Assembly: GCF_021028975.2 (NCBI RefSeq)
Contig: NC_059425.1
Location: 125,240,001-125,304,000, forward strand
Length of the DNA: 64,000 bases
Direction: 5' to 3'
DNA from: Sphaerodactylus townsendi
Lineage: Eukaryota
This document shows positions 1-64,000 of the stretch, piece by piece. Position numbers and translations under genes: made by a program. Under the pieces are notes generated by a model that saw only the letters and a program-made list of their open reading frames with translations, was not told the DNA's origin and made no database searches. Position 1 is the first letter of the stretch. Every line of letters starts with the position of its first letter.

Positions 1-109
1 AGATCTCTTGAATGTTAAACAGGTGTGCTAGCATAATGTAGCCTCACTGCACCTCACAGCCTGGCTCCTCACTCCCTGACGGGTTGGCTGGAAGAGATTT
101 TGGGAGTGT

Positions 110-143
110 TATTTATTTGTTTGTTTGTTTGTTTGTTTGTTTA
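110..143. repeat. (GTTT)n/(ATTT)n microsatellite
   Basis: Directly visible tandem repeat. Confidence 0.9.
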
Positions 144-3100
144 TACTTTAGACTTTTATACCACCAGCATAGGGCTCCAATGTGAAGGATGATATCGTGT
201 CTTAAATCAACTAGATCAAGAGAGGTTTAGCCAGTATACTTATGAGAAACCCTCCATTAGGAGGTCCTAATCAACCAAATGGACTAGGTTCATGACATGG
301 GCTGTATCTAAGGGGCTAGACCCCTATTCCTGTCCTCTTGACAGGAGGTTCTTCTAATTATTGTCACTAAAGAGCTCTGGTCTAGCCAACTGTTCCATCA
401 AGGTGCATTTGCCAGCAATATCTGCCTTCCATGATGGTGTTGATTCCTCCTCATTACTCTACCTCTCTCAAAGTGATTTCTTAAGGGGCTTAATAACATT
501 GATCATCTGTAAAACCCTCTGTGTTTCAATAGAGCCTCACATTAGTATTAATATGCTATCAAAATATGCTATCTTAATATGCTATCAAAAATGATTCCAT
601 GCCTGGCCTGCCTGCACAAGCACATTCCCATGTGTGCCTTGTTACCTAGCTTAACGGTTATGAATATATTTTTAAAGTAGCAATGGGGAAAATAACTCAG
701 CTTGGCAGTGCGAGAGGCAGACTAGGTGGGATCTTTTAGACAGCTATACCAGAATTGGCTTTTGAAACATTCCACAGAGAATGCAAAATAGACCAAATTG
801 TAGTTTAAATATTTTTATATAAATGTTGGTTGCAAACAATCACACAGTAAAATATGGAGAAGCATATACACAGTTCCTAAGTGATATAAAAAGGGAGGAG
901 AGGGATAGGTCTGGATGATAGAATTGGGAGAGGGAGCAGGGGACTTATACATTACCTAAATTCAGCTGAAGAAGTTCTTGGAGAAGGCAAGGATTCCTAT
1001 GCCAGCATAGGGATCCAATGCGAAGGATGATATCGTGTCTCAAACCAACTAGATCAAGAGAGGTTTAGCCAGTAAAGAGCGCTGAGGCTATGGTGCACAG
1101 TATTTTCATACCGTTTGCGCAGGTAGAGGCGGGCTCAGGTAAGTTTCAGTTTCGTTTTCCTGGATCAGTTGGGATTTCCCATGCTGGGAGTGCTGGCTTG
1201 AGCTAATTAATAGCTCTATCTATTGTTTTTAAGTGTTGGGATAATAGAGCCAATTGTTCCTTGATTAGATCATTGTTAGTCTTGAATGACTTCTTATAGA
1301 GTTACTCTTTGGAGTCTCTGCCCATGTATTCAAATTTAGCTGAGGCTTTGAGTGGATCAGGAAGGGATTGATTGTTAAGGAGATTGTATCTAAAGGTAGA
1401 AGAAATATCAGGGAAGGAATGATTGCAAATGTTGATGGTTGCTACAGAGAGATATCACAATTTCAGGGCATGGTATTCCTGTATCATTTGCATAGCTGCA
1501 GCCATGGCAAGGTGTGGCATTCAAGATTGAGGCCTTTGGAGGTGCTGAGTGAATTAACCCTTTCATTGGTGTGCTGGCAGATCTCCTTTTGCAGAGTTGG
1601 CCCGTTTCTAGCTTGGACCTCTGCTCCATACATATATGGCTGTTAGCTTTCATTAAATATATATATTGTATGAAAAATCATATAAAATCCATATTCCAGT
1701 AATGTCAGGTATGAAGGGTAGGGCAACAGCCTACACAGAGGACTATTAGATGAACAAACAGTTATGGTAAATAACACTGTTTTTTTTCCACAATGGAACA
1801 AATAGCAATTCCAGGGAGGTATGTTTGGTATGGAAAAAGTCACTAGAAGAAGGTGTCCCCATTCTTTTGCTCATTGGTCCTAAAACAAATTGGGTTCAGA
1901 TGTGCCTGTTATTTAAAGAGTAGGGACCCTGATCTATTCACAGTACTCCCAGTGTCATACATGATTGGATTCTAAATAAATATTACTCAGAATGATAGTA
2001 ATATGCTATGTTGTCGTAAAGGCAAAATATGAAGAGAGTAGCAAAAAGATTAAAGTACAACCAATGGTAATTTTGGTCACACCATTTAGGTTCCTATTTA
2101 AACTAGTCTCTATGATACTGATGAATTAGACTGAAGACAAATTTCAAAGGCAGGGCAGAATGGATAGATGGAAGCAAGGAAAGGTGCAAATGTAGTTGCA
2201 GATTAGTAGACTACTTGAGAATGGCAAGAAAATATAGTTTGCATGTGGACTGTGCTCAGTTCTCATTTGGATCCCTCAGATCTTTCATCAACCCATTTAT
2301 CTTTGGGATTGAAAATGACTCTTTGTGGTGGGTCTTTTGAAATGAATGGCAATAAAGATGTGTCAGACTTCTTCCCTATGTTCAAGATTGACATGTCCCT
2401 TATCAAGTACTGGGCAATTTCATTAATTCTGATGGGTAAAACTCATTTTATTGTATAGGTACTTATCTTTACACAGAAATAACACATATGTGGTTCAAAT
2501 TAGATGAGATACTGAGAGCTCTATCTGGATCTTCCTAGAAATAGTTGAAAAACAATTTCAGTTGTCTGGGACACCTATTCAAACTGGGCCACACAGGAAG
2601 GGCAGAGTGGGTTTAATCCTTTTTAATCAGCTCGATGATTGACTAATCAAAAACTCCCATGTTGGTATTACTTCATTAAAGGACCGCCATCCCCTAATTA
2701 TGACAACTGGACACCACACAATAGGCAGTAGATTACATCAGTTTACAGTGTTTACTCAAATGCACAATGCCACTGTTCTAGAAAGACAAACAGCTCTTTT
2801 TTGGGGGGAGGGATGAAGTTGACAAATGATAGATGAGGAAGGGATAGCTTGTCCCATGTGAAACTGCTCATTACTTTCTTGGGTGAAGACTCTTTTATGC
2901 ATGCCTCCACTTTCAGACATGAGAGGTACTCACTAGGGATCTTCACCTTGGAAGAACATTTGCTGTGAAACCCCCTTGTCTCAACATGTCACCTGGTGCT
3001 TAGCCTGGGTCAGTTGTGTTGACCTTTGGATAATACTTTTAAAATATTGATTTCTGCTTTGGCTGGATGGTGGGTCCTGGTTTTTATGCTGACTATAATA

Positions 3101-3499
3101 AATGTGTTCCTTTAAAATTTGTTGTGGGTATTGTATTGTTTGTAGATATTGTCTCAGGTCTATTTTGACTGTAAGCTACATCATAAGCCGGTAGCCTAGC
3201 AGTTTGCAAGATAAAAAGATAATGAATAAATACATAGCCTTTGAATAAATAACTCACCCCAGACTCTTTCTAGGAAAAATGAAATCAGAAGAAATGTATG
3301 TTTTGACTCTGTTGGAGAATGCTGCTGGAGAATTATTTGGTTCACACAGAAACAACAGGCAGGCCTCTTGTGCCTGCTGCGTCTTGGGTCCTTGAGCATT
3401 GCCATGCTCCTTCGAATGATGTGTGGTTTGTATTATCTATCTCTAAAATTAATACAATTTAAGGGTTTTTTTTAAAAAAAATCACAGTTTTGGGGTTTT

Positions 3500-4514
3500 C
3501 ATGCAATGAAAATATTCAAGAGAATATTAGATAAACGAATGCAAAATCACATATCCATTATGCCAAACCAGTGCGGCTTCATCAAGGGCTGCGGTACTAC
3601 TGATGCTATACTGTTAATGGAAAAACATAAAGAAAAGAAAATACCACTACACTGGCTTTCCTGGACCTGGAAAAAGCCTCCGATAGGGCCCCTCATGCTC
3701 TCATATGGCATGCACTTCGAACACATGGAATCCCAGAAGAATATATGCAATGGACACAAATGCTATATAGCAAAGCAACAAGCATGGTGTGGTGTCCAGC
3801 AGGAATCTCCCCACCTTTTAACATCAGTGTCGGCGTACATCAAGGCTCTGCCCTATTACCATTGCTGTTTATACTCTGCATGGATACTCTTACCACTGAC
3901 TTGCAGATGGCACACCCATGGACACTTCTGTATGATGATGTCATACTTGCCAACAAAGGCTGCCAGGCGTTCCAGCAACAGTTGCAGTCATAGAACAATC
4001 GGCTCACAGAATATGGATTACATCTGAACATTCCAAAAACTGAATACCTCGAATGTGGCCCCCAAACAGATGGAACAATCGAAATCCGCAGCCAGAAAAT
4101 AAACGAAGTCACCAAATTCAAATACTTTGGATCACTGGTTTCAGCTGATGGAAACACACTGACTGATGCCCGGTCACGAGTCAATGCTGCGTGGCTTAAA
4201 TGGTGGCAAACCACTGGCATCTTGTGTGATAAGAAAATGCCTGAACACCTCAAGGCCAAAATCTACAAAACAGTTGTTCACCCACCAGCACTGTATGGAG
4301 CCGAATGCTGGCCAGCAACAAGAAAACATGAACAAGCCCTTCATGTGGTGGAAATGAGGATGCTTTGATGGATGCTAAACCTGAAACTGTTTGACCATGT
4401 GCTGAATGATGACATACGGCAAAGACTTAAAATAACACCAATTAACCAATACAGTTGCATTCATGGAACAATTGGCTCACAGAATATGGATTACGTCTGA
4501 ACATTCCAAAAACT
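3500..4514 (+). mobile_element. RTE-clade LINE, degenerate reverse-transcriptase fragment (5' part)
   Basis: Frameshifted RT motifs NQCGFIKGCGTTDAI, FLDLEKA, SVGVHQGSALLPLLFILCMD, PWTLLY-DDVILA, FKYFGS. Confidence 0.85.
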
Positions 4515-5672
4515 AGATAGATAGATAGATAGTTTAATACGGCCAAAGGCCAGCAAAGACAAAACAAAACAACAGCACACATCCACAACAGCAAATTACA
4601 ACAATTATTACAGCTAACCATTTACATGAATGTTTGGCTTTCAGCTCATCCCTGATTAAGTAGGCCCTTGCGTTTTTTATACGCCAATGCACAGGACTTT
4701 GCTACCTGCTGGGAGATGGTTGCATCCTTGTCTTCCAACAGCATTTTCCTAATCTCTTGGTCAGAATCCTTTGCAATTATCAAGCTGTGTTGCACAAGCA
4801 GAGGTAAAATAAAGAGCTCTCTTTCTGCCTTATGTAGCATGCAGTGTAACAAGATATGTATCATAGAATCAACGTCCCCAGAATTACAAACACATTTCCT
4901 CAAATGCCAAGGGTTTTTCCCAAATCTGCCTATAAGCATAGATGATGGAAATGCGTCAAACCGTGCTCTAGAAAAGGCCCATCGGTATTTGGCTATGGTA
5001 ATATGTTGAATGTAGGGGGCCATTACTGTACCGCTACCAGATTTCAATGGTCTATATAGAGCAGGAAATGAGGCATTATCATTTTGGTAGTCAATGTCAT
5101 CCAATCGTTGATATACCATCTTAAGAGCTAAGGGCAAGTCCTATTCAAGCATCAGCATAGGGTCTAGCCCAATCTGTTTAAGCTTCAGGATAATCTTCTC
5201 CGACCAGATTGGATATGGTGATGTTGACAGAAATGCTGGTAATAGGCCCTGGGGGTGTAGGTGGACTTTAATCCAATATTTGATGGCTCTCTTCCAGACT
5301 ATAGTCTCCACTTTAGCTATTCCTGCTTCAAGTCTCAATACAGTGTTGGGCGTACATTTTGATGTATTGAATAGAGATCTAAGGAATGTTGTTGTAACTT
5401 TTTCCAGAGGTGTAAAGTTGGATATGTAACCTAGTTGGGCTCCATATGTTAATTGTGGAATGGATTTTGCTGTAAACAATTTAACAGCAGCTGGAATGTA
5501 GTCTCCCCCCTGGGTATGGTAGAATCTCAGTATCGCTTGGGCGCTCTTTTGAGCAGATTGGACAAGGGATTGGATATGAGCTGTAGGTTTGCCATTATAC
5601 TGGAAAATTACCCCCAAGTATCTGAAGCATTTGACCTGATCAATTGGATGCCCTTCGATTGTCCATCTTTCC
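4515..5672 (-). mobile_element. 5'-truncated RTE-X-like LINE inserted into the RTE element
   Basis: ORF2 C-terminus (FRYLGVIF; RARFD...RKCVCNSGDVDSMIHILLHC Cys/His motif), ATTAAA plus (CTAT)n tail, 11-bp TSD TTCCAAAAACT at 4504-4514 and 5673-5683. Confidence 0.85.
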
Positions 5673-5945
5673 TTCCAAAAACTGAATACCTTGAATGCAG
5701 ACATGGCTAAAGTGATATGGCCATGTCATGCGCTGTGAGGAAACATCCGTAGCAAAGACAGCCCTGCACCTTGAACCTGGTGGATTCCGCCCATGTGGCA
5801 GTCCCAAAAAATGGTGGATGGACACAATCAATGAAGACCTGCAGGCAAAGAACCTTACCCCAGAAGACACTTAAAATCATGACCTTTGGAAGAGACAGTT
5901 ACAAAACTAACCCTGCACATGCAGGAAACCAGTCCGGAAAGAAAA
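5673..5945 (+). mobile_element. RTE-clade LINE 3' end (continuation of 3500-4514)
   Basis: WLK*YGHVMR...KTALHL...RPCGSPKKWWMDTINEDL, typical of the RTE ORF C-terminus. Confidence 0.8.
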
Positions 5946-6193
5946 AAACAGTTTTTGGGTTCTCTGATTTTATCCCATTTTTTGTTTTCTTTTCCATTGC
6001 CTGTCATTCTCTAAAACTATTGTTGAGATAATCTGTCCCACTTTCTCAAAATATAACCTGTAAATATGGGCAACAGCTGTGTTGGATTTTGAAGGTTTTG
6101 ACGTCTTCAAGATTTTCATGAATTTCACACAGTGCTTATGAGAAAAGGAACTATTCTTCGTTCTCTAAGAATTATCTGTCAAACAAGTAGTTA

Positions 6194-6460
6194 GAAGAAG
6201 AGGAAGAAGAGTTTGGATTTCGCATTTCTCTCCTGTAAGAAGTCTCAAAGTAGCTCACTAACTTCTTTCTCTTCCTCTCCTCACAAAAACCCCTGAGAGA
6301 ACTGTGACTAGCCTAAGGATACCCAGCAGGCTTTGTGCATAGGAACAGGGAAACAAGTCCAGTTCACTAGATAAAAGTCCACCACTCATGTGGAGGAGTG
6401 GAAAATCCAAATGGTTCTCCAGATTAGAGTCCACTGTTCTTGATCACTACATCATGTTAG
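6194..6460 (-). mobile_element. tRNA-derived SINE (Squam3-like)
   Basis: (GAA)n-type tail at left, internally duplicated tRNA-like head at right; resembles squamate SINEs by recall. Confidence 0.6.
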
Positions 6461-8709
6461 ATCTTATTTATTTCTGCAATGTAATTTCCAGGTGAATTAA
6501 TTAACTTGGACCACAGTTTTAGTCAGCCAATAGCATTTTAAGGAAGGACTCCACATTAGTAAAATACAGCATAGCAACGGCTGTCAATGACTGTGAAGGT
6601 GTTCTAAATGAAATTAAACACTGTCTCCATCCTGTCTAGTGGGCCAACTTTGATGATTTATTGCCTAGTCAAAGTGAGCCCTCCGCTGGCATATTCAGCA
6701 TCCCATTTTTTGAAGTTTATTTTTAAAAATATGATAACTCTGCTAAATATGGAGATATTGGAATGCAATTTGCAAATATGTTCATAACACTGTATAATTT
6801 TGTGTTTCAAGGCTGAATACCAGCTTGACCTTCACATGTGCTTTTTTAGGGTAGGGAGGGGAGAGAAAAAGCAAATGCAACATAATGTGATCTGCCTTGA
6901 ATACTGATATATTAAGAATAAAACTTGGTGTATGTGTTTGCTTAGGACAACAATTTGCATTTCAAATAGGCATCTGAGATCAATTACCACTTCCATTTTA
7001 AAGGTGATGAGAAAGTGGAACAGGGCAAAAAATAATGTTTCCCTAAAAGATTGAGGGAGTGAAAAATTGGCAACTACATTCAGGGCAATGGATCCAAACA
7101 GCTTTTTCCTCCACTCAGACTTCCAGTTCCCTCCTATCACAGTTCCCAAGTCATATGGATCTTGTCCATTCAGTTCCCATGATTCCTAGCATGGTCATTT
7201 GGATATTTGAAAGGGATTCCTCTTTTCTTTTTTGGAAAAGAAAAACTTGTTGATTCCAATGCATCAAAACATTCTGTGTTTTAGGAATGAGCCTGAGTTT
7301 CACATATGCACTTGTCTGACAACATTCTGGAAACAGATGCAGGTATAAAATTCAAGTTTGTTCTTTGAACAACCTCTTGTTACAATAAATTACCCTACAT
7401 ATTTGACAAATGTTCATGAATTGGAAGAGTGGAGAGACCAAACTCTAGCTTATCGTTATTAAATGGGTAATTTTTTAAATAAAGAGAACATGTATGTGAA
7501 CTGTTATATAGGGAGAACTTTTCAGTGATATAGATAGGAGTAATATATTGAGTAATATATCTAAAAATTAAACCATTTTAACTGATGCTGTGCTTTTCAG
7601 TCCCAATTTAGCTACATCACAAAATAATTTGCTAATAACAGTGCACAAGTAGATGAGATAAATGAAGTAGAATAGAGATTGTTCAATTTAAGCAATTCTA
7701 AAATTATATTCTTTTTAAAATATCCATCTACTTTAGCTAATGTGATAAATACTACTTGGCAATAAACTGCTTTTTGTTCCCAATATGCATCCATTTAGAG
7801 CCAATAAAATAGTTCAAAAATTGTACATTTTGAAAAACTGTAATTGTACGTGTTTTGCTCCTTTTCTTGGACAGTGCAGTCCTGGTAGGGGACAGGCGAA
7901 GCAATCATGTATATAACTAGCTGCTGCTACACTGTCTTACCTCTGAAATATGTTGCCATAAGTGGGAATTGCACTGGCACAGTGCCCCAGCACTGCCATG
8001 TCAATTCTGCCCACCAGCACAAGCCTACCATGACCACCCATTCGTGGTCCACTGGCATAGGCTCCGGAACAGATGTAGAAGTGGAAGAGCAAGAGGACTG
8101 GGCAAGAGTTAGTTTCCTTCCTAAGCTACTTCAGTCCACAACACCATAAAAAATGCAGTATGCCCCATAGGTGCCCATGCAAATGAAAATCCAACTGCCC
8201 CCTTAGGACAGTGAAACCCCACTTAAAAGGTCCAGTGGGACACAGGATACAGACTATAGCTGCCCTCATCACCATCTTCATCAGCAGTAGTAAATCTCTT
8301 CTGCAGAACCAAGTCGCTGACCCAGAGCCCTAGGTATACCCCTGCCATAATGCCCTGTAACTCATAGGGCTCTGCCTCAGAGTTTCCTACTGCAAAGACA
8401 TAAGATTGAATGGCATTGAGCATTGGTAGCAGGAAAAGCAACAAGGGCACTAAGAACTACCGGGTGAGTACTTAGATCACCCAAGGGAGAGAGCAAAATC
8501 TACACCATATGGTTAATATAGTTCCTTGCAGAACCTTAATAGATCCCTCCTCTTTGGAGACTTGACTGGAAGGGACAACCACACTGTAACAGGTTAAGAA
8601 GCAAGCCTTTATTGGCATAGAACATTCACTGTGACAGGTGAATAAGGGTTGAGAATTCAGCTGCCCTACCTGGCCATCCACATCTACCTCTCCCATTTCC
8701 CTTCTCTAA

Positions 8710-9220
8710 GGCCCTTTCTGCACCGCAATGGTGTGGGGGTGCGTTGGCATAAACAATGCTGATGCACCCCCCTGGGACCGTTTGCATGGATGGTCCCAGG
8801 AGGGCGGCAGGCGGTGGCACAGCCTTTGCATAGGCTGCACCATTGCTGAACGCCTACCTTGTCTCCTGGCTTCCAGCTCGTCGCAGAAGCCAGGGGACAT
8901 GCCCCCGCAGCCTGGAGCGACGGCTCTGGAGTCGCAGGCCGGGGGGGCATGTCCCCTGGCCTCTGCAACAAGCTGGAAGCCAGGAGACAAGGTAGGCATT
9001 CAGGAAAGGGAGGGGGAATGGCGCCTTCCAGATGCTGCCGTTCGCACGGCAGTGGCTGGAAGCCGCTGTTTCTGAAATACTTCAGTCAGGGAGCGAGGTT
9101 CGGAAACAGCGGCTTCACACCACTTGGGGGTTGCGAGGCCGCCGGCCATGTGAACCCCTTCCCAGGGATGCTGTTTTTAGCATCCCTGGGTCGCTGTATT
9201 CCGCCTTTGCGGAAACAGCC
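8710..9220. mobile_element. Non-autonomous PIF/Harbinger-type DNA transposon (MITE) with internal 156-bp palindrome
   Basis: TAA TSD (8707-8709, 9221-9223); imperfect TIRs GGCCCTTTCTGCA / TGCGGAAACAGCC; GC- and CpG-rich. Confidence 0.75.
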
Positions 9221-10465
9221 TAAGACTGGGTGCTCTTGCCTATATGCTGGCTTCCACAACAGCTGCTCTTACCCAAATGCTGACTTCCACAATATTTCAC
9301 AACAGTGAAATATTGGTAGGGAGCACCCTGACCAATTCCTTCTCATGATGGTCCATATGGCAAAATGGGGGCAGAAAGTATAATCAGGACAAATGTAACC
9401 AGGACAACTACATTAACTTGCAGTTGCTAATCACCTCTCCCTGGGATGAGTGTCATCAGTATCTGCTTCAAGGGGGTCCCCTGGCAATGTGATCCTCCTA
9501 GGGCACTGCACATACCATGGTGCCTATGCAGTTTGCCATTGCTATATGTGTCTCTGTTTCACTCTTCCACACGCACGCACACACGCACACACACACAAAA
9601 CTTCCCGCTAGGAATTTCTGCTCCCAAATCACTTAATCATTACTTACTGAAATACTGATTTCAATCATCATAACTTAATCTTATCTTTTCTACTTCTAAG
9701 GAAAGACCTTGTATAAATCTTTTCATGTTATAACAGCTACTAAATGAAACTAAATCAGTCAAAGAAGAGATTTGTCCTATTACCTTTACTTATTTCTTTC
9801 TGCTCTTATTTTTTTTTTTTTTACTAATACTGAAAACCTAATGTTAGGTATTTGTATTCCTCTTTTACTTAAATATATTTTATTGACAAACCACAGCCTT
9901 CTCTAAATTTCTCTAAGTTCTGATATTTAATAAATATGAACAGTTTATTCATTGACATAAACTCAGTCATTTTCTGTATCCATTTTTTTAATAATTGGAT
10001 TTTGCATGGACTTCCACTTTGTCAATTACAATAACTTTTATGAAATTAAACTTCTTAAAGTTAGGCTTGTGATAGATACACAACAGACATTGAACAATAG
10101 GGTAGAGCTTAGAATTTCCAGGTGTGCTCTTACAACAGGCAAAATCTTTCCTCTGTCCTCAATTGTCTTGACTTTCCTCTGTCCTCAATCGTCTTGATTA
10201 AATGAATAGTGGGAGAAAAATTGTGAGGGGATGGCATTACAGCCTCCAACAAAACTCCAGGAAATCCTCAATCTCTAAGGTCTTTACCTTAGTATACAGA
10301 ACTTCCCTCTCCCAGACTGTATCCCCAGCTTCAAAGATTTATTTATTTGTTTGTTTATTTGTTTATTCATCAAAGGGCTCTGGGTGGTATACAACCCAAT
10401 TAAACAGTAGCCAGGGAGGAACAGCCACGTCCCAAAAGAATTGAGACGCTGGATCCACTTTGGTC

Positions 10466-12039
10466 CATGGCCCCTTCACCAGTTTGTTTACTTGTCCTTT
10501 GCCAATGGCTAGAACAGTACCCAAATAAGCTGGGGGCCGAGTTCCTGAGGGAAGGTTTCCTTTGGGTTTCAGGATCTCATACACGGGCCCCAGGAGGGCC
10601 TCCTTTGCCCCTAACATAAGTTTGGCAAGAGAATTTCCAGGGATAGTGGCCGATAAGATCAAGAAGGAGGTGGAGGCTAGCAGGATTGCAGGCCCATTTC
10701 TCAGCCCTCCTTTGGTGACGTTAAGGGTCTCACCAATAGGGATCATGCCCAAGAAGAGCCCGGGGGAGTACTGCATGATTCAACACCTTTCTTACATCAA
10801 AGGAGGATCAGTAAATGGCTTTATTGACCCAGCCAGGTGCTCAGTTTGGTACGCCACCTTGGATGAGGCGGTAGAGCTGATCAGGGTGGCTGGCCCCGGG
10901 GCCAAACTGGCAAAATGCAATATACAGTTGGCCTTCAGACTCTTGCCCATTTGTCCTGGGGATTTTGACTTGCTGGGAATTTGTTTCCAGAATCACTGGT
11001 ATGTCGACAAGGCAATGCCGATGGGCTGTTTGATTGCATGCTCAGCATTTGAGTCATTTAGCACCTTTCTGGAGTGGGCCTTTACCCGCAGGGCACCGTC
11101 AGGCTTAGTGACCCACTACCTGGATTATTTCTTGTTCATTGGTGGGCAGGGAACAGGGGAATGCCAAAGTGCTTTGCACACCTTCCAGATGTTAATGGAG
11201 GAGTTGGGAGTTCCATTAGCCCCCAAGAAGACGGAAGGGCCGTCTGTCCACCTTAGCTATTTGGGTGTGCAACTGGACACCGTCCAGGATACGTCATCAC
11301 TCCCTCTGGACAAATTGGCAACCTTGGAAGGCATCATAGCCGAGGCATTGCATAGCAAAAAGTGTAGGCTTCGTTTTCTCCAATCACTCCTGGGCCATTT
11401 AAACTTCGCCTGCCGGGTGGTTTCCCCAGGCTGGGCATTTTGCGCCCATCTGGCCAGGTCCCTCTCAGGCGTTTCTGCCCTACATCACTGGATCAGTCAC
11501 CAGGAGCATGAAAGCCAGCCTGAGGGTGTGGCAGCAATTTTTGGTTGCCTTTAATGGCACTTCGCTCTGGCAAGCACCCATGGAACCAGGCTCTGAATTT
11601 CAAGTACACTCAGATGCCGTGGGCGGGGTTGGTTTTGGAGTTTACTTCCAAGGGAATTGGGCCTGGGGCACAGGACCGGCATCACCAGGGACCTAACATT
11701 TTAGAGCTCTTTCCCATCCTAGTAGCGGCCCACTTATGGCATAGGCATTTTCAAAACAAGAGGGTGTTGTTCTGGTGTGACAAACAGGCCGTGGTTAGAG
11801 TAGTCAATCGCTAGTCCAGCAGATCAGAGCATGTAATGCGGCTAGTGCAAAACTTTGTGCTCACTTGCCTGTTGCACAACATATCCTTTAGGGCATCTTT
11901 TATTCCAGGCCTGACTAATGAAATTGCCGATGCTCTTTTGCACCAGCAGGTGGATCGCTTCAGGCGTTTGGCCTCAGAGGCGGAGCGACACCCAGAGATC
12001 ATGCCAGTTGGCCTTTGGGACCTTGGCAGCGAACAGTAA
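10466..12039 (+). pseudogene. Ngaro RT-RNase H (frameshifted)
   Basis: GFRISYTGP, VSPIGIMPKK, AFRLLPI, MPMGC, YLDYF (YLDD mutated), YLGVQLDT, LQSLLGHLNFAC; RNase H HSDA..GFG, LELFPILVA, WCDKQAVV, NEIADAL. Confidence 0.9.
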
Positions 12040-12913
12040 TAGAAGGTGTATTACGTTCTTTAGCTCTGGCGACTCGCCGGACATATGCAGGGGCCGTAAG
12101 GGCTTTCCAATCATTCTCAGCTAATGCCGGCCACCCCCTCTGCCGAGGGGTTGGGGAAGGTTTACTCCTGCATGATTCGGGGTTGCACGCCTGTACCATA
12201 CGGGTGCAGTTGGCTGGGATCGCCTTCTTTTGCCAGTTGTCTGGCTTTCCAGATGTCACGTTGTTCTTTCTAGTCAGCAAGCTGTTGGCAGGCTGGCACT
12301 GCTCGGTGCCCGGCCAAAAGGATCTCCAACTCCCCATCACCAAAGGAGTGTTGCGTGCCATTACCAGGGTACTGCACAGTGTCTGTTCAGCGGACTATGA
12401 AATTCTGTTGTTCACGGCCACATTTCACTTGGCCCATTATGGGACGTTCAGGCCCCGCGAGTTAGTCGCCCCTCCCGAGCTGTGAAGCTGGAGAAGGTGC
12501 TCCAGTTCCCCCACTTAGTGGTGGCAGAGGATGCCGTGCATGTTTGGCTCTCCCATTCCAAAACGGATCAGGTGGGGCGGGGCACATGGGTGACTATGCC
12601 AGCCTTACCAGGCAATATCATATGTCCCCGTGCCTCCATGGTAGTCTGATTGCCGTTCAGGCCCAGGCGGGAGAGCATGCTTTTCATTCATCAGGACTGT
12701 TCCCCACTGACCAGGTATCAGATGTCGGCCATGTTAAGGGGTTGTCTGAACAAATTGGGGTTGCCCTGCAAGGAGTTCAGGCTCCATTCATTCCACATAG
12801 GAGCGGCCACTGCAGCAGCCCAGGAGGGCAGGGCCCTGGAAAAGATCCAGGCCGTAGGCAGGTGGCGTTCAGGAGCCTTTTGGGCATATGTGTGTCCTCA
12901 CTTATCCCTTTAA
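12015..12913 (+). pseudogene. Ngaro tyrosine recombinase (disrupted)
   Basis: SLALATRRTY, GTFRPREL, HSKTDQ, HSFHIGAAT (HxxR mutated), GRWRSGAFWAY. Confidence 0.88.
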
Positions 12914-12927
12914 TCCCCCTTTTGCAG

Positions 12928-13520
12928 TCTCGCCAGCATCGCCGCAGACTGCCCGCCGGCAGGTGTGGATTATGGGGCACAGCATCGTCAAGAGAGCTCG
13001 GGCATACACAGCTTTTTCTGGCTGGGGCCTGAACCTCGGGCTGGACCCGGTGATGGAATTCCGGTGGCTGGGACAAAGCGGCATGAGATGGGCCACATTA
13101 CAATGGGTGGTGTGCTCGACCATCATCCGCATGGGCCGCCCAGACGTGCTGGTCTTGCAGCTGGGCGAGAACGACCTGCTGGCCATGAAAGGCCTCAAAC
13201 TGTCCCTGAGGATGGCCAGCGGCCTTCAACAACTCCATCGCCGCTTGCCCAACACCAAACTGGTCTGGTCCAGGCAACTGCAGCAGATCCTGTGGAGGGA
13301 TGCTGAGCGCCCAAATAAGGTGGGCCGTGCCAGGCAGAAGGTGGACAAGGCAGCTGCATGGCTCGTTCTTTCTCTGGGTGGTGCTGTGGTAGACCACCCT
13401 GACATCACACATGACCAGCATGCGCTCTTCCATTCAGACAGTGTCCACCTTTCGGAACAGGGGATGGGCATGTGGCTTCATGCCATCCGGCACACCCTTC
13501 TCCAATTGACTCAGGCTTGA
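12928..13520 (+). CDS. SGNH/GDSL-hydrolase (esterase)-like ORF carried by the Ngaro element
   Basis: Block I WIMGHSIV, block II GQSG, block III LQLGENDL, block V DSVH; ORF 12888-13520 is uninterrupted; start given at the putative splice acceptor. Confidence 0.8.
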
Positions 13521-14626
13521 GAAGCTGGGGCGAGAGCTGTGGGCAGCTCGTTGGCAGGTTGGCAACGGAATTGCAACATCGGGGGGAGAAGCCGAGCCGG
13601 GTGGCCGGCCTTCTCCATGATTGGTGCCCTTAACGAAGGGCCGGTGGTGGGGTGGGCCGGTAAGGAAGCCGGTAGGCTTAGCTGGTGCCCGCCACCCCAG
13701 CAGGTGGGGGTGGGGCGGGCCGGTAGGCAAGCCGTTACCCCCCAGCAGGAAGGGTTGACACCAAGGGGTATCCACCCCGGTGGCTCCCGGGTTCCTGCCC
13801 AATGCCCAATGGAGATTGGGGACGGCATGATGTTGCAATCCGTTTGTCTGCCCAGCTTCATAAGTGTTTTATGTTTGCTAATTAATAAATTGGGCTGCGG
13901 CCCAATCTATTTCCAAGCTCTGGTTTGATGTGTTTATTTGTCGGGGAAGGGTCTACACCATCTGCATACAAATCTTGGGAGCTGTTTCACAAAACGTTGA
14001 AAGAACCCTGAATAGACAGTCTTCTTTCACTGGTTTCCACCATCCTCCAAATTTATGCAAATTATTTGTGACCACTGAAATAATACCACCATTCCTCAAC
14101 TGGATACTGCATGCTGGGGAAAAACACACATAAGTGTATGTATTTATTTTAATGACCCTAATCCCATGATCTCAACCACATCTTAAAAGCCAAACTGTCT
14201 TTTTACCAGTGCAGTCCTAAACAATTACATCCTTCTAAATCCACTGTATTTAATAATATTAGAAGAGTGTAACTATACTCTGCATTACACAATTTCTATT
14301 GTGTTTACATAGAAAACGTTACCTCAGTGATAATTTCCTCCATTTACAGCGTTCTTAGAACAATTACCTTGGTTCCTAATGGCTGCAAACCCAGTGTGTC
14401 ACTAATTAAGGCAGAAGTGATATTCTTAACATTTTTAAATATCTCTGAGAGAGCTAAGTTAAATTAATTAGTGTTGAACTAATTGTCTGGAATTACAGTA
14501 ATTCAGCAGAACAGACAGTCATCTTCTTTCAATTGTCTGTGTCCAGGATTTTACATAGGAGAGATGTACTGGATGACATTTACAGACACTTCCAAGAAGA
14601 TTTTTTTAATACATCTGAAAGTTGAT

Positions 14627-17600
14627 GATGATGATGATAGCCTTTATTGGCATTCCAAAATACAATAAATACAATAAAACAATAAATACAATAAAACAAT
14701 AAAACCATAAAACAATTGTCCATGAAAGACAGATAGTTACAGCAGCCATTCAGAGTCTCATCAAAAGTTTAGTCCAAATGGACTCATCAAAAGTGCCATT
14801 CCTATACACCTCTCCACAGATCTGACTAAAAACCCACCAACAGAGCCCAGGCATCACAACAGCATACAGTGTCAACACTCCACTATAAAACACAGAGTTC
14901 GTTAGAGTGGCACCTAATCCTAACACAGAACAAGGGATAGGGGGCAAGGAAATGGGCAAACAATTGATTTGGCTCCCATAGGTTGCCACAGCCTTCAGTT
15001 GTCACTCACTCCATCTAGCAATCAATAACAAAACTACGACATCCCTCAATGAATCACCCACGTTTGACTTTGGGTGACCGTGACCGTGAACCCAAAGGTT
15101 GCTGGCAGATGTAGGTACTGTGTGCCAATAGCAAATAGTTAATGTGAGCAGCATTGTTGTTGTTATGATGATAGCAATCTAGTGCTTAGTGTCCATTATT
15201 TATTATTATTTATTAAACTAGCGTTGCATCTATAATCTTTAAAAGATATTTTGCTACGCTTTCGCAGAAGTAAGGATCAAGATTATCTAAGATTAACGGA
15301 ATCCTAAGAGCATCAGTTAAATGATTGAATAGAAGTGAAGCAATGATGGGCTGGGTCATTCTGATCTTGGCAAATCTTGCACAATGAAACAGAGTGTGCT
15401 CCAGTGTCTCTACTTGGCCTGAGTTGCATGGGCATAGCCTCTTTTGTTTATCTATGCGTTGGTATCTGCCTTTAAGGAGCATAGAGGGCATTAAATTGAA
15501 ACGGGCCAAGGATATTGCTCTTCTGTGCCTTGGATTGGTAAGCCAGAAAAGGTAGTTGGCTGTATGTCCTTGTTCAAAAGGGATAAGCAAATTTAGAGGA
15601 GAGCATGTTTTCCTCGCTTCAGCTATCATGTTGCAGTACTCATGTTCCAGCAGCCTGATTTTCAGGCAATTATAGGCCTCTGGTAGAGTGAAAGAGTAAA
15701 GTGACTCTAGTGGGAGGCCGATAGAGCTAATTTTTTCTTCCACCAACGTCGTCCATCTGGGAACTACCGAGTCGGAGAGCATCGAATGGATTAAGCTAGA
15801 ATGATCTTGTGAAAAATGGATGTGCAGCCAATATTTGATGGTCCTCAGCCAAGCCATTGTGACATGGGATATTTGCCCAAGTTCTAAGCATAGGGCTGCG
15901 TATGGAGCACAGTTGGGTAGTCCCATGATTTTGTAAAAAAAAAACACGGGACTGAGATCTATTTAAGATTTTGTTCACCTCTTCAATCCAGATAGGTGCT
16001 CCATAAAGGAGCTTGGTTCCACATTTGGCATTGAAAACTTTCAACGCTGATGGTATATATTGATGGTCCGATTTGTGGAAAAAGCACAGAATTGCTGAAG
16101 CGCTAGTGGCTGCATCAAGCGCTAGTTTCCTGTGTACTGCCCAATTAAGATTGCTCGTAAGAGTAATGCCCAGATATTTAAACTGTTTGACTTGCTCTAT
16201 AGGTTTCTTGTTGATAGTCCATACCTGTCTAGAGAATCGTCTGGCGAATACCAATATTTTGGATTTCTCATAGTTGATTTCCAGTTCATTTGACTTACAG
16301 TATTCTGCCCAGCGATTCAGAAGGCGGAGTGAGGCCAACAACTTGTGCATGAGAGAGAAACAGTGTCATCTGCATAAAAGCAGGGCAGGGACATGTTTAG
16401 AAGCGCACAGTTTAAATTAGCGTGTCCGTTGACCTTTGAAAGAATAGGCACTAAATGCTGAGAAAGATGTTAAACAAAAATAGGGGAGCCAATATGCAGC
16501 CTTGTTTAACTCCTAGTAGTAGGGATGCTAGATGTAAAGGGGCCCATCTCAGGGCAGCTCTGATTTTACAGCTAGTGCCAGTGTACAATTGTTTTATTAA
16601 GAACAATAATCTAGGGTCAATGTTCAGGACAGAGAGTAGTTCTCTTGAAACTGAGTCAAAATGGGTCAATGTTCAGGACAGAGAGTAGTTCTCTTGAAAC
16701 TGAGTCAAATGCTCCTTTCAAATCTAAAAAAAGCAACAAAAAGTTTATGGTTGGCATGAATTGTATATTTATTGGCTAGGTGTGATAAAACAGATAAATG
16801 ATCAAGTGTTGATTTATTTTTTAGAAGCCAATTTGCTCTGGACCAATCACTCCTGTTTGTCTGATCCACTCCTCAAGTTTCAAGTATAGAAATTTAATTA
16901 TAGTTTGCCAGTGACTGAAAGGAAACTGATAGAGGCGGTAATTTGAAGGATTAGTAGTGTCTCCCTTTTTTGTATGGGGACAATTATAGCTGTTAACCAC
17001 TCGCAGCTATTATAAGGCCTGTGTTGTTGACATAAGTGAATAGTGAGGCCAAAGCGTTGCCCACCATTCTGGAGAGAAGATTTGAATATTTCAGGTATTA
17101 TTTGGTGGGGCCAGGGGCTGCCTCTTTTAAACCATTAATTAAATCGATCACTTCCTGAGGGTTTAACCTTGGGCCATTCAGGTAGCTCAGCTGAAGCTGG
17201 GGCAAGAACAGGGTTAAGTAGTAGTACCCACATTGAAAAGGTTGGAAAAATATATGTGCCAGTGAGCCAGAGAGATATATGTAGAGGCATCGTCTTATAG
17301 GTTGAGGTACTTCTATTTACTAACTGCCAGAATTGTTGGATGTTATTAGTTATAGTGGCCTGGTATAATTGATTCCATTGATATTCAATGTAGTTCATGT
17401 GTTTCAGTTGAACTACAAGTTGGAACTTTCTTTTAATTGAGTGATGTTGCTGAGTAGCTCCTCATCCCTGTACTCTTGGTATCTTCTATAAAGTGCATGA
17501 ATTATATTATTATGTTCGATGCAATAATGGTCAAACCATGTTGTATTGTGTTTGGAGGCCTTGGGTTTGGACAAGGAAATTGATTGTAAATTTTGCACTA

Positions 17601-19834
17601 AAACAGTAATTAGTTGTTCAAATTGAACTATTCCCAGTTCTGGGGAAGCAGCCTTTGTTATATCCTCTTTTAATTTGGTTATCATAGGAGAGCCAAGCAG
17701 GGCCTCCTGGTGGCTGCTACCTGTGGTGACCATGTTAACTTATAGTGCTTGGGTGTCAAAGAAGGGTCCTCATCAACCCCAACCTTACTTGAAAAGGTTA
17801 GAGTTAGTGGTAGATGATCACTGAGTAATAGGTCCCCAATACTAAAAGAAGTAACGAACTGATATAAATAGGGTGACATTAAAATATAATCAATTACACT
17901 CGAACCCATGGGATTAACCAGGGTAAAACTATCTGCGTTTCTATGGTGTTTAAGCCCATTCAACCATAGTTTGTTAAATTTTATGGCAAATTTTATTAGC
18001 TGGATTCCAGCGGAGTTCCAGCGGAGTGGATCTTTAGAAGTCCGGCGGGCAGGACATAGGAGAAGCTGTGCAGAGTCGTCCTCAAGGTTGAGCTGGGCCA
18101 AAGTTGTGGATAGTTCTGCACCAACCCTGGCATTAAAGTCTCCTGTCAATATTAACTCCGTAAGCGGGTGATTATTTTCCAGGTTCTCAATGAATGATGA
18201 TAAACTGCTCCAAGTATTGGATAAGAGACTAAATGAAATAGGCAGAGAGATATAGAGGTTTACTATAATCATAGTCAGATCTTCCCCTCCTATCAAAACC
18301 ACATGGGCAAGAGGTGGACAGGAGCCCAGAGAAGTGGATTTAATACCGTTGGTAACAAACAGTACAAGACCACCGCATAGCGTAAATTTGGATACTCTGG
18401 TGGCTGGAAGGGAATATTGGTGGTAGCCTTTAAGAATAAATCTGTGGTAGACCAGGTTTCTTGCAGAGCTATAAACTTAAATCTGCTTAAGTAAGCGGTA
18501 AAGAATCAGTTCTTGCTTTGGTTGTTCCATCCTCGCGATGTTCCAGGAGATAAGGAGGCTACTTCCCTTCCTGGCGTCGAGTCCATAGGGAGTGATTTCT
18601 TCGATGGCAGGCATGTCATACTGGATACAGCCATTCATAGGGCCCCTATTCGGAATTCCCATTGAGTTCCCATTGAGTTCCCTCAGTTCCTCCATCCAGG
18701 ACTTTCCAAAGGTCACTGAACCTGGGTCAGTTTGGGGTAGTCTGGATGATCTAAGATCCAGATCAAAGTCCTCTGTACTTTGGGGGTCTTGCCTCTCATG
18801 GATTGTAGTTGACTTTGCCTCTTTGTTGTCTCCAGTTGGCTGAGGCTGTGATTCCTCCTCACGGAGGACTTGAGCTGTTGACTTAATGAAATTCCTTTGA
18901 CCAAGTGCAGGTACTGGGGAGGCTGAGATATCAACTAGATCTTCTTGAAGGCCAATAGAAAGATCACAAAATCCCTCTGTATTCTTTCCTTCATTGATTG
19001 TGGATTCAGGTTCGATTAGAGGGACCTTAGAGCTAATACATAATAGGGTCTCATCTGTTCCATTATGAGTTATAGTGTCCAAGATGGTACCAGGGCTGGG
19101 ATTGTTAGAACATAGTTGCAATTCCTCCAGCTCAACTGCCCAGGATTTTCCTCCTGAGCTACGGAAGTTTCTGTAATTGAGTACTCTTTCTGAACGCAGA
19201 TCAATATCAATGTCAGTTACTTGATTCGATGGTTTTAACGGACTTTTAAGATTCTCTCTGTTAGTGGGTTGATGTTGCATCAGCTGTTGATGGGTGGAGA
19301 GATCTAGAAGTTGTGAGTGGAGAGCTGAGTCTGTCTGGGGTTGTTTAATAGTTTCCGCCACCTGCTTAGCTGAAGGGATTTCACCTGGGTTCTTGGGTGA
19401 ACGTTGTTGACTCGCCATCCCCTCAATAAGAGTCTTTAGACAGTTCCATTCTGTCAGGATGGAGTTAATCTCATTCATCCTTTCGGTATTTCTGTTGAGA
19501 GTCTCTGGGAGAGTACAGGATGAAAAAGTCGAGGGTTCCTTAGGATAGATTGCTTTATTGGGTAACTCCTTGTTGCTGGGAATATCCACCAGTTTGTTGA
19601 TTTTGGTGTTCTAAAAACCCTATTTACCCAGATGTCATAGCTATTAGCAAAAAAAGGTTTTGTGCTTGAGTAGATAGGAGGGGGTGTCAGGGGACTCAAA
19701 GCTTAGTACCAGTCTTGTGTATTTATTACGATATGGAAGTCTTTTAAAGGATTTCAGGTGGGTCTTCTTTGGTTGGCAGTTGAGAAGTTTACTGGGGGAT
19801 ATACATATCCTGTGAAAGGTTGACCACCGACCAT
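14627..19834 (-). mobile_element. RTE-X-like LINE, 5.2 kb, 5'-truncated
   Basis: 17-bp TSD TACATCTGAAAGTTGAT (14610-14626, 19835-19851); APE motifs SWNIA, LTGDFNAR, SVIDYI, SDHLP; RT GVKQGCILAPL, FKYLGI; C-terminal RLCPCNSGQVETLEHTLFHC; AATAAA plus (ATC)n tail. Confidence 0.9.
15213..18560 (-). pseudogene. LINE ORF2 (APE endonuclease-RT-Cys/His domain), multiple frameshifts
   Basis: ORF-track pieces 17682-18302, 17413-17733, 17135-17398, 16451-16669, 15796-16350 and 15213-15947 are collinear. Confidence 0.88.
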
Positions 19835-20764
19835 TACATCTGAAAGTTGATAATGTTGGTATAACTTCTAAATTCCTCACAAAAATATTTTCTGTGATAA
19901 AAGCAAACTTTTTAGAACCAAACTACATATGATTCTGGGGACCTGTGATTGGATCCTAAGACAACCATATAAAGAAGTTAGATGGGATGAGAGGATTTAT
20001 ATATTGGAGTCTCAGTGCCAGGAAAGTACAGCAACTCATTTCCTTTCTGCATTTACTTGATTGAATATGGACTCCTTGGACTTCTTTAACCTTGGGGGGC
20101 AAAAAAAGATAGGGTGCCTGGCTTTTACCATGTCAGGATGACAAATAGCCTAGAGTAGTGTTTTTGAGCCAGGAAAGTGTGCAGGGGGGATATTCATATA
20201 GGACCCCAATCTGTGTATACTTTTTGGGACTAAATAATATATAAGGAGATACACAGTATAGTTTGGTCAGATTTAATTCATGTTTGCCAAATGTGGGTTG
20301 GAAAATACCTGAAAATACTTGAAAAGCCAAAATCCACTTGCGAGTGAACATTAAAGTGCATTGAAAGTGGATTGAAAGTGCATTAATCAGCAAGTGTGAA
20401 ACCATTGTATGTTTGAGGACCTGGCCCTTAAACATAGTTGGGGCCAAGTTGTTTAAGGATTGCAAGCTCAAAACCTGTTTGTAAAATTAGGCACAAAAAC
20501 CAACTAGAAGTCAGGGTAGATTTGAAGACTGAAATAATATACTCCTAGTGGCTAGGTTTGGTAGTAATGCTGGACTGAAAAATACCTGAAGGATGGGACC
20601 TCAGCAGGTTGTAATGACATAGAGTCTACCATCCAAAGCAACTGTTTTCTTTAGAGTAACTGATCTCTGTAGTCTAGAGATCAGTTATAATAGTGAGTGA
20701 TCTCCTTGTACCTCCTGAAGGTTGGGAACAGTACTGATTTATCAGAAGCACTACAGGTGTACTC

Positions 20765-21195
20765 AATGGTGTAACTAGGGATCGGGGGGGGGGGGTTAGA
20801 GCCATTGGTGCCACTTCCAGGAGGCACATTTAGAGCACATCTGCCCTTGCAACTGTGACCTGAGCACAGAGCATGCCCAACTTTATTCTGTTGGCTCCAC
20901 CCTCCAACTGGAAGCTTGCAGTTTAAAGGTGGATCCCAGCCTTGCTGAGACCAGGGTCAAACAAGCCCTTGCCACTCTGATCTCCATGTGGAGATCAGGT
21001 GTCCCAAACTCCACACGGAGTTGGGGGTCGGGCAAACTTGGCTGGCCCCACTCCTAATCTCTATATGGAAATTGGGGACAGGGCAAGCCCTGCCCATTGG
21101 TGTTCATCTGCACCTGAATGGGGTGGAGGTGCAGTTAAAGGAGGGTGCACCACCCAGTGTGAGCCCTGGGCACTGTTTTAAGCAGCTATGCCCCT
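20765..21195. mobile_element. Degenerate hAT-like MITE
   Basis: Termini CAATGGTGTAACT / AGCTATGCCCCTG resemble the termini of the 34436 element; no clean TSD. Confidence 0.4.
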
Positions 21196-21272
21196 GTGGA
21201 GAATGTAGTGTTGTCAACATGTATACATTGATATCAGGCAAAATTATTTAAAGCGTTACATTTTTTTCACAC

Positions 21273-21445
21273 CTGGATAGCCCCAGGCTACCCTGATCTT
21301 GTTAGATCTCAGAAGCTAAGCAGGGTAACCTTTGTTAGTATTTGGATGGGCAACCTCCAAGGAATACTAAGGTCACAATGTGGAAGCAGGCAATGGTAAG
21401 CCAAAACTCTACAGGGTCACCATGTCAGCTGTGACTTGACCACAC
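21273..21445 (+). mobile_element. 5S rRNA-derived SINE (5S-Sauria-like)
   Basis: GATCTCAGAAGCTAAGCAGGGT...GTTAGTATTTGGATGGG...GGAATAC matches the 5S internal control region; Sauria/RTE-like tail. Confidence 0.75.
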
Positions 21446-21537
21446 ACATATACACACACAAATTTTGAACATGTCCACAGGTAGCTTGTTGGTCAAGCTA
21501 ACTGTGTATGCTGGCAAATGTTTTTGTATGTTATTTT

Positions 21538-21540
21538 ATC

Positions 21541-21619
<79 letters not shown>
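21538..21619. repeat. (TCTG)n microsatellite
   Basis: Directly visible. Confidence 0.95.
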
Positions 21620-21819
21620 AACAGTTCCTGAGTATTTGCCAGGCATGAGGTGGGGGGTCCTTTAGGCATTCTTGCCCACAAGTTCAGACACAGTCCCAAG
21701 GTGGAGTCTCTGAATCCAAACAGACTCCTATGTTCAGGGTACTGTTCTGCCAGGTCTGACAGGGCACCATTCCAGGAGAAGGACTATTCTCTCCCCATTC
21801 GCACTGCTACAGGTGAGGT

Positions 21820-21998
21820 TGGCTACGTAGCAGACACCATCACACTAATTAACCGGATTTTCCCTAAAGACATTACAGCCCTGTTTCAACATTGCCTCAC
21901 TACAAGCTACTTCCAATGGGATAATGAATTCTATCAACAGAGAGATGGGATAGCCACAAGTAGCTCTCTCAGCCCTGCAATATAGAATTATACATGGA
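21820..21998 (+). mobile_element. Penelope-like element RT fragment
   Basis: LFQHCLTTSYFQWDNEFYQQRDGIA..S.LSP, resembling the PLE RT YF..YxQxxGxAMGSPLSP motif. Confidence 0.7.
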
Positions 21999-23929
21999 AC
22001 CGATTTTCTACAGGGGACCGATTTTGCACCCCCCATGTAACCACGTGCAGCCTGGCATGGGTGGGCTAGGCACCCCCGAGCCATGCCCCCAGCACGGGGG
22101 GGGGGGCGCTTGGAGAAGGGGATGGCTTTGGGTGTCATTTCCCACATATACACTTCTGACCTCCCTGAAAATAAAATAAAAAATAAAAAATTACATGACA
22201 CATGTGTGAGAGCACCAGACAAAACAGACTGTATTCATTTACTTTTTCCAATGAAATCGTGCTCCACTGTGTGAATAGTACACATTTGAATATATGATAC
22301 ACCTCCTTTCCTAGCAGAGGAAACCTCCATGGGAAACTCTCAGCAAATTGAGGCAGGGATGGAGAATCCCCTGGAGCACAAAATGGAGGGTGCAACAAAA
22401 TGAAATTGACAAGCTTCAGTCAGCTGGGGGGGAGGGGGGAGGCTGAAAGAGAACTGTTTTGGCTGTCAACACTTTATTTCTCCTATGCTGTGCAGAAGAA
22501 AAAAAGCCAAAATGGTTCTTTTAAAAACATCTTCAAGTCATTTTAATTCCTTTGTATGGAATGGATCAGTGTCTCCCGCACAGGCAGCACTCTGTCTATA
22601 TTTATAGCTTGGACTGAGAGCTTGGACTGAGAGCTTGGACTGATGGCTTTTCTTAACTTTCTCTGAACAGCTGCAATTGTATGCACTTAAGAAGATACTT
22701 TCAAGAGCTTATATATAAGCAATGTCCACAGGGATTTTGCTTTCAAATAATATATCATTGCAGCTATTTGCTGATCTGGAAACAAGATAAGCAAAACATA
22801 AGCAACTGATGTGTGAAGAGCTCTCAGGTGAACAATTTTTGTTTGAAGTGTTCTCTGACACAACAACCCTCCCCCTCCCTATATATATTTTTTGTTCAAA
22901 GAAATATACGTGCTTTTTTCTTTTACAAATATTTTTCATTTCGTCTATAATTTGAATATAAATTAGAAAAAATAATTCATAATAAGGAAAGGAGGTGTAT
23001 CATATATTCAAATGTATACTATTAGTACAGTGGTACAAAAACAGTGCAAATTTCTTATGACAAAATCATTCTTCCCATTTTAGCATTTCTCACAAAAAGG
23101 CTCCAGGCAAGCAGTCATCCATCTCTACTATGTCGATGGCACACATACAATATGCATAGAAAAAAATCAAAAAAGGTAAAATAAATGAATATGAGATCCT
23201 CTTGGCTTTTTTTACTTCTTTCTTATATATGGCATGGATTTTTTTAAAATGCTTTTTTTTTGTTTGTGGGGATTTTGTGTACCTGTATACATTTCTACAT
23301 GCATTTTAAGCCTGGGTAATCTCTTCTTGTTAATTTATTTTAGTTTTTTTTTAGTTTGGAAAGGGATTGGACAAGGGTAACATCCCCTGATCAAGTGAAA
23401 TTCTCTGTTTCCATCATTTTCCTTTTTAGCTCACATTTTGTTTTCTCATTTTCTAATTCTTTTTCAAGGTGTCTTCTTATTTCATTTCTTACATGGGATT
23501 TTGCAAATCTGAAGCAGTACAACTGGCATTAGATACAATTGTTTCATATGTTTCCTGACTGTACCTAAAGATGACAGAAGGTTTAATTGTTTGGACGACA
23601 ATGACTGTCAAAACAAATTGAATCGAGATAAATATTTAAGAAGATATTCTTAATATTTTTCAACAGCTGTGACTCAAATCATATTTGAAAATTATATTGT
23701 GTTGTGGATTGGTTAGCTGTCAGATTCCCTAGGATAGAGAACATGAACAAACTTGGGACAAACTATGACATCTAGTGCTGTTGACACTAATAAGATGCAA
23801 TCATTGAAATAGGCACTTCCATCCAGGAAGACTAAAAACAGCTAGAATGATAGAATTCTGTTTATACACCTAATCTGTTGAATTCGGGCAAATCATGATT
23901 TTAATCACCAAGAAAAAAAATCTGCATTG

Positions 23930-24310
23930 ATGACCCCTTGGTGTCAATCATAAATCAGTAATTGAATCAGGGCACCTTGTCTCAGCAACATTAAGAGGCA
24001 GTCATTTAGGAAACTATTATTGCAGAAGAATTATTTGGAAAAGGTGATTGAGTGAGCAATGGTGAACCAACTCCAGGTCTTTTTGGACAAATAATCTGCT
24101 CTGGACTCTTTTCAGTCTGGTTCAAGGCTGAAATATGGAAGTGCGGTGGCACTGGTGGCTTTACTTGATGGATCTTTGTGCAAATGTAGCCAAAGGCCGT
24201 GTCTCTCTGTTACTTCTACAGGATTTATCTGCAGACTGTGATATTTTGGACTATACCATCTGGTTGAAACATTTTTTGAGGAGAAGTAGCATGAATGGTA
24301 TGTCTCGCAC
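23930..24310 (+). mobile_element. L2-clade LINE RT fragment, highly degenerate
   Basis: Remnants of LGKVIE, QLQVFLD, FQSGF, SLLLLQDLSA..D..DY. Confidence 0.65.
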
Positions 24311-27300
24311 AGCCTAAATTAGACATCCTGTGGATAGCTTAAAAAATGGCTTACGATTGGAAGACACTCCTGCACCTTTCTTCACAAGATGCCCTTAGGA
24401 AGCCTTATTTTAGCTCAAAGCATCTTTTTGGGAGAACACTTCAAAGTACACTTTTTTCATCTAAGCCACCTGCAAGAAATCTTCTGCCTGGCTGTGTGGA
24501 ATGCAGAGCTCAGTAAGCATCTTATTTTTCCCACCTTGCTGTTTGTTTCATCCTTACTTTGTGACCAACATTTTGTGTTCAGTTGAAGGCATTCTCCCTA
24601 CCGCTATTTGCTGAAGGTAGCCTCAGGACATTTGGTCTGCAGGCTCTAATCCTGGATGTCTTTTTAGGTCAAAAAGTACATAGTTGTACTCAGTTGGTCC
24701 TGCCAATTCTGGCAATATGTAGTTTTCTTTTTCTTTTTGTTTCGATAAGCTATCTTTATAGCTTCATAGAGACAAATACAAGAATGTTAGCCACTTGGAA
24801 GACCCATCTACCTCCCATTGAGAAGCATTGGGTTGACATGCCCTCTGCAGACTTATTCTATGCAGTATGAAAAAAGCAAGTAGGTCCACATAGGGCAGGT
24901 CAACCCAGTGCTTTTAAATGGGTGGAAGATCCATCTTCCAAGCGGCTAGGATTCTTTTATGTGTGTCTGTGTAGCTACAAAGATAGCTCATTGAAAACAT
25001 TTTTTTTAAATAGGAAAACTGTATATTACCAGAATTGTACTTTTGGGGTTGAAAAGCCACCCAGGATTTTAATTATATGTGTTACCTGCCCTGATCCTGG
25101 ATTTGACAGGGGAGGGAGGGATGTCATAAGGAGCATTGCTTCTATCTTAAGATACAGTTTCAATTTGTTTTCTCTTAGCAATTTAACCACATCAGTCATG
25201 CCTACAAAGAAAAGTGGAGAAAAATATCTCTATATGGGTTAAGCTAACAACAATATAGTATTCTAAAAAATTTTAAAATTAGTATATACATTATACAGAA
25301 TAAAAATGGCTAGTTAAAAACTAGAAACCATATGCAACATATTTTATATAAATCTCACAAATAACAACTCAAGAGTCATTACAATTGATGAACATATCAA
25401 ATGGCCCACACAACCATACAAATTTTCCTCAGTGGGACATCTTATCTTCTGTTTCAAGGCCCTGAGAGAGACAATGCCAATTAGAAATTATAGTTATTTT
25501 CACTCCTAGCAGTGGAGAGTATATGAACATTTAACAACTGGAATGGTTTCTTTTCTTCCAGATCCTGCTTCCATGACTTTTTGGAGATCATTTTTAAAAA
25601 GTGTGTCTTCAAACACTTACGGGTCTCCTATTCTCTTTGGAGGCAATGTTCCTTTGGTTAAAAAAAATATTGTATCTCTTTTACAGAGCTTTTTTGTTGT
25701 ATATTGTTCTGCAATATAACACAGCATTGGTCATAAATTAATAGAGTCTTTATGGGGTGGGAGAAGTAATCAGGTTTACACTTGCAATATCTTTTGTACA
25801 TGCAAATTTGGTACAGCAGCCCTCTGGCTCTGCAAAGATTTTAAATATACTGAAAAGAACAAAGGTTAGATTACCCTGTTTTAAAGAACTGAGTTTGCTT
25901 TCAACTTGTTTCAGCTTTCAGCAATTTTCAGTGGCTTTTGTACCACTAAAATGCTTTGATTAAACTTCAGCCTCAGGCTTTGTTTTCCTTGATCAGTAAC
26001 AGACATTTGTCCTCTAGTTTTGGCTCTCATGTCCGTAGTCTGATTTCTGTTCTCTTGATTGAATTGTTCCATAATTGCTATTTATGTACTAGTGGTCTCC
26101 AACCTCCTATTTTATTTAAAAAAAGAACTTTTGAGCACAACTGAAAAAAGCCTAGGCGGCTAATAAGACACTAATCTTTGTTTTCAGGTGGATATTGATC
26201 AGCCTATACCCTTGTTTTTGCCTGTACTGATGTTAAGACTGCATTAAAAAAAACCTTACTGTCAAGAGGATTTGGCCAATAGTTGCACCTTCTTTTCCCA
26301 GTTCCACTTATTCTATTGGTTATTTGTGAATTACATAAACCTCTGAGTTATCAAAGAATGTGAGAAATTGCATATAATTCTATGGGCACAGCTGCCTTAT
26401 GGACTCAAACTGGATTTCAATTTCCAGGGAAGCCTGGAAATAGTAATTCTTTAAAATGAACTAGGCTTACTCACACATACACAGACCTTCAGTTCCCTGC
26501 ATCTTCTGTGAGAATCCATTACAGTTTAAGTGTTATTTTTTTAAAGCACAATTGTGCCATGTAGTCAAGCAGCAGAACTGGTGCTAAAGTGTATGGACAC
26601 TTTCAAATGCCTCTGACCCAAATGCTACTATAGATCTGCACCGTGAATGAATATAAACAGCTTTATTAGATTTCAGCACTATAGTCTCCATGGCCATGGT
26701 AGAGTTGGGATCTGCTGCAAGAGATATAGCAGATTAGAAAATCTATCCCATGTATCCTAAGAGTTGGCCTGATTTCACAGGCATAGTGCATACATTCAGT
26801 GACAAAGAAAATGAGCATCAAAGAAGGGGCTGTGTAAAAGAAAACAGAATTCAGAATTAATGCATTAAAACAGTGAAAAGCCCCCCAAAAGTATGAATTA
26901 AAAGTAACCCATTCATCAAACTTGGGCTCCATGCATATTTTACTTGCCATATTTCATTTGCCTCCTTCCAGCTGGGTACTTCATAGCTGTTAAAGATACA
27001 CATGAATAACTCACCAGCAAATTAGCAGTTGTGACAATAGAATTGTTTTGGCAAAGAGGAACTCAGCTGTAGCTGTCTTCCCTACTAAACTGCTGATTGG
27101 TGCAGTTGCTAATTTGCTGAAAAGAGCAACAGACATGACGTTCAACTACTGCTGTTCATGTATGATGTTGTCACATCCTCCAATACTCCCTAGGAATTTC
27201 CACCTGCAAGGATGTCAAATGGAACACAAGACATCCTGGTGAAGTGTTAATGAATGAATGTAACGTCCTTCTGAGAATCCCCAAAGACCATAGAGATTTG

Positions 27301-29749
27301 GGGGAAATACCTACAGCATCAATTGGGATACATTTTCTCTCACTCTTTATATTATCAAGGATGCCAGACTAAGAAGAAAGATAGGAGATATCCCATTGCC
27401 ACTGGGTGAGCAGTAAGCCTATGTTGGATTAAGGTGGTGGATCTTGTCTAACTGTTATGAGCAGAGTGGCATGTATTTAGAACAATCACACTAATTAGCG
27501 ATGTCTTAACTTTTGTGATATCCTATTAGCCAACAAACGGTACGTGTGTGTGTTTTATTTAGAAAAGTAATTATTTTTTTTAAAAAAAATACAGAACATC
27601 ATATTATGTTTTCTGTAGTTTAATCCTAAAACATTATATTATACTATTGCTGTTGTTAGTAACAATGACAATGGGTACATTTTGTTACATGCAAAATTAT
27701 GAAACAAACAAACAAGCAAGCAAGCAAACGAAGCAAGCAAACAAAAACTATTATCTTCTATCTGATCTAAAACCAATATAATTTATATTTTCAAGAAGGG
27801 AAAAATGTACTTTTGGTGCAAATATTATGCCAAATGCACAAACCACACACAGAATTGGATTACAGGCACTCCTGTGAGGAATGAAAACAGAATAGCAGTT
27901 CTAATAGAATTTAATTTATTAGAGCATTAGAGAGCCAGAGCTGGTGGATAAAATAAAATGAATTTGTGAATATTAGGTGCTGATATTTGGGATTCTTCAT
28001 TTATTTATCCCCATACTAATGGACTGTCTAAAATAGCTCCATACTGCTGGTTTATTTAAAGTAGCTCCCTTTACAACAGAAGGAAAATGAAAGATATACA
28101 CAAGAGTGTCCTCTAATCCCTGAACAACTGGAAGAGGCACAGCATTGTTACTTGATTATTTATCATTTCAGGCCTGTGACCACTAAGCACAACTATTGAA
28201 AGAACATCAAATTTGTTCTCTGCCTTGCGTGTTTTGCAAGTAAATTGCTGTACAGTCAGATTTTTCCCCTCCTTTCCTTTCTATCCAAGACAAGAGAAAT
28301 AGAAATGGTTGGTTTACTGTATCATACATATTTCCTGATCAAATGCATATAGCAGTTCTTTGTTCCAAGAGAATTGGTTGCATACTATATTCATTGAGCT
28401 CAAAGTGTCACCTGAGACATCCATCCATTTCAAAGCATATATTTTCAGCTGCCATTTGACAAACATTAGGTAAAACAGTGCAGAAGACCTAGAATCAACC
28501 CTTCAAATAATCCCTTTTAGACTGAATAAGCTAATATCAGTCTTTTTTTCAGTAGAAACATGTTTCAATAGAAATTGTGTTCCTCTTATGGCTCTTCTAC
28601 ACTTTACATAGCACACAGGTATACCTCAGGGTTTCCAACGTATAAATTATGCACAATGTATCCAACATTTTTTTCATTACATTTACATTCCATCATCGAA
28701 CTCCAAGGTAGTACTTCGGAGTTGTGAAAAGATCTCCCATCTAGGAAATGACTGGAACATGTACTATTGGTGTATTATGTGCCTGATAACCCTACTGTAG
28801 AACTTTTAATTACCTGTAAGCATGCTATTTGGAACCAGGGTGGAATATGGCCTCCCCAAGTCATGTTCATAGGTACTGGAAAATATTGGTATGCGTTCAT
28901 AGTGAACTATACAGATATCTTTAGATACTCACTTCGAGCAATTTAAAATCTACTGGCTGCAATCCCATAAATGCTTTGCTGGAAGTCAACCTCAGTGAGT
29001 AGGATTCTGAGTAGAATGTGCTTAGGATTTCTCTCTGAGTATATGGTGACTGTCCTTCAAAAAAATCATTGGTTCTAAGTAATTAGATCAAAGACTCTCC
29101 AAAACCATGAAGTTTTCAATTGCAACTCTGGATATGAGGAGAGAAATGATCGTGTGAGCTTGGGGATCTGAAGCTAATTCATGTCACGAATTAACTGGTC
29201 TCTTTGTTGACATCTGAATACAGTTCAATGTTAATGATGACTGTTGTGAAAGAAGTTATAGTCATGGAGGAAATGTCTCCCAAAGGCACAACTCTAATAA
29301 AGTTGTAGTCCACTAGTTTTCTGTTCACTGATTTTTTGAGGAAAGTTCTTAAGGAAGAGCTATTACAATGAGCCACATCATAAAGCAACAATTGTCAGTG
29401 TCCCAAAGAATTTCTTGAAAACTTGGGGAAGTGGATGTAATATGGTAGCAGTTATTTTACAAAAGTAGTTACAAGCAACAGAAGTCTGAGTGGGATCCAG
29501 TCAACAATGTGCAAAAGATAAAAAAAAAAAAGTACCAGTAACAATTGTGCCTATAGCAGATATGTTGGAAATACAACATATACCATACATATAAACATAT
29601 ATATCATTATGTATATATTATATATTTATTTAATGCCTTTCTAGCTAGCAGTCTCAGTTTATTTATGGCACTCAGAAATCATTGTGTAACCTGAGAGTTG
29701 GTGTAACTTACCTGAGTTGGTGACCTCATGCTTATGTAAAACAGCCTAG

Positions 29750-29850
29750 ACTTACTTCTTGGTCTCTCATTTCATTCCATACTAATCAGGGCTGACCTTG
29801 CTTAGGTTGTGATGAGATTTGGTAAGCATAGGGGCACCTAGGTCCTGAGC
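29750..29850 (-). mobile_element. Partial 5S-derived SINE
   Basis: Reverse complement contains CTAAGCAAGGTCAGCCCTGATTAGTATGGAATG, 5S-like. Confidence 0.45.
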
Positions 29851-31494
29851 AACAGCGAAAGGTAGAAGGCTATTATTAGATCTATGAGTGACTTCCACAC
29901 AGCGGAAATGCATGATGAGTTGCAGCCATGATAAAATAACCTGTTTTCCTTTTCCTGTTTGCAGGCAGCAATTTAGAGCCCATGGAAACAATCTGGGTTG
30001 CTTCAGCACCTTCACATGGAGACACCTCTCTTTTTATTTCCTGCATCACATATGTAGCTGTGCAGGCACACAAAATGAACCTCCACCACAGTTTGATTGG
30101 CTGCACCTCGTAGCTGTGCATGTACAACATGTAAAATAAAGGGACATTTCTGCAACAGCGGGCAATAATGAACATATTTCTGTGGCAGATTCTTCCTGAT
30201 TGTGGGCCGATACAGTGGAAGGGACAGAAACAAAAGCATTTCCTGCTGACTGTTTGTCTTGAAATTATGGCTCCCAACCAGGATTTTGCAAAAAAGTCAA
30301 TAAATAGCTGGTTTAGCAATTTTAAGAAATCCCAGGTTGAGGAAATAAAATGTAGCGAGCTTCGTTTTGGGATGGGACATGTGTGAGTATTACTCCTCCC
30401 AAAACTATTTGTATTGTGCTCCATACCCATTACATTTGCCTTTCTTGAATCCACCTAAAATGTAGTTAGGAGGAAGGCTGATAGTTTGCCAAAGACCATC
30501 TAATGGGTTCATGGAAGAAGTAAGTCTGAACTTCAACCACCATTTTGCCTCCAGGCTACTCTTTTATTGTGCCATTACATGACTTGGATGAAACTCATCT
30601 CTGTAGTTAACTTAGCATAATGTTTAATCCACAGCTGTAATGAGGATTGCACAGGCATATTGCACACTGAACACAATCCATGCAAGATAAAATGAGAAGG
30701 TGCCAGCAGTTACCCTTATCTACACATCATGAAACAGAAATAAAAGCCACATGTGACTAACTGATGAGAAACACTGAATAGAATCAGAATCACCCACAAC
30801 AGCTATTTCTGTCTTGAACCATGTCTAACCTCTCCATGTATTCGTGTTTTATTAGTGAAGAAATGTATTAAATACTTGGTGGCTGGCTTTGGTCCTATTC
30901 CCTTACAGAATAATAGGAAAAAATTGGCAGGGATTACTGAGCTGTTGCTACAACATGCCTCCAGGGAACAAAGGCAGCTGCCAATGGTTGAATGAGCTGA
31001 AAGGCAAAAATGACAACTAAAACAAACTGTGGTGAGAAAGCATGTCATTTTAGAGTTATCAGCAGTAGCAAAGGAACATTATTACCAAGGTCCATGTCCA
31101 GTTACTAAAACCAGAATAGACAAGAGGTAGGTTTTGGCAACTAAACTTGTACTAATTACACATTTCAAAGACACAAAGCCACTGCAGCATTGTCCACAAG
31201 CTTTTCTGCTATCATTTTAAAAGGAGTCATAGCCTTTCTCTTGGTTTATTTTCAAGTCATCTTCTAAGACCAAACTGTGAGGATGAGAGCTGTCACTTTC
31301 TTATTGCAGTGTTAAAATTTTTAACTGAAGAACATGGGTTATTTATTTGAGAGTAATATTCTTAAAAATACGCATCATAATGAAAATGGAATAAAATTGC
31401 CAATAGAATGATTTAGTGTAATGATGATCCTTACCTGTATGAGTCTATCTGCTTCCTCTGAGACATTGCTAGTGTAGACTGGAGATGCACTAGA

Positions 31495-31610
31495 CAGGGG
31501 TAGGGAACCTCGCGGCTCTCAGATGTTCAGGAACTTCACAATTCCCATCAACCCCTACCAGCATGGCCAATTGGCCATGCTGACAAACTGATGGGAATTA
31601 TGTCCCTGTT
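31495..31610. mobile_element. Small hAT-like MITE
   Basis: CAGGGGTAGGGAAC start, central palindrome CAGCATGGCCAATTGGCCATGCTG. Confidence 0.5.
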
Positions 31611-32197
31611 TATCTGAGCTTACAGGATTCTACATAAGACTGCAAGGGAATAGAAAACAATATACTTTGGGTACTTTCAGCTTTTGCACTAAAAGTGATA
31701 CTCAAATTCCCCCCATCATAGGAACTTTTCGCCTAAAGTCACAAGTGGGAGAATGCCTACCATTTCCCTGCTTAAAATCATGCTCATATGAAGCAACTTT
31801 TCCAATAAAAGAAGGTTATTGGACCATCTTTACATATGTATTATATGCTGGGGCCTCCTTCTTATGTTCTTCAGTATTTTCATTGGAAAACATCTATTTA
31901 AATTATAACTGAGACAAAGAAGGATACTTCTTTCCATCATTTTCATCTATTCTGAAAAGCTCTGTCTTTAGAAAAAAAGTAAGGCATAGGGGAAGTGAAA
32001 ATGGACATCCATTCAGAATGATAACAAGAAGTATTACCTTTACTCTGATTTGTCTTCATAACTTCATAAGACATACCGTAATTGTCTTCATAAAGGATAT
32101 TTCTGCCCCTTATTTTCACATCAAAAAGTTCTGTAATGAGATTATTATACAAGTTTTAATTGCAAAACAAATAGCTAGCATTGGCCAGGTTTTAGAA

Positions 32198-32376
32198 CTA
32201 GGGTTGCCGTCCTCTAGGTGGCACCTGGAGTTCTTCCATAATTACAACTGATCTCCAGAGTACAAAGATCTATTCCCCTGGAGAAAATAGCACCTGCAGA
32301 GGGTAGAGAAACTGAAGTTCCTCAGGCACTATTCCCAAATCTGCAAGAATTTCCCAAGTCAGAGTTGGTAAGCCTA
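32198..32376. mobile_element. TAGGGTTGCC-type MITE
   Basis: TAGGGTTGCC...GGTAAGCCTA degenerate TIRs; related remnants near 20552 and 39805. Confidence 0.5.
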
Positions 32377-34435
32377 ATTGGAGAGGACATTGTTGCCAGA
32401 CTGACCTATGGTGGACCAAGGGACTCTGTTTTAAACACAGTGGCATCCCTACCACCTCAGCCAACCTTTGGGGTGCCTAGCAGCATGGTGCCAAAATGCC
32501 AAAAATAGGGGAGCTGTTTTGGGCATTGGCTCACTGTACCTACAAGGAAAAAGAACTGGATTTGTCTCCCTCCAAAGCAACTTGCATAATGTTCTCTCGC
32601 ATCCTTTCTGACAGGGATTAAGTCTAAACAAAATATTTTGCCTTGAAGAGAGATCCCATCTCCAACCCTGGACCATGCACCATGGAAAAGACAATAAATG
32701 GATTAATGTGCTTACCTGCCCAGTGTTGTACTGTACAATGTTTTTTTGCATTGACTAATACCTTGAATGACCACCTTATTTTGCATTGTCATTGTTTCAC
32801 AGCTGTAATTTCATCAGCTAACTTCCTCGTTGGGGACACTCCCAAACCTGGACACATCAGGCTTATGTCTCAACCCCATTAGACCAATGACCCAACCATT
32901 AAGGTTTATCTCCTTCCCAGGAAGGAAAGTAAATCACTTTGTCGAGGGAGATTTAGGATCACTCTGCAACACCCTGACAGTCTGTTTTTTCCTATAAGAA
33001 ACCCACTCTCCCAACATACAGTGTTCAGTATCTCTGGACAACTCTCTGCATGTGATAAATCTACACTGCCATCCGAAAGAATAAAAGCCTCAAATATACA
33101 GCTTGTATTTTGAGTGATAGAGGTGCTGCCTAAAATGTCTAGAAGCAAAGATGATGATCTGGGGCTTTCATTTCAATTTCCTGTAAGCTTCTCTATTTCA
33201 ATATAAATGGAGAATTTGGGGTATCACCCTCATGCTGAAGTCCAGCTTATTAACCTCAGTGGTTAAGTGTATAGAGACCAGGGTGCTTACGTAGTCATAA
33301 ATTAATCTTCAGCTGCATAGTCTTAAATACTTTTCATACACTTGTGTGACTCCATTATGTTAAATAAGTTTGCTCCTACATCTTCATGGCAGTACAAGCA
33401 AGGACTGGGCTGCACAGTTCTCTTGATGTTAACTGAACTTGTGCAGCTGAAACTACTTATGTAATGCTTTGAAAAACATGAGAGAGGTGCAAATCAGAAG
33501 CAGCATGTTTGAAATAGGAAGAAAATATTCAGCTATCATATTTGGAAAATCATCAGGCTAAAATATTTAATATAAAATGATGACGTGTTGACATTTATTT
33601 GTATGAGTTTAAAGTAAAATGCATACATCCCCTTAACTAACCCGTAGTTGAATCAGTAAATAGATGTGCTGTTTTTGAGAATAAACCATCTTTAATATTA
33701 CCACATTCCTGGTTTTCATTATCCACCAGACAAATTGTGGTTTAACAAGTTTTGCATGAAGATTAAAGGCACATTCTGATTTCACTGACAAGTGTGATAG
33801 TAGTAAAACTGTCCCTAAAGCGCAAGCAATTAAATAGGCCACTTCTCAAGTATGGGGCTACGATTGTTGTTCAAGCTTTAGCCTCTGTAAGGAATTATTT
33901 TGTCAGTCTTGGCAGTCTGTGTAGAGTAGCACTGTGTACAGTAGAGCGATCAGAAACTAGCAGTGCAATCCTAAATGGAATGATACCCTTTCGAACCAAT
34001 GGATTTAGAAAGATGCTTTGGATTGTATTGTAAATCTCTCCTTCCTTCATACACACTTGAATATAGCAAGAGACTATAGTTCTGCATTATTGTACTGGTC
34101 TCCTATCATAATACTATGGCTCTTGGAAGAAGGCAGAGTCTGGAAACCAATCCAGCAATCCCCAGCTCAGCTAGCCTCTACCTGTAAATAGCGTGTTGAG
34201 TTTAAGGATGTGCATAAAGACAGGTAGCCTAGATATTATTCAACTAGATATCATCATGTATTAGCACAGATTTTGTCTTAGTGCTTGTCAGTTATCACAG
34301 TGTGTTTACTTTTACTGGTCAGAACCATCAAACCACCAAACCACTTCTTAGTGAATAATTGAGTAGATTACCTTCTGCATGCATTGCTTGTACACATTAG
34401 AGGGTTACAAAAATTCTGAAAATGACACCTACAAA

Positions 34436-34928
34436 CAGTGGCGAAGCCACCAGGGGAAGAGGAGTGCGCAACGCACTGGGCGCACCATTTCTAGTCACAT
34501 GGGGGGTGGAAAAATCCCCTCCCCTCCCCCCGTGGCACCCCCCATGTCCCCCCTGTGGCGCACCACCCCACTTACTTTTAGGAAAGGAGCAGGCCGGAGA
34601 AGAAGGCCGGAAGCCTGCCTGCGTTGCCTGGGCCTGGTGGGAACTACATTTCCCAGGGGCTCCCAAGGGAAATGTAGTTCCCACCAGGCCCAGGCAACGC
34701 AGGCAGGCTTCCAGCCTTCTTTTCCGGCCTGCTCCTTTCCTAAAAGTAAGTGGGGCAGGGTGTGGAGAGGGTGTGCCGTGGGGGGCGGGGGCACCACAGG
34801 GGGCAGGGGTGCTTGGGGGGAGCAGGGGGGAGCAGGAGGGCACCATGGGGGGCAGGGGGTTGCTGTGGGGGGGGCCCCGCAAAAGCCAGAGTGTGCACTG
34901 GGTGCACTCTGGTCTAGCTATGGCTCTG
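34436..34928. mobile_element. hAT-superfamily MITE with 190-bp internal palindrome
   Basis: Perfect 8-bp TSD CCTACAAA (34428-34435, 34929-34936); TIRs CAGTGGCGAAGC / GCTATGGCTCTG. Confidence 0.88.
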
Positions 34929-35059
34929 CCTACAAATTAAGGAAGGACTCAGACTACTGCTGAGATGGCAAAGCCCTCCAGCCCACCCTGTAGCTGTAGT
35001 CCAACAACTAAACTACCGATCTAATGCAGTTCTTCTTGGGAGTAAGCCAAATTACTTAT

Positions 35060-35420
35060 TACTTATTATTGTTCATAGAAAGATTTATATTCCACCTTTG
35101 CTCTTGGTCTAAGGCAGCTTACAATAATATCTAAAACATTGCCCACTAAAACCAAAGATAAAATAACAAGCTCTGAATGCCTTCCCTCTCCCTTCTGAAG
35201 AAATAGCCACTATTCAAATTCTCCTAAAAGCCCTGACAAACAGGCAGGTTTTGCAACACCTCCTCAGGGGGTCCTTCTTACCCCTTCAGGGAGCCCATTT
35301 CACAGAGCTGGAGACACAGTGGAAAAAGCTGGGGCCCTGGTTAATGCCAGACAGGCCAGTCTAAATGGTGGGATAAGGATGAGGCGCTGGCCACCATAAC
35401 ATGCAATCTGGCTTTCTGAC
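35060..35420 (-). mobile_element. L2-like LINE 3' end remnant
   Basis: ATTTATATTCCACC...AAGGCAGCTTACA tail and degenerate L2 3' body; recognised by recall. Confidence 0.5.
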
Positions 35421-38400
35421 AAATACAATAAAAAGCATGTTATATGGGCAATAATCCAAGCAGTGTTCTCTATTGACCACATCACCTTTGCACACTCACT
35501 TGAGAATGTGACAGAAAAGTCTTCCTGAAGTGGATGAAAGAACAATTCTAACAGGATAACAGAAGTTCTTGTTCTTTTTCTACAAATATACGTTTGATGA
35601 ATGCCTCACTGAAAGCATTTCAAAATTTATCCACAGCAGCAACTTCTTCAAAAAACAGCTACATGATCCCCCCCTTCAAGAAACTAAGTCCTTGACAAAT
35701 GGAAACTTGGTTGTACAGACTAAAAACAGGAGTATGCATTCAGATGAAAGTAACCGAACTGAAAATATACTTATAGGTATTTTGAGAGTATTTTTCTTTG
35801 CTCTCCCACATATTTCAAGGAATTTTCAGACCTCCCCTTCCCCCACAATGGTCCTGAACAATTTAAAAAAATATTTGGCACTTTCGGGAAGATCAAAAGT
35901 CAGTGTTCGCAGGCTCCTGGGGACTGTTTCTCTCTCTCCTTTTTCCTCCTTGACTTGCAGTTGCAAGTTGCCTTTGTTCTGCTACCTCCTAGGAGTTTAA
36001 AGGGCTGCTTTTATCAGTTTCAGGAAGGTTTTGGGGGGATAAGTTTTTCAATGCTTTTTCAATGTGTTACACTTTTGAAATGCTCCATGAGTGCTTGATT
36101 TTTGTTTCTCAGTCTGGGCTCACATTATTCCTCTTGTTGAGTTTGCATTGGCAGACTAGCATTGGGTTGTCCACAGCATTCTGTACAATGAAACTAGTTC
36201 TGCTGGGCTTGCAAGATTTCTGCCCACCCTCCCATCTGCTTGGATATGGAACGTTGACATGATTCTCTGGATGCACATTAGTTCTGTTGAATTTGCACTG
36301 GCAGACTGGCAGTGGGGTCTGCTGGGCATTCTGTATGTTGTCATTCCTTCCTCTGGGCTTGGAAACTGCCCCCACTTCAGTTGCCACTGCAGGGTTCTCT
36401 AGTTTGACACAGGTCCTTTAAAATATATATATATATACTTTCCCCCACCCTCTAGCCAGCTGCCAACAACAATCTTATGGGCTTCTGGGCTAGTTCTACT
36501 GGGCTAGCAAAAATTGCCCTCCAGTGTGCTTGCCCTTGGGTATGAAGGGGGGGGGTACCTTTAAAAATGCAGGCACTCTGTGATTTGACAATGGTTCTGT
36601 TGGACTTATCCTGCCTGTGTGTACCTGAGTTCTTCAGGGCACTTGAGTTCTTCAGGGCATCTGGTTCATCTTGGCAAGCAAAATCACCCTCTCTCTCTTT
36701 TGTACTTTGATTCTCTGATTGCAGATTGGTTCTATTAGGCCTTGCCACGCTGGTTTGTAGTTTTCCTGAATTCCTGGTTTCTGGTTTGGTCCTGTTGGGC
36801 TTGTGTTGGTACTTGTGGTAGGACAAGTTGACCTTGCTTTTCCCCTGGAGGAAAAAAAAGGCTGTTTTTCCTTCACTGGAAGCAATGGAGAATGATTGGG
36901 GGGGGGGGGGAGGTTCCATAAAATTGGACCTCTTCTCAATCTTTTCCAAACTTGGGGTTCTTGTAAGAAGAGTCACCAGCACCCATGCTAATAATTTGGT
37001 TCCTCTATCTTATAAAACAGCCCACTTCCAGAACTCCAGAAATATTCTCCATAGAGTATAATCAAACTTATTTTTTTCGGATTGTTTAAGTTCTTGCAGC
37101 AGGGTGGTGGTGGATATGTGTACAGACTGCTTGGAAAGCACTTGATGTTTTGAAACAGGAAGTGACATTGTAACACTGTAGGAGTTTCATAATCTGCATG
37201 GTAAAAATGTATCATCACTGCAGATACCTTATACATTGAAAACTACATAATAAAATAATAAAAGTAACAGTATAAGAATAAAACCACCAGTGGCACACAG
37301 AGAGCAGAAAACTATTTTCAGCAGCCTAAAATGATATTCACAAAACAGGTCTCAGAATAGAAGCATACCAGAAAAAAACAGAAAAAGGCAAAACTCCTCC
37401 TTTTAAAACTTGGATTTACAAAAGAAAAAAATACGGTTTGGGCATTGTACCTGAGGATATCAAGGTAAGAACCTGCAGAATCAGAAAATGGTGCTATATA
37501 CATAGTTTCCAGGATTTGGTCACTACTTCCAGTATTATGGATGGTATTCAGTTCCATTTGTTGACTCATATACCATATGCACAAAATAAAATAGAATATA
37601 AATGTCTGGCAATTCTAGTCACTGTGTGCTTATTATAAGTACTGCCAAAATATATTGAGGGTTGGTTAAGATGGCAAGAAGCAGATGTTGTTACTGTATC
37701 AGCAGTGACTGATGCTGTTTACTGGATGTTGGGTCAGATTGTATGAGTCTTGTGGATTGGTAAAGACCATGTGCTAGTGCCAGATCTCTTAATCTAATGC
37801 TAGTTGCTCTAGGAGCATTGTGTTTTAGGCTGCACCTTAACAGGCACTTGGCTTTTAAATATGTGAATAGAGGGCATAGAAAGTTTGAAGAGATATGAGA
37901 GGACACAGAAGTCCTTGCTCTTGTGTCATATTTGTGATGAGTCTTTTATACAGTCATGCCACCTATTCCTCAAGTTTTATGTTTTCCTTTGGACCAGTTT
38001 GGCTACTGGCAACCTCTATCAAATGGTGAATGTGCATTTGTAAGCTAACCTCAGGAAATGTTGACTTCATTAATTGGTCACCTGTGACTTCAAATGGTGT
38101 AGCATCACAACTTTTTCCCCAACCCATCGGCACATGCTCAAGAAAATCAAGGACATCATAGGTTCTCTTTCAAAGTGAGCACACAAAACAAACACAATAA
38201 GAACAAATGAGAGAAAATATGTTTGGTTCTTTAAATTATGAAAATGGTCTTCCCTTTTTAACTAGGAAAAATTAGCATGACAAAAGCTGTTCCACAGAGT
38301 GATTCTTCTTTTTTAATATGTACTCTGGGAGTAGTACTATATGTTTTGCCAACTCTGATTTTCACCTGTTATAAATCATCAGTGTTCCATATGGCACAGG

Positions 38401-38751
38401 CATGACTTGAACTTTGTACCCAATGGGGGAAAAATTATATTGCTTTCCAGAACGCTTTCCCCTTATCCTCTAAATTTATAAATCATGGTGTCAAGCAGAT
38501 AAGCTCGATTTATTATTATTTTGCCAGTATCTCCTGGCATTTAGAACTTTTTCCCCCAAAAAGGTCTTAAGTACCTGCATTATGTTTCATTTCAGTGCTA
38601 TCTTACAGTAGGTGAATTATTCACAACTGGAAGGTCAAACATAGATGTAAGCCGGTCAAGCACTTTTTTCATTCAACAAATATTATAGCTGACAATATAG
38701 AGATGGAAAAATGGCCAGGGTAGCAGTTAACATTACGAGTAGGGTAGCCAA

Positions 38752-39801
38752 TCTTTCTTGGTTAGCCCATGTTAAAATGGCATCAGTAAAAGCTACCCCA
38801 ACTGTAAACACTTTAGTGATTTTTTTTAATGCTAGAGGACATCAATACATTCTAGCAGTAAGCAAGGCATTCAATGCAAAAGTAGTTCTGCAGCAACTCT
38901 ATGGCTCCTTTCCCTAGCTCAAAACACCAGTCTAAATACTTTACACTCTAAATATTTGTTCAGGATTATGGGTTTTGTAAACTGCGTGACTTATGCAGCC
39001 TTATGTATTGAACTAGGCCTATGTTCCCTAACTACCTCGGCTTGGACTAGAGCAACTACATACTGGTTAAAAATCCACCACCATTCCAAGCCAGGCAGTT
39101 TTACATGCTTACTGCTCTCTGAACTTAACACCTCAAACTGGCATGAGAAAATGGTTGATAAGATTACAGAAATTGGCATATCTATGGATGAAATAACAAT
39201 GTTATCTTATCTAGAGGCAAAAAAAACCTGTTAAAAGAAAAATTCCTCGAATGGGATTATCAAAGATCTTTAATAGCAGCAAATTCAACTTGCTCATCTC
39301 TAAATCAATCACTAGTTGAAGTAAAGGGTTATATGTCTTATTATTTACTTTACATGACTAACTTCAGATTAAGACATGTATTTTCTTTAGCAAGATTCAA
39401 TATTTTGCCGTTTGCTTTACTCGAGGGTTGGTTCCAAAAAATACCAAAGACCGAAAGATTATGTCCTTGTAATAGCACACAAGTAGAAACGTTAGAGCAT
39501 ATCATGTTTCACTGCCCAAATAGGGAATACTTAAGGTATTCCCACCGCTTAAGGTATAAGCATCGAGTATTGTTTACATCTTTTAACATGAATATGACAG
39601 ATGTTCAAAGGATAAAGCATTTCTTGGATGGTTCAAATCAAGATTTTTCTGAATTAGTTGCCAAGTTTCTGTTGGATATAATTGGTACTTCAATTAAGGG
39701 AGATTTTTATATTAAATGATGGTTATTTGAGCTATATTATGCTATTCTGGTTGTAAAATGAGTCATTGTATGATGCCAATAAAGGCTTTATATTAGTATT
39801 T
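38752..39801 (+). mobile_element. 5'-truncated RTE-X-like LINE
   Basis: 15-bp TSD GAGTAGGGTAGCCAA (38737-38751, 39802-39816); YAALCIELG and RLCPCNSTQVETLEHIMFHC, homologous to 15213-15947. Confidence 0.9.
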
Positions 39802-40107
39802 GAGTAGGGTAGCCAAGCTCAATTGCAACTAAGCTTCACATTATAAATATCAATGGTCCTAAAGAAAATGGCTGCTTGGGAGGATGGATTCTATGGTATC
39901 ATATCCTGCTGAAGTTCCTCCACTCCCCAAATCTTGCCTTCTCCAAGCTTTGCTGTCAAATCTCCAGACATTTCCTAACTCACAGTTGGCAAACAGACAC
40001 TAATATAAACCAAAACACTTATGGAGCAGTTTATCCCACTAAGTCAAAAGTTGTAGCTGAAGGTTCCTAGGGTTTTTGTCTTACCCATGAAACTGAAAGA
40101 AAATTTG

Positions 40108-40260
40108 TTTCCTGCATCACCCGCTGGCATACCCCTCCCCAACACAGCATTTCTTACATTTCAATGCACTTTGCTGGATTTTACTGTGCAGAATATCAAA
40201 ATCCACTTGGATTGTGAAAGTGGATTGAAAGTGCATTATTCTGCATGTGCAGAAGGGGCC
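40108..40260. mobile_element. Harbinger-type MITE, partial (same family as 51402-51552)
   Basis: Shared end GATTGAAAGTGCATTATTCTGCATGTG..AAGGGGCC. Confidence 0.6.
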
Positions 40261-40644
40261 ACAGTGTTTGAAAAAGGCATTTTCCAACTTAACTTGATGA
40301 CAAATTATTATGTGACCCACACTTTACAAAAACACAAACATGATATGAACCAACTATTCATATACAAGTGCCAATTTTTGCAGGTACTAATGTGCCAACA
40401 AATAACTTTATTGTCTATCAAGCTCCTGCCTCTCCCCTACTTTTTGTACAAATATAGGAAATCATGGAAATAGTTTTACTTAAAGCTGCCTTTTAAAAAA
40501 AAGGACAGCATTGCAGGATTCCCATGTTTCTTCTGATAATAATAATTGAAAATACAAATAACAGCTATACAGCTAGGAAAATCCAGTCTATTCATTCCTG
40601 GGATACCCAAATAATCAGATACCTGACACAATTTGAGACATTTA

Positions 40645-41304
40645 GAAGCCTTCCGCACTGTAGGATTTGACCTTAGTTTGATGTAGGTTCGACCCGGGTA
40701 CTCCACACAGCCATAGTGTTCGACTTGTGTCTGTCTCTGCTCCCCCCTCTCACCATCAAATTTTCGAGCTTGACTGGGAAGTATGACTTTTTGCCGAACC
40801 CAGGTTGCACTCAAGCCGAAGCCGGCACAATGCGGAATCTCCCTCGCCTCGCCTCTCCCGGTGAGCCTATCACAGTGCACTATTTTGGCCATGCGCAGAA
40901 TGGGAGACTCGCGGTGGTGAAAAGCGCACCTTCAAAAAAACCCCTTCTCATGTTCGAAGCAACGGCTCAGCTCTGCTTGTTCAGCTCCGACAGAGAAGGC
41001 TTGTGAAAATGCAGATTCCCACCAGTTTGTGACAGGCAGGAAATTGGCGCTTTGTGACATTGTCACAACATAGCTCCTATGTGGCAAAACAGAAAAAAGG
41101 GATGCGCACACATGTTTCCCACCATAGAATGGCAGCCAATTGGGAATGAGGAGTGAAAGACGCGAGGAGGTAACCCCGCCCTCTGAACTCAGGTCCGGAG
41201 AGATGACCCGGCTGCTGTGCAGAATAACAGAAGAGTCGAGCTCAGGTAACGATTTCTGCAGACACGAGTCGAACCTAGGTCATCTCTGCTGTGCGGGAAG
41301 CCCC
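40645..41304. mobile_element. PIF/Harbinger-type non-autonomous element
   Basis: TTA TSD on both sides; imperfect TIRs GAAGCCTTCCGCAC / GTGCGGGAAGCCCC; CpG-rich. Confidence 0.7.
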
Positions 41305-42138
41305 TTAGATACCTCCTGAGAAAGTAAAAATAACCAAAGGACAATAGTGTGTAATATGAATGTGCCATTGTAAAATTTCAGATATGGACAGGGGGAGAGT
41401 TGGATCATTAGGATCTGATGAGTGGGAGGGAGGCTCACTGTTTACTTTTTATGCGTATTATCTTTAGTGAGGAGGCTGGAGCACTGCTCTCCTTTCCCTC
41501 TACAGATGCCCTTAACCCAGAATAAAAGATTTTCAATCTGCCATCCCCCAAATTTATTCATACATCTTAAAGAGGAAAACAGAGATAAATGTTAAGTTAT
41601 GCTGACTATGAATTTGTTACAGCTCTTCCTAACTTGACAACAAGCCCTGGAGCAGCTTAACACTTGTTTTCAGACAGATGGGAGTAGGTATCCCTGTCCT
41701 CTAGCCAAGTAAAATTTATCCAGTTTCAGAGAAATATGAATTGACATCTCTTTACTCCTTTCACAGGATTCTTTAACTAGGGCAGGCTGCTTCTTAAACA
41801 CAAATGGATGTTCAGGTGACAACAACAAAATTCTCCTCTCTCCCACACAAACCACCTTACCTTGCTGTGCTCCAGAGCTTTCAGCATTTTTTCCCTATTT
41901 CAACTCCAATACTATGTCAGCAAGAATGAGAAAAAAGCACTGGATTAAAGCAGACAAGACAAAGATCATACATCTCTGTCCACCCATCTTGCATGTTTCT
42001 GCAACCACATTTTGTCAAAATTGTTCAGGGAAGGAAGAAATAGCTTAACCCTTCAACTTTCATCTAGTATTCTTTATTGAAACAATGATTCTTACTTTGT
42101 TATTAACATTTTAAAGAAAAAAATATTTTAAAGCATAC

Positions 42139-42231
42139 TTTCCCCGATGGCCGTGTTGGGGAACATGATCCTGTTGTCCAAACGAAGTGCAGATTGAAGG
42201 GCTCGATCTCCTATTTCTTCCTCATGTGACT
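42139..42231 (-). CDS. Candidate 93-nt symmetric (phase 1) host exon, (E)SHEEEIGDRALQSALRLDNRIMFPNTAIGE; gene unidentified
   Basis: TTTTCTTCAG acceptor, GTATGC donor, only one open frame, several CpGs in CpG-poor unique DNA. Confidence 0.4.
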
Positions 42232-44205
42232 CTGAAGAAAACTGAGACTACCTTGTTTCCAGTGTGCATCTTGGTCCTGTTTGCATGCAAAGATGTGGGA
42301 TGTAATATGATCAAAAGTTGTGTTTCTTTTAGTTTAACCATTATGTGAATGGCTTGGACTCAACCAGTTTACTTGGTTGGGCATAATAGCATCTCTGTGT
42401 TGTTGGGATTTGTATCTAGGGAAAAATGTCAGTTGTATTATCAGATATGAAGAACAATCCTCTTTCATATGGAAAGGTAATATGATTCTTCCTCAGAAAT
42501 GATCTGCATCTTGACTGGTTTTGTGTCTCTGTGTGTCTCTCTGTGTGTTTATTATTTTTCTTGATGAAGCTTTGTTGAAGCCTCCATCTATCAGAGTAGG
42601 GCAGAGTAGGGGCATCTCCCTCCATTCCATCAGCTTCTAATCCTGCCTGCCTGCTAGTACAAGCAAAATGTTTGTTTCTGGCCCTGCATGATCTGCAAGT
42701 TGGCTGGTGCTGTTTTTCTCTCAAAAGAAGGAAAGGAAGGGCAGTAACCTCCAATCCCATCTTCTCAAGCTGCATAGTCATTTATCATGAGGGAAACCAC
42801 TTCCTACACATCCCCAGCTGAGCACAATGGCAACTGGAATAGTACTTTCCTTGATTTCTCTGCCGGTACATATCGTCTGTTGCTGAGTTACTCTTTTGCT
42901 TTGTTGCTTCTGCTGTCTGGAATTTTCAAAGTGGATACAATAGTAGCCCTTCTCATCTAAATAATCATAAAATCAGAACATCTGATTTCTGTTTTTGAAT
43001 GATAGAAGTAACTTTATTTGTTGCACTTCTGATATTTATGCATGGCCCAGATTTGCTTAGGTCAAATCTTGATGAGTAAATTTCTGATGACATATTCCCA
43101 TTCTTTAATGAATTGTTGTAAATGGAATTCCAAGCCTTATGACTGCTATCCAATTTGCCTTTGAATAAAATTCCTTTTGAGCTTGATTTTCAGTTGTCAA
43201 AAGCTTTGGAATCACCCATCTATTAACACTGAGATGATGATTAATAATATACTTCCCTGTCAAGAATTAGAACTTCTCAAGAGTGGTTCTGTACACCAGA
43301 TCTCAACGGTTATACTAAGAACATTTAATATAGTTTAATTGTCTGATATCTTACAACATGACCATTCATATCTTGAAATAAATCATCATGTAAAGACAAA
43401 CTAAGTTTTGCAAAGTGGTCAAACAAAAATTAGTCTGAGTGGAATTCAAAAAGCTCATAAACAACTAGGTGTATTCTTGAAGATACTGGTAAAGCAACTA
43501 GGAAATAATCTATTTATTTTGGATCTGAGCAATTGCAGATTTGAGGCTCACTGGATTTTCTGACTTTCCTCAGGGATATAGTTAGCTTCTTAATGATATC
43601 TACTTAGCAACTCATCTATTCAGTTATTTCAATTATTCTGATATTTGCTGGAAGTCAAACTCTGCCAAGATTACGAAGTCCAACAAATTCCTCACTTCAC
43701 TTGCAGACAGTTTCATTGTCCAGAAGGTGGAAGAGGCAGCAAAGGGATCCATCTTTTTAGATCTGATCCTAACCAACTGTGATGACCTGGTTAATGAGGT
43801 GGAAATGTTAGGATCCTTTGGTGGGTGTGATACAAGAGTCTCCTGGAATTCATACAAGAAATGGAAAAAGGGGACATAGCCAAAGAGAAATTCAAAATAG
43901 CTAGCATCTGTAGGGAGAAAGTCAGATAAGCTAAAGAGCAGAAAGAGCTCAGGCTTGCTAAAGAAGTTAAAAACAATAAAGCAATACTTTTATTATGTGC
44001 ATAGTGAAAGAAATAGCAAGGAAATGGTAGGATCACTGTGTGGAGAAGATGGCAAAATGCTTTCAGGGGATAGAGAAAATGTTGAACTACTCGACACCTT
44101 CTTTGTCTCAGTCTTCTCCCTAAAAAAAACCAGTGCTCAAGCCAGGAAAAATGAAGGAAGTGATGCAGTAGAGGAAATCCAGCACATAATAAATAAGAAG
44201 GTAAT

Positions 44206-45859
44206 TATGATGGATTCACCAGATGCACACCAGAACCTTCAGCATAGTGTGGAGATGGACCAGAATGTATAAAATTTGTATTTAATCAAGTTGCCTGAAC
44301 CAAGGATTTGATGAATCAAAATGGCTCTCTGTATAGTGACCAGAGGCCTGCATGTTAGCAGCTTCTCAGTGAAGATGCAGGCAGGTACAGATACACATCT
44401 TTAGGGTCTTGTAACGACAGGTTACTATATGGCAGAAGCCATATAAATTTTATTACCTTGTTTTTCTTGGTTAGGACCAGCAATAGGGGATAGCTAAATC
44501 AGTGTGATTAATGAAATAAGGAAAAAGTGTTTTTCTATTTATGTTGAATGAACACAGAAATGATAATGAGTGATTCATATTTACTTGTATTTGATCATAA
44601 TTCTATTGTCTTAGAATCGAAGGTGTAATTGTTGTTAGAATCAATATTTGTAAATCATTTCTAAATGGTAAAGAAAAGTATATTAAGCCTGCATTGCCTG
44701 AAGGGGAAATATCTATCTGGGAGCAAAGTTAGAAAAAGAGAAGAACAAGTTTTTCTTGGAGACGACAAGCTAGTTTTATGGCAGCCCTTTTGTAATGGAT
44801 AGAGGTGCATGCAGCGTTTGACGTAGAATAAGAGGCTGTCTTCATGTGACCAGGAGACAGTTCTCTCCAATGAGGTTTGAACATACATGCTTGTAGCACG
44901 TGAAAGAGGTATGGACTATGTACGTAAATCTTATGATGATTGTGTGACGTTTGTATTTTTGCGTCTATAAAAATTGGTCCCTTTGTATCAAGGGTGTGCC
45001 TCTTATCCTTAAGGGGACACCCTGGTCAGATACTTATGCTGTCCAGTAAACTTATCTTCTGTTTCAAAATTGCTTCTTGGGTGTTTTTCTAACTTAGTCT
45101 TAAACTAATTCAACTGTGTAGGACCAGAGACGTGGTCCTGGCCCCACAATAGTAAGGGTTAAGCCTCCCAACAACTGATTGTAATGTGGAGGGGAAAAAG
45201 GGGAGCTGACAATTGTTGTTTAGAAGGGAGCTAGCAGCCAACACATTGGGTGTTAAGATGAAATTTAGCTGTGACAGGAGGGAATATATTAAATCATTTT
45301 AGAGATCCCTAAGGGGAGAAGTAAATACAGAAGGTAGCTGGGTTCCAGGAGGGCAGAGAAGAGGGTTTTGATAAGGAGTGGGGTATCAGAACACCTCAGT
45401 GAAAGCCCATGATTTGAGATACTTCCAGGGTGAAGCTATTCTCTAAGGGAACCAAGAATTTCAGTTTTGCTTTTTTGTTCTGTTCTGTCAGATTATATTA
45501 AATATAAGAACTACATACCTGTGGTCAGGCAAAGAGACACTCCTGTCCTGTCCTGAGGTACAATCTTAAACTGTATTTGAGTTTGATACACTTACTTTAA
45601 ATTATACCTTCTCTGAATGTTAAAAGGAAACTGAAAGAAAAACACCTTTACTATTTATAATGTCTGTAGAATAAACTCCTAAATTCTGTTCAGATCATAT
45701 CTGTCTCTGGGTGGTGGCCTTTTATAACCTAACTTATACAAAAAGGGAACTAATGTAACTTAAATCTCTAAGAAGAAAATCAGTAGGAAGCAGTTAATTA
45801 TTCAGGGAACTTCCTCACTCCTCTTCTATACAAAGAAGGGTGAAAGGGAACTTAATTCA
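44206..45859 (+). mobile_element. LTR-like insertion(s) within CR1 (probably one or two solo LTRs)
   Basis: Interrupts CR1 at AAGAAGGTA|GTACTGG; flanked by GTAAT/GTAGT; ends in CA; two TATA/polyA-like cassettes (~44966/45046 and ~45500/45670). Confidence 0.5.
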
Positions 45860-45940
45860 GTAGTACTGGAACACCTGGCAACTCTACATGAATTCAAGTT
45901 TCCAGGGCCTGATGAACTATATCCATGGGTAAAGAACTAG

Positions 45941-46068
45941 AGTGGATTCCGCATGGGCCAAAAACAGCAGTGTGAAAATGGTGTAAAATGGTTGAAAGCG
46001 GTGTAAAAGGGTTACTCCGTTTTCATACTGTTTTCACACCACTGTTTTTGGCCCATGCAGAATCTGCC
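45941..46068. mobile_element. Palindromic Harbinger-type MITE in CR1
   Basis: TAG TSD; whole element is an imperfect inverted repeat. Confidence 0.8.
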
Positions 46069-48424
46069 TAGCAGAAGTAATCTCAGAACCACTGACAATA
46101 CTCTAAGAAATCCTGGAGAATAGGAGAAGTCTCAACAGAATGGAGGAGGGCAAATATTGTCCCTATCTTCAAAATGGGGGGGGGGGGAAGAAGTCCCAAA
46201 CAATTACTGTCCAGTCAGCCTGACAATACCAGCAAAGAATCTAGCAGATTATTAAACAGATAGTCTGCTGACACTTAGAAAGGAATGCTGTGATCACTGG
46301 GTTTCTCAAAAATGAGTCATGTCAGACCAATCTTATCTCTCTCTCTCTTTTTTTTAACAGAGTAGCTTGGCAGATGAAGGGAATGCTGTGGATGTAGCAT
46401 ACCTTGATTTCAGGAAGGCCTTTGACAAGGTGCCCCATGATATTCTTGCAAGCAAGCTAGTAAAATGTGGGCTGCACAAGGCTACTGTTAGGTGTTTTAG
46501 TTGGTTGACCAACAGAACCCAAAAGACACCAGTGGCTCCTCTTAATGCTAGAGAGAAGTGATTAGCAGGGTGCCACAGGGTTCTGTCCTGGGCCCAGTGT
46601 TATTCAACATTTTTATAATTGACTTGGATGATGGAATAGAGGGCATGCTAATCAAATTTGCAGATGACACCAAGGGATAGTGAATACCCCCAAGGACAGG
46701 GTCAGAATTCAAAATGGCCTTGACAGATTAGAGAGCTGGACCAAAACTAAGAAAATGAATATCAACCGGTAGAAATGTAAGGTATTAGGTAGAAAAAATG
46801 AAATGCACAGATATAGAATGGGCAATACTTGCCTTATCAATAGTATACATAAAATAGATCTTGGAGTCTTAGTAGATCAAAAACTGAGTATGAGTCAATG
46901 GTGTGATGTAGCATCAGGGAAAGTCAATGCAATTCTGGGCTATATCATTGAGGGATAGTGTTTAGGTCAAAGGAAGTAATGATCAGACTAAGTGCCTCAA
47001 ATCCTGTGTCCAGTTCTGGACACCAAATTCAAGAAGAATATTGGCAAGTCCAGAGGATAAAATCTTAAAATGTCTGGAATCCATGCCCTTTGAGGAAGAC
47101 TTAGGGAGCTGGGTATGTTTAGTCTAGAGAAGAAAAGGTTAAGGAATGACATGATAGCCATGTTCAAATATTTGAAGGGATGTAATATTGAAGAGGGAGC
47201 AAGCTCGTTTTCTGCTACTTCTGACAAGACAAGAACAAGAAGTAATGGATTCAAAGGACAAGAAATAATGGATTCAAACTACGAGAAAGGATATTTCAGC
47301 TAAACATTAGGAAGAACTGTTCAACAGCTGTTCAACAGTAGGTTATGCTGCCTTCGATTGTAATGGAGTCTCCCTCTTTGGAGGTTTTTATACAGAAGTT
47401 GGATAGCCATCCCTGGAGGGCTTTGATGGTGTTTTCCTGAATGGCAGGGGGTTGGACTGAATGGCCTTTGTAATCTCTTCCAACTCTATGATTTTGTTTT
47501 CAGAGGCAACATTACAAATGTAATTAAAAGAAAAAAATCCTTTAAGTATTGCCTAGCTTACCAAATATAATGATTATGATACTTTTTAGCCTACAGGGAG
47601 CAGAACATAATTGCTTGGTCAAAACCATTCTGATCTAGGATAAGCTGTTTAATTTATTATCATAAGTTAATATATTAAACACTTTAGCACTTGTTTAATA
47701 ACCTGCCTGCAGAAAAGAAATGTGTGTGGTTTGCATCAAAATATTAATAAACTCTATGTGCAGAAAGGATTTAGTACTGCTATTGAATCCTCGATGTGTA
47801 TAGTTAGGATTTTTGCTTTCCCTTCAGGCTTTTTGAATTACATTATTATGATGAATCTTAGATGGCTGTGACAAGAATATTGTAAGTCAAAAAGAGTAAG
47901 TGTACAAGGGATTTTCTGTACTTAGGTAGTGATTTACATGATTATGCATTCTTAAGTCGAGTAACATAGAAGTAATTCAAGTTAATGATTCTAAAATTCA
48001 GAATAAGGAGCCTAAATAGATGAAGGTAACAACAAAATAACACAAGAAGCCAGTTAGGATGTTCAAATCCATATTGAAACACTGTGAATATTTAATACTG
48101 TGAATATATTTTGACAATCTGTTAATTAATAATGTACTCCTAAGCAGAGTAATACTGTTCTAGGATGAATGCCTTCAGTGGACTTAGAAGGATGTAATCC
48201 TGTAAACAAATGCATTGTAAATGTGTTATTTTAAAAGTGAACATCAGACTAGACCAGACTCCTCATATAGAAATGTTTTGGAGAAGTATCATGAAAGTTA
48301 CTAAATAATTCATCGAAGCTGACATTTCATTCTTCATTCTGTAAAGAAATTTGGCTATGGCAGGTGCAGTAGCATCAAAAGATCTTGATAATGGTCATTG
48401 ACACTTGAGGAGGGGAGAATGTGC

Positions 48425-49465
48425 TCGAGGGTACAGAAAGACAACACAGACAACTACCTTGTATGGAATAAAATTTGACCACAGCCTGTTTATTGGTATG
48501 CTGGCCGAAGGAAGCAGAGGCGCAGGATAGGGGATGGATCCGGCACTGGGCATCAAGTCTGCTGTCCCCCAGTAATAACCTTCCTCCTGCCCAATGAATG
48601 GGGGGGGGGGGAAACAATACCTGGAGCAGCAAGATAGTGTGAGCCATCTGGGTGCTGGCATCTGGATGAACTCCCCTTGTTTCCAGGGGATACGAGCCAC
48701 CTGCAGCCCCCACCTGGACATGTGGTACACATGCTCGCTACCACCCCCCAGGCCTCTTATGGTTGAGATTACTCAAGGCGTGCCACTGTCTTATTGGTCC
48801 TGCATCTGGCCAGATCCACTTTCTCTGGGGTCAATACCATACTTGATGCTCCAGTAGGTGGGACCAGAAAATAGCAGCGTGTCATGAATTCCAAGTCCAA
48901 CACCATGCGGTGTTGTAAGTAGATCATTCTCTCCCAGATGATGATTAAAATGTGAGGTGGTCTGTCCCTTGCAACTGCTTCATCCAGTACTGGCAGCAAG
49001 GCCTCCCAACACATCCCTCTCTGTCCCATCCAAAACATGGTCACATGGCTGGCAAGGCCAAGGTCTCTTCCCCAACCAGAAGGCGAGGCATACTTGGCAG
49101 CCCAATAGACAATGTTGTGGCCAACAATCCAGTCCTGCTATGGCCTGAAAGGACTGAAAGATGATAAACATTAGTTCTCAAGCCAGGGGCGAACATATTC
49201 CTTGTATGCCAGGAAGCGTCAGTGCCCAATGGTGCAGATCTGCTCCTCAGGCAAACCCAGATGTGCTGCAGTTGTAGCGGCACCAATACAGAAAGCGTGG
49301 GGACCAAACCTGATGCCAGGAGCCCCATGTGGCCCAAACTAATCCAAATGGAAACATGATAAGCACATGCTATCAGAATGTATAAGGAAGGGGCCCCCAC
49401 ACCTAGGCTGGCATTCTGGCCCTTTGCTGTGGAGACCCCCCTTGATTTTCACTGGGGGGTGGGGG
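48425..49465 (-). mobile_element. Second Ngaro/DIRS-type remnant (YR C-terminus, SGNH hydrolase, 3' terminal region)
   Basis: HAFCIGAATTAA...IGH*RFLAYKEYVRP; WIVGHNIVYWA; WMGQRGMCW; PHILII-HLGENDLL; AATAAA-CAGGCTGTGGTC end. Confidence 0.8.
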
Positions 49466-49469
49466 GCAT

Positions 49470-51683
49470 GCAAATTTGTTGTTTGATTTTTGCATTATCA
49501 TTTTGTCTATCAGGAGTTGATTTTTTGTACCCCTGCTCCTCCTTTTGTTCCCATTTTGCTCCCCTTGCAGGATGTTATTCGCTTCCATGGTGTGATCCAT
49601 TATTCAATTTCGATACTATTGATTTTATTTGTGCTCTATCTATTTGTTTGTTCACCACCCTGAGCCCTCCGGGGGAGGGCGGTTTATAAATATAAATATA
49701 ACAACAACAACAACAACAACCACAACAACAACAACCACCACCCAATCCAAAGACCTTTATTAGACATAAAATCCAGAGAATACCAAACATTCCAGATACA
49801 TTAAAAGGATCACTATTACGCATCTTGTAAGACACGAATTAAAAATGTAGCAACTGCTTCCAAGATTTCTGCATTAGAATTGTTCAAGAGCTTGAAGATC
49901 CATTATTATGCCATTGAACAGTTTGAACACCATAGGCAAACATGTTATTGGTCTGTAGTTTCCAGGTATTGTCCCTTTGGCCAGATCTTTCTGAATTAAG
50001 TATGTTTCCTCAGTTGTTAGCTATTCATCTATTTCACCATTTTGAATGGTTTAGCTGAACTGCTTGGCCATTGATGGGTGCAAACTGCTTAGGTATTTGA
50101 GCCAGAACTCGTGCAGTTGATCATATCCAGGTGCCATCCAGTTTTTCACTTTCTTGATTCAGTGTTTTATCATATCAGTTGTTATGTCCAGTTCTTGCAT
50201 TTGGTTTTTTTGCCCTTTCTCAAAATCTTTTATTTACTGTGATTTCTTGTTGTAATTCTTCTCATTTTCCCACAGATCTTTTGAAAACTGAAGTGTTTAA
50301 TTTTTCTCTGTTTTTTTGCTTTCAATATTGATCTTTGTGTTGAGGCTTTGGTAGAAATGCCTTTGGTCTGAACGAAATTGCTGATTTTGTCTGTACTGGA
50401 AGTTTCTTGTTTTATATTTTTCAATTTTTCTTGCTGTGGCTGTTATTTATTGTTTGGTGATCTCCAGTACTTCTTCAATTGTTCCAGTGTCCAGTACCCT
50501 CTAATTAGTTCTTTTATGATCTTGCCATTCTTTAATTTTTGTTCCTTCATATTTTTCAGGTTACTGACATCTGATCTTAGTTTTTTGATCTTCTGTTCCA
50601 GTCAAATTTTCCACTTTCGTTTTGATGTTTGATTTATCTTGGGTTTAGGTATTTCAGTGCCCAGTTCTTGTGTGATCACTACAGCCATATCATACATGAG
50701 CTGATTGGTTGGTTTGATGGAAGTTATTTCAATTGTCATCAGTACCTTGTTCACACTCCTGATTATGAGCACCAGGTGTTTTGGGGGCACCGTTTTCAAT
50801 GCTAGCAGCCGTTGTCTTTCCTCATTTGATTGTGCATACTTGATGATCTTTTCTCTTAGTTCTTTTGTCTTTCAGACAGTCCATCAGTTGTTTCCATGGA
50901 GACTTTCTTCAATTGTTGCACTATTATTCCCTCTCATGTACTGGCATTTTCATCTGCAATTCTACTATTATATCTCCTGATTTTTCTGATTATGTATTGT
51001 TCTTTCTTCTGGATTTACAGTTGGTTGCTTTTCACAATTTTTTCTAGATTTCCTCCAGTTCTATCTCTATAAACACTTTATTCCATGTGATGAATCATAT
51101 TTGTTTTGCCAGTCTTTGCTCAGTGATTTTTGAATCCAGGTATTGTTTTCACAGTTTGTACATTCGCTTCAAGTATCCTCTTTTTTTCTGGCTCTGAGTT
51201 GTAGTAACAGGCCATGATGGCACAATTTTCTTACTATACTTCTTTCTTTTTGATAGTTGGTCCACTTGTAGCCCACTTGTCAAAACATGCTCAGGGATCT
51301 CACAAGCAACGCGGCCCTTGTTCCCCTGCATGACAACTGATGCAGTATGGAATTATTTTTTATTTGTTTCATCATATTGTATGGGTTGTTCGACATTCTC
51401 AGGCCAGTTCTGCAAATGCAGGATAAAGCACTTCCAATTCACTTTCACAATTGTTTGCAAGTGGATTTTGCTATTTTGCACAGTAAAATCCAGCTGCAAA
51501 GTGCATTGGAAGTTGATTGAAAGTGCATTATTCTGCATGTGTGAAAGGGGCCTTAGTCTGATTTCCTCAGCTGAGACCTGTCTGGTTTGGGAGACCCTTC
51601 TGGTAGGATACCTCCAGCATAGCTCTCAACATCATCGAAGCACGAAAGCCCCTTCCCCACAACAAGAGGGTGTCTATGAGGGG
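49470..51683 (-). mobile_element. R4/Dong-like non-LTR retrotransposon, 5' portion, degenerate
   Basis: KNWMAPGYDQLHEFWLKYL, NYRPITCLP, EQNGNKRRSRGTKNQLLIDKMI; putative 5' UTR abuts (GAT)n. Confidence 0.75.
51402..51552. mobile_element. Harbinger-type MITE inserted in the R4-like 5' region
   Basis: GGCC...GGCC TIRs, TCA/TTA flanks. Confidence 0.7.

Positions 51684-51766
<83 letters not shown>
51684..51766. repeat. (ATC)n microsatellite, ~27 units
   Basis: Directly visible. Confidence 0.95.
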
Positions 51767-54700
51767 TGATTGCTAAACTGCTCTCTATCAAAGAACCAAC
51801 ATCTTAAAATACAATAAAAATTCCATTAATGTCAGCAATGACTGAAAAAATAAAAAGGGAATGCTGAATAAATAAATAACAGCAGTACCCTTAATTTAAA
51901 AACCACCAATGAAAACTGAATACAGGTAAAAAGCCAAGTTCTGTAGTTGAAGGTTTGAAGCAAGAATTACTGAAGAAATAGCAGGAATAAAACAATATAG
52001 GAAGTTTAACTTAGCAAAAGGCTTGGGAAACACAAAATGTCTTTGCTTGATGCCCAGATGGCAGCAGATTTAGTGCCATGTGAATTCCATACGTGTGTGG
52101 GAGGCATTCTAAAACTGCTGTGTGTAGCAGTCACAGGGGTTTTTTTTAAAGAAAATATTGGTGAAGGAGAATCTCTGAGGTTCATTTTCTTTTGTATGGC
52201 TGAAGATGATCTATCAAAATAACTCAGTCCTGGACAGTTTAATAACCAAGTCTTTGAATTATACTAGGAAGTTAATTGGTAGCCTGTTAGATCTCTTGAA
52301 ACCAGACAAGACATGATTCCTCTTAACTCACACTAGATCTTACTGATGCAGTTTTTGACATGGTAAAGACATATCTGAAACTGCTCTTGGATCACTGCTG
52401 GTAATGTACTGATTAGACACCACATGCAAAGTGAAGAAAAGTAATCATTTCATATTGAATTCAAATTGCAATGTAAATTATGATGACATAATAATGCTAG
52501 TAAAAAAGCAACATAGCAAACTTTCTGTGTAGATGATTATACCCTACATGTTGATTTTATAATCACTTTGTAGCAGCTGGAGTTCAGTCATTTAAATCAC
52601 CTATTGCTCTGATGCAAGGCTATTGTTCCATTAAGTTGCAGCTCAATAGTTCCTTCAACTCTAATCTTGCAAATCAGACAAAGCTCAGCAATGCAGATAT
52701 GTCAAAAATGTCCTTACCCTTTTGCCATTCCCAGTAGGCCTTATGCTTGAAAATAATTTGTCAACTTAGTTCACAGATGTTGGGCAAACTGTGGAAACCT
52801 CACTGTGAAGGGCTTAGTGCACATGAATAAAAACAGAAGGAAGTAACACAGTTCAACAAATAGCAGCTAATGGTTGATGGTAGGCTGTTCGTGGTGTATA
52901 ACTGAGATATTCAGAAATATAATACATATCAGATTGCATGAGCACACTGCTGTTCGTAAAAATTATTATCTTATAAAAAATCAAATCCTTTTCTTTCAGT
53001 GAATGGAACAGTAATTGGGTCTGGGAAGGTAGTGTTTGCTTGGGAGTGGTTTTTTTCTTTTGATAGTATAAAGAAATAGCTTCTGTAAATCTTTAAGCAA
53101 TGTGACCAATTAGGAAATTTATCTTCAGTAGTAAATATTTTCATGTCCAGTGGTTTATAGATATTAAAAATATGGCATCTCAGTGCACAGTTCATACATT
53201 TTTGATCTGTTTTTTTACGTGCTTCCATAAAAAATATGCAGTTGAGAGCAGTGAGGTAGCCTCCAACCTCCTATAAATATATCTTAGCTCAATGGACCAG
53301 AAAGCAGGTGAACGATTTTGGAAGACCTCCTACTGAGTAAACCTCTCTAATAGAATGCAGGGAAATATGTCTGTCTTTTACTGTCAGTATGCTGATTATA
53401 GATAGCCTCAGAGGCTCAATGAGGGCAAATAAAATTAAATTCTTTTTTTGTATAAGCCAGAAGAATAAGCCAATACTCCTGGTAAATGCTAGTGGTCACA
53501 GTACAATCTCCCTGTTCCTCTGATGAAAGCAATCTCTCGCCCCTCTTCTCTTTTTTGCGTGTCCCTTTCCCCACTTGAAATCATGATTTTTCCCCCTTGT
53601 ATAGACAGTACAATCCACAAGGGGGGCAAAGGGCTATGCAGATGGCATAAGCTCACTGCTAGCAAAAATACTACTTTGCCAGTGTAAGTGCACTTACACC
53701 AGTTTACAGCAGCACAGGTGCGTCTGTGCTGAGGAGCAGCACAGAAGCACAACACAAGGCCCCCGGTACAGCCATGGCAGCTTTGTCACAGGGGCTCACA
53801 CTAGCACCCAAGGGGGCAAGTCCACACTGGGGTCAGTGTTGGTCAGCTCCCTATGCCCTTTTTTAGCCAGAAATGCACACTTTGTCCAGTGCAATGTTAA
53901 ACCTGGGGCACAGCCCATTGGGCTCTATAATAAGCAGTTTCAATTTCCTTCCCCCCCCACCTCCCTTGGTGCAGCCCTGTCCACAAGATGCCAAAGTGCT
54001 TAGAATGCCAACTAGCCCCCAGAAAGGCCCCTCGTGCTGGCCAGACATACCGCTGAACCCCCTGTCATTTAAAAAAAACATGCCATAATCCACAAAACCC
54101 CACAAGGTTGGCGATGTGGCACAATATGTTGCTTGACAGCTCCCTGTCATGGAGATTTAGAGTGAGCAGGGTGGAACTTATGGTGGCAGACAGAGCACAA
54201 GGTGAGCACTTTGAACAACAGGGATCTCAATTTCAACAAAAAATAAACCAGGGTAGCAAAAGTCACATACCCTATGGCTGAGCTTTCCCATCCAAACTGC
54301 ATTCCAGATACAATAGCTGCAATGGTAGGTGACCACCAGCCAGTCCACCTATTCCTTAAGACTATGACTCACTATTCAAAGAGTACTGCCCCCACCTGGC
54401 TCATGCAACCTCCTTCCAGCATTCATTGTGGTCCTTTACATGTGGGATTGACCAGCCCTTTTGAGGTGCAGCAGCTGTCATGGCACTACTGGAGCTATGG
54501 GAGAAAGCCAGTACCTTTATATCATCATGGGTCAAGGGGGAGACTGGCAGTCACCATCCCTAGTTGCCCACAACTGCAGGGACAATGGACACTTCATCCC
54601 AGGCAGGGACATACAGGTGCTCAATTGTTTTTGAGCTTGGAGTGGGGACTCCCAAGGGCATGGAGGCATGGGAACACACATCAGATCAGATGTTACATTC

Positions 54701-55509
54701 CCATATACAGTTCCTGTGGCTGGACTCTGTTAAATAATTCACATTTTGCCAACAGACAACTCCCTCTGGCAACAGTTGGCTGCACATGTGTGTCACCCAA
54801 CTTCTCATTGATGTGGGTGTTTCAAGCTCCAAAGACATTGTTGCCCCATCTCCTCTTCTGGAGAGTTTCTATTTCCTGGTACAAAGAAGAAACATTCTGT
54901 GGGGGATAGCGACTACTTGATGGAAGGTAGCTGCAGATATTATCCCTTCACAGTGGGATATCTCTTTGGTGACTGAAGGCTCACCCTGGCCACCTGCAGG
55001 ACCAAGCCATCATGTATAGAGCCCTCTCCCACGTCCCCACTGGCAGTACCACTTTGACCTGCCCAGGGGAGTTGCCTTATCAAATGTGACCATACTCCCA
55101 GGTCCAGTGTTGACCCCTCCCTCCCCTGCATGGCTATGGTCCCTGGTGTTCTGGCAGGGCCTGTCTGCTCGGGATATTGCCCTCCCCCACCCTAGGTTTT
55201 CCTCTCAAGTATTGCTTAAGGTTTTTGCCTAATCCATCCTCCTCCCCACCTGTGGGCTGGTTTAGACATCTTGCTCCTCCCCATTCTTCTGATTCCCTGC
55301 TGACTGTTGGTCAACCTGCTGGTTATTGTCCCAGCTCCTTCCTCTCTACACTAACAGTCCTTTGCTGATGGTCCTTTTTGCTGGTGTTGCTTTTTTGTTG
55401 CTGCCTGGAGCACAGCTAATCCCTTAAGAGGCACCTCACTATGCCATTGCTGCACTGTCCCCAGCCACCATGCAGCTGTACCCCCTCCCCAGGATTGTGC
55501 TACCCATCC

Positions 55510-57720
55510 ATTTCATAACTCTTAAACTGCAATTTAAATTCTCGAGTGTCTTTAATAAAACGGCCAGGCTTTATTATCAAATGCTTTTTCATCATCTAGG
55601 AACATGAATAATAATTGCCCCCCTCTTCTCAGTAAAAGCTCACTCCCGCGCTTCATACACATAGAGAGTTTTAGAAATGTGTCTGTGATACTAGTCAAAC
55701 AAAAAATTGCTGACATAGGGAGACAAACAGACTTACAGAAGTGCCCTAAATTCCTTGCACTGGAACATTTAAGATGGCAAGTTAGTACAACACCATACCT
55801 GTTCTTTTTAGGAAACAGCAACACGAGAAGAGCTTTCACATTGGCCAGATGCAATTCTCTTCCCTCCTTACTGCTAGAGGGAAATATAAGAAAGTTCCTT
55901 ACGAAAAAAGGCTTTGCCCCTGCCCCCTAGGCGAAATTGACACTATTGATCATATGTTTTTTAATGCCCCATGTACGAACAGCCCTGAAAGGAAATTCTT
56001 AGTCCTGCCCTGTCTAGCTTAACCAGCCTAAATCACAAACATTTACTGGACTATACATTGTCGGGCAGAAACCAGAAAATCACACAGGAAATGGCCTGTT
56101 TCTGTGCACTTATCTGTAAATATAAAAAGAGATATCCTGTGGCCAAATTGTCAAGGGAAGGGAAGATTAGATCAGCTCGGGTTCAATTAAATGACATGGC
56201 CGGAAGTCCAGCCTTTTAGTCAGTCCTTATAGGCTTCCTTTTTTAGTAAACATTGTATGAGCCTTTTATACTTAAATTTTTATCTCTGCTCCAATCATTG
56301 TATTTTTACTTACTGCATCACAATTTAGGTGTAACGGGATTTCAACCATAAGTCACTGAAATTTTTTTTATATAAATTATTTAATTCCCGCGAACATCCT
56401 CTCCGTCAGCAATATAGACTATGTACTATTTCTGACCTGTGTTTTATTGTTGCTGAATTGTGTATTTTTGTTTTGTTGTTCTGGTCATTGACTGTAAATA
56501 AATGATTTGGATTTGTATTTGAATACTGTCTCCTCCTCCCCCACATACCACAAACTCTATTGAATTAATTACAAATCATGTTTTGTCTTTCATAAACCAA
56601 TTTGGTACAAAGTTAATCTGATCTGTATGAATTCATTTTGTTAGATACTTCTGTAGTCTATCTGACATTATTGAAGTAAAAGGTTTGTAATCCACATTCT
56701 GTAATGAAATAGGTCTATAAGACTGTGTCAATATTGGATCATTGCTTTCTTTATGTATCAGTGTCATGTAATCTTCTTGCCAGGATGAGGGCAATATTAT
56801 CTCTTTGCTTGTTTTGTTCATAATTTTCTGCAAAAGTAATTAGGCCTGAACATCAATGCAAAATATTGGTAAATTCTGGGTTCAGGTGTTTTTAACCTGG
56901 AATTTTTCCAGTAATGCTGAATAAAGCCGATATTCATTGGCTTTATTTGGATATTACTGAAAATACTCAGGTTTTCAGTTTTCCTTCGACCCTCTCCCAC
57001 ACTAGCTCAGCTCTACATGTAGGATTGGGCCATCTCTCCCCCAACTTTTGCTTCCTTGAAAAGCACTGGCAGGGCACAGATCCTGCATGTGATGCTGAGC
57101 CTAGAGAGCTCTCTTTCTCTGCCTCCTCTGCTGTCTCCCACCTGGAAAATGGTAGCAGAGGGGAGGGAAATTTAAAAAGTCAAATAATTGAATGTTATTT
57201 GGCTTTTTCAAGCATATTCGACTTTTTGACTACACCTGGAGTTTTTTTTAATTAGTAAAAAGAAAAAGCTGAAAAAAGCCTACATGGTTTTTTGAGTCTT
57301 TCTGTGATTTGAGTTCACCGAATCACCAAGCCTAGAAGTAATATTATTTTTTTTGACATTTATTTTACATTGCTGTTATGTCCAGTGGGCCTGGATCTTT
57401 GTTTTTTTCAATTTCTTTAAAGTCTGTGATATTTTTTGAATTGTAATAACTTGATTCGATATAGCCCTGAATTCAGACATGAACTTCTCCGTATGTATTT
57501 CTTTTAATACTCTTCTATTCTTTCTTCTATTGCTGAATACTTTTTATATAGTTTTGGAAAAAAAGAGAACAAACTGTTCTTGGTTCTTTTTTGCATGAAA
57601 AATTTGATCACCTTTCTTCAATCCTGCTTTCAACATGCATGAACATATAAAAACGGAATAAAAGAATACAAATTCATTACTCAGGCATTCAAAGCCCTTA
57701 TTAAAGGTGCGCTTTGCAAA
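55510..57720 (-). mobile_element. L1/Tx1-like LINE RT fragments, interrupted by an RTE-X-like insert (~55625-56522) and a probable MITE (~56880-57335)
   Basis: LPSSWQEDYMTLIHKESNDP..QSYRPISLQNVDYK (56633-56833); FLDDEKAFDN (~55560-55600); KDPGP-like (~57385-57400). Confidence 0.65.
55625..56522 (+). mobile_element. RTE-X-like LINE 3' fragment
   Basis: RRAFTLARCNSLPSLLLEG...RLCPCPLGEIDTIDH; AATAAA plus (ATTTGN)n tail. Confidence 0.75.
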
Positions 57721-58371
57721 ATCAAAGGATCATCAATATTAAGAATTTGGGCAAGCTATTGCAAATAGCAAATAAGAATGTATGTGAGATCTGCTTGACG
57801 GTACTACCACCGCTCTTTGAAGCCAATGGCAACATTCCACTGATTTAAAAGAGATTGGATTGCATCTAATTCAATTTGTGGTACTGGATGAATGTCTGTT
57901 ATCTTCTCAAGACCCAAGTGATCCCTTCTGAATCTCCAATTGAGCTCCATATGTATTTGGAATTCTATTTTCCTGCTGTGTCTTTGATGCTTCACATTTG
58001 TTTTAGTAACTGGCAATTGAGTTGGGAATTGCATGGTAAATAAAGTCAAAAATTTAGAGTGAGCTTCTGCAAGCGGAACAATTACATACAGAGGTTCATA
58101 CATCATAGTAACTATTTGGCTTGTATCTGAGAAAGCACATCACAGGTGGTGATTTGCCTCTAGTGTTTCTTTTCATTTAGGCAAGAAACAGCTGGAGTTT
58201 GAAGATTGCTTGTTTCTAATCCATTTGTTTATTGAGTTGACATATTTGACAAAATGTAAAAAAAAAGTTCCATTCAGCCACAGTTCTGGATGTTGCAGTT
58301 ATACACAGGTATATTGAGGATGCAGTTGATCTTGCTTCTGGGGAAACACCCATAGGACTAAGCTGTAGTTT

Positions 58372-58575
58372 TGCTTGTTTTTTTTGCCATCAAGTCACAC
58401 AGAAATTATGGTGACCCTCATGGGGTTTTCAAGGCAAGACATGTTCAGATAAGGTTTGTCATTGCCTTCTAGAGTGATCCTGATATTTCTTGGTGTTCTT
58501 CTATCCAAATTCTGACCAGGGCCTACTCTACTTAGCTTCCAAGATGAGGCTGACTTGGGCTATCCAGTTCAAGAC
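58372..58575 (-). mobile_element. 5S rRNA-derived SINE (5S-Sauria-like)
   Basis: Reverse complement GGAAGCTAAGTAGAGTAGGCCCTGGTCAGAATTTGGATAG plus CTTGCCTTGAAAACCCCATG tail. Confidence 0.7.
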
Positions 58576-59739
58576 ATCTAGCATAGATATGTTGTATGGA
58601 GTACTCAGGCCAGCTTTGCTCATGGCTCTATGTATCTGTGTTGGGTGGGAGAGAGGATTGCATTCTTAGAAAATAGCACTGGCATTTTATGACCAATTCC
58701 AAGTCAGCATGAAGGCAAGAGTGGAAATAAAAGGAAAGTTTCGGTGTAAAAAAGCCTATTACTACATGAGCTTGTACAACAAATGAGAACATAAAACAAT
58801 ACATGTAAGGTCTAAAGGGCACATTCACCTATTTAAGCATGTGAGGAGGTACACATTCAACATAATTAGGCACCTAATTGAGCTCCACAATATAGCTAAT
58901 GTATTTTCATGCATAAGGGGCTATGATTTATTTACAAGGCTTTGCTGTTGTTTAACAATAGTTGGTAGAAATCAAATTATCAAGTATATCTGATTTAGAA
59001 ATAATTATTTCTAAAAATCACTCCTGCTATAGAGACAATTTCATTTTTTTCCCTCAATGGCATTTAACTATTTGTTCATCATCAGAATTCTCCCCCCTTG
59101 CCAAAGCCACCCCCCAGACTTACCCAGAAGTTACAGGGCATTTTCCTGGAAACCTATTATGGCAACAGAGAAGCCCACCATGACAGCAGCAACAATGCAG
59201 TTTGGGCCCTTTAGGATCCTCATGCATCTGCTGCCAGCAGTGATCAGCGGTCTAGCCTTGCAATGGGCTGGGAAAAGAGCTGAAGGTGCAGTTTAGGGTT
59301 CTAAGTCAAATCTTCTTTACTCTTGTGAAGCTTAAGGGAGCTGATTGGGCAATTGTGACCTGCTGCATTGGCCTTTTTAAAGGGCTTAGAAGCATTGAGG
59401 AAGAGGTTGCTCTCTCTGTCTCCCTCGACTGTGTAAGAAAGTAGAGAGAAATAGCAACCAGATGCTGCAAACCTCCTCCAGCTCTGCATACCACAGATAC
59501 TGGCATGACTGATGAGGCAGTTTCTAATAGTCAGGGGCATGGACACTCCTAATTTGCACAGTAACATAAGAGTTAAACTACATGTTGTGTGTGACATGTT
59601 GGGACCTTGAAAGTGTTCTGTTGCTCTGTTCATCTATGAGGGGCTTGAAAAGAGAGAGGGGATGTGTTTTCTGTTTCTCTCCCATCCCATTTTCACCAGC
59701 AGAAACAGCCAGGGGTTGGGGGTGTCCCCATTTTCTTTT

Positions 59740-60250
59740 TCCATGTGAAAGCTACGTAACTAGAATTCTATTCCCTATTTTGCCCAGGGTGGGAATTCAT
59801 TGTCCTGAAATTGTTAATGAATTCTTGCTCAGCTATTTCCCATTGTAATCTCCCTGTGAATATTCTCTGTAGGAGAATTGTTACTCTTAGGTCAGCAATT
59901 GAATGTCCTGGAAAATTAAAAATGCAGAAGTAAAATTTATTAACTGGTCCTGGGACTAAATATGGACACAAGATTAACTACAGATGCTAATTTTCCGCCT
60001 GTCCTATCTCTGCATATTTCCTTGTTCTGCAATGTTTCACCTTATACTTCTGCATTGTGACTTCATCTGGCCCTTCTTAGCAACATCTTTCCCAACTTTT
60101 GACCTGGATATAAGGACTGATGAATCTTCATTCTTATATATCTGACAAAGAGAGCTTTGACTAATGAAATTTCATATCTTGGAAAATGTTGTTGGTCACT
60201 GAGATTCTACTGGACTGTTACAGCAGACTAAGATGGGTACAAACCTGAAA
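59740..60250. mobile_element. Penelope-like element remnant: GIY-YIG C-terminus (-) and pseudo-LTR (+)
   Basis: HSIADLRVTILLQRIFTGRLQWEIAEQEFI..PGQNR; degenerate CTGAnnA..GAAA motif at 60142-60169. Confidence 0.65.
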
Positions 60251-62312
60251 CTGTTATCTAACAATACACCATCATTAAATCCACATCAAAATAATTCCTA
60301 TTAATTATCAGGGTTGTCTGAAATTGGAAGAAAATGCAGATTTTTGAAGATAACATTGAACTTAGATTATTATTATTTTTTAAAAAAATCTAGCTGTTAG
60401 CATACAGATGCATGCATGTCACAAACAGGGTGTATTCAGGTTTTTTTTACCGATCATTTCCTGACTCCAGCTTGTGAGCTTTTGTTTCCCCATAGAAAGA
60501 ACCCTTGACTAAACTATAGAAACATATTGGTTTAAACATTTCAAAGGTGACCTCAGCACCATAGGTGCTTAGTATTTGCAATAACAGCTTTAAGAGATCC
60601 TGGTGAAAGTTTACTCTTTCCATCTTTGGAGATCATCATGTGCGGGTATTTTTCTACTTTGTAGTTCTTGGCAGCTTTTCTTTTTTAACCAGAGGTTTCA
60701 AAGGTCACTTTCCAACCCAGATGGGGGTCAGTAAGGTTACGCATATGACTTTTAAAAGTAGTTTGTCCTCCCATTTCCTTTTATAACATCCTAAGTTTCC
60801 ACTAAGTAAAAGCTGAGAAGGAAACTTTGACAAACTAATTTCCTTGCTGGTGTGCTATTATCTTCTTTTATTTTGGTCACTGCAGAATTATTCTATCACA
60901 AAAATGCATATGAAACAGAATTTATGAATCAGGTCAACAATCAGAAGATATTGAATCCAAGTTAAGTTAACCAAAATAAACATTGTATAGTTAATGTACT
61001 GAAGTTCGAACTGAACTTTAATAATAGTACACTTTTTCCCTTGTGTTAATTTTATCAGTTATTTATCTGTTATTTTACTTAATCTTTAAAATTAAGTAAA
61101 ATAACATATCTTCACAGTCTGAATGTTTCAGGGGATGTTAATTGGTTGGATCCAGCAAAAGGATTGTTGATCTCCCTTGCTTTCCTCTGCCACCTCCCAT
61201 TTTTCCTTTGATTCCGGGAAAATGTATTTCCAGGCTGATTGGACCCATGTGGAGTAACAGCAATGTGGGTAGATGTATTCTGGAGAGGGAGGAGGGAAAT
61301 CCTTATTCCTTGTCTATCAGTAGAACTCTGCTCTGGAAAAAGGCAAGAGAGGATGATTTTACCATCTTGCTTCTGCCACATCAGTCTTCTGATTCCTGTG
61401 GTTATTACTCTATTTATGTCCGAACCCTGGGAATTAACTTTCTTGAAGTCAGCAAGAATTATTAGGGGAGGGGAAAATTGAAGATTAGCAACTTGTAACA
61501 CTTTTTATGATGGATCACAGATTCCAACCTAATATGCATTTGTTTTCAAGTCCAGAAAAGCGGCAGTTATTAACCTAATCTTTGGTAGTCAGCTGAGTGG
61601 GAAATTTACTAATAGTTGCCAATATAGTGTGTTTCCACATTCCCCCCCCCCCAAAAAAAAACAGGTTGTAATGATTGAACACCTCTTTTTCTGTGTTCAA
61701 AAGGCCAGTTTCATTTTAGGAGCTGGGGCAAGTCATGTAAGGCTCAAGCCATGAGGGAAATCTTGCCAGTTTCACTTGCCTAAATTATTACTGGGTCCAT
61801 CTGGTGTGTCTGTGAGTTTTTTAAAGAGAGCTCCTGAATCCCTGACAAAAGGGAGAGTTGGAAAGAATCTGATCTGCATCAGCAGATGGATGAGAGAGAT
61901 TAATATTGTCATGCTGTCTTCTTTGTGATACATTTGCGTGAGGGGAAGAAGGCCATATAAGAGACAGCCCCATCCACTTCTCTTTTTTACACCCACCAAG
62001 GGATACAAAGGTTAACATGAGTAACTGAGCTGGGGTGTATGTAAACAAAAGAATATGGGAGGACATTTATTGACAGATTATATAATGAGGTATTCCAGAT
62101 ATGAGCTTGAGCTGCTTAGAGATTGCAATGAAGGGTATCTAGCTGCATAAGCTCTTAGCTTTATTAATAGTAAGATTAATAATTAACAATGATAGCCATT
62201 TTGCATTGGGGCAATGGTACCACTTCACAGGACTACCTCTGAAAGAGACCTCTTCCTTTATGAAAACCAAGTTATCTTTTAAATAATGCATACATTTTCT
62301 TTGTCCTCATTT

Positions 62313-62490
62313 CTTTATATCCCACTTTTCTGTCGAGTTGAGACTCAAAGTAGCATAGAGCACTGTTTTACCCCTCCATATTCTTACAATTCTGTGAAAT
62401 AGGATGACTCAGAGTTTTTGATAGGTCCTGGGTCTCCCAGCAAGCTTTCATGGAAGAAGATTGAAAAATCCAGATCTTTCAGGATCTGCT
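62313..62490 (-). mobile_element. Degenerate Squam3-like SINE
   Basis: TTTATATCCCACTTTTC...GACTCAAAGTAGC tail similar to 6194-6460. Confidence 0.45.
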
Positions 62491-62939
62491 TCCTAAGCAA
62501 CCTTATTTTTGGCCCAGTTAACAAGGCCCCTAGCTTATATATAATGTTAAAAAAAATAATGTGATCAGCAGAATAATGTGATCCATATAATGAGCCATTG
62601 AAGAGTAAAAGGTGTAGGCCCAACCAATCAGGATGAGCGAAGTACCTAGGAGATCTCACGTGTCAGATATCTGACTGACAAGGCCTCTAGTTTTCATGAT
62701 GATGATGATAATGATGAGAAGGAGGAGGATGAGGAGGAGGATGAGGAGGAAATCTTTTAGGTAATTGGCTGATCAGTCCTATGACATTAGTCATGTTTTG
62801 CTGGGAACCATTATTTATCTGTTCATAGCCAATTCTACTCAGCTTCCCTTCCAAAAATAAATGCAAAGGTATCCATTCATACATAGGACTGGAAAGCTTG
62901 CCTTTGGATGGCAATATTGTAAGTAAAAAGAGTTTCATT

Positions 62940-63120
62940 TGACTCTCTTGTCCATGCATGATTGCACATGAAGCTGAATACTCATTTCACTGATTTCGGA
63001 AAAATGGAAGACTGAGTCAACCTGGAGCCAGCTATCTGAAACCAACCTCTGTTAAGATCGGACACAGGCCAGGAGCAGAATTTTGACTGCTGTACTACAA
63101 CTTACCACCCTGTATTATGG
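62940..63120 (-). mobile_element. Sauria-SINE-like fragment
   Basis: ATGGAAGACTGAGTCAACCTGGAGCCAGCTA...GACTGCTGTACT...CTTACCAC matches recalled Sauria SINE motifs. Confidence 0.6.
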
Positions 63121-64000
63121 AAATCCTTGATTGTTCTAAATAAGCTCATGTAATGTATATGGTTTGTCTTGATCCCATTGGTAAAAAAAAGAGAGTATTA
63201 TGCATTCTAATTATTTGAGTAAGTGACGTGCCAAGTACAAGCCATACACACAAGATAATTTTTTACAACTTTGTCCCATGTGTCTATGTACATTAATAAA
63301 GCCAACTAGTGCCCAGGGGAGAAGACAGATCCACAAGCAACTGAACTTAGAGGGGGAAGAATTTTCCCAGCATGCCCACCAACTGTGAACAAGTTCAGGG
63401 ATCACACAAAATAGTGCAGCAAACAGAGTCTCACACCAGTCTCTGGTGGTCTTGGGTCAGATCACAATTCTGCCATGAAACTCAGTATGTGACTTTGGGC
63501 TAGTAATGGGCTTATATCCCACTATTTGGTTTTGAAGACTTTAGGGCATTTCTGTCTTTGCAGCAGACAAGATCATTCTACCAGTTCCTCTCTCTTACTG
63601 GCGGTCTCTTACTTGGCTGCACGTAATGTTCCTGAGGATTAGCTGACCCACAGGAACAAAATTTGGGTGGGGATCCAGTAGGCTGTATCAGAAAATGGCA
63701 ACATGAAAGTTCCACTCTGCAAAGTTCACTCAGCAAGCAAATGCAATTGGCTACAAGCTAATAACTCTAATCATAACCTACCTTCTACTGTGAGCATAAA
63801 ATAGAGAATAGAATTGTGTGGGCTCCCTGAGCTCCTGTGAAAAAGATGGGCACAAAAAGTGCCATAAATATACATATAAATGTCATAAATGACTATAATT
63901 GTTTTGAGCTTCAGATTACATGAATGAGCACTGAACTTCAGTGATGCATCACTTTTGGAAGACAGACAGTATGGATAGACAATGTAGGTGAAATCAGTGT

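What the first reader, a model, noticed from the sequence alone, without database searches (positions are those of the whole stretch)
12895..12990. Conserved splice acceptor between YR and hydrolase in two Ngaro families: possible env-like spliced accessory gene
Seen: the YR stop TAA (12911-12913) lies in TTTAAT and is followed by CCCCCTTTTGCAG (AG at 12926-12927). The hydrolase frame continues in phase 1 to VWIMGHS, and the first in-frame ATG after the YR stop (12972) is already inside catalytic block I. The much-diverged second copy has the same layout on (-): YR stop in CTAAT (49171-49173), then GTTTATCATCTTTCAG (AG at 49155-49154, second AG at 49146-49145), then WIVGHNIV, one indel off phase 1. 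Known: some Ngaro elements carry a downstream hydrolase ORF, and retroviral env is made from a spliced subgenomic RNA. Inference: the SGNH protein is expressed by splicing onto an upstream (gag/leader) exon. I do not recall this expression mode being described for YR retrotransposons.
Basis: partly seen in the sequence, partly recalled or inferred. Interest (0 to 1): 0.8.

Follow-up and report, generated by a model that had tools for sequence, protein, structure and literature searches.

The report
Spliced Gag-esterase fusion in Ngaro retrotransposons
A family of jumping genes in lizards and amphibians appears to make its lipid-esterase protein, which has no start codon of its own, by splicing it onto the first half of its Gag protein; this retrovirus-like trick is strongly written in the DNA but was not yet seen in RNA reads.

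Summary
In 75 of 80 genomic copies that keep the YR end, the best acceptor lies just after the YR stop in phase 1 to the SGNH frame. The YR-to-SGNH frame is split 38/23/19, which argues against a fixed frameshift. The donor is inside gag, about 3.35 kb upstream: GTGAGT in phase 1 after a basic, Ser-rich stretch. It is kept across seven subfamilies (64-71% DNA identity) under three peptides (G-E-S, S-E-S, S-E-Y). It is the only invariant site among 39 four-fold gag sites. Predicted product: Gag N-half fused to SGNH. Public gene models from lizards and amphibians have this architecture. A second phase-1 acceptor may give Gag-N/YR, and a CCC_UUU_CG motif suggests +1 frameshifting for pol. Against: no junction in three RNA runs of a relative (weak test), and no spliced genomic copy. 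Both window copies are 5'-truncated and lack the donor. The product is not an Env. I found no description in nine literature searches, but the key 2004 and 2015 papers were unreadable.

The parts
10403..13973 (+). Ngaro copy 1: 5'-truncated inside the gag/pol overlap, ends at the end of repeat B1; gag donor absent
   Evidence: blastn against long siblings L097/L099/L102; tblastx
10529..11554 (+). RT part of pol (broken downstream)
   Evidence: Pfam RVT_1 E 1.5e-4, below cut-off
11926..11949 (+). Candidate second acceptor (AG 11948-11949) at the RNase H end, phase 1 in the YR frame
   Evidence: CAG in 40 of 40 aligned copies; window context; same junction position in model P0030; inferred
11950..12913 (+). 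Tyrosine recombinase, broken by stop and frameshifts; stop TAA 12911-12913
   Evidence: translation; tblastx to intact YR of L049
12897..12901 (+). Candidate branch point CTCAC in the YR Pro-His codons, A 28 nt before the exon
   Evidence: sequence; CCT 32 of 40, CAC/CAT 39 of 40; consensus recalled, inferred
12914..12927 (+). Pyrimidine tract and CAG acceptor, phase 1
12928..13520 (+). SGNH hydrolase exon, open, catalytic blocks GHS / GEND / DSVH present; first ATG 12972 inside strand 1
   Evidence: Pfam Lipase_GDSL_2 E 2.7e-6, below cut-off; model pLDDT 94.7; Foldseek SGNH hits
13884..13889 (+). AATAAA near the end of B1, likely poly(A) signal
   Evidence: sequence; inferred
48400..49396 (-). 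Ngaro copy 2, other subfamily: YR C-terminus, acceptor, broken SGNH, 3' repeat
49154..49173 (-). Copy 2 YR stop, pyrimidine tract and AG
49145..49153 (-). Copy 2 second AG, 9 nt downstream and so in the same phase
48772..49153 (-). Copy 2 SGNH remnant, out of phase with the acceptor and frameshifted

Best explanation
Vertebrate Ngaro elements make a spliced RNA. It starts in repeat A1, uses the gag ATG, leaves gag at a phase-1 GTGAGT donor just after the basic Arg/Ser-rich stretch, skips about 3.35 kb (Gag C-half with zinc knuckle, RT/RNase H, YR), and enters the SGNH exon at the phase-1 acceptor after the YR stop. The protein is Gag N-half (about 300 aa in subfamily B) plus esterase. Shown: the sites, their phases, their nucleotide-level conservation, the fold. 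Inferred: that splicing occurs, the start and poly(A) sites, and that the shared Gag N-half brings the esterase to the element's ribonucleoprotein or to membranes, as proposed for LINE ORF1p esterases. Extensions, less sure: the same donor joins a second acceptor to give Gag-N/YR (about 0.55); pol is reached by +1 frameshifting at CCC_UUU_CG (about 0.7).
For: Acceptor in phase 1 in 75 of 80 loci while spacer length and YR frame vary. Donor picked from scores before any RNA or protein search. It mapped in 48 of 60 long loci: GTGAGT at the mapped site in 44, top-scoring of about 190-270 GT sites in 39. Genome-wide pattern leaving Gly and Glu third positions free: 367 matches, 0 in the reversed control; 98 of the first 100 listed read GGTGAG. 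Only invariant site of 39 four-fold gag sites in 40 copies, 39 of 39 ungapped. In the subfamily of window copy 1 the residue is Ser (A|GT) in 9 of 10 mapped loci, the tenth keeping GTGAGT after a deletion. In 9 of 9 gag-bearing loci of three further subfamilies it is Ser-Glu-Tyr with A|GTGAGT. So the nucleotides, not the peptide, are conserved. Of 17 longer proteins found with the SGNH profile, at least 10 lacertid or gecko models end their N-part in a basic stretch plus Ser/Thr-rich run and Gly directly before the SGNH. Of 85 single-SGNH proteins with at least 100 upstream residues, 0 hit the Gag C-half or pol of L049 (blastp may miss distant Gags). P0088 (394 aa, same architecture) is on record only from a 1677-nt Logan contig, too short to hold the intron. 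Starting at the first ATG would remove strand 1.
Against: No joint at the predicted places (L049 1766-5155 or 2766-5155) among the listed joints in RNA runs X7, X8, X9; X7 had depth about 24 at both ends. The test is weak: another species label, tissue not on record, about 6% of X7 read, X8 and X9 near zero there, 3-read threshold, 2 joints and 263 loose ends not shown. No spliced genomic copy among 33 pattern hits or among the hydrolase loci inspected. Gene models may be ab initio; their RNA support could not be seen, and P0024 uses a different gag donor on a copy matching L052. A|GTGAGT donors score lower (about 7) than some other GT sites in the same copies. Two of 3 distant contigs have an in-frame ATG three codons before Trp.
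Confidence: 0.85

Rival explanations
1. The acceptor is used, but mainly from another donor (leader or further upstream in gag), giving a shorter N-part.
For: Higher-scoring GT sites exist in A|GT subfamilies; model P0024 uses another donor; many models from other lineages do not end the N-part in a Ser run.
Against: The mid-gag donor was the best-scoring donor conserved in subfamilies A and B over the aligned stretch from the donor to the SGNH start and is kept in all seven subfamilies; a leader donor supplies no ATG.
Confidence: 0.07
2. SGNH is translated without splicing, by reinitiation, a non-AUG start or an internal promoter; the splice-like motifs serve something else.
For: No junction seen; in-frame ATG in 7 of 80 loci and in 2 of 3 distant contigs.
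Against: Does not explain the fixed AG phase with a variable spacer, nor the invariant GTGAGT in gag in the matching phase.
Confidence: 0.05
3. SGNH is reached from YR by readthrough or programmed frameshift, as a YR-SGNH fusion.
For: The two frames abut within 9-33 nt of the acceptor; some gene models join YR parts to SGNH (P0009, P0047).
Against: The YR-to-SGNH frame is split 38/23/19 over the three frames and differs even within subfamily B; three different stop contexts.
Confidence: 0.02
4. The motifs are by-products of coding constraint and shared ancestry, with no splicing role.
For: Copies are related; 8 of 126 pol and 3 of 54 YR four-fold sites are also near-invariant.
Against: The encoded residues change on both sides while GTGAGT stays; the acceptor lies in non-coding spacer and is kept at 32% protein identity.
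Confidence: 0.01

Closest known systems
Ngaro-like YR retrotransposons with SGNH ORF (Xenopus DIRS-53_XT/54_XT; PMC9210276, part 1 of 5 and passages read)
   Same: gag, RT/RH, YR, SGNH order; split direct repeats A1..B1 A2 B2
   Different: That paper treats SGNH as a separate ORF of no proven function; 'splic' and 'intron' occur 0 times in its main text (supplements not read)
LINE ORF1p esterases (ZfL2-1, PDB 4C1B; PMC3905857, abstract and outline only)
   Same: SGNH fold; closest PDB sequence, E 7.7e-11; an N-terminal segment joined to an esterase
   Different: There it is one unspliced ORF upstream of ORF2; here the exon lies 3' of the recombinase and would be joined to Gag-N by splicing
Retroviral env and LTR-element ORF3 from spliced RNA, including rotifer GDSL ORF3 (PMC5408684, passages)
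   Same: A 3' gene expressed by splicing out most of gag-pol; GDSL ORF3 exists in Vesta elements
   Different: Not an envelope; the donor is mid-gag and about half of Gag stays in the product; host element uses YR, not a DDE integrase
Spliced Gag-derived fusions of retroviruses (MLV alternative gag donor, ASLV gag-env leader; recalled, no call)
   Same: Donor inside gag coding sequence
   Different: Different partner genes and element class
UCC_UUU_CGU +1 frameshift cassette (PMC5009743, passages)
   Same: CCC_UUU_CGN in the gag/pol overlap, pol in the +1 frame without ATG
   Different: Not tested experimentally here; 'dirs' occurs 0 times in the held part of that review

Membership tests
Ngaro-like YR retrotransposon | RT/RNase H ORF | tested here: met
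   L049 pol RVT_1 E 7.4e-14, above cut-off; window copy E 1.5e-4
Ngaro-like YR retrotransposon | Tyrosine recombinase ORF after pol | tested here: met
   Phage_int_SAM_1 above cut-off, Phage_integrase E 1.7e-4 below cut-off
Ngaro-like YR retrotransposon | Split direct repeats A1 ... B1 A2 B2 | tested here: met
   4 of 8 relatives examined: L049, L063, L064, L067; the window copies keep only the 3' B1 region
Ngaro-like YR retrotransposon | No methyltransferase domain after RNase H | tested here: inconclusive
   pol ends shortly after RNase H and Pfam gave only RVT_1; no dedicated search
Ngaro-like YR retrotransposon | RT groups with the Ngaro clade | not tested
   no reference sequences at hand
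SGNH/GDSL hydrolase | Fold | tested here: met
   pLDDT 94.7; Foldseek top hits PAF-AH and GDSL esterases, TM about 0.7
SGNH/GDSL hydrolase | Catalytic S, G, N, D-x-x-H | tested here: met
   S18, N81, D170, H173 at least 90% conserved in 41 sequences
SGNH/GDSL hydrolase | Esterase activity | not testable with these tools
   needs assay
Retroviral env | Membrane glycoprotein with signal peptide and transmembrane anchor | tested here: not met
   model is a compact alpha/beta hydrolase; no transmembrane predictor was run
Retroviral env | Expressed from a spliced subgenomic RNA | tested here: inconclusive
   sites conserved; no junction
LINE ORF1p esterase | Single ORF1 upstream of an endonuclease/RT ORF2 | tested here: not met
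   SGNH lies 3' of YR
LINE ORF1p esterase | N-terminal coiled coil | not tested
   heptad-like segments seen by eye in one protein group

The most novel reading that the evidence does not exclude
Vertebrate Ngaro elements are complex retroelements with one gag donor and two alternative acceptors, giving Gag, Gag-Pol (by +1 frameshift), Gag-N/YR and Gag-N/SGNH, so that all four proteins share the same basic N-terminal half. This would replace the -1 frameshift assumed for YR. The strong SGNH acceptor would also explain repeated capture of the esterase exon by host genes.
Probability: 0.45. Interest if true: 0.82.

Novelty: new variant of a known kind. Interest (0 to 1): 0.7.

Why it matters
In the intact copies, pol, YR and SGNH have no usable start codon, and how they are made has been open; a -1 frameshift was assumed for YR (Poulter and Butler 2015 as quoted in PMC13003380). 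The model gives exact junctions to test by RT-PCR or read mapping. It implies that the real esterase, and perhaps the recombinase, carry half of Gag, which changes how they should be expressed and studied. It points to convergence with LINE ORF1p esterases. It also suggests that many 'uncharacterized' lizard and amphibian gene models are element transcripts or host genes that captured the esterase exon.

Tried and rejected
RNA: no RNA holder was listed for L049; three raw RNA runs of organism B and one contig set were laid, with no predicted joint. Spliced retrocopies: three patterns gave 8, 4 and 21 hits (controls 5, 2, 1); all were chance hits or unspliced gag with local changes. Three long open SGNH frames were ordinary YR-adjacent copies. 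Viral contigs: nothing. The search for Gag-N/YR fusions was mis-sized (647 aa and longer only) and found nothing; uninformative. Search of the own genome with P0113 matched only the SGNH part, so its N-part could not be tied to a genomic gag. Earlier scan notes: none. A splice acceptor for pol: the candidate at the zinc knuckle has a purine-rich tract and was not among the top conserved acceptors; rejected in favour of +1 frameshift. Two loci (L177, L178) had no gag, pol or YR hit and one (L173) no gag, so they were left out of the donor count. Poulter and Butler 2015 and Goodwin and Poulter 2004 are not held; Repbase Reports were not searchable. No paper supplements were read.

Full report
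Observation. Copy 1 spans about 10403-13973 (+) and starts inside the gag/pol overlap; copy 2 spans about 49396-48400 (-) and starts inside YR. Both are broken and lack the 5' part of gag. The hydrolase frame of copy 1 is open and folds confidently as an SGNH hydrolase (pLDDT 94.7). Its closest solved relative by sequence is the esterase of zebrafish ZfL2-1 ORF1p (E 7.7e-11). Its first ATG falls in the first beta strand.

Family. The own genome holds many copies: 151 matches from 150 scored of 2443 candidates. I examined the 30 short loci of that call and 80 long stretches, and later 12 stretches from further subfamilies plus 3 checks. Near-intact elements show A1, leader, gag of about 590 aa, pol of about 607 aa in the +1 frame, YR of 333 aa in the -1 frame, SGNH, and B1 A2 B2; in L049 the B repeats are 100% and the A repeats 99.5% identical. 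This is a Ngaro-like element. Seven subfamily representatives are 64-71% identical in their best DNA segment.

Acceptor. Of 89 distinct loci, 80 had a detectable YR end. The best-scoring AG within 70 nt of the SGNH start was phase 1 in 75, phase 2 in 4 and phase 0 in 1. It sat at several distances, mostly 17, 26, 29 or 38 nt before Trp, all the same phase. The YR stop lay in all three frames (38/23/19), and 7 loci had an in-frame ATG. A variable spacer with a fixed AG phase fits splicing and not a fixed recoding event. Siblings of copy 2 are in phase 1 in 15 of 19; the window copy is 4 nt shorter. Three metagenome contigs at 32% identity, whose best matches among fetched proteins include newt models, have the same tract and AG 38 nt before Trp; two of them also have an ATG three codons before Trp.

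Donor. Scoring GT/GC sites in five intact copies picked one site per element at about -3.4 kb; I noted this before looking at RNA or proteins. It lies in gag after a basic stretch and a Ser run and splits a codon after base 1. It mapped in 48 of 60 long loci: GTGAGT in 44 and rank 1 in 39; 12 loci had no motif hit. Genome-wide, 98 of the first 100 of 367 matches use GGT GAG although the pattern allowed any Gly and Glu codon. In a 40-copy alignment it is the only invariant one of 39 four-fold gag sites; for comparison 8 of 126 in pol and 3 of 54 in YR. Most telling, the peptide changes while the hexamer stays: Ser-Glu-Ser (A|GTGAGT) in 9 of 10 mapped loci of copy 1's own subfamily (10 of 19 mapped), and Ser-Glu-Tyr in 9 of 9 gag-bearing loci of three more subfamilies. 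These A|GT donors score lower, and some copies have higher-scoring GT sites elsewhere. My weights were approximate and recalled.

Outside support. Searching longer proteins with the SGNH profile gave 17 hits. At least 10, from Podarcis, Zootoca and Paroedura, are a low-complexity N-part, several starting MAPKK-like as Gag does here, ending in a basic stretch, a Ser/Thr-rich run and Gly, directly before the SGNH. The representative search found 2320 relatives (150 listed). N-part plus SGNH models were named for further lizards, two frogs, a newt, a caecilian and an abalone (20 looked up). Among 85 single-SGNH proteins with a long N-part none hit the Gag C-half or pol, and 8 hit YR. P0088 is on record only from a 1677-nt Logan contig, too short for the intron, so it is either a spliced RNA or an internally deleted copy. 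Limits: I could not see genomic DNA or RNA support for any model, gene finders would pick strong sites unaided, the N-parts could not be aligned to a genomic gag, and P0024 uses another donor on a copy matching L052.

Results against. Laying X7, X8, X9 (RNA of organism B) and X4 (contigs) on L049:640-7200 listed no joint at the predicted places. X7 laid 1550 reads fairly evenly and in both orientations, depth about 24 at both junction ends, with only 144 reads at 99% identity or more; X8 and X9 were near zero. This looks like passive transcription of many old copies in a tissue not on record, so it is a weak negative, but it is a negative. No spliced genomic copy was found.

Extensions. YR also lacks a start. 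A second conserved acceptor lies at the RNase H end, phase 1 in the YR frame: CAG 40 of 40, Ala GCT 38 of 40 giving a CTGAY branch-like motif, Ser TCT 37 of 40. YAG was present in 26 of 26 further loci where the motif was found (10 not found) and in 12 of 12. The branch motif is not kept in the last group, and some of those have a competing AG 7 nt upstream. The leopard gecko model P0030 joins a basic Gag-like N-part to YR with 24 residues between the junction codon and the conserved Trp, exactly as predicted from L176. The literature assumes a -1 frameshift here (quoted in PMC13003380). For pol, CCC TTT CG sits in the gag/pol overlap (CCC 39 of 40, TTT 38 of 40; also in the further subfamilies) and resembles the UCC_UUU_CGU +1 cassette (PMC5009743 passages). 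An invariant CCA GGT about 40 nt before the YR acceptor is unexplained.

Mechanism. One pre-mRNA: unspliced for Gag, Gag-Pol and as genome; spliced for Gag-N/SGNH (0.85); perhaps alternatively spliced for Gag-N/YR (0.55). The esterase role is inferred by analogy with ZfL2-1 ORF1p, which binds negatively charged phospholipids (PMC3905857 abstract).

Literature. Nine searches and keyword passages of PMC9210276, PMC7192593, PMC6681497, PMC13003380, PMC5408684, PMC5009743, PMC3783388, PMC12477816, PMC9341512, PMC8547959 and PMC13465315 showed no report of splicing-based expression in Ngaro or DIRS elements. The founding papers were not held, Repbase Reports and supplements were not seen, and I recall, without a call, that introns were reported in some fungal DIRS elements. 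Novelty is therefore provisional.

Verdict. Real feature, known element, apparently undescribed expression strategy, with strong comparative evidence and no direct RNA proof. New variant of a known kind; interest 0.7.

Noticed in passing
L049 offsets -2644 to -2636 from the SGNH Trp; absent from the window (copy 1 starts just after it): CCC TTT CG conserved in the gag/pol overlap across subfamilies; likely +1 frameshift site for pol.
   Followed up: partly
window 11926-11949; L049:2766: Second phase-1 acceptor that would give Gag-N/YR; model P0030 has this junction, and P0162 (newt) and P0111 (mussel) carry similar YR extensions.
   Followed up: partly
L049 offsets -1071 to -1066: CCA GGT with an upstream pyrimidine run is near-invariant at synonymous sites (40 of 40, 37 of 40); as an acceptor it would give only a short pol tail. 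Unexplained.
   Followed up: no
P0002, P0007, P0010, P0026, P0171: Host-gene models (ZNF638-like, ZNF318-like, SPRY-domain, CSD/PRY-SPRY) that include the Ngaro SGNH exon, some as several isoforms; possible exon capture through the acceptor.
   Followed up: no
P0021, P0022, P0023, P0025, P0031, P0040, P0075: Long proteins with 2-6 SGNH domains of this family separated by linkers; P0021 is a gecko gene model with several isoforms. Possible domesticated gene.
   Followed up: no
window copies 1 and 2; L119-L138: Older copies are truncated at variable 5' points but many end near the B1 poly(A) signal; could reflect LINE-driven copying of Ngaro RNA or B1/B2 recombination.
   Followed up: no
L075 and P0006: Both have Asn in place of the catalytic His (DGVNL, DGINL) and similar SGNH sequence; L075 had no gag motif hit.
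   Followed up: no
window 17685-18476 (-): Endonuclease-like LINE fragment, Pfam Exo_endo_phos_2 E 2e-5, below cut-off; nine other long window frames had no Pfam hit.
   Followed up: no
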